DNA of 62,269 nt, filler included. It is 4 parts of 4 records of this genome, joined end to end, with 100 filler letters (N's around TTAATTAATTAA, not from the genome) between each part and the next. Parts side by side here need not be neighbours in the genome. Positions count along the whole stretch, not along the records: positions 10,865 to 23,496 come from DRR378314_580; 3 more parts are not named here. The stretch is one strand, 5' to 3'. The translations under genes and the position numbers were made by a program. The notes below the pieces were generated by a model. The model was not told where the DNA came from, searched no databases, and worked only from the letters and a program-made list of their open reading frames with translations. Each line of letters opens with the position of its first letter. Positions within the stretch are counted from its first letter, which is position 1. Positions 1-62,269 of the stretch are shown here, in pieces.

Positions 1-26
1 AGAGAGAGAGAGAGAGAGAGAGAGAG
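1..26. repeat. (AG)13 microsatellite at window/contig start, inside an HDAC intron
   Basis: Direct reading of the sequence. Confidence 0.95.
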
Positions 27-190
27 CTCAAAACTCCAACAGGCGGAACCGATAGCAGACTCGAACGAAAGCTGCAAAATGGCGACCCGAGGAAGAAGAC
101 AAAGAGGAGGAGGAGGAAACCATCGCAAGCTACGATAAACCCGATGCGCCGCAGCGCGCAAAAATAAATAAAAGATGAACGGCACCGTAC

Positions 191-1926
191 CTCTTCCACG
201 CCATCTCCGTGATGGATATCAATGTCGATGTACAACACGCGCGCATGAAAGCGCAGCAACTCGAGTATCGCAAGTACGATGTCATTGATGTAGCAAAATC
301 CTGAGCTTTCGCACTGCATGGGCGCAACAACAAAAAACGCAGGTAGTGCACATCAAGGGCGCGCCACGACAATTTAGCTGCGTGAGAGGGGAATTTGAGT
401 CTGCGGCAGGTAGTATTCCATGTTCAGCGAAGTCCGCAGTGGACGCGGTCGCGCATCGCGCACGCAAGGTTGTGACGAGCAAACCGCCCTCGAAGACCTG
501 GAGTGCGAAAATACCGTCGCGCGCGCAACAGACGCCATCAACACGCGGAATCGAACGCCTCCGCACCTTTTTCGCGTGGTGCAGACCGCCCGACCAATTG
601 ATCGCAATGTCGTACTCGCCTCCGATCAGCTTCCGTGCCCCGTCCAGCGAGCCGCCGCTGTACAGACGACAGTAATCGTACAGCCCATCAAAGACAGGGC
701 AGTCTTCGCCCACGTTGTCTACGATGACGCACAGGGCAAAGACAACACGCTGAGAGAGGAGCGTCAACAAAAGGGCTCTGCTCGCACACGAGCTACGCTT
801 TGGCTTCCGTTGCTCAAATAACAGAAAGGAAGCATCTCAGCATTGAAAACTCGAGATACTGCACGGCGCTCAAAGCAAAGGAGAAGGAAAGCAGGAAACC
901 GCGAGCGAGAACAGCAAGCTCAGGAGCAGTGCGCGAGCGTAAACGTACAGCGGTAGAGCTGTTCGGAGAGATCATCCACATTATCGGGGTTCACCCTGCG
1001 GAGAAAGTCCACATAGTCATCTGCACATGCAAACGCCGAGGTGATTGTTCCGTGTTACCGCTGTACCGAGGTAGAAAAAGATGAAGACCAACTGGGTGCC
1101 ATGGCAATACCTGTAGAATTCCCCCGCAGGCTCGAGCAAGCGGCTGAGGAAACAATGGGATGGGGAAGAGAAGCTCTCGCGTCGTCCCTGTGCTCCGTAC
1201 CGGCGTGAAATGTGGTCATCTCTTCAAATAATGCACGATGTGGTCGATATATATGCAGCTTCTTGTGGAGGCCATAGTTGAGCACGAGGCTGTGCGTCAT
1301 CGCCTGCGCAAGTGCAACACACACAGAGCAAGTCAGCAACACGCAGAAAAACACCGAACAGCGCTCCAATATGCCAACGCACGCGCGCACCCTAACCATT
1401 CTCCTCAAATGTTTACGTCAGACCCTCCGCCTTGTGCTTGCATGCAAATAGCAGCGGATTAGAGATTCGTTACCGCGTGCGCCTCGAAAGCTGCGAATCG
1501 CGCATTCCGAGCACCATGTGCACAGAGGGACTCGCCAAAGCCTTATAGCGTGAGAGAAACGTCGTGAAATGAGCGCGCGCGTCTCGACCCAAGCAAACGG
1601 GGGTGGATTCTCTGACATCCTAACAGCCCAAACGCACCAGGCGATGAGGTTTCATCGGATGCGACTGTCCATAGTGATGACGGGGCGTATCGGCTGCAGA
1701 GCAACAGAAGAAGCGCGCGAATGGAGCGGCCACCGTGAGACGTGCCGGAAGGCACGAACGCAGCTGCCGCGGTGTCCCTCGCCGCAGCAGCCAAGAGCAG
1801 GAGCGAGGCGGCCACCACGCCAACGTCCACAGCAACTTCAATCGGCAAGCAAATACAGGCAGCTGAAGCTCGTAAGTCGATATCAATGAACTCGCCATCG
1901 TAAAAGTAGCACACGCGGTGCTTCAT
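191..1926 (-). CDS. Class I histone deacetylase (RPD3/HDAC1-3 family), spliced, 3'-truncated at window start
   Basis: Six exons spliced by hand give [41 protein letters not shown]...[12 protein letters not shown]...[14 protein letters not shown]...[54 protein letters not shown]; all intron phases are compatible; intron 1 is GC-AG. Confidence 0.95.
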
Positions 1927-2262
1927 GCTCTCGGATCCTGGGCTGTGTGCTCACACCCGCACGCCGCGAGCGCCGCACAGCACAGGCGCGGAGAATCTCT
2001 TTCGCTCCTCGCGCGTGGACCGAATGGAGCACCAGACACTATGCAATACATTTTGGACAATCAAATACATATACAGTGCAATATCTAGAGCATGGTATCA
2101 AGTTACGAATCAACCACATGAACACTATGCCAAGCACAAAATATGCTACTGTGCCGTACAGGATTCGATTGCCCATTTTTCGCTTCGGCGCAACGGGACC
2201 TGACGCCTTGGTCAGCGCGCCGCAACGAGCAGCGCATTTGCGGAGCAAACACCCGACACGTC

Positions 2263-4354
2263 ATGGCTGGCAAGACTGTGCTTATCACCGGAGCGAATCG
2301 CGGAATCGGTCTCTCCCTCGCGCGGCAGCTGTCGCAGCGAGGATGGATTGTGCTTGCGACTGCGCGTCGAACGGGTGATTCAGATGACGGAATCGGTACG
2401 CGTTCGGCGCTTCGCAACTTCGTAAAACTGCGAAAGGCGGCCGTGTTCCCTTCTTGCCGCTGCGAGCACTTTTGGCTGCTGCAACACCGGCGCCCTGGCG
2501 CCCGTGGCTTTCGCTGCGCGAGACGGAAGCAAAAGGGAGTACCCGCCGACGTACTTCATGCATTTCGATTGAAAGTAATATCAAGTGTTGCTTGCGCTCA
2601 GAATTGGTCATCTATCCTATTTGTTCCCGATTTACTGCGCGCGAACGCTGTCCGCCGCAGCGGAGCTCCGCACAGTGGCGCACCACGTGCACACGCTCGA
2701 CGTGACAAGTGAGGATAGCGTGCACGCCCTCGGAAACGCACTGCATGACAAGGCCATCAATATGCTTATCAATAACAGGTACGTTCTGATACGCTCTTGC
2801 TCTTTCAAGCGCGGTTTGTTTCGGTGCACGGGTACACTTGCGAGTCCTTCTGCGAACGTCCGTTGCCTCTCACACTATTGCGGCTCGCTGCGCGCAACCA
2901 CTTGCAGCGGCGTTTTGTTCCGCGAGAGCATCGATTCGTTTACTACGGAGCAAATCACACGCCAATTCGAGGTACGCATGGGCGAAAGAAGCTGTATTAA
3001 TTTGGATGGAGACACGTGGTCGGGATCGGAGTGCTGCACTCGGCCCAAGTGACTCAGCTGCGGAAGCGGTGCCTGTGCTTCCTCGTTGCTGCGCAGGTGA
3101 ACGCGCTTGGCCCTCTCCGGGTCACGCGCGCGCTGATCCCGTCGCTCAAGCTTGCCCACAAGGTACGCCGCGCCCATCGCGCGCCGACACGACCATGCAC
3201 ATGTAAGATTCTTTCGCCTTCCATTGTATGTACTGCAGGAATATTGAACTGATTTGTTTAGTGATTGCCTTGCGGCTGCCTTGATGCCGGGGTTTTGACG
3301 CAGACCGCTGGTGAGCGAGCAGTCGTCGCAAACATTACGAGCAGGATGGGTTCTATTGCCGACAACACCTCGGGAGGGATGTACGGATACAGGTGCGCTT
3401 GTGATCCCGCTCGTGTAGCATTGCATTGTTTTATTTACGATGTCGAAGAGGTTACTGCATCCTGGCCGTGGATGACCAGCGAGATCGTGGAAATGAAATC
3501 GGTGCTGCGCTCATGTGCGTCCATCACGAGCGCCAGTCCCGCGAATCCTCACGAGCACCCAAGTGCACTTCTCTCTGCCTTACTTGTGGCTTCCTCTCAC
3601 AAACATGCAGAGCATCGAAGGCAGCTCTCAATGCTTTTGCCAAGTCCCTGTCGATCGATCTTGGAGACTTTGCCGAGGTTTTCCTCGTCCATCCTGGTTA
3701 TATTCAGGTGCGCGGATGCAAGAACGCGCACGGGCGTCTACGGGGAGCGCACGAGTTCCCCGACGCTTGCACTCCTCTCCTGCTGGGCCTCCTGCCAGCT
3801 GCGGGGTTCCAGCCCACTCCCACCGCCACCCAGGGACCGAGCAGTCTGTTAATATCGTTTTCACTCTGTACGATTACAAACACACAACAATGCGAGTGGT
3901 GATAAGCGGTTCAGCGCGAAGCGTGGTATGGTCGTACGCGGGCCAGAAACTTGTCGCTTGTCGGCGTGCGGCAGTGTCCTGCCAAAGAAGCTCTTCTGCC
4001 ACCCTCGGGCCGCCCATCGCGAACCGAGCCATTCCAACAAAGCGCGGAGCAAGAGTACTTCCTAATATCAAGCTGCTATTTTCTTGCACCTATTGTTCGT
4101 CTTGATCGCTGTGGATGTCTACGGCGAGACGGCTGTTCGTTCGCAGTGGTCTCCGTCGTCGTCGTGCTTGCTCTCATTGGCGTTGCGCCACCGTGAATAT
4201 GCCCTCCCTGTTGCCCCAGACGCGCATGACCGGGAACACCGGTGACATGAGTCCAGACGATGCCGCGCAACGAATTGTGGAAAATGTTTTGCTGAAAGCA
4301 GGAAAGCGCGACGGCAAGTTCTTCCACCGCGACGGGCCTGAACTCCCGTGGTAA
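2263..4354 (+). CDS. Short-chain dehydrogenase/reductase, CsgA/C-factor-like, 7 exons
   Basis: TGANRGIG Rossmann motif, LINNSG, NITSRMGSI, YRASK catalytic motif (split by an intron), HPGYIQTRM, C-terminal ELPW*; six phase-consistent GT-AG introns. Confidence 0.92.
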
Positions 4355-4918
4355 GGTTTCGGGTACAACTGCGCCTTCAATGGCGCGGCGGAGGACGTCG
4401 ATACACTGAAGGGATCCGCCTTTGCATGCCCAGCACCCGGGGCGCGTCTCTCGCACGCGCCTATCGTGCGCTGTGGCTGTGGCAGTCGCTGTCGTAGCGC
4501 GCTCTCGCGAGCAGACAGGAATACACAAGTAGTGTGGTCCCCTCGCCCCTATCGAGCCATCGCCCCGCAGCGCGCGCAAGCTCGGAGCACAGCGAAAGGA
4601 GCTAGCGCAAGCCCCGTGTCACTTGCGGCATATTTCTGCGATTTTCAAGTGCTTGCGCGACCCGTTACATGGCATCATTCTGCCGCGATCGGCGTCTGTG
4701 CTTCTAAGAGGCGCGCACGTGTCACTGCTCTAACAGAGAAGCGACGACGTGCGGAAGAAAAGTGACCGTGCGACTCAATCGTTGGCAGCGCGGCCTCTCG
4801 CAATTCTCCTTGCCGCGACCGTTGCTATCGACTGGAAAACTGCTCTGAACATTTTGCGTCGATATTTTCGCTCATTTTTATCGTCTATATACAAAAATTG
4901 TTAATATCGGAGACGGAG

Positions 4919-5748
4919 ATGTCCACAACCGTGAGCATCGCTCCGCCCCAAGGGCCAGAAGAGGCTGCGGAGCAGGCGGACCCTGACGATCGCGACAGAG
5001 TTGATACTTCAGAGATTCAACTTGCCGTTGTTGCCGCAGAGTCCTTCGGTTTGGCTTCCTCTTGGCAGACCTTGTCTACGGCAAGGTATTTGCCCAGCGC
5101 TTTAATACTACACAAGCCCGTAATGCGAGCGGAGGCAAATGGATACGTGCACCTTCCAGTGATTTCTCAGGTATGGCTGCTCACACTACTCTGCGTCGAG
5201 CGGGGTCGCCTGTCTTTGTATGTGGACGGCGCCTTACGCAGGATCCATACACGGAATGTCGAAAAAAAGGTGCAATAGCATCCGCGCATTGTTTTCCTCC
5301 CGTCTGTTTACTCGCACCAACAATCCTTGTTACTAAACAAGTTTGGCAGCTCTGCATACACTCAGTTTATGCCGTCATAGTGCTGCTCCACTGCAAGCGT
5401 TGCGCTGCTGCCGCACACACAAACGTAAGAGGCAGGTGATGCGCCGACTATCAAGCAGCGCACTCCTCCTCGCTCCATTCTGAGTGACAGTTTGCTCATG
5501 CCTTCGCGCCGTTCAACTGTGCCGCATCATACTTTGCGTTCTACCTTTACGAATATACGTGATATCTCTCGCAGAAAGGAAGCCGCAGACACCTTCGATA
5601 CAGCGTATCAGAAGCACCTGTTCGAGTGCTGGACATGGCCGTGTCTCTGCAACGTCTCGCGCGCGACGCCGCCTTGGGAGCTGCTGAAGAAGCGGAGTAC
5701 GCACTCACGCCGGAGTACCTGATCTGTGTAGGTAGGCGCGCCCAATAA
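4919..5748 (+). CDS. Hypothetical eukaryotic protein, tentative 2-exon model
   Basis: ORF MSTTVSIAPPQGPEE...NVEKK, then GTGCAA donor and ctctcgcag acceptor, then KGSRRHLRYSV...YLICVGRRAQ*; no recognisable domain; other splicings are possible. Confidence 0.35.
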
Positions 5749-6710
5749 TTGTATCCAGCACAAATTACTACGAAATATGCAGGGAGAAAACATTCGATGA
5801 TCATTTTCTGCAGTGCCTTTTTTTATTTTGTGCTGCTTCGAACAACGAAACGGGATCGGCGCCGCTCGAACGTCGCCAGAGGCCTCGGTAGCTGGCAACT
5901 GAAGCACCTTGTTGCGCTCGACAAATCGGCGTGGCATCCCGTCGCAGCCACTTTCTCTCACCATAATTCTTTGTCCAAATGTTATTTTCTGCATCTTTCG
6001 CTAACAGTGGATCATTTGTCTTGCATGACGCCCGGGCCAGTTTTCTGCACCGCGCCGCCTTCATTTCAGGACCATACAGGCGCCAAGAAGCACGTCGCGC
6101 GGCCGTCGCTGTTCCTCTTTGGAATCTCCCTTGAGCACAAACCATCGTCGTCAGCGATTTCCGCGCACAAGCACCTGTGCAAGACAGCATGTCAAGAGAT
6201 GTTGAAATCGCAACTCCATGAAGCAAAGAGTACGACGTTGCCGATTGAGGCCCCGAATGCCAAATATATTCCAAGAAAAGGTACGATGCGGCTTCCGGCT
6301 GAGCGCATTTGTATCTGCACAGCAAGTGGGATCGAACAATATTCGACAACTAAAACTCCCACAAGGAACCAAATAAAGCTCGAAAGAGGTCTCATCTGAC
6401 AACAATGTGGTGTTGTTCATTACCATGCGTGTTTACAGGAAGATTCCTCCAGTCATTGCTGTGCTGTTGGGGGTACGATCCATAGCTCCACCGGACTCTT
6501 TGCGGCAGCTACGTCGCAGCTCGGATCTTTTTCACTTTTCCCACAGCTGCTTTTCAGCTGAGGGTAAATGATACGCGAATAGCGCGACATTTTTCTCGCT
6601 GTGCATTTTTGTCCTTTTTTCTTCATTTCTCACGTGCGCGGTGGAGGTACCGGCGCTTAGCGGGGAAGAAGATGCCACATCAGCTCCGCTGTCCTTGCAA
6701 TACACCAGTG

Positions 6711-9180
6711 CTACTTCGTCCACAGCTTCACAGAATGGTCAAATGATCCCGTCAGCAACGCAAACTCGTTGTCGTCGCCGTTTGTTGTGGTGCAAATAGC
6801 ACGTGGTAACTTTGTGTGTCCTATGAGTTCAGCTGCAACGCTTTCCGTTGCTGTTTCCCACACAACAACTTTGTTATCCTGCAAGCAACAAGGAGCCCCC
6901 ATGTGCGCATGGAACAGCGCCATGAATACAAGCGGAACGTGCACCGTTACCATCCAATCATTTACAAACAAATCCGCCATTCTCAAGAAGCTTACGTAGC
7001 GTAGACGCCCGCTGCTAACCCTCTCTTGACGGAAAGAAGTCCAGAAACAGCAATCTTGCTGGGAAACCAGGTGCGCAGAGCGCAAAAAGGAAGTGAATCT
7101 CACTCCAAAGATGTCACACGATCCACTACGACTGTATTGAAAGGTGCAAAGCAGAACATACGCAGGACGATCCAACTTCACGCCGTCCACAATGCAGAAG
7201 GAACATACCTGCGAAGTACAGGCAATGTACTCCATATTCGGGTGCAACGCGCAGCGCGGCTGCGAGAAACCGTCGTTCAACACCCCGCACAACAGACGGA
7301 GTGGCTGCGAGTTCCCAATTTGGTACACCAACACGCGCGACGTGTCCGTCGCCACAACCACGAACCTGTGGGCAATGAACAGATCATAGCGTGACCATAG
7401 ACATGGTGGTTATGAAAGTGTTGGGGTTAGCGCGCGGCTAACGAGGTCGCAGTGTATCCGCGACAACGACGAGACGCACGACGGCAGAGAACTGCGCGCT
7501 GCTGACGACTACGTCTGCCAGCGGCGAGCACGGTGCGCAGAAGAAGCCGTCCTTCACTGCGATCAATCGGAATATCACTAGCGCATACGAGCAATCGCTG
7601 GGACAGAAGAATAAGTGTACAAAAGACCGCGGGTGCTGGTGGTGGTGGTGGTAAAGGAACCGCTATCGTTTCACCCTAGGACAGAGAGAGAAAGAAAGAG
7701 GAAGGACAACGCGTGGTGGAACGTCGATGGTGCTCGTCCAGAGATTCACAGGACGTCCACACGCACGAACCACCGTGCCATAAGCTAACAAACTTGCTAC
7801 GGAAACGCACTATGCATCTGTCCTACTCACTCTCTCTGAGACCGCAAGCTCCGATCCATCGCAAGAGGCTACTCTATCGACCCGCACACGGAGAGGGAAC
7901 ACTCTCTTTCGCGTTGTACATCGAGCTGGATACAGCCTTGGCAAACGCAGCTTTGCAGGCGGGAATCGAGCTGGACGATATCGCCGCGAGTGCGCACCTG
8001 CCATCGTTGGAAACCTTGATATCAAGCGCGGCGAAGCTCACATGATCGTCGCCGTTCGCATTCAAGTTCATTTTTGTTACCGTGTTTGCATCTACATCCC
8101 ACATGTGCAGGTAATTATCGCCTCGGACACCAATGACGAGAATGTGGGTGTCTGGAATCGTGCACAAACTCTCGACGTTCCCGACAAACTGCTTGCGCAT
8201 GGCGAAGGAGAACGCGCCGCCAGTCTCTTTCCTCTTGTACACTCTCGCAGTGTGGTCATAGGATCCAGTGGCCAAAACTTCGCCATCGGACGAAAAGCAC
8301 ACACGGTTGGCATATTTCTGGTGTTCGTGGAACTGCTGGAGCGCTTCGCCTGTGCCGGCATCCGAGATCACGCACGCGCCGTCCATCCCCGTCGTGGCAA
8401 CGACGAGCTTCGCGCTGGGGAGGAACGCAGCGTCGAGCACTGCGCTGTCGTGCGGCGTCAGCGTGCGCTCAGGGGCATCGCTGCCGGTCCGAAAGATCTG
8501 AACAGTTCGATCTGAACCACAAGATATCACTAATGAAGCGTCATCTGGATGTGTCGCAACGCACAGAACGTTTCCCGTATGCAGCTGCGCGAAAGATTTC
8601 GCGCATTGCGACGGCGGTGCGCTCGCGGGCTCGGTCAACAGATCGGCCTGTGGAAAGAGACAGAGCAGCACATCCGCGCGCACGCATCAAGCATACATGC
8701 CGTCGAGCGAGGAAGCCAGCACCACGCCAATGAGCAGAACAGAACCATCAATGTGTATACCAAACACAGTCGTTATAAGGGTCCGCATTCCCGAGAGAAA
8801 CAGCACATGCCAAGTAGCACTGCCACGTGCATCATATCGCACGTGGGTCCACTACCGAGCTTTCCACTCGTGATTGCTGGCAGCTGCCGCTGGCTCAACA
8901 CGTGTACCGTGATGAGAACGGAGAACTTCATCCCTAAACCAACAAATCGGAGAGATAAGCTACCATGTCTTTCAGATCAGGGACCGTGATGAATGTTAAA
9001 AGGGCAACAAAAAGGACACCGTCCAGGCAAGAAGGCGCGCAACAAACTCGCACACGCTCGCACGCGCGAGCCGCAGGTGCCCGAGAAGACGCGCGCGCCG
9101 ATCTGACAACCAGAGCGCGGCACCACCCGCGGGTTCTGCAGCCAAGCGACACGTACCATAGCATCGCGGCTATCTGTCAT
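6711..9180 (-). CDS. WD40-repeat protein, 4 exons
   Basis: MTDSRDAM|ADLLTEP...; repeats HTGNVLCV..GSDRTVQIF, HQKYANRV..GSYDHTARVY and GHTKLPRAI..GSFDHSVKLW; GT-AG junctions in phase (SNDGR|FVVVATD, CTSQ|DNKVVVW). Confidence 0.88.
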
Positions 9181-9584
9181 AGCGGGACGATGAGATATTT
9201 CTGTGCGGTGGTGAAGAGATTAGGATCGGGAAACCTCGCAACTCTCCCTGTTGTATTCCGAGGGAGGGTAGTGTGTTTCGCTGCAGAGCGAACAGACCCG
9301 TACGCGCAGAGCGCGCACTGAGCACGGGGAACCGAAGCGTAGGAAATGCGTTTGAAAGCGGCGATGAGCGCCTCCTAAAGGATAGAGAAACAACTTAGAT
9401 TGGGTATTTTCATACACATATAACAACGGATCAGATGCTGTACACACGTAAGATTCTCGCACGCTGCGAACCGAGCGCGCCAGCCGTACCTGCGGCAGGT
9501 CGAGGATTGCTGCGCGTGCTGACTGGCAGCGCTGCGGCGCCGAACGCTGTGCAGCCAACATGTTCGTGAAACCTACCGGCAAAC

Positions 9585-10270
9585 CTATTCGTTGCCAGAG
9601 CGCGGGAAGCGCGCGAGGCTTCGCACGCTGCGGTGCCTGGAAAAACCGTCGAATCGAGCGCACTGCGATGATTCGTGCTTGCGTGCGAGTAGTTCGAGGG
9701 ATACCACGCCAGGCGCGCGTGTGCTTGCCCGTGCAACTGAGAGGCTCGTTTTCAAATGCTGCGGGTGACGCAAATGGCATCCCTGCCGAGGAAGGTGCCG
9801 ACTGCGCCTCACGGCGGGAAAAGCGCCGAACTCGCTTTGCTTCATACGCGGCGCGTTTGCTGCAGGTGAGAAGTACATCCGGATCATGTTTGATTTTTTC
9901 ATTCTTTTGGTGACATTCACACGATCTGAAGGAAGCGCTGTGGGAGATTGCGCTGCTACGCGCGCTTTTTGAGGCGATCCACTTTGGTTCGCTGTTGTCG
10001 GCTTCGTATACGCCGAGGTTGCAGGCACGCCAGCACTTTGCTTGGGCGTGCTGGAACGCGGTGCCTTGTCCCTTTCCTCGAATGACTCCATCCTCTCCAA
10101 GTATTTGTTTTCAAACCTTCTCGCAAGTTGTCTTGGAAGTTTGCACTCACACAGAATGTATGGCAAGATTTGCGCCTGGGGAGGAGGGCCTAACACATCC
10201 TCTGCGGCGATTGTTCCTGTCTCGCTCGCAGCGCCGTCCGGTTGGAGAGTCGGAGCTACTCGACAAGCTG
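9585..10270 (-). CDS. Probable exon(s) of a hypothetical eukaryotic gene
   Basis: Open frame of >200 codons (..LPRQLARRFENKYLERMESFEERDK..); exon structure unresolved. Confidence 0.3.
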
Positions 10271-10764
10271 TGCCGAAGAAACGCTACTGCTTCCGAAGCT
10301 GAAGAGGTCGTGCGGGAGATGAAATCGTTTGGGGTATGTTTCGCTTTGTGTTGTGCCAGAACGTGATGCAAGCGTGCTCTTGTATGCACCGGATGGTCTC
10401 CTGGGAGTCCTCGTTCCCTTGTCCGCTGGCGCTGCTTCGAGACGCGCAGGAGCGCAGGCCGAAGAACACGCGTTCACTGCGGTTCTGCTGGGAAACGTGG
10501 CCGTGATTGTAGCGCCATTTACTTGGTCGAACTTTGACCTGATTCCCCAACTCTGGGATTTCTCATATACCTTATTTTCTTCTGTATTATGCATGTTTGC
10601 AGTTACTCGATGATGCTGGGTATGCACGCGCGCTTGTGAATCAGTGGACACTATTTCAGCCGGCAGGGCGGCGGTTTCTTGTGCAGGTGCGCGGCGGCAC
10701 GACTGTTCCGGAGCACGCGCCGAGGCACTGGCGCACTTGAGCACTTTTGCTGCAACTCTTGGCG

Positions 10765-10864
10765 NNNNNNNNNNNNNNNNNNNNNNNNNNNNNNNNNNNN
10801 NNNNNNNNTTAATTAATTAANNNNNNNNNNNNNNNNNNNNNNNNNNNNNNNNNNNNNNNNNNNN
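10765..10864. other. Artificial contig spacer N44-TTAATTAATTAA-N44
   Basis: All-frame stop linker flanked by Ns; the same spacer occurs three times; organism changes across it. Confidence 0.97.
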
Positions 10865-11099
10865 TGGTGAACCCGCCCAGCACGCCGGTCATCACGAAGG
10901 GCGCCATCGGTGTCAGCCCCTTGTGTGCCGCCAGCACCACGAAGACGCCCATCAAGCCGGAGCCGAGGATGTTCACCCCCAGCACGCCCAGCGGAAACGG
11001 GGTCGGCCCCATCAGGCGTATGACGCCCAATCCTGCCAAATAGCGGCAGGTCGCGCCGATCGCGCCTCCAAGCGCCACATTCATTACGTTCAACAACAT
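10865..11099 (-). CDS. crcB: Fluoride efflux channel CrcB/Fluc, 3'-truncated
   Basis: VALGGAIGATCRY, VNILGS and TGVLGGFT signature motifs. Confidence 0.93.
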
Positions 11100-11230
11100 G
11101 CACGCTCCCTTCGCGCGGAGCGCGCGGGATGTCAAGTTTTGCTGCCCCATGGCCGCTCTGCACCGGGTGCAGGGCAGCGCGCGGGACGGACCGCGCTAGA
11201 TCGCGCAGTAGTCGATCACAATCGCGCAAG

Positions 11231-11247
11231 CTTCCAGTGGGTGGAAG
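11231..11247. promoter_or_regulatory. Candidate CueR-type operator (CTTCC-N7-GGAAG)
   Basis: CTTCCAGTGGGTGGAAG dyad ~60 nt upstream of the multicopper oxidase; no clear flanking -35/-10. Confidence 0.45.
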
Positions 11248-11305
11248 ACTTGTGCGACCAAGTCCCCCGGCTAGGGTCAGGCAACAGCAACGAAAGACAA
11301 ACGCC

Positions 11306-12688
11306 ATGCCCCTTAGCCGCCGCCAGGTCCTCACCCAGATTGCCGCCCTCTCGACCCTTCCCGCCCTGCCCCGCGTGGCAAGCGCCGCCAGCCCGCGCCG
11401 CCTGACGCTTGCGCCCGCCACACAGCAGATCGCCCCCGCCACCTACCCGGCCACCGATCTGTGGTGCGTCAACGGCTCCATGCCCGGCGAGACACTGCGG
11501 CTAAAACAGGGGGCGCGACTGATCGCCGAGGTGGAGAACCGCCTGCCGCAAGCCACCAGCCTGCACTGGCACGGCATCCGCATCGAGAACGCCATGGACG
11601 GGGTGCCAGGCGTCACCCAAGACCCGATCCAACCGAATGAGATCTTCACCTATGACTTCGCCCTGCCTGATGCGGGGAGCTACTGGTATCACTCCCACGC
11701 GCAATCGGTGGAACAGGTAGAGCGCGGCCTGCAAGGCGTGTTGATCGTCGAGGAACCGGACACCCCGGATGTGGATCAGGACCTACCGCTCGTGATCGAC
11801 GATCTGCGCGTCACGTCCGATGCCACAGTGGACGCGCAGTTCAACGCCCCGCACGACCTGTCGCATGCGGGGCGGATGGGCAATGTGCTTTTGTGCAATG
11901 GCAAGATGGTGGCGGACCACCCCGTCAAATCCGGCGACCGACTGCGTCTGCGTCTGATCAACAGCGCCAATGCGCGTATCTTCACCCTCGGGCTACAGGG
12001 GCTTGAGGGCTGGGTGATGGCCTATGACGGCATGCCGCTGGCCACACCGGAACCGCTGCCGGACCAGCTTGTCCTCGCCCCCGCCCAGCGCATTGATCTG
12101 TTTGTCGACGTGACCGCCGCGGCGGGGGAAGAAGTCTTTCTCGTGCAGTTCGAACGTGATGGTGGCTACGAGCTGGCCCGCTTTCCGGTCTCCGCAGGCA
12201 CCCGCACGCGCCGCGCCACGCCCGCTGCACTACCGCCGAACCCCGACTTTCCCATCGACCTGAAATCTGCACGCAGCGTCGATCTGATCGCCGAAGGCGG
12301 CGCGATGGCGTGGCTGCAAAGCGCCAGCTTCAAAGGCGAAAACCTCTCGGGCGAAGATCTCGCCAAACTCGGCCAATTCTGGTCCTTCAACGGCTCCGCA
12401 GGCCGCCCTATCGAACCGCTGGTGACGGCACGCTTGGGTGAGACCATCCGCATCCGCATGGTGAACGACACCCAATTCCCGCACGCCATGCATCTGCACG
12501 GCATGCATTTCGCCGAAGTCCTGCCGGATGGTACGCTCGGCCCGTTGCGCGACACGCTCCTGATGCTGCGGGGCGAAACCCGCGAGATCGCTTTTCAGGC
12601 CCATAATCCGGGCGACTGGCTATTTCACTGCCATATGCTGTCGCATCACGCCGCAGGCATGGGCACATGGGTGCGGGTTACCGCCTGA
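11306..12688 (+). CDS. Tat-exported multicopper oxidase (CueO/CumA-like)
   Basis: SRRQVL twin-arginine signal; Cu motifs HWHG, YWYHSH, HAMHLHG, HCHMLSHHAAGM. Confidence 0.93.
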   Translation: MPLSRRQVLTQIAALSTLPALPRVASAASPRRLTLAPATQQIAPATYPATDLWCVNGSMPGETLRLKQGARLIAEVENRLPQATSLHWHGIRIENAMDGVPGVTQDPIQPNEIFTYDFALPDAGSYWYHSHAQSVEQVERGLQGVLIVEEPDTPDVDQDLPLVIDDLRVTSDATVDAQFNAPHDLSHAGRMGNVLLCNGKMVADHPVKSGDRLRLRLINSANARIFTLGLQGLEGWVMAYDGMPLATPEPLPDQLVLAPAQRIDLFVDVTAAAGEEVFLVQFERDGGYELARFPVSAGTRTRRATPAALPPNPDFPIDLKSARSVDLIAEGGAMAWLQSASFKGENLSGEDLAKLGQFWSFNGSAGRPIEPLVTARLGETIRIRMVNDTQFPHAMHLHGMHFAEVLPDGTLGPLRDTLLMLRGETREIAFQAHNPGDWLFHCHMLSHHAAGMGTWVRVTA

Positions 12689-12753
12689 GCCTTTCCGTTT
12701 CTGAGCGAAATATCCCCGCCGGAGGCCTTCAGGTTTTGCCCGCAAAGCCTGAA

Positions 12754-14085
12754 TTACTCTCCCTGCCGCTGGATGCGCTTCTTGGCAAAGAACTCCGTGC
12801 GCTTGCGCAGCTCGCGCTCAAACCCGCGTTCCACCGGCTGATACAGCACAGGCCGCTTCACCCCGTCGGGAAAGTAATTCTGCCCCGAAAACCCATCCTC
12901 AGCGTTGTGGTCATAGTCGTAGCCTTTGCCATAGCCCTGCTGTTCCATCAGCTTGGTCGGCGCATTGAGGATATGTTTGGGCGGCGGCTCTGACCCCGTC
13001 TCCTTGGCCAGACGTCGCGCCGCCTTGTAGGCCATGTAGCCCGCGTTGGTCTTGGGCGCGAGCGCGAGGTAGATCACCGCCTGCGCCAGCGCCAACTCGC
13101 CCTCGGGCGAGCCAAGCCGCTCGTACGTCTCCCAGGCCTGCAGGCAGATCGCCTGTGCCTGCGGGTCGGCCAGCGCGATATCCTCAATCGCCATCCGGGT
13201 CAGACGCCGGGCGAGATACTTGGGGTCTTCGCCGCCCTCCAGCATCCGCGCAAACCAATACAGCGCCGCATCCGGGTCGGAGCCGCGCACGGATTTATGC
13301 AGCGCCGATATGAGGTTATAATGCTCATCGCCGGATTTGTCGTATTTCGCCGCCCGCCGCATCAGCCGCGTCGCCAGCGCCTCTCGCCCCAGGGGCTGAT
13401 CCACCTTCCAGGCCGCGATCTGCTCGATCAGATTTAAGAGCGCCCGCCCGTCGCCATCGGCCATCTGATGCAGCGCGTCGCGCGCCTCAGGCAGAAGCGG
13501 CAAGCGGCGCTCCAGCGCCTGCTCCGCGCGCTGGGTCAGCCGCTCCAGATCCGCAAGGCTCAGACGTTCCAGCACCAGCACCTGCGAACGGGACAGAACC
13601 GCGGCATTCAACTCAAAACTCGGGTTTTCCGTGGTGGCCCCGACCAGAAGGATGGTGCCATCCTCCATATACGGCAGGAACCCGTCCTGCTGCGCCTTAT
13701 TGAAGCGGTGGATCTCGTCGACAAACAGCAGCGTGCCCTGCCCGTTCTGACGGCGAATCTTGGCGGCCTCGAACACCTTCTTCAGATCCGGCACGCCGGT
13801 AAAAATGGCCGAGATCTGCACAAAATGCAGGTCGGTTTCCTGCGCCAACAGCCGCGCGATGGTGGTCTTGCCCACCCCCGGCGGCCCCCAGAAGATCAGC
13901 GACGACAGGCTGCCGGACGACAGCATCACACCCAGCGGAGCCTCTGCGCCCAACACCTGCTCCTGACCGATCACCTCGGCAAGCGTGCGGGGCCGCAATC
14001 GGTCCGCGAGCGGGCGCGGAGCGTCATTGGCCCCGCCCTGCTCGCTCTGAGCGCCCGCATCCCCGCTGTCAAACAGATCCGCCAT
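12754..14085 (-). CDS. rarA: Replication-associated recombination protein A (MgsA/RarA AAA+ ATPase)
   Basis: [45 protein letters not shown]. Confidence 0.96.
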
Positions 14086-14089
14086 CGCT

Positions 14090-15487
14090 TTACAGCCGGA
14101 ACCGCAGCGACACGCGCTGGCCCTGTCGCATCAGATCAAGCCGCATCCAACGACCACTATTCATCAAGAGGTTCGCCACATCCTCAGGCGCGGCGATCTC
14201 CTCGCCATTGATGGCCAGCAACAAGTCCCCCGCGCGCACGCCGCCGCGCCCCGCATAGGGGCCGGGGTCCATCACCACCACCCCTTCGGTCGACAGCGGC
14301 AGCTGCATCTTCGTGATCACCTGCGGGTTCACCTGCCCCACCACCAGCCCCGGCATAGGGGTTTGCGCGTTCAGCGTGATCGGATCGGCGGCCGGAGAGT
14401 TGGGCGCCTCCATCAAGGCGACCTCAACGGTTTCTGTTTCGCCCTGATGCACCCGCGTCACAGCACTGGTGCCTCCCAGCTCTGCCACTGACAGGCGAAA
14501 GGCCATCTCCGAGGGCGAGTTCACCGGCTCGCCATCCACGGCCAGCACCACATCGCCGACCTCAAAGCCCGCCGCGACAAAGGGGCTTTGTGGATGCAAC
14601 TCGGAGATCAGCATGCCATCCACCTGGCCCAGACCCAGCGCTTCGGCCAGATCGGAATCCACAGGCTGGCCGGTCATCCCCGCCCAGGGACGCTGAAATT
14701 CGCCTTCGCCTTCACGCGCTTGGCGTACGAACTCACGTACCAGATTGGCGGGAATGGCAAAGCCAATGCCGTTCGACCCGCCAGAGCGGCTGAGGATCCG
14801 GGTGTTGATGCCAATGAGCTCACCATTCACGTCAATCAACGCACCGCCGGAGTTGCCCGGATTGATCGGCGCATCGGTCTGGATGTAGTAGCCAAACCCC
14901 TGCCCGCCGCCGGTGCCCGTCCGCGCAAGGCCCGAGATAATGCCCGAGGACACCGTCTGCCCGACCCCAAAGGGGTTGCCGATGGCCAGTGTCAGCTCGC
15001 CCACCTCGACCCCGTCACTGTCGCGCAGGCCAAGGGAGGGCAGCCCTTCCGCGTCCTTAAGTTGCAGGATCGCCAAATCTGATGCCTGATCGGCGAGGAT
15101 CACCTCCGCCTGATACTCGCGCCGGTCATTGGTCACCACGCGAATATCTGACGCCTCTCCGACCACGTGATAATTCGAGACCACGATGCCATCGTCGGAC
15201 AGGATCACGCCGGACCCCAGCGAGTTCTGCACCCTTGGGCGGGGCTGGGCAAACTGGCGGAAGAAATCATCAAAGAACGGATCATCGGCAAAGGGGCTGC
15301 GGGCGCGGTCCTGACGGATAATCTTGGCGTAGATGTTCACCACCGCTGGCGCGGCCTCTTTGACCAATGGTGCAAACCCCAGCGAGATTTCGGCCTGGCT
15401 CTGCGGCACTTGTGTGTCGGCCTGCGCCGCAAGCGGCAGGCTGGTCACAAGTGCGAGGGTCAGGGGAAGGGCAAGACTGCGGACCAT
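14090..15487 (-). CDS. degP: DegP/DegQ (HtrA) periplasmic serine protease with two PDZ domains
   Basis: Signal peptide, LGSGVI, SNYHVV, IQTDAPINPGNSGGAL. Confidence 0.92.
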   Translation of the reverse strand: MVRSLALPLTLALVTSLPLAAQADTQVPQSQAEISLGFAPLVKEAAPAVVNIYAKIIRQDRARSPFADDPFFDDFFRQFAQPRPRVQNSLGSGVILSDDGIVVSNYHVVGEASDIRVVTNDRREYQAEVILADQASDLAILQLKDAEGLPSLGLRDSDGVEVGELTLAIGNPFGVGQTVSSGIISGLARTGTGGGQGFGYYIQTDAPINPGNSGGALIDVNGELIGINTRILSRSGGSNGIGFAIPANLVREFVRQAREGEGEFQRPWAGMTGQPVDSDLAEALGLGQVDGMLISELHPQSPFVAAGFEVGDVVLAVDGEPVNSPSEMAFRLSVAELGGTSAVTRVHQGETETVEVALMEAPNSPAADPITLNAQTPMPGLVVGQVNPQVITKMQLPLSTEGVVVMDPGPYAGRGGVRAGDLLLAINGEEIAAPEDVANLLMNSGRWMRLDLMRQGQRVSLRFRL

Positions 15488-15603
15488 GGGGCCTCCGGAC
15501 AATTTACTCTGGTCCCGATGATATGCGGAGGCGCGCGGGTGATTGCAAGCATGTGTGGTTGGCAGAACGAGCAGGGGGCGGTGCGTCGCCGCCCCCTACG
15601 CAG

Positions 15604-16698
15604 CTATCCTGCGAGGCGCGCGCCGAGGGTGCGACGGGTGTCCACCGCTTTCGCCAGTTTGCGCAGCAGGATTTCCGTTTCCTCCCAGCCGATGCAACCA
15701 TCGGTCACTGACTGGCCGTAGGTGAGTTTCGACAGATCCCCGTCCTTGGGCAGATCCTGACGGCCATGCACAAGGTGGCTTTCGATCATGAGGCCGGTGA
15801 TGCGGGCCTCGCCCTGCGCCATCTGATCGGCTACATCCGTGAGCACCTCAGGCTGTTTTGCCGGGTCCTTGGCGGAGTTGGCATGGCTTGCGTCGATCAT
15901 CACCTGCGGGCGAATGCCGTCTGCGTCGGCCTTCTGGCAGGCGGCATCGATGCTGGCCGCATCATAGTTGGTGCCACCGCCACCGCGCAGGATGATGTGA
16001 CAATCGGGGTTGCCCGCAGTGGCCGCAATCGCCGCGAGGCCCGAGGGCGCCAGCGCCATGAAATGATGCGGCGTCGCAGCAGAGCGCACCGCGTCGATGG
16101 CGATCTGCACATTGCCGCGGGTGCCGTTCTTGAACCCCACCGGGCAGCTCAGGCCGGAGGCCATCTCGCGGTGGATCTGGCTCTCGGTGGTGCGGGCGCC
16201 AATCGCGGCCCAGCTCACCAGATCGCTAATGTACTGCGGCACCGCCGCATCGAGGAATTCGGTCCCCACCGGCAGGCCCATCTCGCTCAGGTCGAGGCAG
16301 AGTTTGCGCGCGGTCGACAGCCCCTTGTTGATGCGGAAGGAGCCATCGAGGTTGGGATCGTTGATCAGACCCTTCCAGCCCGCGATGGTGCGGGGTTTCT
16401 CGAAGTAGACCCGCATCACGATCTCAAGCTGGTCGCCCAGCTCGGCGCGCAGAGGGGCGAGGCGGCGGGCGTAGTCCAGTGCAGCCTCTGGGTCGTGGAT
16501 GGAACAGGGGCCAACCACCACGACCAGCCGGTCGTCCGCGCCATGCAGGATCTCTTGAATGCTGGCGCGGGATTTCAAAACGGTGTCGCGCGCAGCGTCG
16601 GTGAGCGGATGCTTCACCGCGAGGGCTTCGGGGCAGATCAATTCCTGCATATCGGTAATCCGGAGGTCATTGGTGGGAGTCTGGGACAGGGTGGTCAT
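15604..16698 (-). CDS. aroG: Class I 3-deoxy-7-phosphoheptulonate (DAHP) synthase
   Basis: GPCSIHD, MRVYFEKPRT, GARTTESQIHREMASGLSCPVGFKNGT, DASHANS, YGQSVTDGCIGW; start MTTLSQ follows AAAGGA. Confidence 0.95.
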   Translation of the reverse strand: MTTLSQTPTNDLRITDMQELICPEALAVKHPLTDAARDTVLKSRASIQEILHGADDRLVVVVGPCSIHDPEAALDYARRLAPLRAELGDQLEIVMRVYFEKPRTIAGWKGLINDPNLDGSFRINKGLSTARKLCLDLSEMGLPVGTEFLDAAVPQYISDLVSWAAIGARTTESQIHREMASGLSCPVGFKNGTRGNVQIAIDAVRSAATPHHFMALAPSGLAAIAATAGNPDCHIILRGGGGTNYDAASIDAACQKADADGIRPQVMIDASHANSAKDPAKQPEVLTDVADQMAQGEARITGLMIESHLVHGRQDLPKDGDLSKLTYGQSVTDGCIGWEETEILLRKLAKAVDTRRTLGARLAG

Positions 16699-16744
16699 GG
16701 GCGTGGATCCTTTGGCGGGTGCCCCTGTCGGACCTCTGGACAAC

Positions 16745-16774
16745 AAAAAACCGCCCTTGGTCCCGGGGCGGTTT
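16745..16774 (-). terminator. Intrinsic terminator of the aroG leader (attenuator)
   Basis: Minus strand AAACCGCCC-CGGGACCAA-GGGCGGTTT followed by a U tract, between the leader ORF and the aroG start. Confidence 0.88.
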
Positions 16775-16807
16775 GGTGCGGTATTCTGGTGTTTCTGTCA
16801 GTTCAAT

Positions 16808-16885
16808 TCAGAAACGCGAAGACCCTCCGTCCGCCATGTGGCGCGGATAAAAGTAATACCAAAACTGGGCGAACTGTTGGGTCAT
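16808..16885 (-). CDS. Aromatic-rich leader peptide MTQQFAQFWYYFYPRHMADGGSSRF (25 aa)
   Basis: Minus strand ATG ACC CAA CAG TTC GCC CAG TTT TGG TAT TAC TTT TAT CCG...TTC TGA; six consecutive aromatic codons. Confidence 0.88.
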   Translation of the reverse strand: MTQQFAQFWYYFYPRHMADGGSSRF

Positions 16886-16892
16886 AGGCCGG

Positions 16893-16921
16893 ACGCTAGC
16901 GGAGTTTCCTACATCTGTCAC
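16893..16921 (-). promoter_or_regulatory. Sigma70-like promoter for the leader (GTGACA-17-TAGCGT), implying a leaderless transcript
   Basis: The -10 ends 7 nt before the leader ATG and there is no SD sequence. Confidence 0.55.
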
Positions 16922-16998
16922 CCTGAAAAAACGTCCCGCTCGTCAACGACCCGCTCCCCAATGGAAGGACCGCGCTCCTCCGGCCCATGCCTGTGCCC

Positions 16999-19404
16999 TC
17001 AGAACTCCTGCCAGATATCGACAGCGGTCGCACCGGCGGAAATTGGAACGGGCACGGAACTGCCCGGCTCCATTGGGCCATGGGCGGTCGGCGCGAGGTG
17101 CTGGGCCTCGTCTTCCGGCTGCGCCGGTTCACGTGTGGTGATGTTGCTGGCATCCACTTTGAAGTAGGCGACAATCTCCGACAGCTTGCTCGCATCGGAG
17201 TTCAGCAAATGCCCCGCCGCAGTGGATTGCTCTACCATCGCGGCATTCTGCTGCGTCACTTGGTCAAGCTGGGACATGCCGGTGTTGATTTCGTCGAGGC
17301 CGGTGGATTGCTCTGCGGCGCCATCGGCAATACCCGACATCAGCTGCGAAATCTGGTTCACCCGGCTAGCAATCGACTGCAACGCCTCACCCGCGCGGCC
17401 GACAAGATCCACGCCCTGTTCGACTTGTTTGGAACTGGATCCGATCAAGGTCTTGATCTCCATCGCCGCACCGGATGAGCGCTGTGCCAGTCCCCGCACC
17501 TCGGACGCAACGACCGCGAAGCCGCGCCCGGCTTCGCCAGCCCGCGCGGCTTCAACACCGGCGTTCAACGCCAGCAGGTTGGTCTGAAAGGCGATATCGT
17601 CGATGACCGAGATGATCTGCGAAATCTGGTTGGAGCTGTCTTCGATCCCGCTCATGGCCGTGACCGCGTTCTGTACCACTTCGCCGCTGCTTTCTGCATC
17701 CTCTCGGGCCTCCCGCACGGTGTTTTCCACATCACGTGCGCCGTCTGCCGCGTTGCGCACACTTGCGGTCAACTCGTCGATCGCGGCGGCGGTCTGTTCG
17801 AGCGTCGCCGCCTGCGCCTCTGTTCGCTGCGACAGATCATCCGAGGCCTGACTGATTTCCGAGGCCCCGTTTCGAATCGAGGAGGTCGACTCGACAACCT
17901 GCATCACGGTGGCATTCAGCGTATTGATCGATCCGTTGAAATCCGTACGCAGCGCCTCGTATTCTGCTGGGAAGGCTTCGTCGATCTGCACGGTAAGATC
18001 GCCCTCCGACAACCGCGACAAGCGAGCACTGAGCACCTGAACCACGGTCTTCAGCTCCGCGTCCTTGCCTTCGGCTTTCATCAGCTCTGCTTCCTGCAAC
18101 TTGACCAGCTCATCGCGGAATACCTCCAGCGCACGCGCCATTTCTCCGACCTCGTCGCCACGGTTCTGGCCGGTGACAACTACCGCATTGTTGCCTGCAG
18201 CCAGCCCATTCATCGACGTGGTGATGCCCTGAATGGCCCGGGACAGGCTCCCGCCCACCCAGAGCGAAAGAAGCAGACCAACCAGAACAGCGGCCCCGAT
18301 CACGATAGGAATTTCCCAACGCGTCTCGGTGGAAATCTGATCATTGCTGTTCTGGCGTGCCGTCATCAGCGCTTCTTCCTCGGCCTGAAACTCCGTCAGG
18401 AGGGCTCGGAAGGCGTCAAAATAGGTTTTGCCATGCCCCTCGCCGACCCAATCCGCCATGTCATCCATGGTTGCAGAATCACCGATTTCGCGGCGCATCT
18501 CCAGCGTTGGCTCGACCACAGTCGACCGCCAGTCAGAGATGATCTCACGGATCAGACCTAACCGGCTTTCCTCCTTCGGAATTCCGGCAGATGCAGCCAT
18601 AAGTTCCGTATGCAGATCATCAAAGCGCGCAGCGCCGTTAGAATAAGGCTCCAGAAAGGCCTCTTCACCCGCAAGAAGAAACCCGCGCATCCCGGTTTCC
18701 ATGTCCACTGCGGCCTCCAACAGCGCCTTGGCCGCGATGATGCCCCGATACGCCCGTTCGACGGCGCGCAGGCCCTGATCGAGTGCATTCGGTTGCACCT
18801 CTCCCGATGCAACAAGCGCAGTGAAGGCCTGTCGCTGGTCCGCAAGATCCTGTGTCTGATCCGCGATATAGGCGTCGATCTCCGCCCGGAACTGATCAAA
18901 GTAGACTTTGCCCTTGGCCTGTTTGATTTCATCCGCCATGTCATTCATCGTCAGCGCATCACCAATCTTTTGCCGCATAGAGATGGCCTCCTCGGCAACA
19001 TGGGTTTGCCAGTCTCGCAACATCATTTCAGCTTCATCGAGACGTGCCACTTGTGCCGGATTGTCGCTGACCGTGTCCCGCAGCGATGATAACGTAGAAA
19101 AAGCACGTTCTTTACCGGCGTGATAAGGGGCGAGGTATTGATCCTTGCCGGCAAGCTCGTAGCCCCGCAGCCCGGTCTCCATGTTCACGGCAGAGGCCAT
19201 GATCGTTTGAGCCTCGGTCAACACGGGTTGGGTGTGCCTCACCCATTTGTTGCTCTCCTCCATCTTGAGCAAATTGACCTCGACCAGAACACCGACTCCG
19301 ATCATCAGTACCAGTGGCGCAAACGAGGCCAGAAGCACCTTCGGTCTGGTCTTGAGATTCAAAATGGAGAAGCGCCTCCGAACGCTATTGCGACGTGAAG
19401 TCAT
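16999..19404 (-). CDS. Methyl-accepting chemotaxis protein with two tandem CHASE3-like sensor domains
   Basis: TM1, duplicated METG(L/M)RG..LAG..PY motif, TM2, [39 protein letters not shown]-terminal IWQEF pentapeptide. Confidence 0.93.
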
Positions 19405-19632
19405 GACACGGCCCCTTCGACTGACACTAGAAAACAGGCCTCGCACTAGAATGCCGCATCCTTGCCTGAACCTTTCCAAATTCTACCGCTAACGTGGTTT
19501 TCACGAAAACATGCGATATTTACGATCTTTTGGCGCCCTCGTCGCGACCTGAACGCGAGGCTGCACCGAAATCGCCGTGCTGGACGTGGCGCCCGTTACC
19601 GCTATCCTTCACGGCAAACGAGGAGGGTTTTC

Positions 19633-20532
19633 ATGCGCATTCTGTTCACCGGAGGGTCCGGCAAGGCCGGACGCCACGCCATCGCCTATCTGCTGGCCCA
19701 GGGGCATCGAGTGGTCAATGTCGATCTCACGCCACTGGACCTGCCCGGCGTCGACAATCGCATCGCCGATATGACCGACGCGGGCCAGATGCATGACGTG
19801 ATGCACGCCTGGGCCGGATATGACGAAATGGACGACCACCGCAGCCCGCCCCCCTTTGACGCGGTGGTGCATTTTGCCGCCGTGCCGCGCCTGCTGATGA
19901 AATCAGACAACGAATGCTATCGGATCAACACCATCGGCACCTACAATGTGATCGATGCGGCGTTGAAGGCGGGCGTGCGCAAGGTGATCTTTGCGTCCTC
20001 CGAGACCACCTATGGCGTCTGTTTTGCGGGCGGCGAGCGCAAGCCGGAATATCTGCCCATCGACGAGGAGCACCCCGTGGTGCCGGAGGATTCCTATGCC
20101 ATGTCCAAGGTCGCAGGCGAGGTCACCGCGCAATGCTTCCAACGGCGCACGGGCGCAGACATCTACGGGCTCAGGATCAACAATGTGATCGAACCGCACG
20201 ACTACAAGGCGAACTTTCCGGCCTATATGGCGGACCCGGATTTGCGGCGACGCAATATCTTTGCCTATATAGACGCCCGTGACCTCGGCCAGATGGTGCA
20301 GTGCTGTCTGGAGACCGACGGTCTGGGCTATCAGATCTTCAACGTCGCCAATACCGATCACTCGGTCAACTGGCCCACGACAGAGCTGATCGCGCGCTAT
20401 TATCAGGGCGTTCCGGCCCGCGACATGGGCCCGCGTGAGACTTTTTATTCAATCAAAAAGGCCCGTAAAATGCTTGGATTTGCGCCGAAGCACAACTGGC
20501 GCATGTACCTCGACGACCCGCGCGAGGTCTGA
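19633..20532 (+). CDS. NAD(P)-dependent epimerase/dehydratase (extended SDR)
   Basis: TGGSGKAG, FASSETTYG, YAMSK; AGGAGG RBS. Confidence 0.9.
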   Translation: MRILFTGGSGKAGRHAIAYLLAQGHRVVNVDLTPLDLPGVDNRIADMTDAGQMHDVMHAWAGYDEMDDHRSPPPFDAVVHFAAVPRLLMKSDNECYRINTIGTYNVIDAALKAGVRKVIFASSETTYGVCFAGGERKPEYLPIDEEHPVVPEDSYAMSKVAGEVTAQCFQRRTGADIYGLRINNVIEPHDYKANFPAYMADPDLRRRNIFAYIDARDLGQMVQCCLETDGLGYQIFNVANTDHSVNWPTTELIARYYQGVPARDMGPRETFYSIKKARKMLGFAPKHNWRMYLDDPREV

Positions 20533-20612
20533 GACCGCGTCGAAACCCCTTGCGCTTGGCAGGCCCCGGTGGAATGCAGGAGCAACATTTCCTGTCGTCA
20601 CCGGGGGCTTCC

Positions 20613-21728
20613 ATGTCATTTTCGATCAGCATTGGACCGAACATCCGTAGATCCGCCTATTTCGACGCCACCGTGCGCGACGGCGTGCGTGGGTTTTCGG
20701 TCTATAACCACATGTATATCCCGGGTAATTTCGGCGATCCGGATGGGGAATATGACAGGTTGATCAACGGCGTGGCCATGTGGGACGTCGCGGCACAACG
20801 ACAAGTGCAGCTGCAGGGGCCGGACGCGGGGCGACTGGCGCAATATCTGACCCCGCGCGACCTGTCCAAAACCAAGGTGGGTCAGGGACGCTATGTGCCG
20901 CTCTGTGACCATGCGGGCTGGCTGATCAATGACCCGGTGCTGCTGAAGCTTTCGGACGACTGCTACTGGCTCTCGGTGGCAGACAGCGACATTCACCTCT
21001 GGGCCGCCGCCATCGGGCGTGAACGCGGCTGGAGCGTCGAGGTCAGCGAACCGGATGTGTCCCCTCTGGCCATTCAGGGCCCCAAGGCGGAGGAGGTCAC
21101 CGCCGCGCTCTTTGGCGACTGGGTGCGGGACCTGCGCTATTTCGGGTTCAGGCAAACCGAACTGGACGGCATTCCGCTGGTTCTCGCGCGCTCTGGCTGG
21201 TCGAAACAGGGTGGGTTCGAGCTTTACTTGCAGGACGGATCGCGGGGCGTGGAGCTCTGGGATCGGGTCAAGGCGGCTGGCGCGCCGTTTGATATCGGCC
21301 CCGGTGCCCCCAACGATATCGAGCGGCTGGAAACCGGCCTGATTTCCTACGGCGCCGACATGCGCTGGCAGGATTTTCGCGCCAGCCCGTTCGAGATGGG
21401 CTTTGGCCCGCTCATCGACCTGCAGGGCGGCCATGACTTTGTCGGTCGTGCCGCGTTGCAGCGGATGGCGGCGGATCCTCCTGCCCGCCAGCGGGTCGGC
21501 CTGTTGATCGCTGATCGACCACCGCTGTCCGGACAGCCCATCCCGCTGTGGCAAGGCGACGAGCAGGTGGGACATGTGGCCGAGTTTGCCTACTCTCCGC
21601 GCGTCGGCACGACCATTGGTCACGCGTTGATTCGCAGTGATCTGGCGGAAGCGGCCACCGGCCTCGGCATTCGCCTGGGCGACAGAACCTACGCCGCCAC
21701 CCTGCATCCTATTCCTTTCCTGAAGTGA
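20613..21728 (+). CDS. GcvT-family THF-dependent demethylase, DmdA (DMSP demethylase)-like
   Basis: SVYNHM, WDVAAQRQV, INDPV, EPDVSPLAIQGP and ARSGWSKQGGFELY resemble DmdA motifs as recalled. Confidence 0.8.
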   Translation: MSFSISIGPNIRRSAYFDATVRDGVRGFSVYNHMYIPGNFGDPDGEYDRLINGVAMWDVAAQRQVQLQGPDAGRLAQYLTPRDLSKTKVGQGRYVPLCDHAGWLINDPVLLKLSDDCYWLSVADSDIHLWAAAIGRERGWSVEVSEPDVSPLAIQGPKAEEVTAALFGDWVRDLRYFGFRQTELDGIPLVLARSGWSKQGGFELYLQDGSRGVELWDRVKAAGAPFDIGPGAPNDIERLETGLISYGADMRWQDFRASPFEMGFGPLIDLQGGHDFVGRAALQRMAADPPARQRVGLLIADRPPLSGQPIPLWQGDEQVGHVAEFAYSPRVGTTIGHALIRSDLAEAATGLGIRLGDRTYAATLHPIPFLK

Positions 21729-21735
21729 GCCCCTC

Positions 21736-22083
21736 ATGAGCGACACAGTCCCCCCCTGCCCCGAATGTTCCTCCACCTATACCTATCAGGTGGATGCGCT
21801 GCTGAACTGCCCCGAATGCGGCCATGAATGGTCCGCATCAACCGAGGGCGGCGATGACACCGCAACCGTCGTGCGCGACAGCGTGGGCAATATCCTGACC
21901 GATGGGGATACGGTGACGGTGATCAAGGACCTGAAACTCAAAGGGTCCTCGACCGTCGTGAAGGTCGGCACCAAGGTGCGGGGTATCAGATTGGTCGATG
22001 GCGACCACGACATCGACTGCAAGGTTCCGGGCATCGGACAGATGGGGCTGAAAAGCCAGTTTGTGAAGAAAGTTGCGGAGTAA
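21736..22083 (+). CDS. phnA: Zinc-ribbon protein YjdM/PhnA
   Basis: CPECSSTYTY..CPECGHEW, DGDTVTVIKDLKLKGSS, DHDIDCK. Confidence 0.93.
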   Translation: MSDTVPPCPECSSTYTYQVDALLNCPECGHEWSASTEGGDDTATVVRDSVGNILTDGDTVTVIKDLKLKGSSTVVKVGTKVRGIRLVDGDHDIDCKVPGIGQMGLKSQFVKKVAE

Positions 22084-22145
22084 GTTCACGACCGGCCCAG
22101 GGGGCTCCTCCGCACAGACCAGCACCGGTCGGACGGAGGAGACCC

Positions 22146-23057
22146 CTAGACTGCCGCGGCCAGTTTCTTGATTTCGCTTTCGAGATCCTTCATCCGCGCA
22201 TCGCTCTGCGTCAAGGATCGTTCAAAGAGGTCCAACGTCGCGATCAGCTTCTTGCTGTCTGGCGCTGTTTTGAGGTCTGTTGCACATTTATTACGAGCGC
22301 GCTGATAGTCATTCACCAGCTTTTTCAGCTGCTCGAGCTTCATCTGGCCAACCTTGAGCTGCGTCTGTCCGGTTTTCAGATCCCCGGATGCGGTCGCCAT
22401 GCCCTTCTTGTGTGCTTGCTGCACCGCCCTGTTCAATGCCGCCACTTTGGCGGCGTTGCGTTTGAAGAGTTTCTCCTCCAACAACTTCGGCAGATCCGCA
22501 TCCGAGGTCGCGCCCTTTGGCTCCGAGCTCAGCATCTTCTCAAGGATATTCTTGGACTGGATAGCATAGAACTTATCGCCCGGCTTCATCTTGCCTTCGT
22601 AACCGACTACCATCTTCAGATCGGCCCGGTGCTTCTTCAACGCCGCCAGCAGCGCGTCTGCCTCTTTCTTCTCGGCAGTGCCTTTGCCGCTGGCTTTGCT
22701 GAGGGGTTCGGTACCGTCATGCAGCTTGGCGAGATCAGCGTCCTGCGCCTTGGCGGTCGCAATCAGCGCCATCATCGCGTCCAGCGCGGCTTTCTGTGAA
22801 ACGACAGCCTTCTGCCATAAACCCAGACTGGCCTTGAAGCTCTTGTCCTTCTGCAGGTCAGCCAGCTTCTTTGATTTGATCCCACCCTCGCGCGCTTTGG
22901 CCAACGATTCGCGCAGCGTGTCCTCCGCGTCCCAGCACTTATCGAGGGCAGCAGCCATGGTCTTCTTAAGCCTTTCGGCGTCGGCCTTGGTCAATTTCTT
23001 CAACGCCGGCAGTACCTTCTTGTACCCGGCATGAATTTTCTGCAGTTCCTTGGACAT
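22146..23057 (-). CDS. Hypothetical Lys/Ala-rich helical protein (303 aa)
   Basis: Long ORF with a GGGGG purine tract upstream; no recognisable motif. Confidence 0.75.
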   Translation of the reverse strand: MSKELQKIHAGYKKVLPALKKLTKADAERLKKTMAAALDKCWDAEDTLRESLAKAREGGIKSKKLADLQKDKSFKASLGLWQKAVVSQKAALDAMMALIATAKAQDADLAKLHDGTEPLSKASGKGTAEKKEADALLAALKKHRADLKMVVGYEGKMKPGDKFYAIQSKNILEKMLSSEPKGATSDADLPKLLEEKLFKRNAAKVAALNRAVQQAHKKGMATASGDLKTGQTQLKVGQMKLEQLKKLVNDYQRARNKCATDLKTAPDSKKLIATLDLFERSLTQSDARMKDLESEIKKLAAAV

Positions 23058-23127
23058 GCCCTACCCCCGACAACACGCAACGCCATCCAGCGCGCGTTGA
23101 AAGTATGGCCCATCCCGGCTGACGCCC

Positions 23128-23162
23128 AAAACAAAAAACCCGCCCTGTTTCCAGGACGGGGT
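23128..23162 (-). terminator. Intrinsic terminator after rplQ
   Basis: Minus strand CCCGTCCTG-GAAA-CAGGGCGGG-TTTTTT. Confidence 0.85.
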
Positions 23163-23192
23163 AAAGTTTAACGGTCGGATGACCGCGAGATC

Positions 23193-23496
23193 TTATTCTT
23201 CGTCTGCGGCTTCGAACTCTGCCAGACGCGCCTTGTCGGCAGCACCTTTGGCAGCAGTGTCGCGGTCGACGAATTCGATGATCGCCATCGGCGCCATGTC
23301 ACCATAACGGAAACCGGCTTTCAGGATGCGGACGTAGCCACCCTGACGATCCTTGTAGCGCGGGCCCAGAACGTCGAACAGTTTCGCGACGTCTTTGTCC
23401 TGCTTCAGCTTGGACGCGGCCTGACGGCGGGCGTGGACATCGCCACGTTTCGCCAGCGTGATCATCTTCTCGATGATCGGGCGCAGTTCTTTTGCC
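23193..23496 (-). CDS. rplQ: 50S ribosomal protein L17, 5'-truncated
   Basis: [49 protein letters not shown] (alphaproteobacterial type). Confidence 0.96.
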
Positions 23497-23596
23497 NNNN
23501 NNNNNNNNNNNNNNNNNNNNNNNNNNNNNNNNNNNNNNNNTTAATTAATTAANNNNNNNNNNNNNNNNNNNNNNNNNNNNNNNNNNNNNNNNNNNN
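23497..23596. other. Artificial contig spacer
   Basis: N44-TTAATTAATTAA-N44. Confidence 0.97.
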
Positions 23597-23621
23597 GGTT
23601 CGAGTCCCGTCCGCTCCGCCA
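23597..23621 (+). tRNA. 3' end of a tRNA, probably tRNA-Asp (truncated)
   Basis: GGTTCGAGTCCCGTCCGCTCCGCCA = T arm, acceptor strand and CCA typical of gammaproteobacterial tRNA-Asp; anticodon not visible. Confidence 0.8.
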
Positions 23622-23725
23622 TTTTTCCTTCCGTTTGTTGCCTGCTTTCCTTGTCATTCCTGGTTCATCTCCGCGTAACATTCGGCATGTTATCGTTTTC
23701 CTGTTTGAAATTTGGGAGACGAAAG

Positions 23726-23812
23726 ATGTCCGATTACGAAGAAGACCTGATAGACCGTCAGTTTGAAGATTATGATGACGATGACGCTCTGGACGATGCC
23801 ACTGAACTTTAG
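23726..23812 (+). CDS. Putative 28-aa acidic microprotein MSDYEEDLIDRQFEDYDDDDALDDATEL
   Basis: GGGAG SD 7 nt upstream of the ATG; 14 of 28 residues are D/E; fills the tRNA-AraC gap. Confidence 0.6.
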   Translation: MSDYEEDLIDRQFEDYDDDDALDDATEL

Positions 23813-23827
23813 CCTCAGCGCTGGCGT

Positions 23828-24886
23828 TTAGAGAATGCCTTTAGTTGCCTGTTCGGCCAGGTATTGTTTTCTGTGTTCCCCCGGGCTGGTTTCGAACCAG
23901 CGACGCCACGCCTTGTGAAATGCTGCCGGATTGGCAAAACCCAGTAGCCACGCGACTTCCGACAGCGACACCCGTGTTTCCCGGATGTATTCGACGGCCA
24001 GTTTCCGGCGAGTGTCATCCACCAGTTCCCGAAAGCCGGTTTTTTCCTCCGCCAGTTGCCTTTGAAGCGTCCAGGGGGCGACACCAAGCTTATGGGCGAC
24101 GGCTGTAAGGGCTGGGGTACCTCCCTGCAGCAATGGTGGGAGCGTGTCCTTCACCCGGTCGGCCGTACTCCACCCGGCGCGAATTCGTGACAGTTCCGAC
24201 TCGCACTGCCGCGATAGTGACTCAAACATGGCCGGCTGGGCTTGCAGCGAGGCAGCTTCCACGATCCCCGGGGCCAGTTTAAGGCTGTTGCCTTCGGCGC
24301 CAAATCTCACCGGACACCCAAACCACTGCTCAAACACGTCGTCATGCCCTTGGGATGGGTATTCTATGGTGACGCGTTCAATAACCCTGTGTTGGCCGCT
24401 AACGAGCCTCAGAAACTGTACCCAGGCAGCCAGGACTGAATCCACCACAAAAAAATTGAACGCGTTGTAGGGCTTGATCGAGTAAAAATGTACATCCCGC
24501 CCCTGGTTGGCGGTCCAGGGTACGCCGCGGCTATTGCGGCTGGTAAGCAGGGCGTAGTGGATCAGGGTGCGGATAGCTTCGCCGGTGGTTGCTGCGGATT
24601 GAGCGGCAAGCCCGGCAATACCGGCATCTACGGGGCGCGACAACTGCCCCATGGTCAGCCCGAACGTGGGGTTGCCGGTCAGAGTTATGGCGGCCTGGCC
24701 CATTCTCATGAATCTCGGGATGCTGATGCGTGCCTCTGGCGCTACCAGTGCCTCTTCGCTGAGCCCGAACCGACCCAGCAGGTCCGCAGGTTCCCGGCCT
24801 TCGGTGCGAAGCGCCCGAGCCATAACAGCAACGTAGAGCACGCTGATGTCACCGAGGGGATTCGTTTGTCTGGTGTTGGGTTTCAT
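23828..24886 (-). CDS. AraC-family transcriptional regulator (OruR/arabinose-binding-2 type)
   Basis: C-terminal double HTH: LTAVAHKLGVAPWTLQRQL..LSEVAWLLGFANPAAFHKAWRRWFETSPG. Confidence 0.92.
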   Translation of the reverse strand: MKPNTRQTNPLGDISVLYVAVMARALRTEGREPADLLGRFGLSEEALVAPEARISIPRFMRMGQAAITLTGNPTFGLTMGQLSRPVDAGIAGLAAQSAATTGEAIRTLIHYALLTSRNSRGVPWTANQGRDVHFYSIKPYNAFNFFVVDSVLAAWVQFLRLVSGQHRVIERVTIEYPSQGHDDVFEQWFGCPVRFGAEGNSLKLAPGIVEAASLQAQPAMFESLSRQCESELSRIRAGWSTADRVKDTLPPLLQGGTPALTAVAHKLGVAPWTLQRQLAEEKTGFRELVDDTRRKLAVEYIRETRVSLSEVAWLLGFANPAAFHKAWRRWFETSPGEHRKQYLAEQATKGIL

Positions 24887-25004
24887 GGTGTCATTATTGT
24901 CCGACAAGTTGCCATAGGATATCAAATTGTTGTCTGGGGATATTGTCTGAGAAGGGCCGGGTGGATAACTTAGAGCGCAGTTCACGGCACTGCCGACCCA
25001 ATAA

Positions 25005-27083
<2,079 letters not shown>

Positions 27084-27297
27084 GCGGCACGCGCTTGAGG
27101 ACTCTGATCACAAAACGTTGCAGTTTTACTCTGTCCACCAGGCTCTGACCCGCTAGACTATTATCCGGAAGTCTGTCAGTTTGAATCCGGCCTTGCACAC
27201 GTTGCAGGGCCGGTTTCTGGTGTCTGACCGCAAAACGGAACGCCGCCAAGGCGTTTACCGTGTAACGGTCAGGTTTTCGGAACGTGGGGAGTCTGCA

Positions 27298-28548
27298 ATG
27301 GGGTCTGCCGACCAGGCAAGCGATGGTTATTCGGCGGTGTTTTTCATGGACGGCAGTGATGTGTCGCGCCAGATGCGTGCGTCTGAGTTTGGTGCCTTTC
27401 TCGACGGCTATGTGGGCCTGTCCGATCTGGCGGATACCGATGTAAAAGCAGTTTATGTGCTGCTTGGTAACGACCTCCTGGTGCGTTCCCTGGTTTTTTT
27501 CCGGATTTACTTTGATGAGGAGGGCCGGGCCGACAGCCACTGGAATCTGCCCGTGGAAAAGCTGGCGCGGAAAGGTGCCAAGGGGCCGGACATGGGCGCA
27601 GGCCCGATTCGGCTGGTCTGCCGCAGCCAGTGCCCGAAGTCCGCCAGTGCGGAAGATCTCTGGGACCCGGATATGTCGCCGGGAAGCAACCATTTCCAGG
27701 CTATCCGCCGCGCGGTGGATGCCAATAAGCTGAAGTTCCGGAAAGTGGAGCCTGCTCCGGAAGAGAATATTCCCATCCTGGGGGCTGAGTCTCGGTCACC
27801 CGAGGACCCCGAGATTTCGGCGGACCGCGTGCGTCTGGCCCGTGTCATCCGGGAGCAGCGGCTTCGCATCAAGACACTGCAAAGTGTTCATCGCGATGCG
27901 CTGTCCGACCTGCAGCGGGAAAATCGCCACGAAATGCAGGCCCTGCGCAATGAAACCGCCGAGCTCCAGCAAAAATACGAACGCCAGAAGCTCAGCAATG
28001 AGCAGTTAAAAAAACGTCTGGCTGAGCGTAATGAGCAGTACCTGGTGATGCAGGAGCAGATCGCCAATGGCGAGGCCCGCAAGGAGCAGCAAGGCGCCAC
28101 GGCGGATGCCGAGGTGGTGTTGCTGCGGGAGCAGTTGGAGCGTCGTCAGCGTGAACTGGAGCTGAGGGATGAAAAGATCGTCGTGCTGGAGCAGGAAAAT
28201 TACGACCTGCGACATCAGACGCCGACCGAAAACTCAGTGATGGAGCAACTGCAAAACCATTCGGTCTTTCTGGTGGCCTATCACGCCGGAGTGGGCCACA
28301 TTACCCTGCCTTACGATGATATCGAAGCCTATTTCCGCAACCCTGTGGCGTATGCCGCCGAACGCTGTGGTCTCAACGAGCCTGCCTACCGGCAGTGGCT
28401 TGATCACTATGAGAACCCGGTCTGTCACCATAAGAACGCCAAAGGTAAGACTTGCGGTGAGCCCGTGATGCGTGTCAGTCAGCCGGCTGAATTCCGGGCC
28501 GATGTGGATGACCGCTGCGAGCAGCATCAGCCAAAAGACTCGAACTGA
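27298..28548 (+). CDS. Conserved hypothetical protein with a central coiled coil and a Cys/His-containing C-terminus
   Basis: GGGGAG RBS; long E/Q/R/L heptad region; C..C..C..C-H tail. Confidence 0.8.
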   Translation: MGSADQASDGYSAVFFMDGSDVSRQMRASEFGAFLDGYVGLSDLADTDVKAVYVLLGNDLLVRSLVFFRIYFDEEGRADSHWNLPVEKLARKGAKGPDMGAGPIRLVCRSQCPKSASAEDLWDPDMSPGSNHFQAIRRAVDANKLKFRKVEPAPEENIPILGAESRSPEDPEISADRVRLARVIREQRLRIKTLQSVHRDALSDLQRENRHEMQALRNETAELQQKYERQKLSNEQLKKRLAERNEQYLVMQEQIANGEARKEQQGATADAEVVLLREQLERRQRELELRDEKIVVLEQENYDLRHQTPTENSVMEQLQNHSVFLVAYHAGVGHITLPYDDIEAYFRNPVAYAAERCGLNEPAYRQWLDHYENPVCHHKNAKGKTCGEPVMRVSQPAEFRADVDDRCEQHQPKDSN

Positions 28549-28681
28549 CCCGGCGATCCCATCCCCCCTGCAGGATCTTTTTTCAGAATCGGGGCGTATT
28601 TCGTTACTATGGACGCTGAAATGCCCCCGGGTGATGAATCAGCTCCGCCCCGGCCCAATACAGACACCCACAGGAAGCTAC

Positions 28682-29566
28682 ATGGATCAATTCAGAAACA
28701 TTGGCGTGATTGGCCGAATGGGCAGCGTTAAGGTGGTCGAATCGCTGCGTCAGCTCAAACAGTATCTGGTGAACCACAACTACCACGTGATCATTGAGGA
28801 AGACACCGCCAGCATGTTGCCGGGCCATGGTCTCCAGGTGGCCAGCAAGAAGCTGTTGGGGGAGATCTGTGATCTGGTCATCGTGGTCGGGGGCGATGGC
28901 AGCCTGCTGGGCGCGGCGCGGGAGCTCGCCAAATCCAAGATTCCGCTGTTGGGTGTGAACCGTGGACGCCTGGGTTTCCTCACCGACATTTCGCCATCCG
29001 ACCTTGAGGAGCGCCTGGGTAAGGTTCTGCAGGGAGAGTACATTGAAGAGACGCGCTTCCTGCTGGACGGGCACGTGGAACGTAACGGCCAGCCCCTGGG
29101 CTTTGGAACGGCGCTGAATGATGTGGTGCTTCACCCCGGCAAATCCACCCGGATGATCGGTTTCGATCTGTATATCGACGGACATTTCGTATACAGCCAG
29201 CGGTCAGACGGGCTTATTGTAGCCACACCAACCGGGTCGACTGCCTACTCGTTGTCGGCAGGTGGGCCCATCATGCACCCGAAGCTCGATGCCGTTGTGC
29301 TGGTGCCCATGTTTCCGCACACGTTGAGCAGCCGCCCGATCGTGGTGGATGGCAAGAGCGAGATCAAACTGGTGATCGGTGAAACCAACGAAACCTATCC
29401 GCAGATCAGTTTCGACGGGCAGATGAACATCGCCTGTGCGCCCGGCGACATCATCCGGATCACCAAGAAGCCATTCAAGATTCGCCTGATTCACCCCGCG
29501 GATCACAATTTTTACGCCACATGCCGGGACAAGCTGGGCTGGGCCAGTGAAATAGCAGCGAGTTAA
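28682..29566 (+). CDS. nadK: NAD(+) kinase
   Basis: GGDGSLL, GVNRGRLGFLTD, LNDVV, ATPTGSTAYSLSAGGPI. Confidence 0.96.
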   Translation: MDQFRNIGVIGRMGSVKVVESLRQLKQYLVNHNYHVIIEEDTASMLPGHGLQVASKKLLGEICDLVIVVGGDGSLLGAARELAKSKIPLLGVNRGRLGFLTDISPSDLEERLGKVLQGEYIEETRFLLDGHVERNGQPLGFGTALNDVVLHPGKSTRMIGFDLYIDGHFVYSQRSDGLIVATPTGSTAYSLSAGGPIMHPKLDAVVLVPMFPHTLSSRPIVVDGKSEIKLVIGETNETYPQISFDGQMNIACAPGDIIRITKKPFKIRLIHPADHNFYATCRDKLGWASEIAAS

Positions 29567-29570
29567 CAAC

Positions 29571-30584
29571 ATGGCAGGACAGGCAAGATCCGCGAGCCGC
29601 GGCTACGATATTATCGGCGATATTCACGGATGCGCTCATACCCTGGTCCGGCTGCTCGACCGGATGGGCTACCGCAAGATAAACGGTGTTTATGAGCACC
29701 CTCGGCGCCAGGCTATCTTCATTGGTGACATTATTGACCGGGGACCCCGCATCCGTGAGGCCCTGCATCTGGTCAGGGATATGGTCGAGCATGGTTCCGC
29801 CCGCATCGTCATGGGGAACCATGAGTACAACGCCCTTGGCTACTGCACCCGTGCCCGGCCGGGCAGTGGCAAGACGTTCCTGCGTGAGCACAACGCCCGC
29901 CACGACCGGTTGATTCACGAAACACTAGAGCAATTCGAACATCATCCTCACGAATGGAACGAATTTCTGGAATGGTTCTACACCATCCCCCTGTTCATCG
30001 ATGAGCCGGATTTCCGCGCGGTGCATGCGTGTTGGGACAGCGACCTGATCACGAAATTCAAGGATAGTCAGGGTGGCGCCTGTATCGATGACGATTTCCT
30101 CCATGCATCCGCGGCGATCGAGTCGTTTGCCGGTCAGGTTATGGACACGCTGCTGCGAGGCACCGATCTGCGGTTGCCACGGGGTGTGAAGATTACTGGC
30201 AAGGACGGTTATGTCAGGGAGTTTTTCCGCACCAAGTTCTGGGCCGACAACCCGGAAACCTATGCCGACGTGGTGTTCCAACCGGACCCCTTGCCGCAAG
30301 AGGTGGCCCGCCGAGAACTGACTGAAGTCGAACGCAGCCAACTGATCAGCTATCCCGCTTCGGCCCCACCGGTTTTCGTGGGGCACTACTGGATGGAAGG
30401 TGAGCCGGCACCGCTGAAACACAATGTGGCCTGTATCGACTTCAGTGCCGTCAAATACGGCAAGCTTGTGGCGTATCGACTGGATGGCGAGCGCACCCTT
30501 TCTCGTGACAAATTTGTCTGGGTGGATGTTGAACGGCCGGAACAGCCGGATTACCCCACCAGCGAAGACAGCGTGGCGAGGTAG
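29571..30584 (+). CDS. Metallophosphoesterase (PPP/ApaH-like)
   Basis: GDIHG, GDIIDRGP, MGNHE, GHYW. Confidence 0.9.
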   Translation: MAGQARSASRGYDIIGDIHGCAHTLVRLLDRMGYRKINGVYEHPRRQAIFIGDIIDRGPRIREALHLVRDMVEHGSARIVMGNHEYNALGYCTRARPGSGKTFLREHNARHDRLIHETLEQFEHHPHEWNEFLEWFYTIPLFIDEPDFRAVHACWDSDLITKFKDSQGGACIDDDFLHASAAIESFAGQVMDTLLRGTDLRLPRGVKITGKDGYVREFFRTKFWADNPETYADVVFQPDPLPQEVARRELTEVERSQLISYPASAPPVFVGHYWMEGEPAPLKHNVACIDFSAVKYGKLVAYRLDGERTLSRDKFVWVDVERPEQPDYPTSEDSVAR

Positions 30585-30587
30585 CCT

Positions 30588-31463
30588 TTGTACCGCATCA
30601 AACAGATTGACACCGACATCGACCTGACCGGCTTCAGTCGTTGGCTGAAGGAGCAGGGGGTGGGGCACAGGATCGCCGAAGAGGGCGACTTTCAGGTGTT
30701 GTGGCTTGAAAATCCCGAGCACACAGAGCCGGTGTTGCAAGCCCTGGAACGGTTTCTGAATGAACCCAGCGTGCAGAACGCTGTCAATACGACGGCACAG
30801 TCTCCGGTGTTTGTAGGCGGGCGTTGGCAGCCATCGCCACGTCACGCGCCGATGGTACTGGCCACGATTGCCTTGGCGGTGTTGGTGGCCTGGATCACAG
30901 CGATGGGGCAGAACCAACTGTCCACCCTGCTGATGTTTGTTGACCCCCGGTTCTATGACCTTGGCACCATGGCGGATCGCCTCCAGGCACTGTCTTCAAC
31001 CTTGTCCGGTGGACAGGTCTGGCGCCTGATTACCCCGGATTTCCTGCATTTCAGTTGGACTCACATCATCTTCAATTCGGTCATGTTGTGGTTCCTGGGC
31101 AGTCAGGTTGAGTGGTTTGATGGCCGCGCCCGTTTGTTCGTGCTGTTTTTGGCGACCAGTCTGCTGTCCAACGGGTTGCAGTACATCGTCAGTGGGCCGT
31201 TGTTTGGAGGGCTGTCCGGGGTTGTCTATGGCGTTCTTGGCTATTGCTGGCTGAGCCAACGGCGAGTGCCCCGTTTTCAGTTTCCACCCGCTCTGGTGAC
31301 GTTTGCCGTGGCCTGGATGGTGATTGGTTTTACCCCGTTTACCGAGATGGTGGGATTGGGGCGGATGGCAAACGAAGCGCATCTGGGCGGTTTTGTGGCT
31401 GGTCTTGCCATGGCGGCGATTTTGCCGGTACCAAAAAAAGCCCCGCGAAATCGCGGGGCATGA
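30588..31463 (+). CDS. Rhomboid intramembrane serine protease (GlpG-like)
   Basis: WRLITPDFLHF..HIIFN, GGLSGVVYG, AHLGG; TTG start. Confidence 0.92.
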   Translation: MYRIKQIDTDIDLTGFSRWLKEQGVGHRIAEEGDFQVLWLENPEHTEPVLQALERFLNEPSVQNAVNTTAQSPVFVGGRWQPSPRHAPMVLATIALAVLVAWITAMGQNQLSTLLMFVDPRFYDLGTMADRLQALSSTLSGGQVWRLITPDFLHFSWTHIIFNSVMLWFLGSQVEWFDGRARLFVLFLATSLLSNGLQYIVSGPLFGGLSGVVYGVLGYCWLSQRRVPRFQFPPALVTFAVAWMVIGFTPFTEMVGLGRMANEAHLGGFVAGLAMAAILPVPKKAPRNRGA

Positions 31464-31521
31464 AAAGAGCGTATAGCTCCTGATGAGAGAGACCAAATGA
31501 ATACGACCTTCGTCATTTGGT
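31433..31521 (-). ncRNA. Putative Fur-repressed PrrF-like small RNA (~89 nt)
   Basis: Own promoter overlapped by a Fur box, 5' hairpin, single-stranded CUCUCUCAUCAGG core, minus-strand terminator GCCCCGCG-ATTT-CGCGGGGC-T7; no ORF. Confidence 0.8.
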
Positions 31522-31523
31522 GA

Positions 31524-31542
31524 GTTAATGATAATCATTATC
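31524..31542. promoter_or_regulatory. Fur box, 18/19 match to consensus
   Basis: GTTAATGATAATCATTATC versus GATAATGATAATCATTATC; overlaps the -10 of the minus-strand promoter TTGACA(31557-31552)-18-TATCAT(31533-31528). Confidence 0.92.
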
Positions 31543-31602
31543 GTTTGCTATTGTCAACGGTTTTCCCCCTATTTTTTTGCGAGCGAATGACTGGAGAGTG
31601 AC

Positions 31603-31902
31603 ATGACTTACGAAGAGCTGATCAAACGGCTGGATCCGGCGGTTTATCAGAGCCTCAAGCGCGCCCTGGAACTTGGCAAATGGCCGGATGGTCGCAAACT
31701 GAGCGACGAGCAACGGTCTGTTTGTATGGAGGCCGTTATCTATTACGAAGATCATCACAACACACCGCTCGAAGAACGCGTAGGGTATCTGGACCGTGGT
31801 GTAAAGGCAGGAACCGCGTGTGATCCCAGCGTGTCACGCACGGCCGGGAAGTCGTCAAACGGTTCGGCCGGCTCGGATCAGTACTTTGAGGTGAAGTCTT
31901 GA
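31603..31902 (+). CDS. yeaC: YeaC/DUF1315 family protein
   Basis: VYQSLKRALELGKWPDGRKLSDEQ..CMEAVI motif. Confidence 0.85.
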   Translation: MTYEELIKRLDPAVYQSLKRALELGKWPDGRKLSDEQRSVCMEAVIYYEDHHNTPLEERVGYLDRGVKAGTACDPSVSRTAGKSSNGSAGSDQYFEVKS

Positions 31903-32741
31903 CTGCACTGGTCGACGTGACCGGCCGTCTGCGCAAGATGCCTGCGGAGCCGGGTGATCCGGTCAGCTATACCCTACGGGTGGGCGATACCCGCATACCG
32001 CTGAATGAGATGGTGGGCCGCCCATTGCAGTTTGATTTTGAAGGCGTGATACGCTGCATAAACTGCGACCGTAAGACCAACAAAAGTTTCAGCCAGGGCT
32101 ACTGCTTTCCCTGTTTTCGTAAGCTGGCTGCCTGCGACACCTGCATCATGAGTCCGGAGAAGTGTCATTACCACGAGGGCACCTGCCGAGAGCCAGAGTG
32201 GGGGGAGACCCACTGCATGATTGAACATGTGGTGTATCTGGCCAATTCGTCCGGTCTCAAGGTGGGTATAACCCGAGGTTCCCAGGTGCCAACCCGCTGG
32301 ATTGACCAGGGGGCCGTCGACGCCATCCCGATGGTCAGGGTTGCCACTCGACAGTTGGCGGGTTTTGTTGAGGTGGCGTGTAAAAAATACGTCGCGGATC
32401 GCACCAACTGGCGCGCGATGCTGAAGGGGGATGTGCCGGAACTGGATCTGGTTGAGGAACGTCGTCGCATGCTGGAACAGATTGCCGACGATCTGTCGGA
32501 GTTGCGAATCGCCCACGGCGAGCAGAGTATCCGGGCTGTCGATGAGGACGGCCTGGCACTGAGTTACCCGGTCCAGGTGTGGCCCGAAAAGGTAAAAACC
32601 CATAATCTGGACAAAGCGCCCACGGCGGAGGGGGTGCTCCAGGGCATCAAAGGGCAGTACCTGATCCTGGACACTGGCGTTATCAACATCCGTAAATACA
32701 CCGGTTACGAAGTCCGCTTCCGGGTCTTCCCGAACCACTGA
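31899..32741 (+). CDS. DUF2797 family protein
   Basis: CINC..KSFSQGYCFPC, VYLANSSGLKVGITR..TRWIDQGA, GIKGQYL. Confidence 0.85.
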   Translation: MTALVDVTGRLRKMPAEPGDPVSYTLRVGDTRIPLNEMVGRPLQFDFEGVIRCINCDRKTNKSFSQGYCFPCFRKLAACDTCIMSPEKCHYHEGTCREPEWGETHCMIEHVVYLANSSGLKVGITRGSQVPTRWIDQGAVDAIPMVRVATRQLAGFVEVACKKYVADRTNWRAMLKGDVPELDLVEERRRMLEQIADDLSELRIAHGEQSIRAVDEDGLALSYPVQVWPEKVKTHNLDKAPTAEGVLQGIKGQYLILDTGVINIRKYTGYEVRFRVFPNH

Positions 32742-32771
32742 ACCCGGTCCAACGAATTCTGGAGAGAGTGA

Positions 32772-35420
32772 ATGCGTACCAGCCAGCCACAGACCATTTT
32801 CCTCAAGGATTACCGTGTGCCCGCCTTCATGGTGGACCATGTGGATCTGCGATTTGAACTGTTTGAAGACGGGGCGAGGGTTCACTGCACCCTGTCCATG
32901 CGCCGCAACCCCGACAGCGACCATTCGGACAAAAGTCTTGAGTTGGATGGTGACAGCCTGACCACGCTGGAGACAGTCAGTCTGGATGGGAACACGCTTG
33001 CAGATGGTGCCTACGAGGACAGTGTCGACAAACTGGTCATCCATGAGGTGCCGGATCAGTTCGAACTGGGAATCGTCACCTGGACCGAGCCGCAGAACAA
33101 TACGCGCCTGGAAGGCCTCTATAAATCGTCCGGGATGTTTTGCACTCAGTGTGAGGCGGAAGGTTTCCGCTGTATCACCTATTTCCCTGACCGGCCCGAC
33201 GTGATGGCCCGTTTCCGCACTCGCGTAGAAGCGGACAAAACCCGTTACCCCATCCTGTTATCCAACGGCAACGATGTTGAAAAGGGCGACCTGGAAGAAG
33301 GCAGGCACTTTGTGACTTGGGAAGATCCGTTCCCGAAGCCCTGCTACCTGTTTGCTCTGGTGGCTGGTGACCTGGTAGAGAAGCGAGACACCTTTAAGAC
33401 AATGTCCGGTCGTGACATCGACCTGCGCATGTATGTGGAGCCGCGCAATGCCGAGAAGTGCGACCACGCCATGGACTCCCTGAAACGCGCCATGCGTTGG
33501 GATGAAGAGGTTTATGGGCGCGAGTACGATCTGGATATTTTCATGATCGTCGCGGTGGACGACTTCAATATGGGCGCCATGGAGAACAAGGGGTTGAATA
33601 TTTTCAACTCATCGTGCGTGCTGGCGAGCCAGGAAACGGCGACGGACATGGCGTTCCAGCGCATCGAATCCATTGTCGCGCACGAGTATTTCCACAACTG
33701 GTCGGGTAATCGCGTGACCTGTCGTGACTGGTTTCAGCTCAGCCTGAAGGAAGGCTTCACCGTATTTCGGGACTCCCGCTTTTCCGCTGACATGGGGTCG
33801 CCCACGGTCAAGCGGATTGAGGATGCGACGATGCTTCGCACCGCCCAGTTTGCCGAGGATGCGGGGCCGATGGCCCACCCGGTCCGGCCGGAATCCTACA
33901 TGGAAATCTCGAATTTCTACACGATGACGATCTACGAGAAAGGGTCGGAAGTGGTGGGCATGATCCATACGTTGCTCGGCCCCGACCTGTTCCGAAAAGG
34001 CAGTGACCTGTATTTCGAACGGCATGACGGCCAGGCGGTGACGACAGATGACTTTGTCCGCGCCATGGAAGATGCCAGTGGTCGTGACCTGTCACAGTTC
34101 CGTCTCTGGTATGAGCAGTCTGGCACGCCGGAATTGACGGTGCGGGACGAGTTTGATGACACTACCGGCATCTATCGACTGACCATTGATCAGTCCATTC
34201 CGGATACTCCCGGCCAGACCGATAAGAAGCCGCAGCACATTCCGTTCGCTATCGGTCTGCTGGGTGGAGATGGTCAGTCGTTGCCACTGAAACTGGCCGC
34301 GAACGATACCGAAAGCCCGACAGATCGGGTTCTGGAGTTGACCGAAGTCAGCCATACCTTCGAATTCCACGGCCTCTCCGAACGGCCGGTCCCTTCGTTG
34401 TTGAGGGGGTTCTCAGCACCGGTGCGGGTTTTCTACCCGTGGACACGGGAGCAGCTTACCTTCCTGATGAGCCACGACTCCGACGGGTTCAATCGCTGGG
34501 ATGCCGGGCAGCGCCTGGCGGTCGATGTTATCGGCTCGCTGGTGTCGTCCGCAACGGAAGCTGTGGACGCCGGGTTGGTTGATGCATATCGCAGCCTGTT
34601 GGCGGATTCGTCACTGGACCAGGCTCTGGTCGCCAAAATGCTGCAACTGCCATCCGAGGCCTATTTGATTGAGCTGGCTGATAAGCCCAACGTCCCGGCC
34701 ATTCACGGGGCTCGTGAGCGTGTCCTCGAGCACCTGGCGCGGGCCCTCCGGGATGAACTTCTGGCCTGCTACCACCGCAATACCCTGAGCGGTCAATACG
34801 AGGTGACGCCGGAGGCTGTGGCTCGTCGAAGTTTGCGCAATACCGCTCTGGCCTGGCTCCTGCATATCGATGACGAGGAGGGCCTTGCCCTGGCGACCAG
34901 TCAGTTCAATGACTCTGACAACATGACGGATCGAATGGGTGCTCTTCGCGCCCTGGTCAACTCCGACTATGAAATGGAGCGTGCGCAGGCACTTTCCGAA
35001 TTCTACGAACAGTGGAAGGGGGATCCGCAGGTGGTTGAGCAGTGGTTCTCGGTACAGGCGGGCAGTGGCCGCACCGGAGGTCTGCGAATGATCCGCGAGC
35101 TTATGGAGCACCCAGCGTTCGACTGGAAGAACCCCAACAAGATCCGTTCGGTGATTGGTGTGTTTGCCGGCCAGAATCTCCCAGCTTTCCACGCAGAGGA
35201 CGGCACTGGTTATCAGTTCCTGGCCGAGCAGGTGCGGAAACTGGATGACAGCAACCCGCAGATTGCGGCCAGGCTGGTGTCCCCGCTGACCCGCTGGGGG
35301 AAGTTTGCGCCGGTCCACGGCGAACAGATGAGATCGGCGCTGGAGACCATTCGTGACAAGTCCGGCCTGTCCCGGGATGTCTACGAGGTAGTTCACAAGA
35401 GTCTCGCTGGCCAATCGTGA
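32772..35420 (+). CDS. pepN: Aminopeptidase N (M1 family)
   Basis: GAMENKGLNIFN, HEYFHNWSGNRVTCRDWFQLSLKEG. Confidence 0.97.
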   Translation: MRTSQPQTIFLKDYRVPAFMVDHVDLRFELFEDGARVHCTLSMRRNPDSDHSDKSLELDGDSLTTLETVSLDGNTLADGAYEDSVDKLVIHEVPDQFELGIVTWTEPQNNTRLEGLYKSSGMFCTQCEAEGFRCITYFPDRPDVMARFRTRVEADKTRYPILLSNGNDVEKGDLEEGRHFVTWEDPFPKPCYLFALVAGDLVEKRDTFKTMSGRDIDLRMYVEPRNAEKCDHAMDSLKRAMRWDEEVYGREYDLDIFMIVAVDDFNMGAMENKGLNIFNSSCVLASQETATDMAFQRIESIVAHEYFHNWSGNRVTCRDWFQLSLKEGFTVFRDSRFSADMGSPTVKRIEDATMLRTAQFAEDAGPMAHPVRPESYMEISNFYTMTIYEKGSEVVGMIHTLLGPDLFRKGSDLYFERHDGQAVTTDDFVRAMEDASGRDLSQFRLWYEQSGTPELTVRDEFDDTTGIYRLTIDQSIPDTPGQTDKKPQHIPFAIGLLGGDGQSLPLKLAANDTESPTDRVLELTEVSHTFEFHGLSERPVPSLLRGFSAPVRVFYPWTREQLTFLMSHDSDGFNRWDAGQRLAVDVIGSLVSSATEAVDAGLVDAYRSLLADSSLDQALVAKMLQLPSEAYLIELADKPNVPAIHGARERVLEHLARALRDELLACYHRNTLSGQYEVTPEAVARRSLRNTALAWLLHIDDEEGLALATSQFNDSDNMTDRMGALRALVNSDYEMERAQALSEFYEQWKGDPQVVEQWFSVQAGSGRTGGLRMIRELMEHPAFDWKNPNKIRSVIGVFAGQNLPAFHAEDGTGYQFLAEQVRKLDDSNPQIAARLVSPLTRWGKFAPVHGEQMRSALETIRDKSGLSRDVYEVVHKSLAGQS

Positions 35421-35602
35421 CACGAGATCACTCGGGTATCCGCCTGCCGCAACGCGGGGCCTGTCACAGGCGGATACAAAATCGCACTTTCGGTCGATAG
35501 ACAATATTGGCCAATCGGCTACTCTGTCAGGAGCCGATATTCCATGACAACACAATAAGAAAAGCCTTCCATAGGGCTTTCAGACAGGTTTAAGGTTGAA
35601 TA

Positions 35603-36991
35603 ATGACACATAAAAACAACGTGATTCTGAGCAGTCTGTTTGCTCTTTCGGTTTTCGCCCTCCCAGTGACCGCCGCCGTTTCCAGCAGTGAAGCTGCCCG
35701 ATTGGGTAAGAACCTCACGCCGTTTGGTTCCGAGAAAGCCGGTAACGAAGCCGGAACGATTCCCGCGTGGACAGGCGGACTCACCGAAGCCCCTGCAGGC
35801 TACGAAGGTAGTGGTCAGCATCATATCAACCCGTTCCCGGACGACGAGGTGCTGTTCACCATCAGCGCCTCCAACATGGATCAGTACGATGAGTATCTGA
35901 CAGATGGTCTCCGTGCCATGCTCGATACTTATCCCACCACCTTCCGAATTCCGGTCTATAAAAGCCGGCGCACGCACGCCGTGCCGGATTGGGTCGCTGA
36001 AAATACCAAGGAAAATGCCACAGACGCGGAGATAGTCGGCAATGGCGAGGGCATTGACGGTGCATTTGCCGGTTACCCCTTTCCTATCCTTCACGGCAAT
36101 AATGAAGAAAAGGCATGGCAGGTCATCTGGAATCACCTGACTCGCTGGCGTGGGGTTTCCGTGACCCGTCGTTCAAGTGAAGTGGCAGTGCAGCCGGACG
36201 GGGATTACTCCCTGGTGACCTCCCAGCAGGAAGCCTTCTTCAATTATTACAATCCTGAAGGCAGCGAAGAAGAGCTGGATAACGTCATCTTCTACTACCT
36301 GTCGTTTACGCAATCCCCGCCGCGCCTTGCTGGTGGTGCCATTCTGATTCACGAAACCCTGAACCAGATTATCAATCCACGTAATGGCTGGGGCTACAAC
36401 GCTGGCCAGCGCCGTGTTCGTCGTGCCCCCAACCTTGGTTACGACTCTCCGATTGCGGCCGCGGATAACCTGCGAACGGCCGATGATACCGACATCTTTA
36501 ACGGTGCCCTGGACCGGTATAACTGGGATTATGAGGGGATGCGTGAAATTTATGTTCCCTACAACAATTATCGCATTGGTGAGAAGGGAACCCCTTATTC
36601 GGACATCCTGGGTATTTCCCATCTGAATCCGGACCTCACGCGGTGGGAGCTTCATCGTGTGCATGTGGTGGAAGCGACCCTGAAAGAGGGTGAGCGCCAC
36701 ATATACGGCAAGCGTCGCTTCTATGTGGACGCCGATAGCTGGAACACCTTGCTGCTGGATCAATACGATGGCCGTGGTGAGCTCTGGCGCGTGACAATGG
36801 GCCTGGCGAAAAACTACTACGAACTGCCCGGCGTCTGGACGGTTCTGGACGTATACCATGACCTGCAGGCGCGTCGTTATCACGTGCTGGGTCTGGATAC
36901 CGAAGAGGGTTCCACCCGTAAGTTTACCAACGACGTACCGAACCGGCGGTATTTTTCGCCGGCCTCCCTGCGTCGCAGGAGCGTGCGTTAA
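35603..36991 (+). CDS. DUF1329 family periplasmic protein
   Basis: Signal peptide; LTPFGSEKAGN..IPAWTGG, YNAGQRRVRRAP, RWELHRVHVVEATLK..RHIY. Confidence 0.88.
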   Translation: MTHKNNVILSSLFALSVFALPVTAAVSSSEAARLGKNLTPFGSEKAGNEAGTIPAWTGGLTEAPAGYEGSGQHHINPFPDDEVLFTISASNMDQYDEYLTDGLRAMLDTYPTTFRIPVYKSRRTHAVPDWVAENTKENATDAEIVGNGEGIDGAFAGYPFPILHGNNEEKAWQVIWNHLTRWRGVSVTRRSSEVAVQPDGDYSLVTSQQEAFFNYYNPEGSEEELDNVIFYYLSFTQSPPRLAGGAILIHETLNQIINPRNGWGYNAGQRRVRRAPNLGYDSPIAAADNLRTADDTDIFNGALDRYNWDYEGMREIYVPYNNYRIGEKGTPYSDILGISHLNPDLTRWELHRVHVVEATLKEGERHIYGKRRFYVDADSWNTLLLDQYDGRGELWRVTMGLAKNYYELPGVWTVLDVYHDLQARRYHVLGLDTEEGSTRKFTNDVPNRRYFSPASLRRRSVR

Positions 36992-37145
36992 CGTCTTGAC
37001 TCGTTGTCAGGACATGGTTTTCGCCAGAGACGGATGGCGACGGATATACCGGTGGTCGGAAGGCCACCGGTATATTCATAGTATTGGCCGGCGCGACCGG
37101 CGAAATCAGAGTGACACAGTTCAACACAACATATAGGCAATCTGA

Positions 37146-38294
37146 ATGGCTACAAGGTTGATGTGCAAGACTCTGGGAGCGGCCTGTCTTGGACTATCCA
37201 TGGCAATGTCCGCCCCCACGGTGTTTGCGCTTGCAGATATCATCGAAACCCCATCCCGGCCCACCACGCTTGCGCCAGAGAAGCTGCTCAACGATGCCGA
37301 CACGGCGGGTAAAAGAATTGTGGCAGCCGGTGAGCGTGGTCACATCATTTTTTCGGATGATGAAGGTGAGACCTGGGTGCAGGGTGAGGTTCCGGTATCC
37401 GTGACACTGACTGGCGTAGACTTTAGCACTGAGAAGCATGGCTGGGCAGTTGGTCACAGCGGTGTTGTGCTTCATTCAGACGATGCGGGCGAGAGCTGGG
37501 ACCTTCAGTTGACCGGTATCCGCGCTGCCGAACTGGCGATCGAGAGCCGCCAGGAGCAGATCGATGAAATGGAGCAGCGGTTGGAGGAAGCGCCGGAGGA
37601 CGAGAAAGATGACCTCGACTGGGCCTTGGGCGACCTGTATTTCTCGCTTGAAAATCTCCAGGCGGATCTTGAAATCGGCCCGGTGAACCCGTTCCTGGAT
37701 GTCTGGTTTGAAAATGAAAACCACGGTTTTGTTGTCGGTGCCTATGGTATGTTCCTGCGCACTAAGGACGGTGGAAAGACCTGGAAGGACTGGGCGCCCA
37801 AGCTTGATAACCCCAGTAGTTTCCACCTGAACAGTATTGGCCGTATTACTGGCGGCGGCCTGGTTATTGTCGGTGAGGCGGGGCAGATCTTTGTGTCCGT
37901 CGACGGCGGCGACAACTGGGAAAAACGTGAGAGCCCCTATGAAGGCTCGCTGTTCGGGGCGATCGGAACCGGAAATGTGAACGAGATACTCGCGTTCGGT
38001 TTGCGTGGGAACATCTTCTTTTCGTCCGACTTGGGTAGGAGCTGGAAAGTGGTGCCCAGCGAGTCGGACGCAACCCTCAATGATGGCGCGGTGTCCGAAG
38101 ATGGCCGTATCACGTTGGTTGGCAATGGTGGCGCAGTGCTAATGAGCTCCAACGGTGGAGAGACCTTTCGTCCCTATTTCCGGGATGACAGGGAAGGGGT
38201 GATGGATGTCGTCCCCGTATCGGGAACCAATCTTCTGGTTGTGGGCGAGGGTGGCGTAAAGCACACCGACGCCCGCGGCAAGAATCTTCAATAA
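37146..38294 (+). CDS. YCF48-related BNR/Asp-box beta-propeller protein
   Basis: Repeated SxDxGxTW boxes; signal peptide; acidic helical insertion. Confidence 0.88.
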   Translation: MATRLMCKTLGAACLGLSMAMSAPTVFALADIIETPSRPTTLAPEKLLNDADTAGKRIVAAGERGHIIFSDDEGETWVQGEVPVSVTLTGVDFSTEKHGWAVGHSGVVLHSDDAGESWDLQLTGIRAAELAIESRQEQIDEMEQRLEEAPEDEKDDLDWALGDLYFSLENLQADLEIGPVNPFLDVWFENENHGFVVGAYGMFLRTKDGGKTWKDWAPKLDNPSSFHLNSIGRITGGGLVIVGEAGQIFVSVDGGDNWEKRESPYEGSLFGAIGTGNVNEILAFGLRGNIFFSSDLGRSWKVVPSESDATLNDGAVSEDGRITLVGNGGAVLMSSNGGETFRPYFRDDREGVMDVVPVSGTNLLVVGEGGVKHTDARGKNLQ

Positions 38295-38340
38295 CGCCCT
38301 GATGCGGCACCAACAGATAGAAAATTAGAGGGGCTTTTGA

Positions 38341-40725
38341 ATGTCGAACCCGAAGCATGACAAGGGCGAGCATTACCTGACTACACCGAAGGCGGAACCG
38401 TTCCTGGAGCGGCTGATCTTCAACAATCGGGCCATTATCCTGATTGCCTTTTTCTTCCTGACGCTGTTTCTCGGCTACAACGCCGTCAAGATTGAGCCGG
38501 ATGCCAGTTTCGAGCGGATGATTCCGCTGGAGCATCCGTACATCGTCAATATGCTCGAGCACCGGGACGATCTGGAGAACCTGGGCAACTTCGTGCGTAT
38601 CGCCGTGGAAGTGGAAGAGGGCGATATCTTCACTGCCGAGTATATGGAGACCCTGAAGCAGATCACCGACGAGGTGTTCTACCTAAACGGGGTGGACCGT
38701 TCCGGTTTGAAATCACTCTGGACCTCTAACGTTCGCTGGGTAGAAGTCACCGAGCAGGGATTCCAGGGTGGCACGGTGATCCCCGATGGTTACGATGGGT
38801 CTCGGGCCAGTCTTGAGCAACTGCGTCAGAATGTGCTTCGCTCGAACGAAGTAGGGCGCCTGATTTCAGACAACTTCCGTTCAACGATCGTTTACGCTCC
38901 GCTTTATGAGAACAACCCCGAGACTGGCGAGCCGCTGGACTACGGTGAATTCTCGCGTCAGCTGGAAGAAAAAATTCGGGACAAGTACGAAGCGCAGAAC
39001 CCGAACATCGAAATTCACATTGTGGGTTTCGCAAAGAAAGTGGGCGACCTGATTGAGGGTATTGGTTCCATTGCCTGGTTTGCGGGCATTACCATTATCC
39101 TGACAACCCTGTTGCTGTTCGGGTATTCGCGGTGCATTACCGGAACACTGGTTCCGGTATTTACCTCCATCATCGCCGTGTTCCTGCAGCTGGGTACGCT
39201 GAGACTGCTGGGTTATGGCCTTGATCCATACTCCGTGCTGGTTCCATTCCTCGTATTTGCGATCGGTATCAGCCACGGCGTCCAGATCGTGAACGCCATG
39301 GCGGTGGAGGCTGCCAAGGGGTTTGATTCCGTGACCGCGGCCCGTCTGGCTTTCCGGGCGCTCTATATCCCGGGCATGCTGGCTCTGATTTCCGACGCCT
39401 TTGGCTTCCTGACCCTGTTCTTCATTGAAATTGACGTCATCCGGGATCTTGCCGTTGCCGCCGGTATTGGTGTGGCGTTCGTGATCCTGACCAACCTGGT
39501 GTTGCACGTATTGATCATGTCGTACCTTGGCATTTCCAAGGGCGGTGTGCGCCATGTTCAGAATCACGGTGAAAAGCAGGACCGCAAATGGCGCGTTATG
39601 TCTTACTTCGCGCATCCGGGTGTGGCACCGATCTCCTTGTTGATTGCGGTGATTGGTCTGGGTCTGGGCCTCTATTACAAGCAGGGTCTCAAGGTCGGCG
39701 ACCTTGACCAGGGTGCCCCTGAGTTGCGGGCTGATTCCCGTTACAACAAGGACAACGCCTACATCATCGACAACTACTCAACGAGTGCCGATGTATTAGT
39801 GGTAATGGTGAAAACCGAGGAAGAGCAATGTACTCAGTACAACGTTCTCCGCGCGATGGACAATTTGCAGTGGGAGTTGCAGAACACCCCGGGTGTTCAG
39901 TCCTCTGCGTCTTTGGCGGATGTGTCCAAGATCGTTACCAAGGCGCTGAACGAGGGTAACTGGAAGTGGTATGAGATTTCCCGCAACCAGACCATCATTA
40001 ATGCCTCGATTCGTGAGGCGCCGGCTGGCCTGATCAATACCAACTGTGATCTGACGCCGGTGCTTGTGTTCCTTGAGGATCACAAAGCGGAAACGCTGGA
40101 GACGGTCACCGAACGGGTTGAGGAGTTCGCCAGCAACAATAACAGCGACGAATACACGTTCATGCTTGCGGCCGGTAACGCGGGCGTGGAAGCCGCCACA
40201 AACGATGTTATCTCAAGCGCGAAGAACATGATGCTGATCTTCGTCTACGGTGTGGTAGCGACGCTGTGCCTGCTGACGTTCCGTTCGATTCGTGCGGTCC
40301 TGTGTATCCTGATTCCGTTGGGTCTGACGTCGATCCTGGCCGAGGCGATCATGGCGATGTCAGGCATTGGTATCAAGGTGGCGACATTGCCGGTTATTGC
40401 GTTGGGTGTGGGTATCGGTGTCGACTACGGCATTTATATCTACAGCAAGCTTGAGAAATTCCTCTTGGAAGGCAAGACCCTCCAGGAAGCGTATTTCGAG
40501 ACCCTGAGGTCCACCGGTAAGGCGGTTATCTTTACCGGTGTCACACTCGGCATTGGTGTTGTCACCTGGATCTTCTCGCCGATTAAGTTCCAGGCGGATA
40601 TGGGGCTGTTGCTGTTCTTCATGTTCATATGGAACATGGTGGGTTCTATCTGGCTGCTGCCGGCCCTGGCGCGTTTCCTTCTGCGTCCGGATCGTATGGT
40701 TGCCAAGGCCCGCGCGAACCAATAA
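38341..40725 (+). CDS. MMPL/RND family transporter
   Basis: Two TM blocks, FAIGISHGVQ, GVGIGVDYGIY. Confidence 0.9.
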   Translation: MSNPKHDKGEHYLTTPKAEPFLERLIFNNRAIILIAFFFLTLFLGYNAVKIEPDASFERMIPLEHPYIVNMLEHRDDLENLGNFVRIAVEVEEGDIFTAEYMETLKQITDEVFYLNGVDRSGLKSLWTSNVRWVEVTEQGFQGGTVIPDGYDGSRASLEQLRQNVLRSNEVGRLISDNFRSTIVYAPLYENNPETGEPLDYGEFSRQLEEKIRDKYEAQNPNIEIHIVGFAKKVGDLIEGIGSIAWFAGITIILTTLLLFGYSRCITGTLVPVFTSIIAVFLQLGTLRLLGYGLDPYSVLVPFLVFAIGISHGVQIVNAMAVEAAKGFDSVTAARLAFRALYIPGMLALISDAFGFLTLFFIEIDVIRDLAVAAGIGVAFVILTNLVLHVLIMSYLGISKGGVRHVQNHGEKQDRKWRVMSYFAHPGVAPISLLIAVIGLGLGLYYKQGLKVGDLDQGAPELRADSRYNKDNAYIIDNYSTSADVLVVMVKTEEEQCTQYNVLRAMDNLQWELQNTPGVQSSASLADVSKIVTKALNEGNWKWYEISRNQTIINASIREAPAGLINTNCDLTPVLVFLEDHKAETLETVTERVEEFASNNNSDEYTFMLAAGNAGVEAATNDVISSAKNMMLIFVYGVVATLCLLTFRSIRAVLCILIPLGLTSILAEAIMAMSGIGIKVATLPVIALGVGIGVDYGIYIYSKLEKFLLEGKTLQEAYFETLRSTGKAVIFTGVTLGIGVVTWIFSPIKFQADMGLLLFFMFIWNMVGSIWLLPALARFLLRPDRMVAKARANQ

Positions 40726-40745
40726 GATTCGCAACCGCCTGATCG

Positions 40746-40776
40746 AAAAAGCCCGCTCTGCGGGCTTTTTTGTTTT
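40746..40776 (+). terminator. Intrinsic (bidirectional-type) terminator
   Basis: AAAAA-GCCCGC-TCT-GCGGGC-TTTTTT. Confidence 0.85.
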
Positions 40777-40913
40777 CTTGCTCAAGTGGTTAGCGAGCTA
40801 ACCCTTGCTTTATTTATATCCCAAAGTGGTCTATGTTTTAAGGCGAACGTGGAGAGCGTCCGTGTTCTCACATGGGCCAAAAAAAGCAATAACGAACAGA
40901 TAAGGGAAAAGTC

Positions 40914-41897
40914 ATGGCACTGAAACAGAAATTTTCCGCACTTGCAGTTGCAGCAGCGGTCAGCTTCGGAACCGCCTCTACAGCGGTTAACGCGCAGGAG
41001 CAGAAATTTGTCACCATCGGTACCGGAGGGGTAACCGGTGTTTACTATCCGGCTGGTGGTGCGATTTGTCGCCTGGTTAACATGGATCGTAAGGAACATG
41101 GTATCCGCTGCTCCGTAGAGAGCACCGGCGGTTCGGTCTATAACCTGAACGCGATTCGTCAGGGCGAGCTGGATCTGGCGGTCGCCCAGTCTGACTGGCA
41201 GTACCACGCCTACAATGGCACCAGCCAGTTTGAGGAAGACGGGAAGAACGAGAAGCTGCGTGCCGTGTTCTCGCTGCACCCCGAGCCGTTCACGGTGGTT
41301 GCCAGCAAGGGGTCCGGCATCAAGACCTTTGAAGACCTTGAAGGCAAGCGAGTGTCTGTGGGTAACCCCGGTTCTGGCCAGCGTGCCACTGCGGAAGTGC
41401 TGATGGACGAAATGGGCTGGACCATGGACAAGTTCTCGCTGCCGGCGGAACTGAAGGCGGCTGAGCAGTCCCAGGCCCTGTGTGACGGCAACATTGATGC
41501 GTTCTTCTATACCGTTGGACACCCTTCCGGTGCCATCAAGGAAGCAACCACGTCGTGTGACAGTGTTATTGTCAGCGTCAACAATGAGGCCACCAAGAAG
41601 CTGGTTGCAGACAACCCGTACTACCGTGAAGCGGTCATTCCGGGTGGCATGTACCGCGGGTCTGACGACGACGTGACCACGTTTGGTGTGGCCGCAACCT
41701 TCGTATCGTCTACAGACGTATCCGAAGACGTCGTCTATGAAGTGGTCAAGGCGGTGTTCGAGAACTTTGACAGCTTCAAGCGCCTGCATCCTGCGTTTGC
41801 CAACCTGAAGAAAGAGGAAATGGTATCTGACGCGCTGAGTGCTCCCCTGCATCCGGGCGCGGCGAAATACTACAAAGAAGCCGGCCTGATCGACTGA
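40914..41897 (+). CDS. TAXI-family TRAP solute-binding protein
   Basis: [32 protein letters not shown]. Confidence 0.93.
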
Positions 41898-41983
41898 TCC
41901 TGTAACCGGTAAAATGACACCGCGGTCAGTTCTGCCCGCGGTGTTTTAATCTCCGACCCGCTTTATTCTTACAGGATCCAGCT

Positions 41984-44581
41984 ATGACCAATAGCGAACC
42001 GAGAGCCGGGGATACTATCGACAGCAACAAGGTTGCAGAGGTTCTTCAGACCGAAACCGGTGGAAGAGCTGCGACTGGTACTGCTGCAAAGATACTGTTT
42101 GTTGTTCCCCTGCTTTGGTCCCTCTTTCAGCTATGGATAGCATCACCGCTGCCCTATATCGTCGAGTTCGGTGTTTTTAACTCGACCGAAGCAAGATCCA
42201 TTCATCTTGCCTTTGCCGCGTTTCTCGCTTTTGCGGCTTACCCAATGATTCGTGGCAGGAATGTCGACCATGTACCGGTCTACGACTGGATTCTTGCCCT
42301 TGCCGCTGCTTTTGCAGCCTCTTATCTTTACGTCTTTTATGATCAGCTTGCGACGCGACCGGGCTCTCCCATAACCCAGGACCTTATCGTGGCCCTTGGT
42401 GGTCTGGTTCTGCTTTTGGAGGCGACCCGCCGTGCTCTGGGGCTGCCGCTGACCATTGTGGCTGGTGTGTTTCTTATCTACGCGCTGGCCGGCCCCTATA
42501 TGCCGGACGTTATCTCCCACAAAGGGGCAAGTCTGAGCAAGCTGTCGTCCCACATGTGGTTGGGAACGGAAGGTGTGTTTGGCGTCGCCCTCGGGGTTTC
42601 GACCAGTTTTGTCTTCCTGTTCGTGCTATTTGGCGCGTTGCTGGAACGGGCAGGGGCGGGTAACTACTTTATCCAGGTTGCCTACGCCATGCTTGGGCAT
42701 ATGCGTGGCGGTCCCGCCAAGGCTGCGGTAGTGTCCAGCGGCTTGAGTGGTGTGATTTCGGGTTCGTCCATCGCCAACGTGGTGACGACTGGCACCTTTA
42801 CCATCCCCCTCATGAAGCGGGTTGGTTTTCCCGCCACCAAGGCGGGTGCTGTTGAAGTGGCTGCGTCCACCAACGGCCAGTTAACGCCCCCCATCATGGG
42901 TGCGGCGGCCTTCCTGATGGTCGAGTATGTGGGTATTTCTTACCTGGAAGTGATCAAGCACGCCATCCTGCCTGCGCTGATTTCCTACGTGGCACTGATC
43001 TACATTGTTCACCTTGAGGCGTGCAAGCTCAAGATGAAGGGTATTGAACGTCCAAACCGGCCGACGCTGGCCCAGCGCATGCTGAACTGGGTTGTCATTC
43101 TGATTGGCCTGAGTGCTCTCACATTTGTTGTCTACTACGGCATTGGCTGGTTAAAGGTGCTTCTGGGTGAAGCGGCTGTATGGGTTCTTGGGCCCCTGTT
43201 GCTGCTCATTTATATTGGACTGGTTTGGTATTCCACCCGCTTTCCAGAGCTGGAGCAGGATGACCCTGAATCCTCAATGGATACGCTCCCGGAGGTAGGG
43301 CCCACGGTGAAAACCGGCCTTTACTTCCTGCTGCCCGTAGTCGTCCTGGTGTGGTGCCTGACAGTGGAGCGGTTCTCGCCTCAGCTGTCGGCATTCTGGG
43401 CGACCATGTTCATGGTGTTTATCGTTATTACCCAGCAACCATTGAAGGCCTTTTTCCGCAAGCGTGGGAATTTCCTTTCCGAGACAAAAACCGGCTTTGT
43501 TGACCTGACGCTGTCGCTGGTCACCGGTGCGCGCAACATGGTTGGTATCGGCGTGGCGACGGCTACGGCTGGTATCGTGGTCGGTACGGTCACGTTGACC
43601 GGCATTGGCCTGGTGATGACCCAGTTCGTGGAATTCATTTCAGGCGGTAACCTGTTGTTAATGCTGATTTTCACCGCGATTATCAGCCTGATTCTCGGGA
43701 TGGGGTTGCCGACAACGGCAAACTATATCGTCGTTTCTACATTGATGGCGCCCGTGATTGTGACCCTGGGTGCGCAAAGTGGGCTTCTGGTTCCACTTAT
43801 CGCTGTGCACCTGTTCGTGTTCTACTTCGGCATACTGGCGGATGATACGCCGCCCGTTGGGTTGGCCGCCTACGCGGCGGCGGCTATCTCGGGTGCCGAC
43901 CCGATACGAACGGGCGTGCAAGGTTTTACGTACGATATCCGCACGGCGATCCTGCCATTCATGTTCATCTTCAACACTCAGTTGTTGTTGATCGGGCTGA
44001 CAGGCTGGCTGGATTTACTGGTTACTATTGCCAGCGCAGTAACGGCCATGCTGGTTTTCTCTGCCGCTACCCAAGGCTATTGGTTTACCAAGAGCTATAA
44101 GTGGGAGTCAGCGCTGTTGCTCCTGATCACCTTTACCCTGTTCCGCCCCGGCTACTGGTGGGATATGGTCTACCCGGCAACGCAGGATCGTCCGGGAACC
44201 GAGGTGGTTGAGCACGTTGAGCGGATCCCGGCCGGTGAGTCTATTGTGCTTCAGGCCTCTGGTATGTCGCTCAGTGGTGATGAGGTGTCTACCTACCTGA
44301 GCCTGGAGCTGCCAGCTGCGGAATCTCCAGAGGCCCGGCTGGCAAATGCCGGCCTTGAGTTGTCCCGTCAGGACGACACGATGGTTGTGGATTTTGTCGG
44401 TTATGGCAGTGCCGCCGAAGACGCTGGCATCAGCTTCGGTTGGACGATTGATGCGGTCCAGGTTGAAAATGAGCGTCCACCCAAAGAACTCATGTTCATA
44501 CCCGCACTCATACTTCTTGGTCTTGTGGCCTTTGGCCAACTGCGGCGGCGAACGCCTGAAGAAGCCAGCGCTTACGGCTGA
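41984..44581 (+). CDS. TRAP transporter fused (4TM/12TM) permease
   Basis: RGGPAKAAVVSS, GSSIANVVTTGTFTIP, LGMGLPTTANY, DTPPVGLAA. Confidence 0.93.
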   Translation: MTNSEPRAGDTIDSNKVAEVLQTETGGRAATGTAAKILFVVPLLWSLFQLWIASPLPYIVEFGVFNSTEARSIHLAFAAFLAFAAYPMIRGRNVDHVPVYDWILALAAAFAASYLYVFYDQLATRPGSPITQDLIVALGGLVLLLEATRRALGLPLTIVAGVFLIYALAGPYMPDVISHKGASLSKLSSHMWLGTEGVFGVALGVSTSFVFLFVLFGALLERAGAGNYFIQVAYAMLGHMRGGPAKAAVVSSGLSGVISGSSIANVVTTGTFTIPLMKRVGFPATKAGAVEVAASTNGQLTPPIMGAAAFLMVEYVGISYLEVIKHAILPALISYVALIYIVHLEACKLKMKGIERPNRPTLAQRMLNWVVILIGLSALTFVVYYGIGWLKVLLGEAAVWVLGPLLLLIYIGLVWYSTRFPELEQDDPESSMDTLPEVGPTVKTGLYFLLPVVVLVWCLTVERFSPQLSAFWATMFMVFIVITQQPLKAFFRKRGNFLSETKTGFVDLTLSLVTGARNMVGIGVATATAGIVVGTVTLTGIGLVMTQFVEFISGGNLLLMLIFTAIISLILGMGLPTTANYIVVSTLMAPVIVTLGAQSGLLVPLIAVHLFVFYFGILADDTPPVGLAAYAAAAISGADPIRTGVQGFTYDIRTAILPFMFIFNTQLLLIGLTGWLDLLVTIASAVTAMLVFSAATQGYWFTKSYKWESALLLLITFTLFRPGYWWDMVYPATQDRPGTEVVEHVERIPAGESIVLQASGMSLSGDEVSTYLSLELPAAESPEARLANAGLELSRQDDTMVVDFVGYGSAAEDAGISFGWTIDAVQVENERPPKELMFIPALILLGLVAFGQLRRRTPEEASAYG

Positions 44582-44594
44582 CCGCTGTATCCTG

Positions 44595-44624
44595 AAGCCC
44601 GGCATTAACCTGCCGGGCTTTTTT
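44595..44624 (+). terminator. Intrinsic terminator after the TRAP operon
   Basis: AAGCCCGGCA-TTAACC-TGCCGGGCTT-TTTT. Confidence 0.88.
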
Positions 44625-44644
44625 CTGTTAAACTCCTGCGCGCA

Positions 44645-44702
44645 ACGGTCCGCGGTTTGTATCGCGGCCAACCGTCAACAAGTGGTCTTTGGTACGGATC
44701 AC
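44645..44702 (+). promoter_or_regulatory. thrS translational operator: two tRNA-Thr anticodon-arm mimics
   Basis: Hairpin CCGCGG-TTTGTA-TCGCGG (UGU) and hairpin GTGGTCT-TTGGTAC-GGATCAC (GGU), just upstream of the AGGAG RBS. Confidence 0.75.
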
Positions 44703-44725
44703 CTCTGAGTCCCTAGGAGCCTACT

Positions 44726-46651
44726 ATGCCCGTTGTTACCCTGCCGGATGGCAGTCACCGCAGTTTTGCTGAATCTGTTACCGTTCACGATGTCGCCGCA
44801 GACATTGGTGCCGGGCTTGCCAAGGCCGCCATTGCCGGCCGTGTGAATGGCAAGTTGGTCGATACCAGTTTCCCGATCGAAGAAGACGCTGAGCTCGCCA
44901 TTGTCACCGAGCGTGATGAAGACGGCGTCGACATTATCCGTCACTCCACGGCACACCTGCTCGCCATGGCTGTGAAGGAACTGTTTCCTTCCGCTCAGGT
45001 GACCATCGGCCCGGTTGTGGATAACGGGTTCTATTACGATTTCAAATTCGACCGGCCATTCACCAATGAAGACCTGAGCCGGATCGAAAAGCGCATGGAA
45101 GAACTGGCAAAGCAGGATATCCCGGTGTCCCGCTCGGTCATGTCCCGCGACGAGGCCGTTCGCCTGTTTGATGAGATGGGCGAGGAATATAAGGTCCGCA
45201 TCATTGAGGACATTCCCGGGGAAGAGGACCTGTCCTTTTACCGCCAGGGTGAGTTTATCGACCTCTGTCGTGGTCCTCATGTGCCTAACACCGGCAAGCT
45301 CAAGGCCTTCAAACTGACCAAGGTTGCCGGTGCATACTGGCGCGGTGATACCAGCAACGAGCAGTTGCAGCGCGTGTATGGCACGGCCTGGGGCAACAAG
45401 AAAGACCTTAAGGCGTACCTGCATCGCCTTGAAGAAGCCGAAAAGCGCGATCACCGTAAGATCGGCAAAAAGCTGAGTCTGTTCCACATGCAGGAAGAGG
45501 CTCCGGGCATGGTCTTCTGGCATCCGGACGGCTGGTCCCTGTATCAGGAGATTGAGCAGTACATGCGTCGCAAGCAGCATGAACATGACTACCAGGAAAT
45601 CAAGACTCCGCAGGTGGTTTCCAGGGCGCTTTGGGAAAAGTCAGGGCACTGGGACAAGTTCAAGGACGACATGTTCACCACCGAGTCTGAGAAACACGAC
45701 TACGCCATTAAGCCCATGAACTGCCCGTGCCATGTGCAGGTGTTCAATCAGGGACTGAAGAGTTATAAGGACCTGCCGCTGCGTCTGGCGGAGTTCGGCT
45801 CCTGCCACCGCAACGAGGCATCCGGTGCGCTGCACGGTCTGATGCGGGTACGCGGGTTTACCCAGGATGATGCGCACATCTTCTGTGAAGAGGATGCCAT
45901 TCAGCAGGAAGTGTCCGACTTTATCGGCATGCTCCACGAGATCTACGCGGATTTCGGGTTTACGGAGATTCTCTACAAGCTCTCCACCCGTCCGGAAAAG
46001 CGGGTTGGCTCAGACGAAGTCTGGGACAAGGCGGAAGCCGCGTTGGAGGAAGCTCTGAACCGGGAAGGCGTTGATTGGGAACTTTTACCCGGTGAGGGCG
46101 CGTTTTATGGCCCGAAAATCGAGTTTTCACTGAAAGACTGCATCGGTCGGGTGTGGCAATGTGGTACCATTCAGGTCGATTTTTCCATGCCGGGGCGTCT
46201 GGGAGCCCAATATGTGGCGGACAACTCCGAGCGTAAGACGCCGGTGATGTTGCACAGGGCGGTTCTGGGTTCGTTCGAGCGCTTTATTGGTATTCTCATC
46301 GAGGAATACGAGGGAGCGTTCCCGACATGGTTGGCGCCAACGCAGATCGCGGTGCTCAATATTACCGACAATCAGCGTGATTATTGCCAGAATCTTGCGA
46401 AAAAGTGGGATTCCCTTGGCTATAGGGTTAATGCTGACTTGAGAAACGAGAAGATCGGCTTTAAAATCCGCGAGCATACTATTAACAAAGTTCCCTTCCT
46501 TGTTGTTATCGGCGACAAAGAAGTTGAAAACAACGCTGTTGCGGTGAGAACCCGCAAGGGTGAGGATCTGGGAACTTTATCGCTGGAAGCGTTTGAGCAG
46601 CTAATGGCTGATGAAATCAATCGCAAAGGCAGAACCAAAACGGAGATCTGA
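44726..46651 (+). CDS. thrS: Threonyl-tRNA synthetase
   Basis: [38 protein letters not shown]. Confidence 0.98.
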
Positions 46652-46653
46652 TT

Positions 46654-47190
46654 ATTAAACAGCGAGCGAATCGGGGGCGCACTCCAAAAGCGCCGATCAA
46701 CGAGAACATTGACGCAACTGAAGTCCGTCTGATCGATGCCGAAGGCAATCAGGTCGGTGTCGTACCGATTGAAGATGCACTCAAGCAGGCTGAAGAAGCG
46801 TCTCTTGACCTGGTTCAGGTTACGGATTCCGATCCGATCGTCTGTAAGATAATGGACTACGGCAAGAAAATCTTCGATGAGAAGAAGGCCAAAGCGGCTG
46901 CCAAGAAGAAGCAGAAGCAGACGCAGGTCAAAGAGCTTAAGTTCCGACCAGGAACTGAAGAAGGGGATTATCAGGTCAAACTACGCAACCTGGTACGTTT
47001 CCTTGAAAACGGGGATCGCGGCAAAATCACTATCCGCTTCCGTGGGCGTGAGATGGCACACCAGGAAATTGGTATGAAGCTCATGAACAGAATCGAAGTG
47101 GATATTGAAGAGCTTGCCCAGGTAGAACAGCGGCCGAAAATGGAAGGCCGCCAGATGACCATGGTTGTGGCCCCCCGTAAAAAGAAGTGA
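46654..47190 (+). CDS. infC: Translation initiation factor IF-3, ATT start
   Basis: ATT AAA CAG.. is in frame with [30 protein letters not shown] 8 nt upstream. Confidence 0.93.
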
Positions 47191-47283
47191 ACCTGATCCG
47201 GTGCTGATCCCCCGCGGTCGCGGGGGATTTGTCGTTCAGGGGCACATTGATATCACTTAAAAACAGAATGCGGAGTTTTAAAA

Positions 47284-47475
47284 ATGCCCAAGATGAAAAC
47301 CAAAAGCGGGGCCACCAAGCGGTTCAAGAAAACCGCGACTGGCTTCAAGCATAAGCAATCCTTCACCAGTCATATCTTGACCAAGAAGAGCCCGAAGCGT
47401 AAGCGTCAGCTCCGTGGTACCAAGTTGATTGCCAAGTCCGATGTGGCTTCAATCAAACGTATGACGGCGTGCTGA
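47284..47475 (+). CDS. rpmI: 50S ribosomal protein L35
   Basis: [30 protein letters not shown]. Confidence 0.97.
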
Positions 47476-47525
47476 TTCAGCCGCTAGCCATTTCTTTTTA
47501 GGTTTAAAGGTAGAAGGACTAACGT

Positions 47526-47879
47526 ATGCCTCGCGTAAAACGTGGTGTGGTTGCACGCCGTCGTCATAAAAAGATTCTCAGTCAGGCCAAGGGTTATTAC
47601 GGAGCGCGTAGCCGCGTCTTCCGCGTAGCCAAACAGGCGGTTATCAAGGCCGGTCAGTACGCTTACCGTGACCGTCGTAACCGTAAGCGCTCGTTTCGTG
47701 CACTGTGGATTGCCCGTATTAATGCTGGCGCCCGTGCCAACGGCCTGTCTTACAGCCGTCTGATTGCCGGCCTGAAAAAGGCCAACGTTGAGATCGACCG
47801 TAAGGTTCTGGCCGACCTGGCCATGAACGAGCAGCAGGCGTTTACCGCTGTTGTTGAGAAGGCCAAAGCGTCTCTGTGA
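47526..47879 (+). CDS. rplT: 50S ribosomal protein L20
   Basis: [26 protein letters not shown]. Confidence 0.97.
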
Positions 47880-47948
47880 TCGCTTAGCTCTTTCATCGGT
47901 TAACCGATCGATTCGGGCGTCTCCATGGTCTCATGAAGACGCCTTCTG

Positions 47949-47984
47949 ATAGGGGAAGGGCGCGCTCTTCCCCTATTTTTGTTT
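47949..47984 (+). terminator. Intrinsic terminator between rplT and pheS
   Basis: ATAGGGGAAG-GGCGCGCT-CTTCCCCTAT-TTTT. Confidence 0.85.
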
Positions 47985-47991
47985 AGAGTGA

Positions 47992-49017
<1,026 letters not shown>

Positions 49018-49076
49018 ACGCATCTCTACGGTAAACGAATTAATAGGCAACACCGCATCAGAACAAGGCAGATACC

Positions 49077-51449
49077 ATGAAATTCAGTGAACAGTGGCTA
49101 CGGGAATGGGTCAATCCTGCGAACGGAACCCAGGCATTGATGGATCAGATCACCATGGCGGGTCTGGAAGTTGACGGGTTTGAGCCGGTAGCCGGCACGT
49201 TCAGTGGCATTGTTGTGGGTGAGGTCCTCTCGGTATCCCCCCATCCTGACGCGGACAAGCTCCGGGTTTGTCAGGTTAGTGATGGTGCTCAGGCGGTACA
49301 GGTGGTTTGTGGTGCCCCTAATGTGCGCGATGGCCTGAAAGTGCCTTTTGCCGTCGTTGGAGCGGTGCTGCCTGGCGACTTCAAAATCAAGAAAGCCAAG
49401 CTGCGTGGCCAGCCTTCAGAGGGGATGCTGTGCTCGGAGTCAGAGCTTGGCCTGTCTGACAGCCACGACGGCCTCATGGAATTGCCGGACGACGCGCCGG
49501 TCGGTCAGGGATTGAGTGAGTTTCTCAAGCTGAACGATGTCACCATCGACGTGGACCTGACACCTAATCGCAGTGATTGCCTGTCGATCAAGGGTATCGC
49601 CAGGGAAGTAGGGGTACTGAACAGCCTTGTGGTTGAGGGCCCTGAAATACTCCCCGTGGAGGCAGTGCACTCAGAGGTGCCAAATATCGCAGTGAAGGAC
49701 CCAGAAGGTTGTCCTCGGTATCTGGGGCGAATCCTGCGCAATGTGGACCTGAGCGTTGAGTCCCCGCTGTGGATGCAGGAAAAGCTTCGCCGCTCTGGCA
49801 TCCGCTCCATCGACGCGGCAGTCGATGTCACCAACTATGTGATGCTCGAACTGGGCCAACCCCTGCACGCCTTTGACCGCGAGGAAATCGAGGGTGGCAT
49901 CGTTGTGCGTTGCGCAACGGAGGGGGAGAAGCTGGTGCTCCTGGACGGCCAGGAAGTCGAGTTGACGACGGATACCCTGATTATCGCGGATCATGCCAAA
50001 CCCATCGCCATTGCCGGTGTGATGGGTGGCGAACATTCGGGGGTCAGTGAGAAAACCCGTGATCTGATCCTGGAGGCGGCCTACTTCGACCCGATCACCC
50101 TGGCGGGCAAGGCGCGCCACTATGGCCTTCATACCGACGCCTCGCATCGCTTTGAGCGAGGAGTGGATTACGAGCTTGCCCGAGATGCCATGGAGCGTGC
50201 AACCGCATTGTTGATGTCCATTGTAGGCGGCGAGCCAGGCGACATTGTTGAGGTGGTCAGCAAACAGGATTTACCAGAAGACCGAACGGTTGACCTCCGG
50301 GAGAAGCGAGTTGCTGATGTATTGGGGCTTGAGATCGACCGTACCACGGTGGAAGAAATTCTGACCCGACTTGGGCTTCATATCGACAAACTGCTGAAGC
50401 ACGGTTGGCGGGTACACGTACCGAGTTTTCGCCCGGACATCAGCATTGAAGAAGACCTGATCGAGGAGATTGGCCGGATATACGGTTACAACAACCTGCC
50501 GGTCACCGAGCCCACGGGCTCCCTTGGCCTGCGCCCGCAGGAAGAGGCCACTCGCCCGGTCTCGGCGATCCAGAACTATTTCGTGGCCTGTGGTTACCAG
50601 GAAGCGATCACCTACAGCTTTGTCGATCCGAAAGTGCAGGGTTTGGTTGATCCGGAGCGGGAAGGTATTGAGCTGGCAAACCCGATCTCGTCGGATCTGT
50701 CGGTGATGCGTACCAGTCTCTGGAGTGGTCTTCTGAAAACCGTGGCCCATAACCAGAATCGTCAGCAGCCGCGCATTCGCCTGTTCGAAACCGGTCTCCG
50801 GTTTATCAGGGATGGCGAGCGTATAGATCAGCGGCCTATGCTCTCGGGGGTCGTCGCCGGGGGGCAGTTGCCTGAAAACTGGGCCAACGGTCGCAGAAAT
50901 GCCGATTTCTTTGATGTAAAAGGAGATTTGGAGAGTCTGTTCCAGCTTCTTGGCGTGGAGGTACAGTTCCTTCCCAGCCAGCATCCGGCCTTGCATCCGG
51001 GCCAGACGGCGGAACTGCTTCGTGACGGGGAACATGTAGGCTGGCTGGGCACATTGCACCCACAAGTTCAGAAAAAACTGGAACTTAATGGCACGATCCT
51101 GATGTTTGAGCTATTCTTGAATTCGGTCGTTTCTGGATATGTGCCTAATTTCAAAGATATTTCAAAATTCCCTGAAGTTCGGCGGGATTTGGCTATCATT
51201 ATCGGAGGCGACGTGGGGTTTGCAGACGTCGAGCGCGTGGCGAGAAAGCGCGCCGGTGAGCACCTCACGGCTTTGCGTGCGTTTGATGTTTATGAAGGTG
51301 AAAGCCTGGGTGAAGGTAATCGAAGCCTTGCCCTCAGCCTGTTCTGGCAGCATCCCGAACGCACACTAAATGAAGAAGAGGTGCATTCGCTCTTCAACGG
51401 TGTGATCGACGCACTGAGGGAAGAGCTGGGGGCAACACTGAGGAGTTAG
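49077..51449 (+). CDS. pheT: Phenylalanyl-tRNA synthetase beta subunit
   Basis: HPDADKL, TPNRSDCLS, DASHRFERGVD. Confidence 0.98.
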   Translation: MKFSEQWLREWVNPANGTQALMDQITMAGLEVDGFEPVAGTFSGIVVGEVLSVSPHPDADKLRVCQVSDGAQAVQVVCGAPNVRDGLKVPFAVVGAVLPGDFKIKKAKLRGQPSEGMLCSESELGLSDSHDGLMELPDDAPVGQGLSEFLKLNDVTIDVDLTPNRSDCLSIKGIAREVGVLNSLVVEGPEILPVEAVHSEVPNIAVKDPEGCPRYLGRILRNVDLSVESPLWMQEKLRRSGIRSIDAAVDVTNYVMLELGQPLHAFDREEIEGGIVVRCATEGEKLVLLDGQEVELTTDTLIIADHAKPIAIAGVMGGEHSGVSEKTRDLILEAAYFDPITLAGKARHYGLHTDASHRFERGVDYELARDAMERATALLMSIVGGEPGDIVEVVSKQDLPEDRTVDLREKRVADVLGLEIDRTTVEEILTRLGLHIDKLLKHGWRVHVPSFRPDISIEEDLIEEIGRIYGYNNLPVTEPTGSLGLRPQEEATRPVSAIQNYFVACGYQEAITYSFVDPKVQGLVDPEREGIELANPISSDLSVMRTSLWSGLLKTVAHNQNRQQPRIRLFETGLRFIRDGERIDQRPMLSGVVAGGQLPENWANGRRNADFFDVKGDLESLFQLLGVEVQFLPSQHPALHPGQTAELLRDGEHVGWLGTLHPQVQKKLELNGTILMFELFLNSVVSGYVPNFKDISKFPEVRRDLAIIIGGDVGFADVERVARKRAGEHLTALRAFDVYEGESLGEGNRSLALSLFWQHPERTLNEEEVHSLFNGVIDALREELGATLRS

Positions 51450-51452
51450 CAG

Positions 51453-51755
51453 ATGGCGGCTTTGACGAAAGCGGAAATGGCAGAGCGCTTGTATGAGGAA
51501 TTGGGTCTGAACAAACGCGAAGCCAAGGAAATGGTGGAAGCTTTTTTCGACGAGATCAGAGGCGCTCTCAGCCACAACGAACAGGTGAAGTTATCGGGAT
51601 TCGGCAACTTTGATCTGCGTGACAAGAAGCAGCGGCCGGGACGGAACCCGAAAACTGGCGAGGAAATTCCGATCAGTGCACGGCGTGTTGTTACGTTTCG
51701 CCCGGGACAAAAACTAAAACAGAAAGTAGAAGCGTATGCTGGAACCCAGTCATAA
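51453..51755 (+). CDS. ihfA: Integration host factor alpha
   Basis: [28 protein letters not shown]. Confidence 0.98.
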
Positions 51756-52101
51756 CAACGAATTGCCCACCATACCGGGTAAACGTTACTTTACCATCGG
51801 GGAAGTTGCTGAACTTTGTGCGGTCAAGGCGCACGTGCTCAGATACTGGGAGCAGGAGTTCCCGCAGCTGTCTCCGGTCAAACGCCGCGGCAATCGCCGC
51901 TATTATCAGCGTGCTGATGTCATCACCATCCGCCAGATTCGCAGCCTGTTGTATGATCAGGGCTACACCATCGGCGGTGCCAAGCAGAAGCTCAGTAGCC
52001 ACGAGGTCAAAGACGATACCTCTCAATACAAGCAGCTGATCCGGCAGATGATTACCGAGCTGGAAGACGTTCTGGAAGTTCTTAACGCTCCGGTCAAGTA
52101 A
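51736..52101 (+). CDS. MerR-family regulator associated with ihfA
   Basis: [31 protein letters not shown]. Confidence 0.93.
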
Positions 52102-52116
52102 TCTGGCCCGAAACTG

Positions 52117-52149
52117 AAAGCCGAAGGTTCGCCTTCGGCTTTTTTGTTT
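52117..52149 (+). terminator. Intrinsic terminator
   Basis: AAAGCCGAAGG-TTCG-CCTTCGGCTTT-TTT. Confidence 0.88.
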
Positions 52150-52216
52150 ATGGCCGTCACCGAACTGAAAGCATGGGTCGTATAGTTGACTGACCCCCCC
52201 ATCGGAGAATAGCAAT

Positions 52217-52588
52217 ATGATTGGATACGTAACGATTGGCGTTAGTGATATGTCCCGAGCCAAGGCCTTTTATTCAGAGTTGTTGGGCGATATGGGCGCC
52301 AAAGTACTTCTGGATATGGGCCGTATAGCGTTTATTGGGGCGAGCATGAAGGCGCCGATGCTGGCTGTGTGCACGCCGTACGATGGCGAGCCCAATCAAC
52401 CGGGTAACGGCAACATGGTTGCGATCCCGCCGGGTTCCAAAGAGGCAGTGGACGCGCACTACAAGCGAGCGCTTGAACTAGGTGCAAGCTGTGACGGCGA
52501 GCCTGGCCAGAGAATTCCGGATCAGTTCTATGGAGCTTATGTGAGGGATCTGGATGGCAATAAGCTGGCCTTTTTCCACTTTGGCTAG
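52217..52588 (+). CDS. VOC/glyoxalase family protein
   Basis: MIGYVTIGVSD..AKAFY, GNGNMVA, FYGAYVRDLDGNKL. Confidence 0.9.
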   Translation: MIGYVTIGVSDMSRAKAFYSELLGDMGAKVLLDMGRIAFIGASMKAPMLAVCTPYDGEPNQPGNGNMVAIPPGSKEAVDAHYKRALELGASCDGEPGQRIPDQFYGAYVRDLDGNKLAFFHFG

Positions 52589-52606
52589 CCGCTACCCGTA
52601 AAAACG

Positions 52607-52638
52607 ACAAAGCCCGGGCCAATCGGCCCGGGCTTTGT
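52607..52638. terminator. Hairpin between the convergent VOC gene and tRNA
   Basis: ACAAAGCCCGGGCC-AATC-GGCCCGGGCTTTGT perfect 14-bp stem. Confidence 0.75.
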
Positions 52639-52648
52639 GTAGGGAATT

Positions 52649-52705
52649 TGGTCGGGACGGTAGGATTTGAACCTACGACCCCTTGCACCCCATGCAAGTG
52701 CGCTA
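52649..52705 (-). tRNA. tRNA-Pro(GGG), 5'-truncated
   Basis: Minus strand TAGCGCA-CTTGC-AT-GGG-GT-GCAAG-GGGTC-GTAGG-TTCAAAT-CCTAC-CGTCCCG-A-CCA. Confidence 0.92.
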
Positions 52706-52805
52706 NNNNNNNNNNNNNNNNNNNNNNNNNNNNNNNNNNNNNNNNNNNNTTAATTAATTAANNNNNNNNNNNNNNNNNNNNNNNNNNNNNNNNNNNNNNN
52801 NNNNN
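52706..52805. other. Artificial contig spacer
   Basis: N44-TTAATTAATTAA-N44. Confidence 0.97.
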
Positions 52806-52832
52806 CTCTCTCTCTCTCTCTCTCTCTCTCTC
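52806..52832. repeat. (CT)n microsatellite at contig start
   Basis: Direct reading of the sequence. Confidence 0.95.
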
Positions 52833-54689
52833 ACGGGGACACGTTCGCCTCTACTTCACTAAAAGCGTAGCGGCTACACAGGCACGTCCCTCTTGGCCGG
52901 AGAGACGGCATGTTTGACCAGCACCAATCATCCTGACGCAAGTCGGCTCGTCTGGTTTCCAGGGCGTACAAAGATGTTACCCCCTATCGCGCGGCGCAAT
53001 GCGGAGAGGCATCCCTTTACTATGGCCCGTTCCTACGGAAACTGTAGTTTTGGATCGTGTTGGTATCCAGGAAGAATGATGATGTAGTGACCTGCGTATC
53101 CCAAAACAGGAACGTGTGGGCGGCTGCCCCCTTCCCGTTCAGCAATGGCTGGGCACGTCCAGTGCTGTGAGAGAGGGGCCACAGTGGCAGCCACCATCAA
53201 AACTTGGGAGATGAAGATGGTGCTGCCACGCATCAACATAAGAGATGATTTCCTTGAACATGTTTCCTTTGCAGGAGAAAATCAGAGTGGGCTGGGAAAG
53301 GGTCGCTGTTGGAAAGAAAGCCAACCATTTCCCTTTTTCGGCAATCGTGCATTTGAAGTAGGCGGCATGCCAGCTCACTATGAGCCTCGTTTGCAGGGAA
53401 TGGTCCCGCGCGTTCTCTGCTGCAGATTGAAGAATTCGTCGCTCCCTTGCCTATATCGTGTTGTTGTTTTTTTAAAAAAAGAACGCATTTTAGATCTGGA
53501 AAAACTAATTTTGTTTGTGTTTGCTGCGCTCGTCCAGCAAGTGTACGGGAAGCAAAAACTTCGGCCTCGCCAGCTTGCGTCGTTTCCCGAAATGGATCTG
53601 ACTGAGCTGCGAGCGAGTGATCAAGTATGCCTTGCCGGCGAAATTGCGCGAATGACCGTCTCGTCAAAGCCACGGACCCCAGATTGCAAGCTCAGGCGAC
53701 TGTAAATGTACAGCCGTGGAACAAATACAAGGAATATCTCATTTTCTCCTTTTTGTATGAATGGCAACACGTGAGGAGTACATAATTCTCGTTCCACGCT
53801 TCTCGCTGGAACTACGCCGTCGAGCCCTGGTTCACGCACCCTCCCTTTTGCGAGTAGGCCGCTGTTTGCAAGGCGATACCTGAGTTGGCAAGAAAGGAAC
53901 TGCGCGTCCAGCTCTCTATGTGCTACGGACGGGAGAGCGGGGTATGGCAGCATACCAAACCCTGGACGATAGGGTTTGGTGACCCTGCGTTCACTTTTGG
54001 CGCCTGGAGCGAAACCAAGTCAGCAGCTCGTGCTGCCTCACGTACAGCGTATACTCCTCGCACGCGAGGCTGTGGAGGTATTGCCGCTCCCGGCCAGCTC
54101 CGCTCCCCGCTGGAAACCACGTTTTGTTCCCCCTCCTATTCTATCGCTTATCTGGAGAACGACAAACTACGAAAAACGCGAGGATTTAGTTGATAGCACA
54201 AGAGAAGCTACCGGCGTCGCGGGTGACGACGCAGCCCTTCGACCGCAGTGGTGCAGCATAGGCGCGCGAGTGGTTGGCGGTCGAGCATTGCGATTGAGTC
54301 GGAGCGCCGCGTGGGCGCGCTCTGTCAAAGCAAGCAAACCTTTTGCAATTCCCATAAATCCTTTCCCCGAAATTTCCTTTTTTCGAACAGGAGGAACAAA
54401 AAATGATGCTATAACGCAAATCCGTTTTTCTGTTGCTGTGAATTTCGGAGTCGAAGGTCTATCCACACGATTGAGTGGCTTTTGTGACTGAGCTCGCGAA
54501 AGCGAGAGGCCGACACAACGTATCAATAGCAAACGTGGTGTTGTCGGCGTCGCTCTCGTATTACTGCTGAAAAATAACGAATCCTGTGAAACTAGCAATA
54601 GGCATAAAAATATTAGAACAAAGAAGACATAGATTGAGAAATTGAAGGTTTTCAAACACAAGTTTGACCGGACGCCGGGTTGACGCGAG

Positions 54690-57631
54690 ATGGTGTCTGT
54701 GCAGCGCACGCCGTCGCGTTCCTCGCCAGGCAGCGGGCCGACCGCAAGCGCCACCGGCCCTGGCACGCCACTAGATCAGCTCCTCGAGCGTGCGTCAAAG
54801 CTGTACGAAGACATTGACAAGTCAATGCATGCAGATGAATCTAAACACTCTATCGAAGTAGATAAGCGAGGGCTGAGCTCGGTAGAGCCTCCGGGGGACA
54901 AGAAGTCAACGTCGGAACGTGATTCTGAGCAAGGCACCGCGAAAACCCACGCCGAACAGCCTGAGGGCAGAGGCGGCGATCCACCTAATGCGCTCTTCCT
55001 GGATGCAGCTGAGACGACCAGCACACAGGCGAGTACAGACCGCGATGCGAGTGACGCCCGTCGCCAAGCTATTGCGCATATATCTCAGAATTACGAGACG
55101 CAACTCGATGAGCAGCGCAAGTTATTTTCTTCGCAGATGGCGAGCCTCCGCACTCTACTGGAAAAGACCAAGAGCGAGCACGAGCAAGAGCGTGACCATG
55201 CGAATGCAGTGCACGAACGAGTCCTGGAAGAAGCACACAAGGCGGAAAGAGAATTGAGGTACTATCGCATGGGATCGCTGCTTGCGTTTCCTCTTGCTCG
55301 CAATACCAAGTGAATAAGGATATCTGATATCTAGTTCAGACGGGGACGGTCCTCGAACTTGTGCGTGGCTTTTTCGCGCTGCGACCGACTCGGCCGAATT
55401 CGCGTTGCGATACGGCCTTCTTTCGCAAGCGAGTGTAAGTTTACTGCATTTTGAGTGGGTTCCAACTTTTTGTGCGACAAACAGCACCGCCGTACTGTTG
55501 ATGGTGCCTGAAAAACCACACGCGCTCTTGTTCGTCGCGGCTCTCTCTGTAGGAATGAAGTGCGCGAACTCCGCGAGAAGGTACTCGCTAGCGATCAAGT
55601 CCGCAGTGACACCATTGCAGCTATGCAGTCGAAATACGAAAAGGAGATTGCCGAGCTCGGTCGTCGTCATAGACTACACGACCAAGAGCGGGAGCAGCAG
55701 CACGAGAATGCTGTCAAGGCACTTGAGCAAAAATACAAGGAGCAAGCCGAGCAAGCCAGTAACGAGAGGTACGCTGTTCAGCAAAGGCGCAAGGGGATTG
55801 TCGTGCGGACGCAATGGAGCACGGTAGAGAAATCTCTCAGCTTATCGCGATTGGCAGCAAGGTACACCTATGACAACCAAGGCTTGAAGTCACGTTCGCG
55901 CACGCTGTAGCACTTGAGGGGCGACTGATGTGGCTACGGAAGCGGCTAGTTGGACCACATTCGCGCGTGCGATCACACACGTTTTCTTCTTGCGTATCAT
56001 AAGATGCCCTATGTACCTGGTGTAAATGATCGAGTACAGTATTACGTTTCTCGAAGAGGTGCGTCGAAATGCAAAGAGAGCTGATGACGAGCGAGAGGGG
56101 AAGCTCGATGAGCTTCGGAGCACATATCGAGGGCAGGTCACCAAGCTTCAAGACCTTCTTGCTTCTGCAGAGGAGCAGCTTGCAAAAACAAGGTGCGTGC
56201 CTGCATCGATCGACGAAAAATTCCTCGACACACGTACCCGTGGCTGGGGAAGGGGCGAAATTACAGAAAAGTACACACGCCAATATACTCATTTGATGAG
56301 CAACAAGCGCTCGAAGAAGGAAAATAGCGCTTGCAGCGCTTCGTATGACGGGCGAGGTCTGATCGGTGCAAAACGGAGAGAGTGCACTGTGGTCCGGAGC
56401 TTTCGCGAATAGACATGAGATGAGCTGTACCGGGAATCTTGTCGCATGGGATCTACGCGTAGCATTTTTTGAGTTGTTGAGCTCACTATGTGTTGAGAAA
56501 TTTACCGGTAGGGACAAAATCCTGGGTATATGTTGCGGTAGTCAACGCTATGAGGTGTGCGTTTTCTGATCTGCGCATCTGAATATGGGAGAATGTAATT
56601 TTATCCGTAGCCCATTCTGAGAATATTGGGTTTGCATGATTCATTCTTGATATACATTTTTGTCTCGATAAAATGGCTGAGATACTTCGTTTCATTACTT
56701 GTCTCCGGATGTGATGCAGAGATGAACTTGATCAAGTCAAAGCTCGAGCAGCACGCGACCTGGCGAGGCAACGAACGGAGAGTGCCCAAAGCGTCGCCGA
56801 AGCCGAAGAGCGCGCTCGGGATGCCGAAGAGAAACGCGAAGCGCAGCATTCGGAAGCTGATGCACTTATTCGTAGGCTTCGTGATACGCTACAGAAAACG
56901 GAAGAAGCACACGCTCTACAGATTCGGAAAGTCAAAGAAAATCACCAAAGTGAATTGCAATCGGCTCGGGAGAAATTGCAAGATTGTATCCAATCAACTC
57001 GGGCGCGTGAGATGAAAACCGATGAACTCTTGCGCAAGAGTGAAGACGCCCGAAGGAGCGCGCAAAGTGCACTTGCGCAAGCAACAAAAAGGATGGCAGC
57101 TATGCAGGAGGTAAGTGCATCTGGACAGTCGCGCTGCGCGCCACACGCGTGCGCTGAAGTGGGCAAGCGCGTATGGAAGCTGCGAACCGTGTGCGCGCAA
57201 TGGGGGCCGCAGTGCACATGTCTCGGATGGATTGGAGGCCATAAGAAACTACAAGCTTGTGGGAGTTTGCAGTTTTCTTGCAAGGATGTCGAATATTCGT
57301 ACCGTATTTCGACACTATATGTTCCGTTGGGTGTCACGCTCACAGTGCTCTTTTGCATCTTGGCTCTCTCACATTCCAGCTTGTGGAGGGCGAGCGGGAG
57401 CAAGCTAAGCGCTCCACTGCGACGCAGCGCGAACAAATCCGACAGCTGCAGCATCGCTGCGCAGCTCTGGAGGAAGAGCTTGCCCTCTGCGTGAAGGAGC
57501 GCGATCTGGCGGAGAGTGAATCGCAGCGTATGCAGGCACAGGCGACTTCGTACAAGCTTGAAGCAGAGCGTGCACGAAGCTTTCTGTACGGGCGGAAACG
57601 TGCGCCCTCGCAGCCGAAGAAGAGCCGCTGA
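54690..57631 (+). CDS. Eukaryotic coiled-coil protein, 5 exons
   Basis: Phase-consistent GT-AG junctions ELR|NEVRELREK, NES|ITFLEEV, KTR|DELDQV and MQE|LVEGERE; E/K/R/Q heptads throughout. Confidence 0.82.
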
Positions 57632-58162
57632 TCTATCGAACCCTTCTCCCCACTGCGGGAGAGCCTGTAATGAATTCAAGCTCGTTTCGCGTCTCCAATT
57701 CGATCATGTTCCCACTCCCATTGCGCGTACCGCGCATTATCAGCTCAAAGGATACGTTGCGAGACTGCTGGGACCATTTTAAGTGCACGAGAAATCGCTC
57801 TTTCTCTCGAGTGCTCGCTTGCAGGAGTTCGGCAGCGAATCGAGATCACACTTGCGTATGCAGGAGCACGTGAGCAAGTCCACAACAACAACTTCAAAGC
57901 GAAAACGGCGTCGGGAAAGAACGGAGCGCTCCAAAGAGCAAGCCTTTAAGGAACAGAAGGCATTCATTCACACATGGAAAGGCATCACATGGGTTGCAAC
58001 GAATACAATTCCCACAATGATGCGCAGATCTCTCTACAGGCGCAACGACAGGCTTGGAAACGAACTCGCGAATGCGATTTTTCCTGCCGCGCACGCGTAT
58101 GGAAGCGCCGCCGATTCACGAGATGCGGTTACGGGGCTCACAGGGGATGACAAAATTGTGCA

Positions 58163-61100
58163 TCAGCGTTTTCTGGGGTTTCTCGCATCTCGCGCATCGA
58201 TTGCAGCAGCGCTACTAGCCTCATGACCTGTCTGACCGCGCACTCTGGAACCCGAGTGCCCTGTGATCCACGTTGGCGACGTTGAGAAAAGAGATGCTCC
58301 TTGCTCGTCGCCTGCACGGCGCCGATCGATGGGAACCGGCGCGGTAGTGGGCGCAGGAGGATGTCGCGAATCGTCGTCTTGAAATGGAGATCCAGCATAC
58401 GCGTCACTGGCGCGAGCAGACGGCGACTGCACACTTCCGACGATCGTTTCCGTCTCTAGACTGTAGTCCGAGGGAGCATACATGCTGAACTGTTCTTCGT
58501 GCACTGCCTGCGCTTGGTCCTGCGAACGCCAGATATCTAGCAACGAGGACACACCGCCGTCAAGGCCGGAAAAAGGCGAGTACCACTGCGCCACATGCGC
58601 ACTCTCGCTTTCCGCATACGCACTATAGCTCTCAGACAGCCCCGTAGCGGCGCGCTCATTCCAGCGCGATGCTCCGCTTCCCTCCGGGGGCGAGTTGCCG
58701 TCTTGCGCGAATTCGCCAAGTCCAGCCGCAGTCCAAGGCGACAGCGTCCGCTCCAGCGACGGAATATTCTCGCTGTCGACGCGCAGGTCATCCGCCACGG
58801 AGCCGAGCAGCTGCGCTGCCAGTTCCGAAGTGGGAGAAGTTGGCAGAGAGTCCAGCGACAATCGCTCCGCTTGGCCGGCGCGATTCTCTGCGCCCGAAGA
58901 GTCGCTCTTGTGCGCGGTGACGAACCTCTGCGGCTCCGCCGCGGCGGGCAGGGGAGGCTGCGCAGATTCCGAGCGCGGGCTCCTTCGGGTCCTCTGCTTG
59001 CCGGATTCGACTGCCTCCCTCACTGGTGGCTTCGCGGCAACATGCAGCGGTCCAGTGCGCTTGCCGCCAGATGCGGCGAGTACATCTTTCTTCGCCGGCT
59101 CCGCGCCCCGCGCCGCGGGCTTTGCGACAGGGGCGGCCGACGGACTCTGCGGGGCACCGCGCCCTTTCTCCGACAGCGGCGACTTCTTCACCGCCGCTTT
59201 TGCCGCGGGCTTGCCAGCTTTGGGTTGCTTCGCAACCGGCCGCCCCGCACCGGCTTTGCTCCGCTCACCACGCTGCGGAGAGCTTTCTGGCGCAGGCGAA
59301 GACGCGGGCACAGCCTCCTTCGCCCGACTTCCTCCTTTTCCGCCCTGGTTTCGGCCAGGCGGCGCAGTGCCGTCGCGCTGCGCCGCCGCGCGCTCCACCC
59401 CGGTCTCGGCTGCCCGCGGTTTCTTCTCCGACGGCGCCTTCGTCGCGGACGGACGCTGCGGCTGGCGAACGGGCGCAGGCGCGCCTCGCTGCTTTGGCGG
59501 CGGCGGGGTCTTGGCAGCGGCGCGCGTTGCCGCGGGCGGCTGCGGCGAGGGCGCTCGACCGCCTTTGGCGACAGGTTCCGCAGCAGCGGCACTTTGCGCA
59601 ACGTTCAGCGGCCGTGCGCCGTCGCGCGTCTCGCTCGGCGCCGCCGTGCCGCTCTTCTGGTTGGACGCCGCGGCGGGACTGTTTTCCTGGCTCGTCTCAC
59701 TACCCGCATCGACCACGCGCGCGATCAATGCGCCTATCACCGGCGCGACCTCGCGCTTTCCCCGCGCGTGCAGTGTCGCACCGACACACATGCGGTCGAC
59801 TGCAGGAAGCTCGGCGTTGCGCATGCGCTGTATCTTCGCGCGGACGTTCGCGGGCAGCCGCGAGCGCGTACTTGCGTCGGTTTGCGGCGCAGCGGGCGGG
59901 GCCGCTTGCCTTTCGCTTGCGCCAGAGCGAGCCTCGTGTTCATAAATACAGGCAGCGACATCACTTCCAAGCCATCGCGGCTTATCGTCGTCCTTTGCCG
60001 CGCTCCGCACCAAGTTGATCAAGGGGATCGTCACGAGGACGGCGACGAAGAGTGCCGCTCCGAGCGGTAGTACTCGACCGTTCTGCGCCATTCCTGCGGC
60101 AGCGAGTGCTCGCTGCATGGCCTTGAGCGCCATGGGCTGAATAATAACGCGTACGGGAACCTTGAGAAGGCCCAAGGAGGACACAATGTGTACATGCCTG
60201 GTGAAATTCACACCGACCGCGTCGCTTTGGTACTTGAGATGCACCGGAACGGAATCGCCGGGCTGGAGGAGCATCTCCGACGCGCCCACGACGTTGAACC
60301 CGTACGCTTGCCGTTGCGCCCCATTGACACCGACATTATATATGGCGACCGGCATGCGACCCGAATTCATGATGTGGAATGTGCGCTGGACCCACGGAAG
60401 CGATGCGCGCGAGAAAAACGCGCCTGCTTCGACGTCGCTCTTCACACGCGCGGCAAACTCATCTGCAAGAACCATGGAGAGACTGGCTCGCGGCCGTCCG
60501 TCCACTTCCACAGTCAAATTTCCTGTGGCGCCGTCACCAGAGACATCGACTGCTTCGAGCACTGTGAGATTGTTGTATATGTAGAGCACTGCGTGGCTCT
60601 CGCCGAGAGAGAGCGGACGAAATCGTATCGGTCCGATGCGCGCACATTCATCTGGCGCCAAGATTCGCTCTCTCGCCGCAGGATCTGCGCGAGGACGAGG
60701 AAGGAGAGCGCGCACACCGTAGACAACGCGAAGAGAAAAAAAACGTGAGCGCGAGAAACCAGAGCAAACGGGAGAGAGGGACGGGAGAGAGAGAGAGAGA
60801 AAGAGGGGCTGAGAGAAGGCGCGACAGCCTCGCGCGCAACGACAGCTCTTCTCGAATACAGCGAGCAAAATTTTCGACTATGATCTTGTGGAAGAACGGC
60901 AGACCTACGATTGGCGCGAGCACCAGGAAGTAGGCGGAATGCGGGTGGACGCCGCGTCCTTTGCGCAACGAGCAGCTCCCTCTCCCTGCGCTCCGCCGAT
61001 CGCGGCGAAGCGAGAGCACGCGGCGACGCGCGAACGCGCAGCGCGCGTACCGTGCATGGGAACGCGAAACGCGCAGCGACATCGCTGCTGCCGACTCAGC

Positions 61101-61860
61101 GTGCGCGTGCGCACCCGCGCCGCTTGCTCGCTCGAGCAGCACACGCCGAACGGAGCGCTCGGGGAGCGCAGCATGTGCGCGTGCGCCTCTTCGATCCGCG
61201 CGATTTGGTCCGCCGTGTACTCGGAGGACGGGTCGAGGAACGGCAGCGGGAAGACGGCGAGCGGGACTTCGAACGGGTTGCACGCGGTCACAAACGCCTC
61301 GCGCTCCGCGCGCAGCTGCGTGAGCGAGAGGGCGATCGACGCGTTCTGCACGACGCGCGGCACAATGACGCGCGCAGACACCGGCACGTCCAAACGCTGC
61401 ACAGCATCGGTACGCAGCGTCACAGAGGAGCGGATGGAGAAGAGGCCCTTTGTCGCGCCGGCCTCGAGGGCCTGTCGCAGCGCTTTCATGCGCTGCAGGT
61501 CGGCCGGCGTGATGATGCGCGGCGCGCCGGGCGCGCGCGGAGCGAGCTCGCGGAGGACCGCGGGCAGGTCGGGATGCCACGTCGGATTCAGCGACACTTC
61601 GATCGCGTGCGGCGAGAGTCCCGGTGCGAGGAGCGGGTCGCGCACGCGCACGCGGACGCGCCGGTCTGATGTGAGCGATCCGCGCACGCGCACATCGTGC
61701 TCGAAGTCGTTGCGGAGCGCGAGGAGCTTCACAGTCGTGCGATGCATGCACACTTTCCCCATATCGAGGCTGCTCGGCTCGGGCGAGATCGATCCCGGCG
61801 CGATGCGGTAGCGGACGCGGACGCTGATCAGCTCGTGGTTGGTCCGAATTCTGATCCACC
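58163..61860 (-). CDS. TMEM131-like membrane protein, spliced, 5' part incomplete
   Basis: Tandem Ig/PapD-like segments (ALRNDFE, ACNPFEVPL, YIYNNLTVLEAVDVSGDG, FHIMNSGRMPV), one TM (LGAALFVAVLVTIPLI), long A/P/K/S-rich tail; 5' boundary approximate. Confidence 0.7.
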
Positions 61861-62212
61861 CCGCCCCAACATCCGCCGACGTCGCATTCAACTCCAGAAC
61901 AACATCGGTGGTCGACTGCGGGGCGAGTTGGACGGGAAGCGGCGACGCGCTGCCGTCGTCGGCGCACGGTGCGTGTCCGCGCCCGCGCTGCGCCTTACCC
62001 GCCGCCGCGTCCCCGCCAACGCACCACAGTACGCGCTGCAGCGCCCGCGAACAGACGTAACGCACCGCCGCGAGCACGATGAGGAACGACGCTCTCCCAG
62101 CTCGCAAGGCATGTGAAGGATGGGGGGGGGAAGCGCGAAAGAAACGAGAGGTCACACGAACGGCGAATCACCGAGCATGTCACAGACCGAGAGCAGTGAC
62201 GCGACGAGGACA

Positions 62213-62269
62213 ACACTCTCCTAGCGATGCAGACGGAGAAATGACACTCTCCTAGCGATGCAGACCGAG
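62213..62269. repeat. 31-nt tandem repeat (~1.8 copies visible) at window end
   Basis: ACACTCTCCTAGCGATGCAGAC(G/C)GAG at 62213 and 62244. Confidence 0.8.

What the first reader, a model, noticed from the sequence alone, without database searches (positions are those of the whole stretch)
16745..16921. Phe/Trp/Tyr triple-sensing attenuator upstream of DAHP synthase
Seen (minus strand): promoter-like GTGACA-17-TAGCGT, then 7 nt, then ATG with no SD; the peptide MTQQFAQFWYYFYPRHMADGGSSRF* has six consecutive aromatic codons. A hairpin TCCGC..GCGGA follows directly, and its GGCGG can alternatively pair with the CCGCC 5' arm of the U-tailed terminator 47 nt before the aroG ATG. Known: trp/phe/his attenuators work this way and usually sense one amino acid; the S. 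meliloti trpE(G) leader is leaderless. Inference: stalling on any of F, W or Y frees GGCGG to form the antiterminator, an OR gate over all three end products at the first shikimate step. The terminated ~140-nt RNA and the peptide might also act in trans. I cannot confirm that this is undescribed.
Basis: partly seen in the sequence, partly recalled or inferred. Interest (0 to 1): 0.88.

Follow-up and report, generated by a model that had tools for sequence, protein, structure and literature searches.

The report
Aromatic leader-peptide attenuator before DAHP synthase
A short upstream reading frame packed with phenylalanine, tryptophan and tyrosine codons, followed by a terminator, most likely switches the first gene of aromatic amino acid synthesis on when those amino acids run short; it is a classic mechanism, but this widespread version seems not to be catalogued.

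Summary
On the minus strand, a 25-codon ORF (16885-16808, MTQQFAQFWYYFYPRHMADGGSSRF) with six consecutive aromatic codons is followed by a U-tailed hairpin (16774-16745), 46 nt before a class I-alpha DAHP synthase gene.

It is not chance. 40 of 80 loci encoding relatives of this enzyme carry the same arrangement: an ATG-uORF with an F/W/Y run, then a CCGCC..GGCGG-Un terminator. These loci come from Alpha-, Beta- and Gammaproteobacteria. An [FWY]{4,} uORF occurs in 36 of 80 upstream regions, against 3 of 3238 control windows.

The only near-invariant block outside the terminator is GGCGG inside the uORF. It pairs with the terminator's 5' arm.

Folding with a ribosome parked on codons 6-13 gives this antiterminator. 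Beyond codon 14 it does not form.

The best reading is a classical ribosome-mediated transcription attenuator, probably leaderless, that senses Phe/Tyr and probably Trp. No experiment supports function, and the separate response to each amino acid is inferred.

No Rfam 15 family reaches threshold, and I found no description in the searchable literature. Analogous attenuators before DAHP synthase genes are known in Corynebacterium and proposed in Acholeplasma. Verdict: new member of a known kind.

The parts
16916..16921 (-). -35-like hexamer GTGACA
   Evidence: The same GTGACA, 17-nt spacer, -10-like hexamer and 6-7 nt to the ATG recur in the alphaproteobacterial leaders. The generic scanner did not call it.
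16893..16898 (-). -10-like hexamer TAGCGT, ending 7 nt before the leader ATG (predicted leaderless or near-leaderless transcript)
   Evidence: A -10-like hexamer ends 6-9 nt before the ATG in 24 of 41 leaders. There are no TSS data.
16808..16885 (-). Leader ORF, 25 codons plus TGA: MTQQFAQFWYYFYPRHMADGGSSRF
   Evidence: Homologous uORFs occur in 40 of 80 loci, and in 4 of 7 further CM-found loci by my motif scan.
16847..16864 (-). Run of six aromatic codons UUU UGG UAU UAC UUU UAU (F8 W9 Y10 Y11 F12 Y13): the proposed stall sites
   Evidence: 39 of 45 leaders contain F, W and Y. Modelled stalls at codons 6-13 free segment 2.
16868..16874 (-). Segment 1 (GUUCGCC). It pairs with segment 2 in the unconstrained fold (anti-antiterminator).
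   Evidence: The isolated segment 1:2 hairpin folds at -10.5 kcal/mol. In alignment A1 this pairing is formed in 75.5% of cells, against 32-62% when slid. This is moderate support.
16829..16835 (-). Segment 2 (GGCGGAC; core GGCGG 16835-16831). It pairs alternatively with segment 1 or with the terminator 5' arm.
   Evidence: It is the near-invariant block in A1. The core 5 bp with segment 3 are paired in 37-39 of 39 distinct rows. The motif is read in all three frames among homologues, 35/3/3, so the constraint is on the RNA.
16791..16815 (-). Local hairpin GUUUCUG/CAGAAAC that encloses the leader stop codon, inside the antiterminator loop
   Evidence: window fold. I did not examine its conservation.
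16766..16774 (-). Segment 3, the terminator 5' arm AAACCGCCC (core CCGCC 16771-16767)
16745..16756 (-). Segment 4, the terminator 3' arm GGGCGG(UUU) with the U6 tract (16750-16745)
   Evidence: RNAalifold gives a 9-bp consensus terminator with compensatory AU/GC changes (AU:23, GC:17 at columns 131/156).
15604..16698 (-). Regulated gene: class I-alpha DAHP synthase (aroF/G/H type), 364 aa
   Evidence: TIGR00034 at 515 bits (cut-off 173) and PRK12755 at 520 bits (cut-off 343).

Best explanation
This is a classical ribosome-mediated (leader-peptide) transcription attenuator controlling a class I-alpha DAHP synthase gene.

Transcription probably starts at or just before the leader AUG.

When Phe-, Tyr- and Trp-tRNAs are well charged, the ribosome runs through the aromatic codons and over segment 2 (GGCGG). 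Alternatively, segment 2 is held by segment 1. Either way the CCGCC 5' arm stays free, the terminator hairpin forms, and transcription stops at the U-tract near 16745-16750.

When charging of an aromatic tRNA is low, the ribosome stalls within codons 8-13. Segment 1 is covered and segment 2 stays exposed, so segment 2 pairs with the terminator's 5' arm as that arm emerges. This antiterminator lets RNA polymerase read into aroG.

Shown here: the sequence elements, their conservation with the gene, and the alternative pairings in silico.

Inferred: that termination happens, that the uORF is translated, the leaderless start, and the response to each of the three amino acids.
For: 1. Anatomy in the window.

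2. Conservation. 40 of 80 loci of AroG relatives have an ATG-uORF with an aromatic run plus a CCGCC..GGCGG-Un terminator. These loci come from Alpha-, Beta- and Gammaproteobacteria. The enrichment is 36 of 80 against 3 of 3238 control windows.

3. The element travels with the gene.
- A covariance model built from the 41 leaders finds one full-length hit per carrier genome among the 5 genomes searched by handle.
- Of the 9 model hits examined, 7 strong ones lie directly upstream of an AroG homologue. The 2 weak ones, L097 and L098, do not.
- On a quick AroG tree, leader presence needs 7 changes, against a shuffled mean of 29.5 (0 of 500 shuffles as low).

4. RNA-level constraint.
- GGCGG in the uORF is the only near-invariant block outside the terminator. 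It is read in three different frames among homologues.
- Its 5 core pairs with the terminator 5' arm form in 37-39 of 39 distinct rows. The whole 8-pair helix is paired in 85.5% of cells, against 17-56% when slid.
- L031 changes segments 2, 3 and 4 together: AGCGG / CCGCU / AGCGG.

5. Folding of 39 distinct leaders: the terminator appears in the free MFE in 37, and the segment 2:3 antiterminator appears in the stalled, nascent MFE in 37.

6. In the window, the antiterminator forms only for ribosome A-site positions 6-13 (+10 nt footprint) or 5-12 (+13 nt). This brackets the aromatic run.

7. Codon choice. Leader Phe codons are TTT 99: TTC 26, against 31: 208 in the adjacent aroG genes.

8. A sub-threshold, full-length match to Rfam Phe_leader (27.6 bits, E 0.028).
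Against: - There is no experimental evidence of any kind for termination, uORF translation or a starvation response.
- The window's promoter hexamers are weak, and the generic scanner called none.
- The overall fold is not more stable than shuffles (z = -1.29).
- In the stalled full-length fold the terminator still wins thermodynamically in 34 of 39 leaders, so antitermination must be kinetic. From memory, the same holds for the E. coli trp leader.
- The shuffle control is only moderately discriminating. Segment 3 finds an upstream partner in 51% of shuffles, against 39 of 39 real sequences.
- Covariation is sparse because segments 2, 3 and 4 are almost invariant. Support for the segment 1:2 pairing is modest (25 of 39).
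- The sequences are phylogenetically related, so counts and the Fisher test are not independent samples.
- 40 of the 80 related loci lack the element.
Confidence: 0.85

Rival explanations
1. Same attenuator, but effectively a Phe/Tyr sensor. The single Trp codon contributes little, so there is no true three-way OR gate.
For: - 8 of 45 leaders lack Trp in the aromatic run, and most of the others have a single UGG.
- F and Y codons dominate: 146 F and 118 Y against 44 W over the 45 leaders.
- In C. glutamicum aroR (Phe-Tyr-Phe), a review reports derepression under Phe limitation but no effect of Tyr. Codon presence therefore does not guarantee sensing (PMC11802643, passages).
Against: - A UGG is kept inside the run in 37 of 45 leaders, across three classes.
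- In the window, a modelled stall at W9 gives the antiterminator just as stalls at F and Y do.
Confidence: 0.3
2. An independent small gene or small RNA with its own terminator, whose product acts elsewhere. aroG would be transcribed from a separate promoter and not be controlled by read-through.
For: - The predicted product would be a discrete transcript of about 140 nt.
- In S. meliloti the leaderless trp attenuator RNA and its peptide have trans functions (PMC6614838, abstract and passages; PMC10117765, passages).
Against: - Only 8-131 nt separate the U-tract from the aroG start, and 24-28 nt in the Bradyrhizobium and Mesorhizobium loci. That leaves little room for a promoter.
- The element is found only next to aroG homologues: 7 of 7 strong CM hits.
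- Conservation downstream of the aromatic run is at the RNA level, not the peptide level, since the motif is read in three frames.
- A trans role would add to cis attenuation rather than replace it.
Confidence: 0.05
3. Nascent-peptide arrest, TnaC-like (recalled from memory): the aromatic peptide stalls the ribosome in response to a free amino acid rather than to tRNA charging.
For: The uORF is short and aromatic-rich, and a proline often follows the run.
Against: - The peptide sequence is not conserved beyond its aromatic composition. Run order and length vary, and the tail is read in different frames.
- The geometry fits classical hunger-codon stalling.
Confidence: 0.03

Closest known systems
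E. coli pheA leader (pheL; Rfam RF01859 Phe_leader)
   Same: A leader ORF with a run of aromatic (Phe) codons, alternative hairpins and an intrinsic terminator. The window gives a full-length but sub-threshold match (27.6 bits, E 0.028).
   Different: - The score is below Rfam's gathering score of 55, and none of 20 related loci reaches it.
- The regulated gene is DAHP synthase, not pheA.
- The codons are mixed F/W/Y.
- The start is probably leaderless.
C. glutamicum aroR-aroF attenuator (Neshat et al. 2014; seen only through passages of the review PMC11802643; the original is not held)
   Same: A leader peptide with aromatic codons (Phe-Tyr-Phe) upstream of an operon containing a DAHP synthase gene, regulated by ribosome stalling.
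   Different: - A different phylum.
- A shorter aromatic motif without Trp.
- Reported to respond to Phe but not to Tyr.
- I had no sequence in hand, so homology was not tested.
uORFC-13-1 motif upstream of aroF in Acholeplasma (Brewer et al. 2021, PMC8632094, passages)
   Same: A candidate uORF with Phe codons next to an intrinsic terminator, upstream of a 3-deoxy-7-phosphoheptulonate synthase gene.
   Different: - Found in Acholeplasma and environmental sequences only, with 24 representatives.
- Has an RBS and at least one Phe codon, according to the authors.
- Not compared by sequence here. The paper's supplements are closed.
S. meliloti trpL / rnTrpL leaderless trp attenuator
   Same: An attenuator whose small transcript starts at the AUG of the leader ORF (PMC10117765, passages). 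The window and 23 other leaders have a -10-like hexamer ending 6-9 nt before the ATG.
   Different: - It senses Trp only and controls trpE(G).
- Its leaderless start and trans functions were shown experimentally there (PMC6614838). Nothing of the kind is shown here.
Multivalent attenuators (E. coli ilvGMEDA and thr leaders; recalled from memory, not from a call)
   Same: One leader carries codons for several end products, so shortage of any one of them can relieve termination.
   Different: They concern branched-chain amino acids or Thr/Ile, not the three aromatic amino acids.

Membership tests
Classical ribosome-mediated (leader-peptide) transcription attenuators | A short uORF with start and stop codons in the 5' region of a biosynthetic gene | tested here: met
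   The ORF is at 16885-16808. Homologous uORFs occur in 40 of 80 loci.
Classical ribosome-mediated (leader-peptide) transcription attenuators | Clustered codons for the pathway's end-product amino acid(s) | tested here: met
   Six consecutive F/W/Y codons. The enrichment is 36 of 80 against 3 of 3238.
Classical ribosome-mediated (leader-peptide) transcription attenuators | An intrinsic terminator between the uORF and the gene | tested here: met
   A GC-rich 9-bp stem plus U6 at -13.9 kcal/mol. RNAalifold gives a consensus terminator with compensatory changes. Termination itself was not testable.
Classical ribosome-mediated (leader-peptide) transcription attenuators | A mutually exclusive antiterminator that uses the terminator's 5' arm | tested here: met
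   The core pairs form in 37-39 of 39 rows. The antiterminator appears in the stalled nascent MFE in 37 of 39 leaders.
Classical ribosome-mediated (leader-peptide) transcription attenuators | Stalling at the regulatory codons, but not further downstream, leaves the antiterminator strand free | tested here: met
   In the window model, A-site codons 6-13 give the segment 2:3 pairing and codons 14 onward do not. This rests on thermodynamic modelling only.
Classical ribosome-mediated (leader-peptide) transcription attenuators | Read-through rises when the cognate amino acid is limiting | not testable with these tools
   This needs reporter assays or RNA end mapping.
Rfam RF01859 Phe_leader | A score at or above the gathering threshold of 55 bits | tested here: not met
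   The window scores 27.6 bits. No gathering-level hit fell on the leader in 20 related loci.
Rfam RF01859 Phe_leader | Located upstream of pheA | tested here: not met
   The downstream gene is an aroFGH-type DAHP synthase.
Leaderless attenuators of the S. meliloti trpL type | The transcript starts at the A of the leader AUG | tested here: inconclusive
   The promoter-to-ATG spacing is conserved in 24 of 41 leaders and there is no SD, but there are no TSS data. One RNA-library contig of a relative ends 4 nt short of the ATG. Contigs cannot show RNA ends.
Leaderless attenuators of the S. meliloti trpL type | Trans-acting function of the released RNA or peptide | not tested
   No target search was made.
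C. glutamicum aroR-aroF attenuator | Sequence or structure homology of the leader | not tested
   No aroR sequence was available from a tool, and the original paper is not held.

The most novel reading that the evidence does not exclude
A horizontally mobile, self-contained cassette (leaderless promoter, leader, aroG) integrates the charging of three tRNAs. By using only U-starting codons, mostly the wobble-read UUU and UAU, it would also report the state of the i6A37-modified tRNAs (the MiaA link is recalled from memory). The released leaderless RNA of about 140 nt and its aromatic peptide would have trans functions, as shown for S. meliloti rnTrpL and peTrpL.
Probability: 0.1. Interest if true: 0.75.

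Novelty: new member of a known kind. Interest (0 to 1): 0.5.

Why it matters
The enteric TyrR/TrpR paradigm (passages of PMC5343134) does not cover how DAHP synthase expression is controlled in Burkholderia and Paraburkholderia, Xanthomonas and Stenotrophomonas, Bradyrhizobium and Mesorhizobium, or Oxalobacteraceae.

This element offers a concrete, testable mechanism at the entry point of the shikimate pathway in those well-studied genera:
- It is present in 25 of 41 sampled genomes of the Burkholderia family.
- It is present in 10 of 41 sampled genomes of the Xanthomonas family.

It would add an uncurated RNA family to the annotation resources. It is also a natural example of multivalent sensing of all three aromatic amino acids, in a probably leaderless format.

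It is relevant to metabolic engineering of aromatic compounds. Mechanistically it is conventional.

Tried and rejected
- **Whole genome.** None is held for the window, so other DAHP synthase genes and other attenuators in the host could not be counted.
- **Second CM hit in the window.** The hit at 44492-44623(+) scores 18.7 bits. It is the C-terminal coding end of an 865-aa membrane protein plus its terminator, upstream of thrS. It is not an attenuator.
- **Weak CM hits L097 and L098** (about 28 bits) have no AroG homologue nearby. I treated them as false positives.
- **Simple IUPAC pattern** for segments 2, 3 and 4. It found the leader in all 5 genomes but also unrelated GC-rich terminators, so I dropped it in favour of the CM.
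- **RNAalifold on the MAFFT alignment** recovered only the terminator. Segment 1:2 is not aligned well enough across classes, so I counted pairs by hand-set columns instead.
- **Sequencing runs**.
  - Only assembled contigs of relatives were available, at about 90-92% identity in RNA libraries.
  - X17 record 6 (16168-16852), X18 record 13 (16168-16852) and X19 record 18 (16123-16881) bridge the terminator and join the leader ORF to aroG.
  - Contigs cannot show RNA ends, level or strand, and DNA can be present in RNA libraries. This is at most a weak hint of read-through transcripts.
  - The lack of cover upstream of about 16930 is no finding.
- **Literature.**
  - Ten full-text searches gave no description of this proteobacterial element. 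One search looked for six leader-peptide strings and returned 0 papers.
  - Vitreschak 2004, Lopatovskaya 2010 and Neshat 2014 are not held. Panina 2001 and Merino & Yanofsky 2005 were not looked up. Supplements are closed. A prior prediction there cannot be excluded.
  - The Merino attenuator database, as cited in PMC1173090, lists attenuators before Vibrio aroA-I-alpha_Y > tyrA.
  - The Bradyrhizobium TSS paper's main text does not mention the gene (PMC4842269).
- **Careful tree search** did not finish in the time allowed. Only the quick tree is reported.

Full report
**Observation**

All features below are on the minus strand of the window.
- GTGACA is at 16921-16916, followed by a 17-nt spacer, TAGCGT at 16898-16893, 7 nt, and ATG at 16885.
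- No Shine-Dalgarno-like sequence lies within 15 nt of the ATG.
- The ORF 16885-16808 encodes MTQQFAQFWYYFYPRHMADGGSSRF. Codons 8-13 (16864-16847) are UUU UGG UAU UAC UUU UAU.
- A GC-rich hairpin with a U6 tail lies at 16774-16745 (AAACCGCCC, 9-nt loop, GGGCGGUUU; -13.9 kcal/mol).
- The next ORF starts 46 nt after the U-tract, at 16698.
- That ORF is a class I-alpha DAHP synthase: TIGR00034 at 515 bits against a cut-off of 173.
- The gene upstream (16999-19479) is a methyl-accepting chemotaxis protein.

The generic scanners called neither the promoter nor the terminator. The -10 hexamer is weak, and the 9-nt loop exceeds the scanner's limit. The overall MFE of the leader is not exceptional (z = -1.29).

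**Is it more than chance?**

I fetched 80 loci encoding relatives of the enzyme (55-69% identity). Forty of them have the same arrangement: an ATG-initiated uORF of 17-30 codons with an aromatic run, followed by a terminator of the form (G)CCGCC(AG)-loop-(CU)GGCGG(C)-U4-9, 8-131 nt before the aroG start.

The carriers, by record title, are:
- Alphaproteobacteria: Roseovarius, Devosia, Bradyrhizobium, Mesorhizobium.
- Burkholderiales: Burkholderia, Paraburkholderia, Caballeronia, Janthinobacterium, Massilia, Rugamonas, Oxalobacter and others.
- Xanthomonadales: Xanthomonas, Stenotrophomonas, Luteimonas, Pseudoxanthomonas, Dyella.

With a stricter test (an ATG-ORF of 8-45 aa with four or more consecutive F/W/Y), 36 of 80 upstream regions are positive, against 3 of 3238 control 250-nt windows elsewhere in the same loci on both strands.

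The other 40 loci lack the element. They include Enterobacterales, Methylophilaceae and Rhodocyclaceae.

**Distribution**

I built a covariance model (R1) from the 41 leaders. Note that the first row of the alignment lacks the A of the ATG because of my coordinate slip.

Strong full-length hits were found in:

| Sample | Genomes with a strong hit |
|---|---|
| Alphaproteobacteria, class sample | 6 of 151 |
| Gammaproteobacteria in the GTDB sense, class sample | 3 of 151 |
| Family of the Xanthomonas locus | 10 of 41 |
| Family of the Burkholderia locus | 25 of 41 |
| Family of the genome with the closest AroG (G098) | 2 of 41 |

- Each of the 5 genomes searched by handle has a single full-length hit.
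- Of the 9 new hits I examined, the 7 strong ones lie directly upstream of an AroG homologue. The 2 weak ones do not.
- On a quick maximum-likelihood tree of 89 AroG sequences, leader presence is strongly clustered. It needs 7 changes against a shuffled mean of 29.5, and 0 of 500 shuffles are as low.
- Two large leader-bearing groups stand out on that tree: Xanthomonadales plus Alphaproteobacteria (28 of 29 rows) and Burkholderiaceae plus Oxalobacteraceae (16 of 16 rows).

**The RNA switch**

In the 41-sequence alignment, the only near-invariant block outside the terminator is GGCGG, usually CUGGCGG, inside the uORF. This is segment 2; in the window it is at 16835-16831. It has the same sequence as the terminator's 3' arm and is complementary to the 5' arm.

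Evidence for the segment 2:3 pairing:
- Counted on the alignment, the five core pairs form in 37-39 of 39 distinct rows.
- The 8-pair helix is paired in 85.5% of cells, against 17-56% when the partner columns are slid.
- Covariation is sparse because three segments constrain each other. The flanking pair is C-G in 8 rows and U-A in 8.
- Locus L031 changes all three segments together: AGCGG / CCGCU / AGCGG.

The GGCGG motif is read in all three reading frames among homologues, 35/3/3. The apparent conservation of the peptide tail (..LA[DE]xG..) is therefore an RNA constraint.

The terminator itself shows compensatory AU/GC exchange (23/17 at one pair).

**Folding (ViennaRNA)**

Over the 39 distinct leaders:

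| Feature | Leaders |
|---|---|
| Terminator in the unconstrained MFE | 37 |
| Segment 2 paired to a CGCC-type segment 1 upstream of the aromatic run, unconstrained MFE | 25 |
| Antiterminator (2:3) when the RNA is masked as if a ribosome sat on the next-to-last aromatic codon and is folded only up to the terminator loop | 37 |
| Antiterminator still wins once the 3' arm is present | 5 |

Antitermination must therefore be kinetic. From memory, the same holds for the E. coli trp leader.

The control is only moderately discriminating. After dinucleotide shuffling of the intervening region, segment 3 still finds an upstream partner in 51% of shuffles, against 39 of 39 real sequences.

For the window I moved the masked ribosome codon by codon.
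- With the A site on codons 6-13 (+10 nt footprint) or 5-12 (+13 nt), r51-55 pairs with r115-119.
- From codon 14 onward it does not.
- The aromatic run, codons 8-13, thus fills the stall window that yields the antiterminator.

I did not look for it in the other leaders. The segment 1:2 alternative GUUCGCC:GGCGGAC folds at -10.5 kcal/mol, and alignment support for it is modest (75.5% paired against 32-62% slid). A ribosome in the run would disrupt either one.

**Start of the transcript**

- A -10-like hexamer ends 6-9 nt before the leader ATG in 24 of 41 leaders. These are all the alphaproteobacterial ones (mostly GTGACA-17-TAxxxx), the Xanthomonadales (TGnTATCAA/C, an extended -10), and the window.
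- In 14 leaders of Burkholderiaceae and Oxalobacteraceae, a better promoter (TTGCCA or TTGTCA, 17-18 nt, TATAAA or TATAGT) ends 25-38 nt upstream.
- This conserved geometry supports a leaderless or near-leaderless leader mRNA in the window's group. It is inference.
- The precedent is S. meliloti trpL. Its attenuator RNA starts with the AUG and is translated (PMC10117765, passages), and it acts in trans (PMC6614838, abstract and passages).
- Leaderless mRNAs are common in Bradyrhizobium: 192 TSSs lie exactly at start codons (PMC4842269, passage).

**Which amino acids?**

- 39 of 45 leaders contain F, W and Y. In 37 the W lies within the run, usually as a single UGG.
- 8 leaders, mostly Oxalobacteraceae, have only F and Y in the run.
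- Phe is encoded by UUU in 99 of 125 leader codons, against 31 of 239 in the adjacent aroG genes. Tyr UAU is also enriched (54:50 against 75:159). These counts are not phylogenetically independent.
- That shortage of any one amino acid suffices (an OR gate) follows from the mechanism, and from multivalent attenuators recalled from memory (the ilvGMEDA and thr leaders). It is not shown.
- For C. glutamicum aroR, a review reports a response to Phe but not to Tyr (PMC11802643, passages).

**Pathway context**

- Each of five carrier genomes has one class I-alpha enzyme. One genome has two.
- Four of the five also have a class II DAHP synthase. Four of these five genomes were searched with the RNA model (three of them carry the class II gene), and none has a second full-length leader hit.
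- The attenuator therefore controls one isoenzyme, not necessarily all entry into the pathway.
- The window's own genome is not held.

**What is known**

- No Rfam 15 family reaches its gathering score on the window's leader or in 20 related loci. The best match is a sub-threshold one to Phe_leader (27.6 against 55 bits).
- The ten full-text searches listed under Tried and rejected found no description of this proteobacterial element. One of them searched for six leader-peptide strings and returned 0 papers.
- Known analogues exist:
  - aroR-aroF in C. glutamicum.
  - The candidate uORFC-13-1 before aroF in Acholeplasma (PMC8632094).
  - An old hypothesis of Tyr-tRNA-dependent attenuation of E. 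coli aroF, cited in PMC2659441 and PMC8632094.
  - Predicted attenuators before Vibrio aroA-I-alpha_Y > tyrA in Merino's database (PMC1173090).
- Key comparative papers are not held, and supplements are closed. Prior prediction cannot be excluded.

**Sequencing runs**

Only contigs of relatives were available. Three RNA-library contigs bridge the terminator, and one ends 4 nt short of the leader ATG. This is a weak hint at most.

**Verdict**

This is a real, conserved element. It is very probably a classical leader-peptide transcription attenuator of a DAHP synthase gene that senses aromatic aminoacyl-tRNA supply, and it is probably leaderless in this lineage. It is a new, apparently uncatalogued member of a known kind.

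Noticed in passing
window 15604-16930 versus window 44726-46648: The leader-aroG cassette looks alphaproteobacterial. Its AroG is 76.5% identical to that of locus L094 from the alphaproteobacterial sample, and it falls in a starred clade with a Roseovarius locus. The window's ThrS, by contrast, is closer to Burkholderia (65%) and Xanthomonas (61%) than to three alphaproteobacterial genomes (55-58%). A DNA contig of a close relative (48 differences over about 1.3 kb) diverges from the window just upstream of the -35 box, at about 16930. This suggests horizontal transfer of the promoter-leader-gene unit.
   Followed up: partly
leaders in L001-L070 and window 16808-16885: There is a strong bias for UUU over UUC in the leaders (99:26) compared with the adjacent aroG genes (31:208), in mostly GC-rich genomes. 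It could reflect selection for wobble-read, slower codons or for an unstructured U-rich stretch.
   Followed up: partly
L009, L014, L021, L024, L027, L038, L041 and similar loci, upstream of the leader ATG: Burkholderiaceae and Oxalobacteraceae versions have a near-consensus promoter ending 25-38 nt before the leader ATG, and most have no obvious Shine-Dalgarno sequence. How the uORF is initiated there is unclear.
   Followed up: no
window 44492-44623 (+): A weak full-length hit of the leader model (18.7 bits) is the 3' end of an 865-aa membrane-protein gene plus its terminator, just upstream of thrS. It is a false positive.
   Followed up: yes
G003 contig C5:1598585-1599619: The Burkholderia genome has a second class I-alpha DAHP synthase copy without a leader-model hit, and no class II enzyme.
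   Followed up: partly
L039:4495-4701 (-): A tandem glycine riboswitch (two Rfam RF00504 aptamers) lies about 1 kb downstream of aroG in the Stenotrophomonas locus. It is an ordinary, known element.
   Followed up: no
L075 (Rhodanobacter contig): This is the only row without a detected leader inside the otherwise leader-bearing Xanthomonadales/Alphaproteobacteria AroG clade. It may be a loss, or a variant that my filters missed.
   Followed up: no

Follow-up and report, generated by a model that had tools for sequence, protein, structure and literature searches.

A conserved minus-strand small RNA unit and its Fur-box promoter in Marinobacter and its relatives

Analysis of the window, by which we mean the whole stretch of 62,269 nucleotides that was analysed, supported an independent and conserved small RNA (sRNA) unit on the minus strand, whose promoter carries a Fur box, in the interval between a rhomboid protease ORF and a DUF1315 ORF (Table 1). 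The promoter, fold, terminator and conservation described below indicate that this is very probably a real sRNA gene, and the position and quality of the Fur box make control of the RNA by Fur highly likely. The reading that we prefer, and consider probable, is a single-copy, trans-acting and Fur-controlled RNA of about 89 nt, which represents a diverged offshoot of the PrrF lineage and for which petA is the best candidate target. As far as can be told, the gene, its architecture, its sub-threshold distribution through the family and petA as its lead target are new: nowhere in the limited collection of literature searched was an sRNA of Marinobacter described as PrrF-like or Fur-regulated, and the accessible part of PMC8233155 contained nothing relevant to an iron sRNA of this genus.

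Promoter, Fur box and fold of the RNA

The ORFs flanking the unit, which encode NAD kinase, a metallophosphoesterase, the rhomboid protease, DUF1315, DUF2797 and PepN, were all read on the plus strand, in agreement with the earlier note, which had described a complete small transcription unit on the opposite strand. A consensus scan of positions 30500–32500 revealed TTGACA-18-TATCAT, the minus-strand promoter proposed in that note, as the sole promoter-like site (shuffled sequence gave a mean of 0.8 sites), and no plus-strand promoter passed the scan of this interval. The Fur box that had been drawn over the -10 hexamer with 18 of 19 matches was recovered on the plus-strand reading and proved unique, being the only site with three or fewer mismatches in the 62,269 bases of the window, where 0.02 such sites were expected by chance. 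It was also highly conserved in the 77-row alignment described below, where much of it was invariant in every row.

The consensus used was the 19-mer of E. coli, and its fit to the Fur protein of Marinobacter was assumed. When 2.8 Mb of a complete Marinobacter genome (G002) were scanned with it, the promoter of the homologous sRNA was the best match, with 2 mismatches, and the next sites had 4. Few clearly iron-related promoters were found in these 2.8 Mb: besides one ExbB-family and one ferritin-like gene, the sites with 4–5 mismatches belonged to unrelated genes, and this mixed outcome does not validate the consensus for the genus.

Table 1 Features of the sRNA locus, in coordinates of the window.
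Feature	Position	Strand	Remarks
Rhomboid protease ORF	30588–31463	+	Last 31 nt (31433–31463) antisense to sRNA 3' end
DUF1315 (YeaC-like) ORF	31603–31902	+	Divergent from sRNA promoter
-35 hexamer TTGACA	31552–31557	-	TTGAC invariant, 77/77 aligned rows
-10 hexamer TATCAT	31528–31533	-	18-nt spacer to -35; promoter 11/12 matches overall
Fur box, palindromic, across spacer and -10	31524–31542	.	18/19 on +, 17/19 on -
Predicted sRNA, ~89 nt	31433–31521	-	5' end inferred from -10, 3' end from U-tract
Stem-loop 1, RNA nt 1–30	31492–31521	-	8 base pairs, formed in 96.2% of cells; both sides changed in 2
CU-rich single-stranded seed CUCUCUCAUCAGG	31479–31491	-	Unpaired in MFE structure; conservation 0.994
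Stem-loop 2, RNA nt 41–57	31465–31481	-	5 base pairs counted, formed in 91.8% of cells; both sides changed in 4
Intrinsic terminator	31433–31459	-	8-bp all-G+C stem 31459–31440 and U7 31439–31433

With the inferred start 7 nt past the -10 hexamer, the 89-nt RNA folded with a minimum free energy (MFE) of -34.8 kcal/mol, far below that of shuffled sequences (mean -18.1, sd 3.1; z = -5.36), none of which was as low among 200. The fold consists, in order, of a 30-nt 5' hairpin, an unpaired CUCUCUCAUC, a second, small hairpin formed by AGGAGC and GCUCUU, a linker rich in U and a terminator that was called on the minus strand only, so that the 5' hairpin, the unpaired stretch and the minus-only T7 terminator of the first description were all recovered by the fold and the terminator scan. 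The motif GGUCGU in the apical part of stem-loop 1 was near-invariant, and the 10-nt core of the seed, UCUCUCAUCA at positions 31490–31481, was invariant in 77/77 rows. The RNAalifold consensus departed from the fold in the middle of the RNA, where CUCU pairs with GGAG, and stem-loop 2 is therefore less certain than stem-loop 1 and the terminator. The 3' end is of a form typical for Hfq, with the U-rich linker followed by the G+C stem and U7.

Conservation, covariation and copy number

Related loci were gathered by their DUF1315 protein from one genome per species, which gave 80 loci, all but a few of them from Marinobacter; the closest named relative by this protein was M. algicola DG893, with 96% amino-acid identity. 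A comparison by blastn across Marinobacter, which the earlier note had proposed as a check, located the element in 77 of the 80 Marinobacter/Oleiphilaceae loci, where it stands upstream of DUF1315 on the strand opposite to that gene. The three loci missed by blastn (L073, L077, which is labelled as a Halomonadaceae MAG, and L080, with 276 nt of upstream sequence) were all without the seed; the miss at L073 cannot be judged, since its 34 nt of upstream sequence are too short for the element.

The window and 76 of the loci were aligned with MAFFT, the incomplete locus L070 being left out, and conservation was calculated region by region as the share of rows that carry the majority base. Conservation was 0.815 in the first 60 nt of DUF1315, fell to 0.566 in the spacer between the DUF1315 ATG and the -35 hexamer, and rose to 0.833 in the promoter and Fur box, 0.893 in stem-loop 1 (mean column), 0.787 in stem-loop 2 with the linker and 0.881 in the terminator, before falling again to 0.549 in the 60 nt beyond the terminator. 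The high conservation from the -35 hexamer to the U-tract, against low conservation in the flanks, indicates that the conserved island is exactly the transcription unit.

This distribution bears on the reading that the Fur box serves the plus-strand genes DUF1315-DUF2797-pepN and that the RNA-like features are incidental. The box lies 61–79 nt upstream of the DUF1315 ATG, and the plus strand offers a weak TTGCTA-19-TATTTT at that place; this sequence did not pass the promoter scan, nor did any other on the plus strand. The spacer on the ATG side was the least conserved there, whereas the RNA body stood at 0.79–0.99 with covariation; the RNA start and the DUF1315 ATG lay between 55 and 219 nt apart, depending on the locus, and the same Fur box and seed occurred in genomes without an established link to DUF1315. 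The variable distance, the poor conservation on the ATG side and the lack of a plus-strand promoter make it very improbable that the box acts for DUF1315-DUF2797-pepN only, although it may affect these genes as a side effect.

Covariation was assessed for 21 specified pairs, counted on the MAFFT alignment, which is not structure-fitted. These pairs were formed in 96.1% of cells, compared with a mean of 93.2% in shuffled alignments, and 9 of the 21 had changed on both sides (49 cells); none of 500 shuffles reached any of the observed values. Sliding the partner columns by 1–3 positions reduced pairing to 35–54%. Compensatory changes were present in all three helices, and the terminator stem was paired in 98.8% of cells, with three pairs changed on both sides in 10, 24 and 8 sequences.

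The same loci were informative about two other readings, a cis-antisense RNA complementary to the rhomboid mRNA at its 3' end and a gene for a small protein (ORF 31277–31516, 79 aa), which together we consider extremely unlikely. The 31-nt overlap with the end of the rhomboid CDS, already pointed out in the earlier note and confirmed by the ORF reading, would suit an antisense RNA here, yet over the 76 loci the arrangement relative to the upstream ORF varied from a gap of 265 nt to an overlap of 34 nt, and 31 of the 76 had no overlap at all; antisense pairing with an overlap so variable cannot be the conserved function. An AUG at nt 6 of the RNA begins a frame extending through the terminator, but this frame lacks a Shine-Dalgarno sequence because the leader is only 5 nt long. 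Moreover, the frame from the AUG to the seed was 2, 0 and 1 (mod 3) in 37, 22 and 7 loci, respectively, with no AUG there in the remaining 10, and an AUG that shifts phase relative to an invariant seed does not mark a coding frame.

A covariance model (R1) built from the alignment gave a single match in the window, at 109.1 bits, and one strong match in each of two whole genomes, G001 and G002 (106.3 and 92.3 bits), where the next best matches did not exceed 24.8 bits.

Predicted targets and mode of action

Targets were predicted in G002, which is not the window's own genome but carries the same seed; 2.8 of its 4.19 Mb (67%) were covered, with 2363 genes obtained from a home-made caller based on codon usage. 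The seed segment (nt 27–48) was scored against positions -80 to +40 of each start, the score being the sum of the hybrid energy and the energies needed to open each partner. Short accessible segments were used because plain full-length RNAduplex runs returned meaningless duplexes over the whole length.

The scan placed petA first among the 2363 genes both by total and by hybrid energy. Its site, GGUGCCUGAUGGGAGAGAACCAU at -24 to -2, had a hybrid energy of -31.2 kcal/mol, compared with -25.3 for the next best gene, and only 1 of 89 shuffled seeds reached the genome-wide best energy of petA. The product, of 197 aa with UCR_Fe-S_N and Rieske domains, is the Rieske Fe-S subunit of cytochrome bc1, and the operon was identified as petABC from the genes for cytochrome b and then cytochrome c1 that follow.

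We compared the regions upstream of petA in 20 further genomes of the family. The site (C/U)(C/U)UGAUGGGAGA just before the ATG was kept in 13 of the 14 genomes with a seed RNA, and sequence further upstream was unrelated between species. A duplex of -23.9 kcal/mol or lower was formed at petA in 13 of these 14 genomes versus 1 of 7 without a confident RNA (Fisher p = 8.5e-4, phylogeny ignored), where the seven include one genome with a doubtful pattern hit and one with a Fur-box RNA of a different seed. With the seed of each genome itself, the petA duplexes ranged from -17.7 to -29.6 kcal/mol. Half of the site (GGGAGA) would be conserved in any case as a Shine-Dalgarno sequence, with which any CU-rich seed pairs; the informative part is CCUGAU ahead of it. 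As judged from sequence, petA is the best and the only conserved predicted target, and petABC may on balance be a true one. The accessible part of PMC3377617 gives petA a value of -1.41 in its iron-limitation tables for Pseudomonas fluorescens Pf-5.

Among the remaining genes of the top 10 were an aconitase and three others whose products (FixS/CcoS, a fatty-acid hydroxylase and an EgtB-like enzyme) we take to be iron- or haem-related proteins, together with pgi, a PpiD-like gene and icmF/tssM, which are unrelated to iron. The earlier note had expected the canonical iron-sparing targets sodB, acn and bfr, and these did not emerge. The sodB gene, located in five genomes, ranked 129 of 2363 in G002, ferritin-like genes ranked 496 and 2298, and two aconitases ranked 429 and 680; the aconitase at rank 8 was set aside, as its site was without conservation in the 20 other genomes. 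A fourth gene on that list, sdhC, lies at 3.235 Mb of G002, outside the scanned 2.8 Mb.

Several further candidates were tried and rejected. Two-site pairing with sodB, in which the seed UCUCUCU would meet AGAGAGA and the apical GGUCGU would meet ACGACC before the ATG, ranked 129 by seed and 276 by loop among the 2363 genes. The scan of G002 with the loop segment showed no iron-related pattern, and its top match, upstream of DUF1315, was an artefact, namely the complement of the sRNA gene itself. The best non-self site within the window, at 38144–38166 on the plus strand (-30.1 kcal/mol), lies inside an ORF and far from any start.

Target prediction is the weakest link of the argument, and a Fur-controlled RNA whose main job is something other than iron sparing through petA (uptake, motility, other genes, or activation) has to be weighed. 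The failure of the canonical iron-sparing targets to be predicted, the presence of the iron-unrelated pgi, PpiD-like gene and icmF/tssM so high in the ranking, and the near-invariant apical GGUCGU with no explained partner all point that way. Set against them are the petA site, which is first-ranked, conserved and co-occurring with the seed, and the iron- or haem-related members of the top 10, and we consider another main function rather improbable.

Under our preferred reading of a trans-acting RNA with petA as candidate target, Fur-Fe2+ would bind the box over the -10 hexamer and spacer when iron is sufficient and would block transcription by sigma-70. When iron is scarce, the RNA would be made and would end at the intrinsic terminator, its iron-dependent expression and exact ends being predicted from the promoter and U-tract. 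The invariant single-stranded UCUCUCAUCAGG could then pair with ribosome-binding sites, possibly with the use of Hfq, and pairing with the petA leader would block translation of petABC and spare iron. Marinobacter species are heterotrophs common in the sea, an environment often poor in iron. The analysis provides a specific gene that can be put to the test, together with a covariance model and, in petA, a concrete first target.

Relation to PrrF and to other Fur-controlled RNAs

Over the whole window, no Rfam family matched at its gathering threshold. A permissive search of positions 31300–31700, which included the PrrF covariance search suggested in the earlier note, gave PrrF (RF00444) as the best of 22 matches, at 39.5 bits (E = 2.3e-5), with model positions 1–150, the whole of the model, aligned to 31432–31557 on the minus strand; part of this score does not come from the RNA, since the Rfam model takes in the promoter and terminator. 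The gathering score of RF00444 is 90, so the sRNA has likely been missed by annotation, as had been supposed. The PrrF core given in that note, CUCAUCAGG, is present in the Rfam PrrF consensus. The characterization given there of a shorter and divergent iron-sparing sRNA of PrrF type is supported in part: PrrF was the best match and the RNA is shorter, but the list of expected targets was not supported in the one genome scanned.

The alignment to the PrrF model matched the -35 hexamer, the Fur box, the GAC...GUCG apex, a block UCUC.CUCAUCAG.GCUA and the terminator, and to this block of the model, in which the conserved PrrF core is UCUCCUCAUCAGG, aligned the window counterpart UCUCUCUCAUCAGG. 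The two RNAs share a sigma-70 promoter whose -10 hexamer is covered by a Fur box, the same order of parts (Fur-box promoter, hairpin with the GAC...GUCG apex, seed, terminator) and a single-stranded UCUC(C/U)UCAUCAGG core, and PrrF occurs in the same order, the Pseudomonadales, as the relatives of the window, with graded intermediates. They differ in that the first hairpin of PrrF (model positions ~37–57) is deleted here, leaving one 5' hairpin instead of two, which accounts for the shorter Marinobacter RNA, and in that the CUAAUCACGG block 3' of the PrrF core gives way to GGAGCUAUACGCUCU, from which stem-loop 2 (hairpin GGAGCU...AGCUCU) is formed. Two PrrF copies per genome, in tandem or dispersed, are typical of Pseudomonas without being strictly defining, whereas the window, G001 and G002 each hold a single copy. 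The top predicted target here is petA, and the sodB, ferritin and aconitase genes rank low or have sites without conservation.

These differences raise the question of whether the RNA is an independently invented analogue of PrrF, with a CU-rich seed and a Fur-box promoter that arose by convergence. A score of only 39.5 bits when gathering requires 90, the missing first hairpin and the replacement of the CUAAUCAC motif by a different second hairpin would fit such an origin, and unrelated sRNAs repeatedly show anti-Shine-Dalgarno seeds and Fur boxes. The parts nevertheless follow one another as in PrrF, and searches in related genomes revealed intermediates. With R1, 151 genomes sampled from the same order gave four strong matches above 96 bits and a tail at 29–45 bits, and several RNAs in this tail are preceded by a Fur box and carry UCUC(C/U)UCAUCA(G/A)GCUAAUCAC. 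Scores against RF00444 formed a gradient from 159 down to 35 bits: three true PrrF RNAs scored 127–159 bits, intermediates (among them two pairs and one triple tandem array) 43–70 bits, and RNAs of the Marinobacter type 35–49 bits.

Within the family, none of 31 genomes had a match to RF00444 over threshold, and 17 of the 31 had one below it; R1 gave eight matches of at least 57 bits in the same genomes. A pattern composed of the Fur-box core, 25–55 nt and CUCUCAUCA was found in 16 of the 31, compared with one hit in the reversed control. All variants read out carried a near-perfect Fur box and the seed, and the motif CU(A/U)(A)UCAC was, with these two, common to the variants. Sister lineages retain CUUCACAG, and in G171 and L291, which belong to the same order and family, a hairpin and seed of the Marinobacter type stand together with this PrrF-type motif, the hairpin in G171 being the first one and the motif forming a PrrF-like block. 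Convergence is unlikely in the light of these mixed forms and graded scores; the variants point to divergence within one lineage, and by sequence comparison the sRNA is probably of PrrF descent.

Since none of the 31 family genomes passes RF00444 and at least 16 carry the Fur box and seed, annotation under-reports iron-responsive riboregulation in the Pseudomonadales. We suggest tentatively, as a possibility open to some doubt, that PrrF is one branch of a superfamily of Fur-box-driven sRNAs spanning the order Pseudomonadales, with at least 4–5 structural subtypes in single, tandem and triple arrays, all below the Rfam threshold and united by the seed CUCUCAUCA, and that the ancestral co-conserved target of this superfamily would be the petABC leader and not sodB. 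If the superfamily reading is true, iron sparing in marine Marinobacter would act first on the respiratory chain.

The logic of Fur-repressed, base-pairing sRNAs is textbook knowledge. RyhB of Enterobacteria is a Fur-repressed iron-sparing sRNA that pairs at ribosome-binding sites, and by analogy the RNA proposed here would follow the same regulatory logic; the two are distinct in family, in that the 22 matches of the Rfam search of 31300–31700, taken to E = 10, included no RyhB. ArrF of Azotobacter vinelandii, reportedly near enough to PrrF to count as its homologue and reported to act on sodB and feSII, is another parallel as a single-copy, Fur-controlled RNA of PrrF type outside Pseudomonas aeruginosa. 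NrrF comes from a betaproteobacterium, belongs to an unrelated sequence family and was absent from the 22 Rfam matches, but according to the accessible part of PMC5586341 it is Fur-controlled and represses petABC (cytochrome bc1) in Neisseria meningitidis, the same operon as predicted here; the resemblance between the two RNAs is a functional one only.

petA leader and seed-complementary sites

The gene order around petA, which encodes the Rieske Fe-S subunit of cytochrome bc1 and is the top predicted target, is rplM-rpsI-petA-petB-petC in the complete Marinobacter genome used for the target scan (G002), followed by a GST-like (SspA-type) gene and sspB. A gap of 236 nt separates rpsI from petA in this genome; therefore, petA probably has its own leader. 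The strong complementarity of a 23-nt stretch in the window to the sRNA seed is probably due to chance, since the stretch is internal to an ORF (37146-38294), ~130 nt upstream of the stop.

Locations of the features analyzed
Feature	Location	Strand	Basis
petABC neighbourhood, G002	L207 13273-18117		gene order
23-nt stretch complementary to sRNA seed	window 38144-38166	+	-30.1 kcal/mol
PrrF-like RNA triple array	L096 889-1061, 1112-1286, 1411-1576	+	
PrrF-like RNA pair	L095 1264-1428, 1500-1663	-	
PrrF-like RNA pair	L094 1499-1674, 1721-1893	-	
GGUCGU, stem-loop 1 apex	window 31501-31508 (RNA nt 14-21)	-	alignment

Variation among related loci

At window 31433-31463, the rhomboid protease ORF takes its final ~10 codons from the complement of the sRNA terminator in the window's clade; in related species the end of this ORF varies: it stops short of the sRNA 3' end, coincides with it, or reaches as far as 34 nt into the sRNA. 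A locus of another sampled genome, G167 (L287), contains a terminator-ended RNA with a near-perfect Fur box upstream (AAATGATAATGATTATTATTTG). Its single-stranded part reads UUUCCUCUGGUGUAUCACAGC in place of the CUCUCAUCA seed, and the petA leader of G167 has no CCUGAUG site.

Comparison with PrrF

In other Pseudomonadales genomes, PrrF-like RNAs occur as tandem pairs and, in one case, as a triple array. These RNAs reached only 43-70 bits against Rfam PrrF, below the gathering score of 90, and thus would likewise escape annotation. GGUCGU was near-invariant in 77 aligned sequences, despite its apical, mostly unpaired position in stem-loop 1. The loop-segment target scan of G002 revealed no convincing pairing partner for this motif. 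PrrF carries GUCGGA at the matching position.
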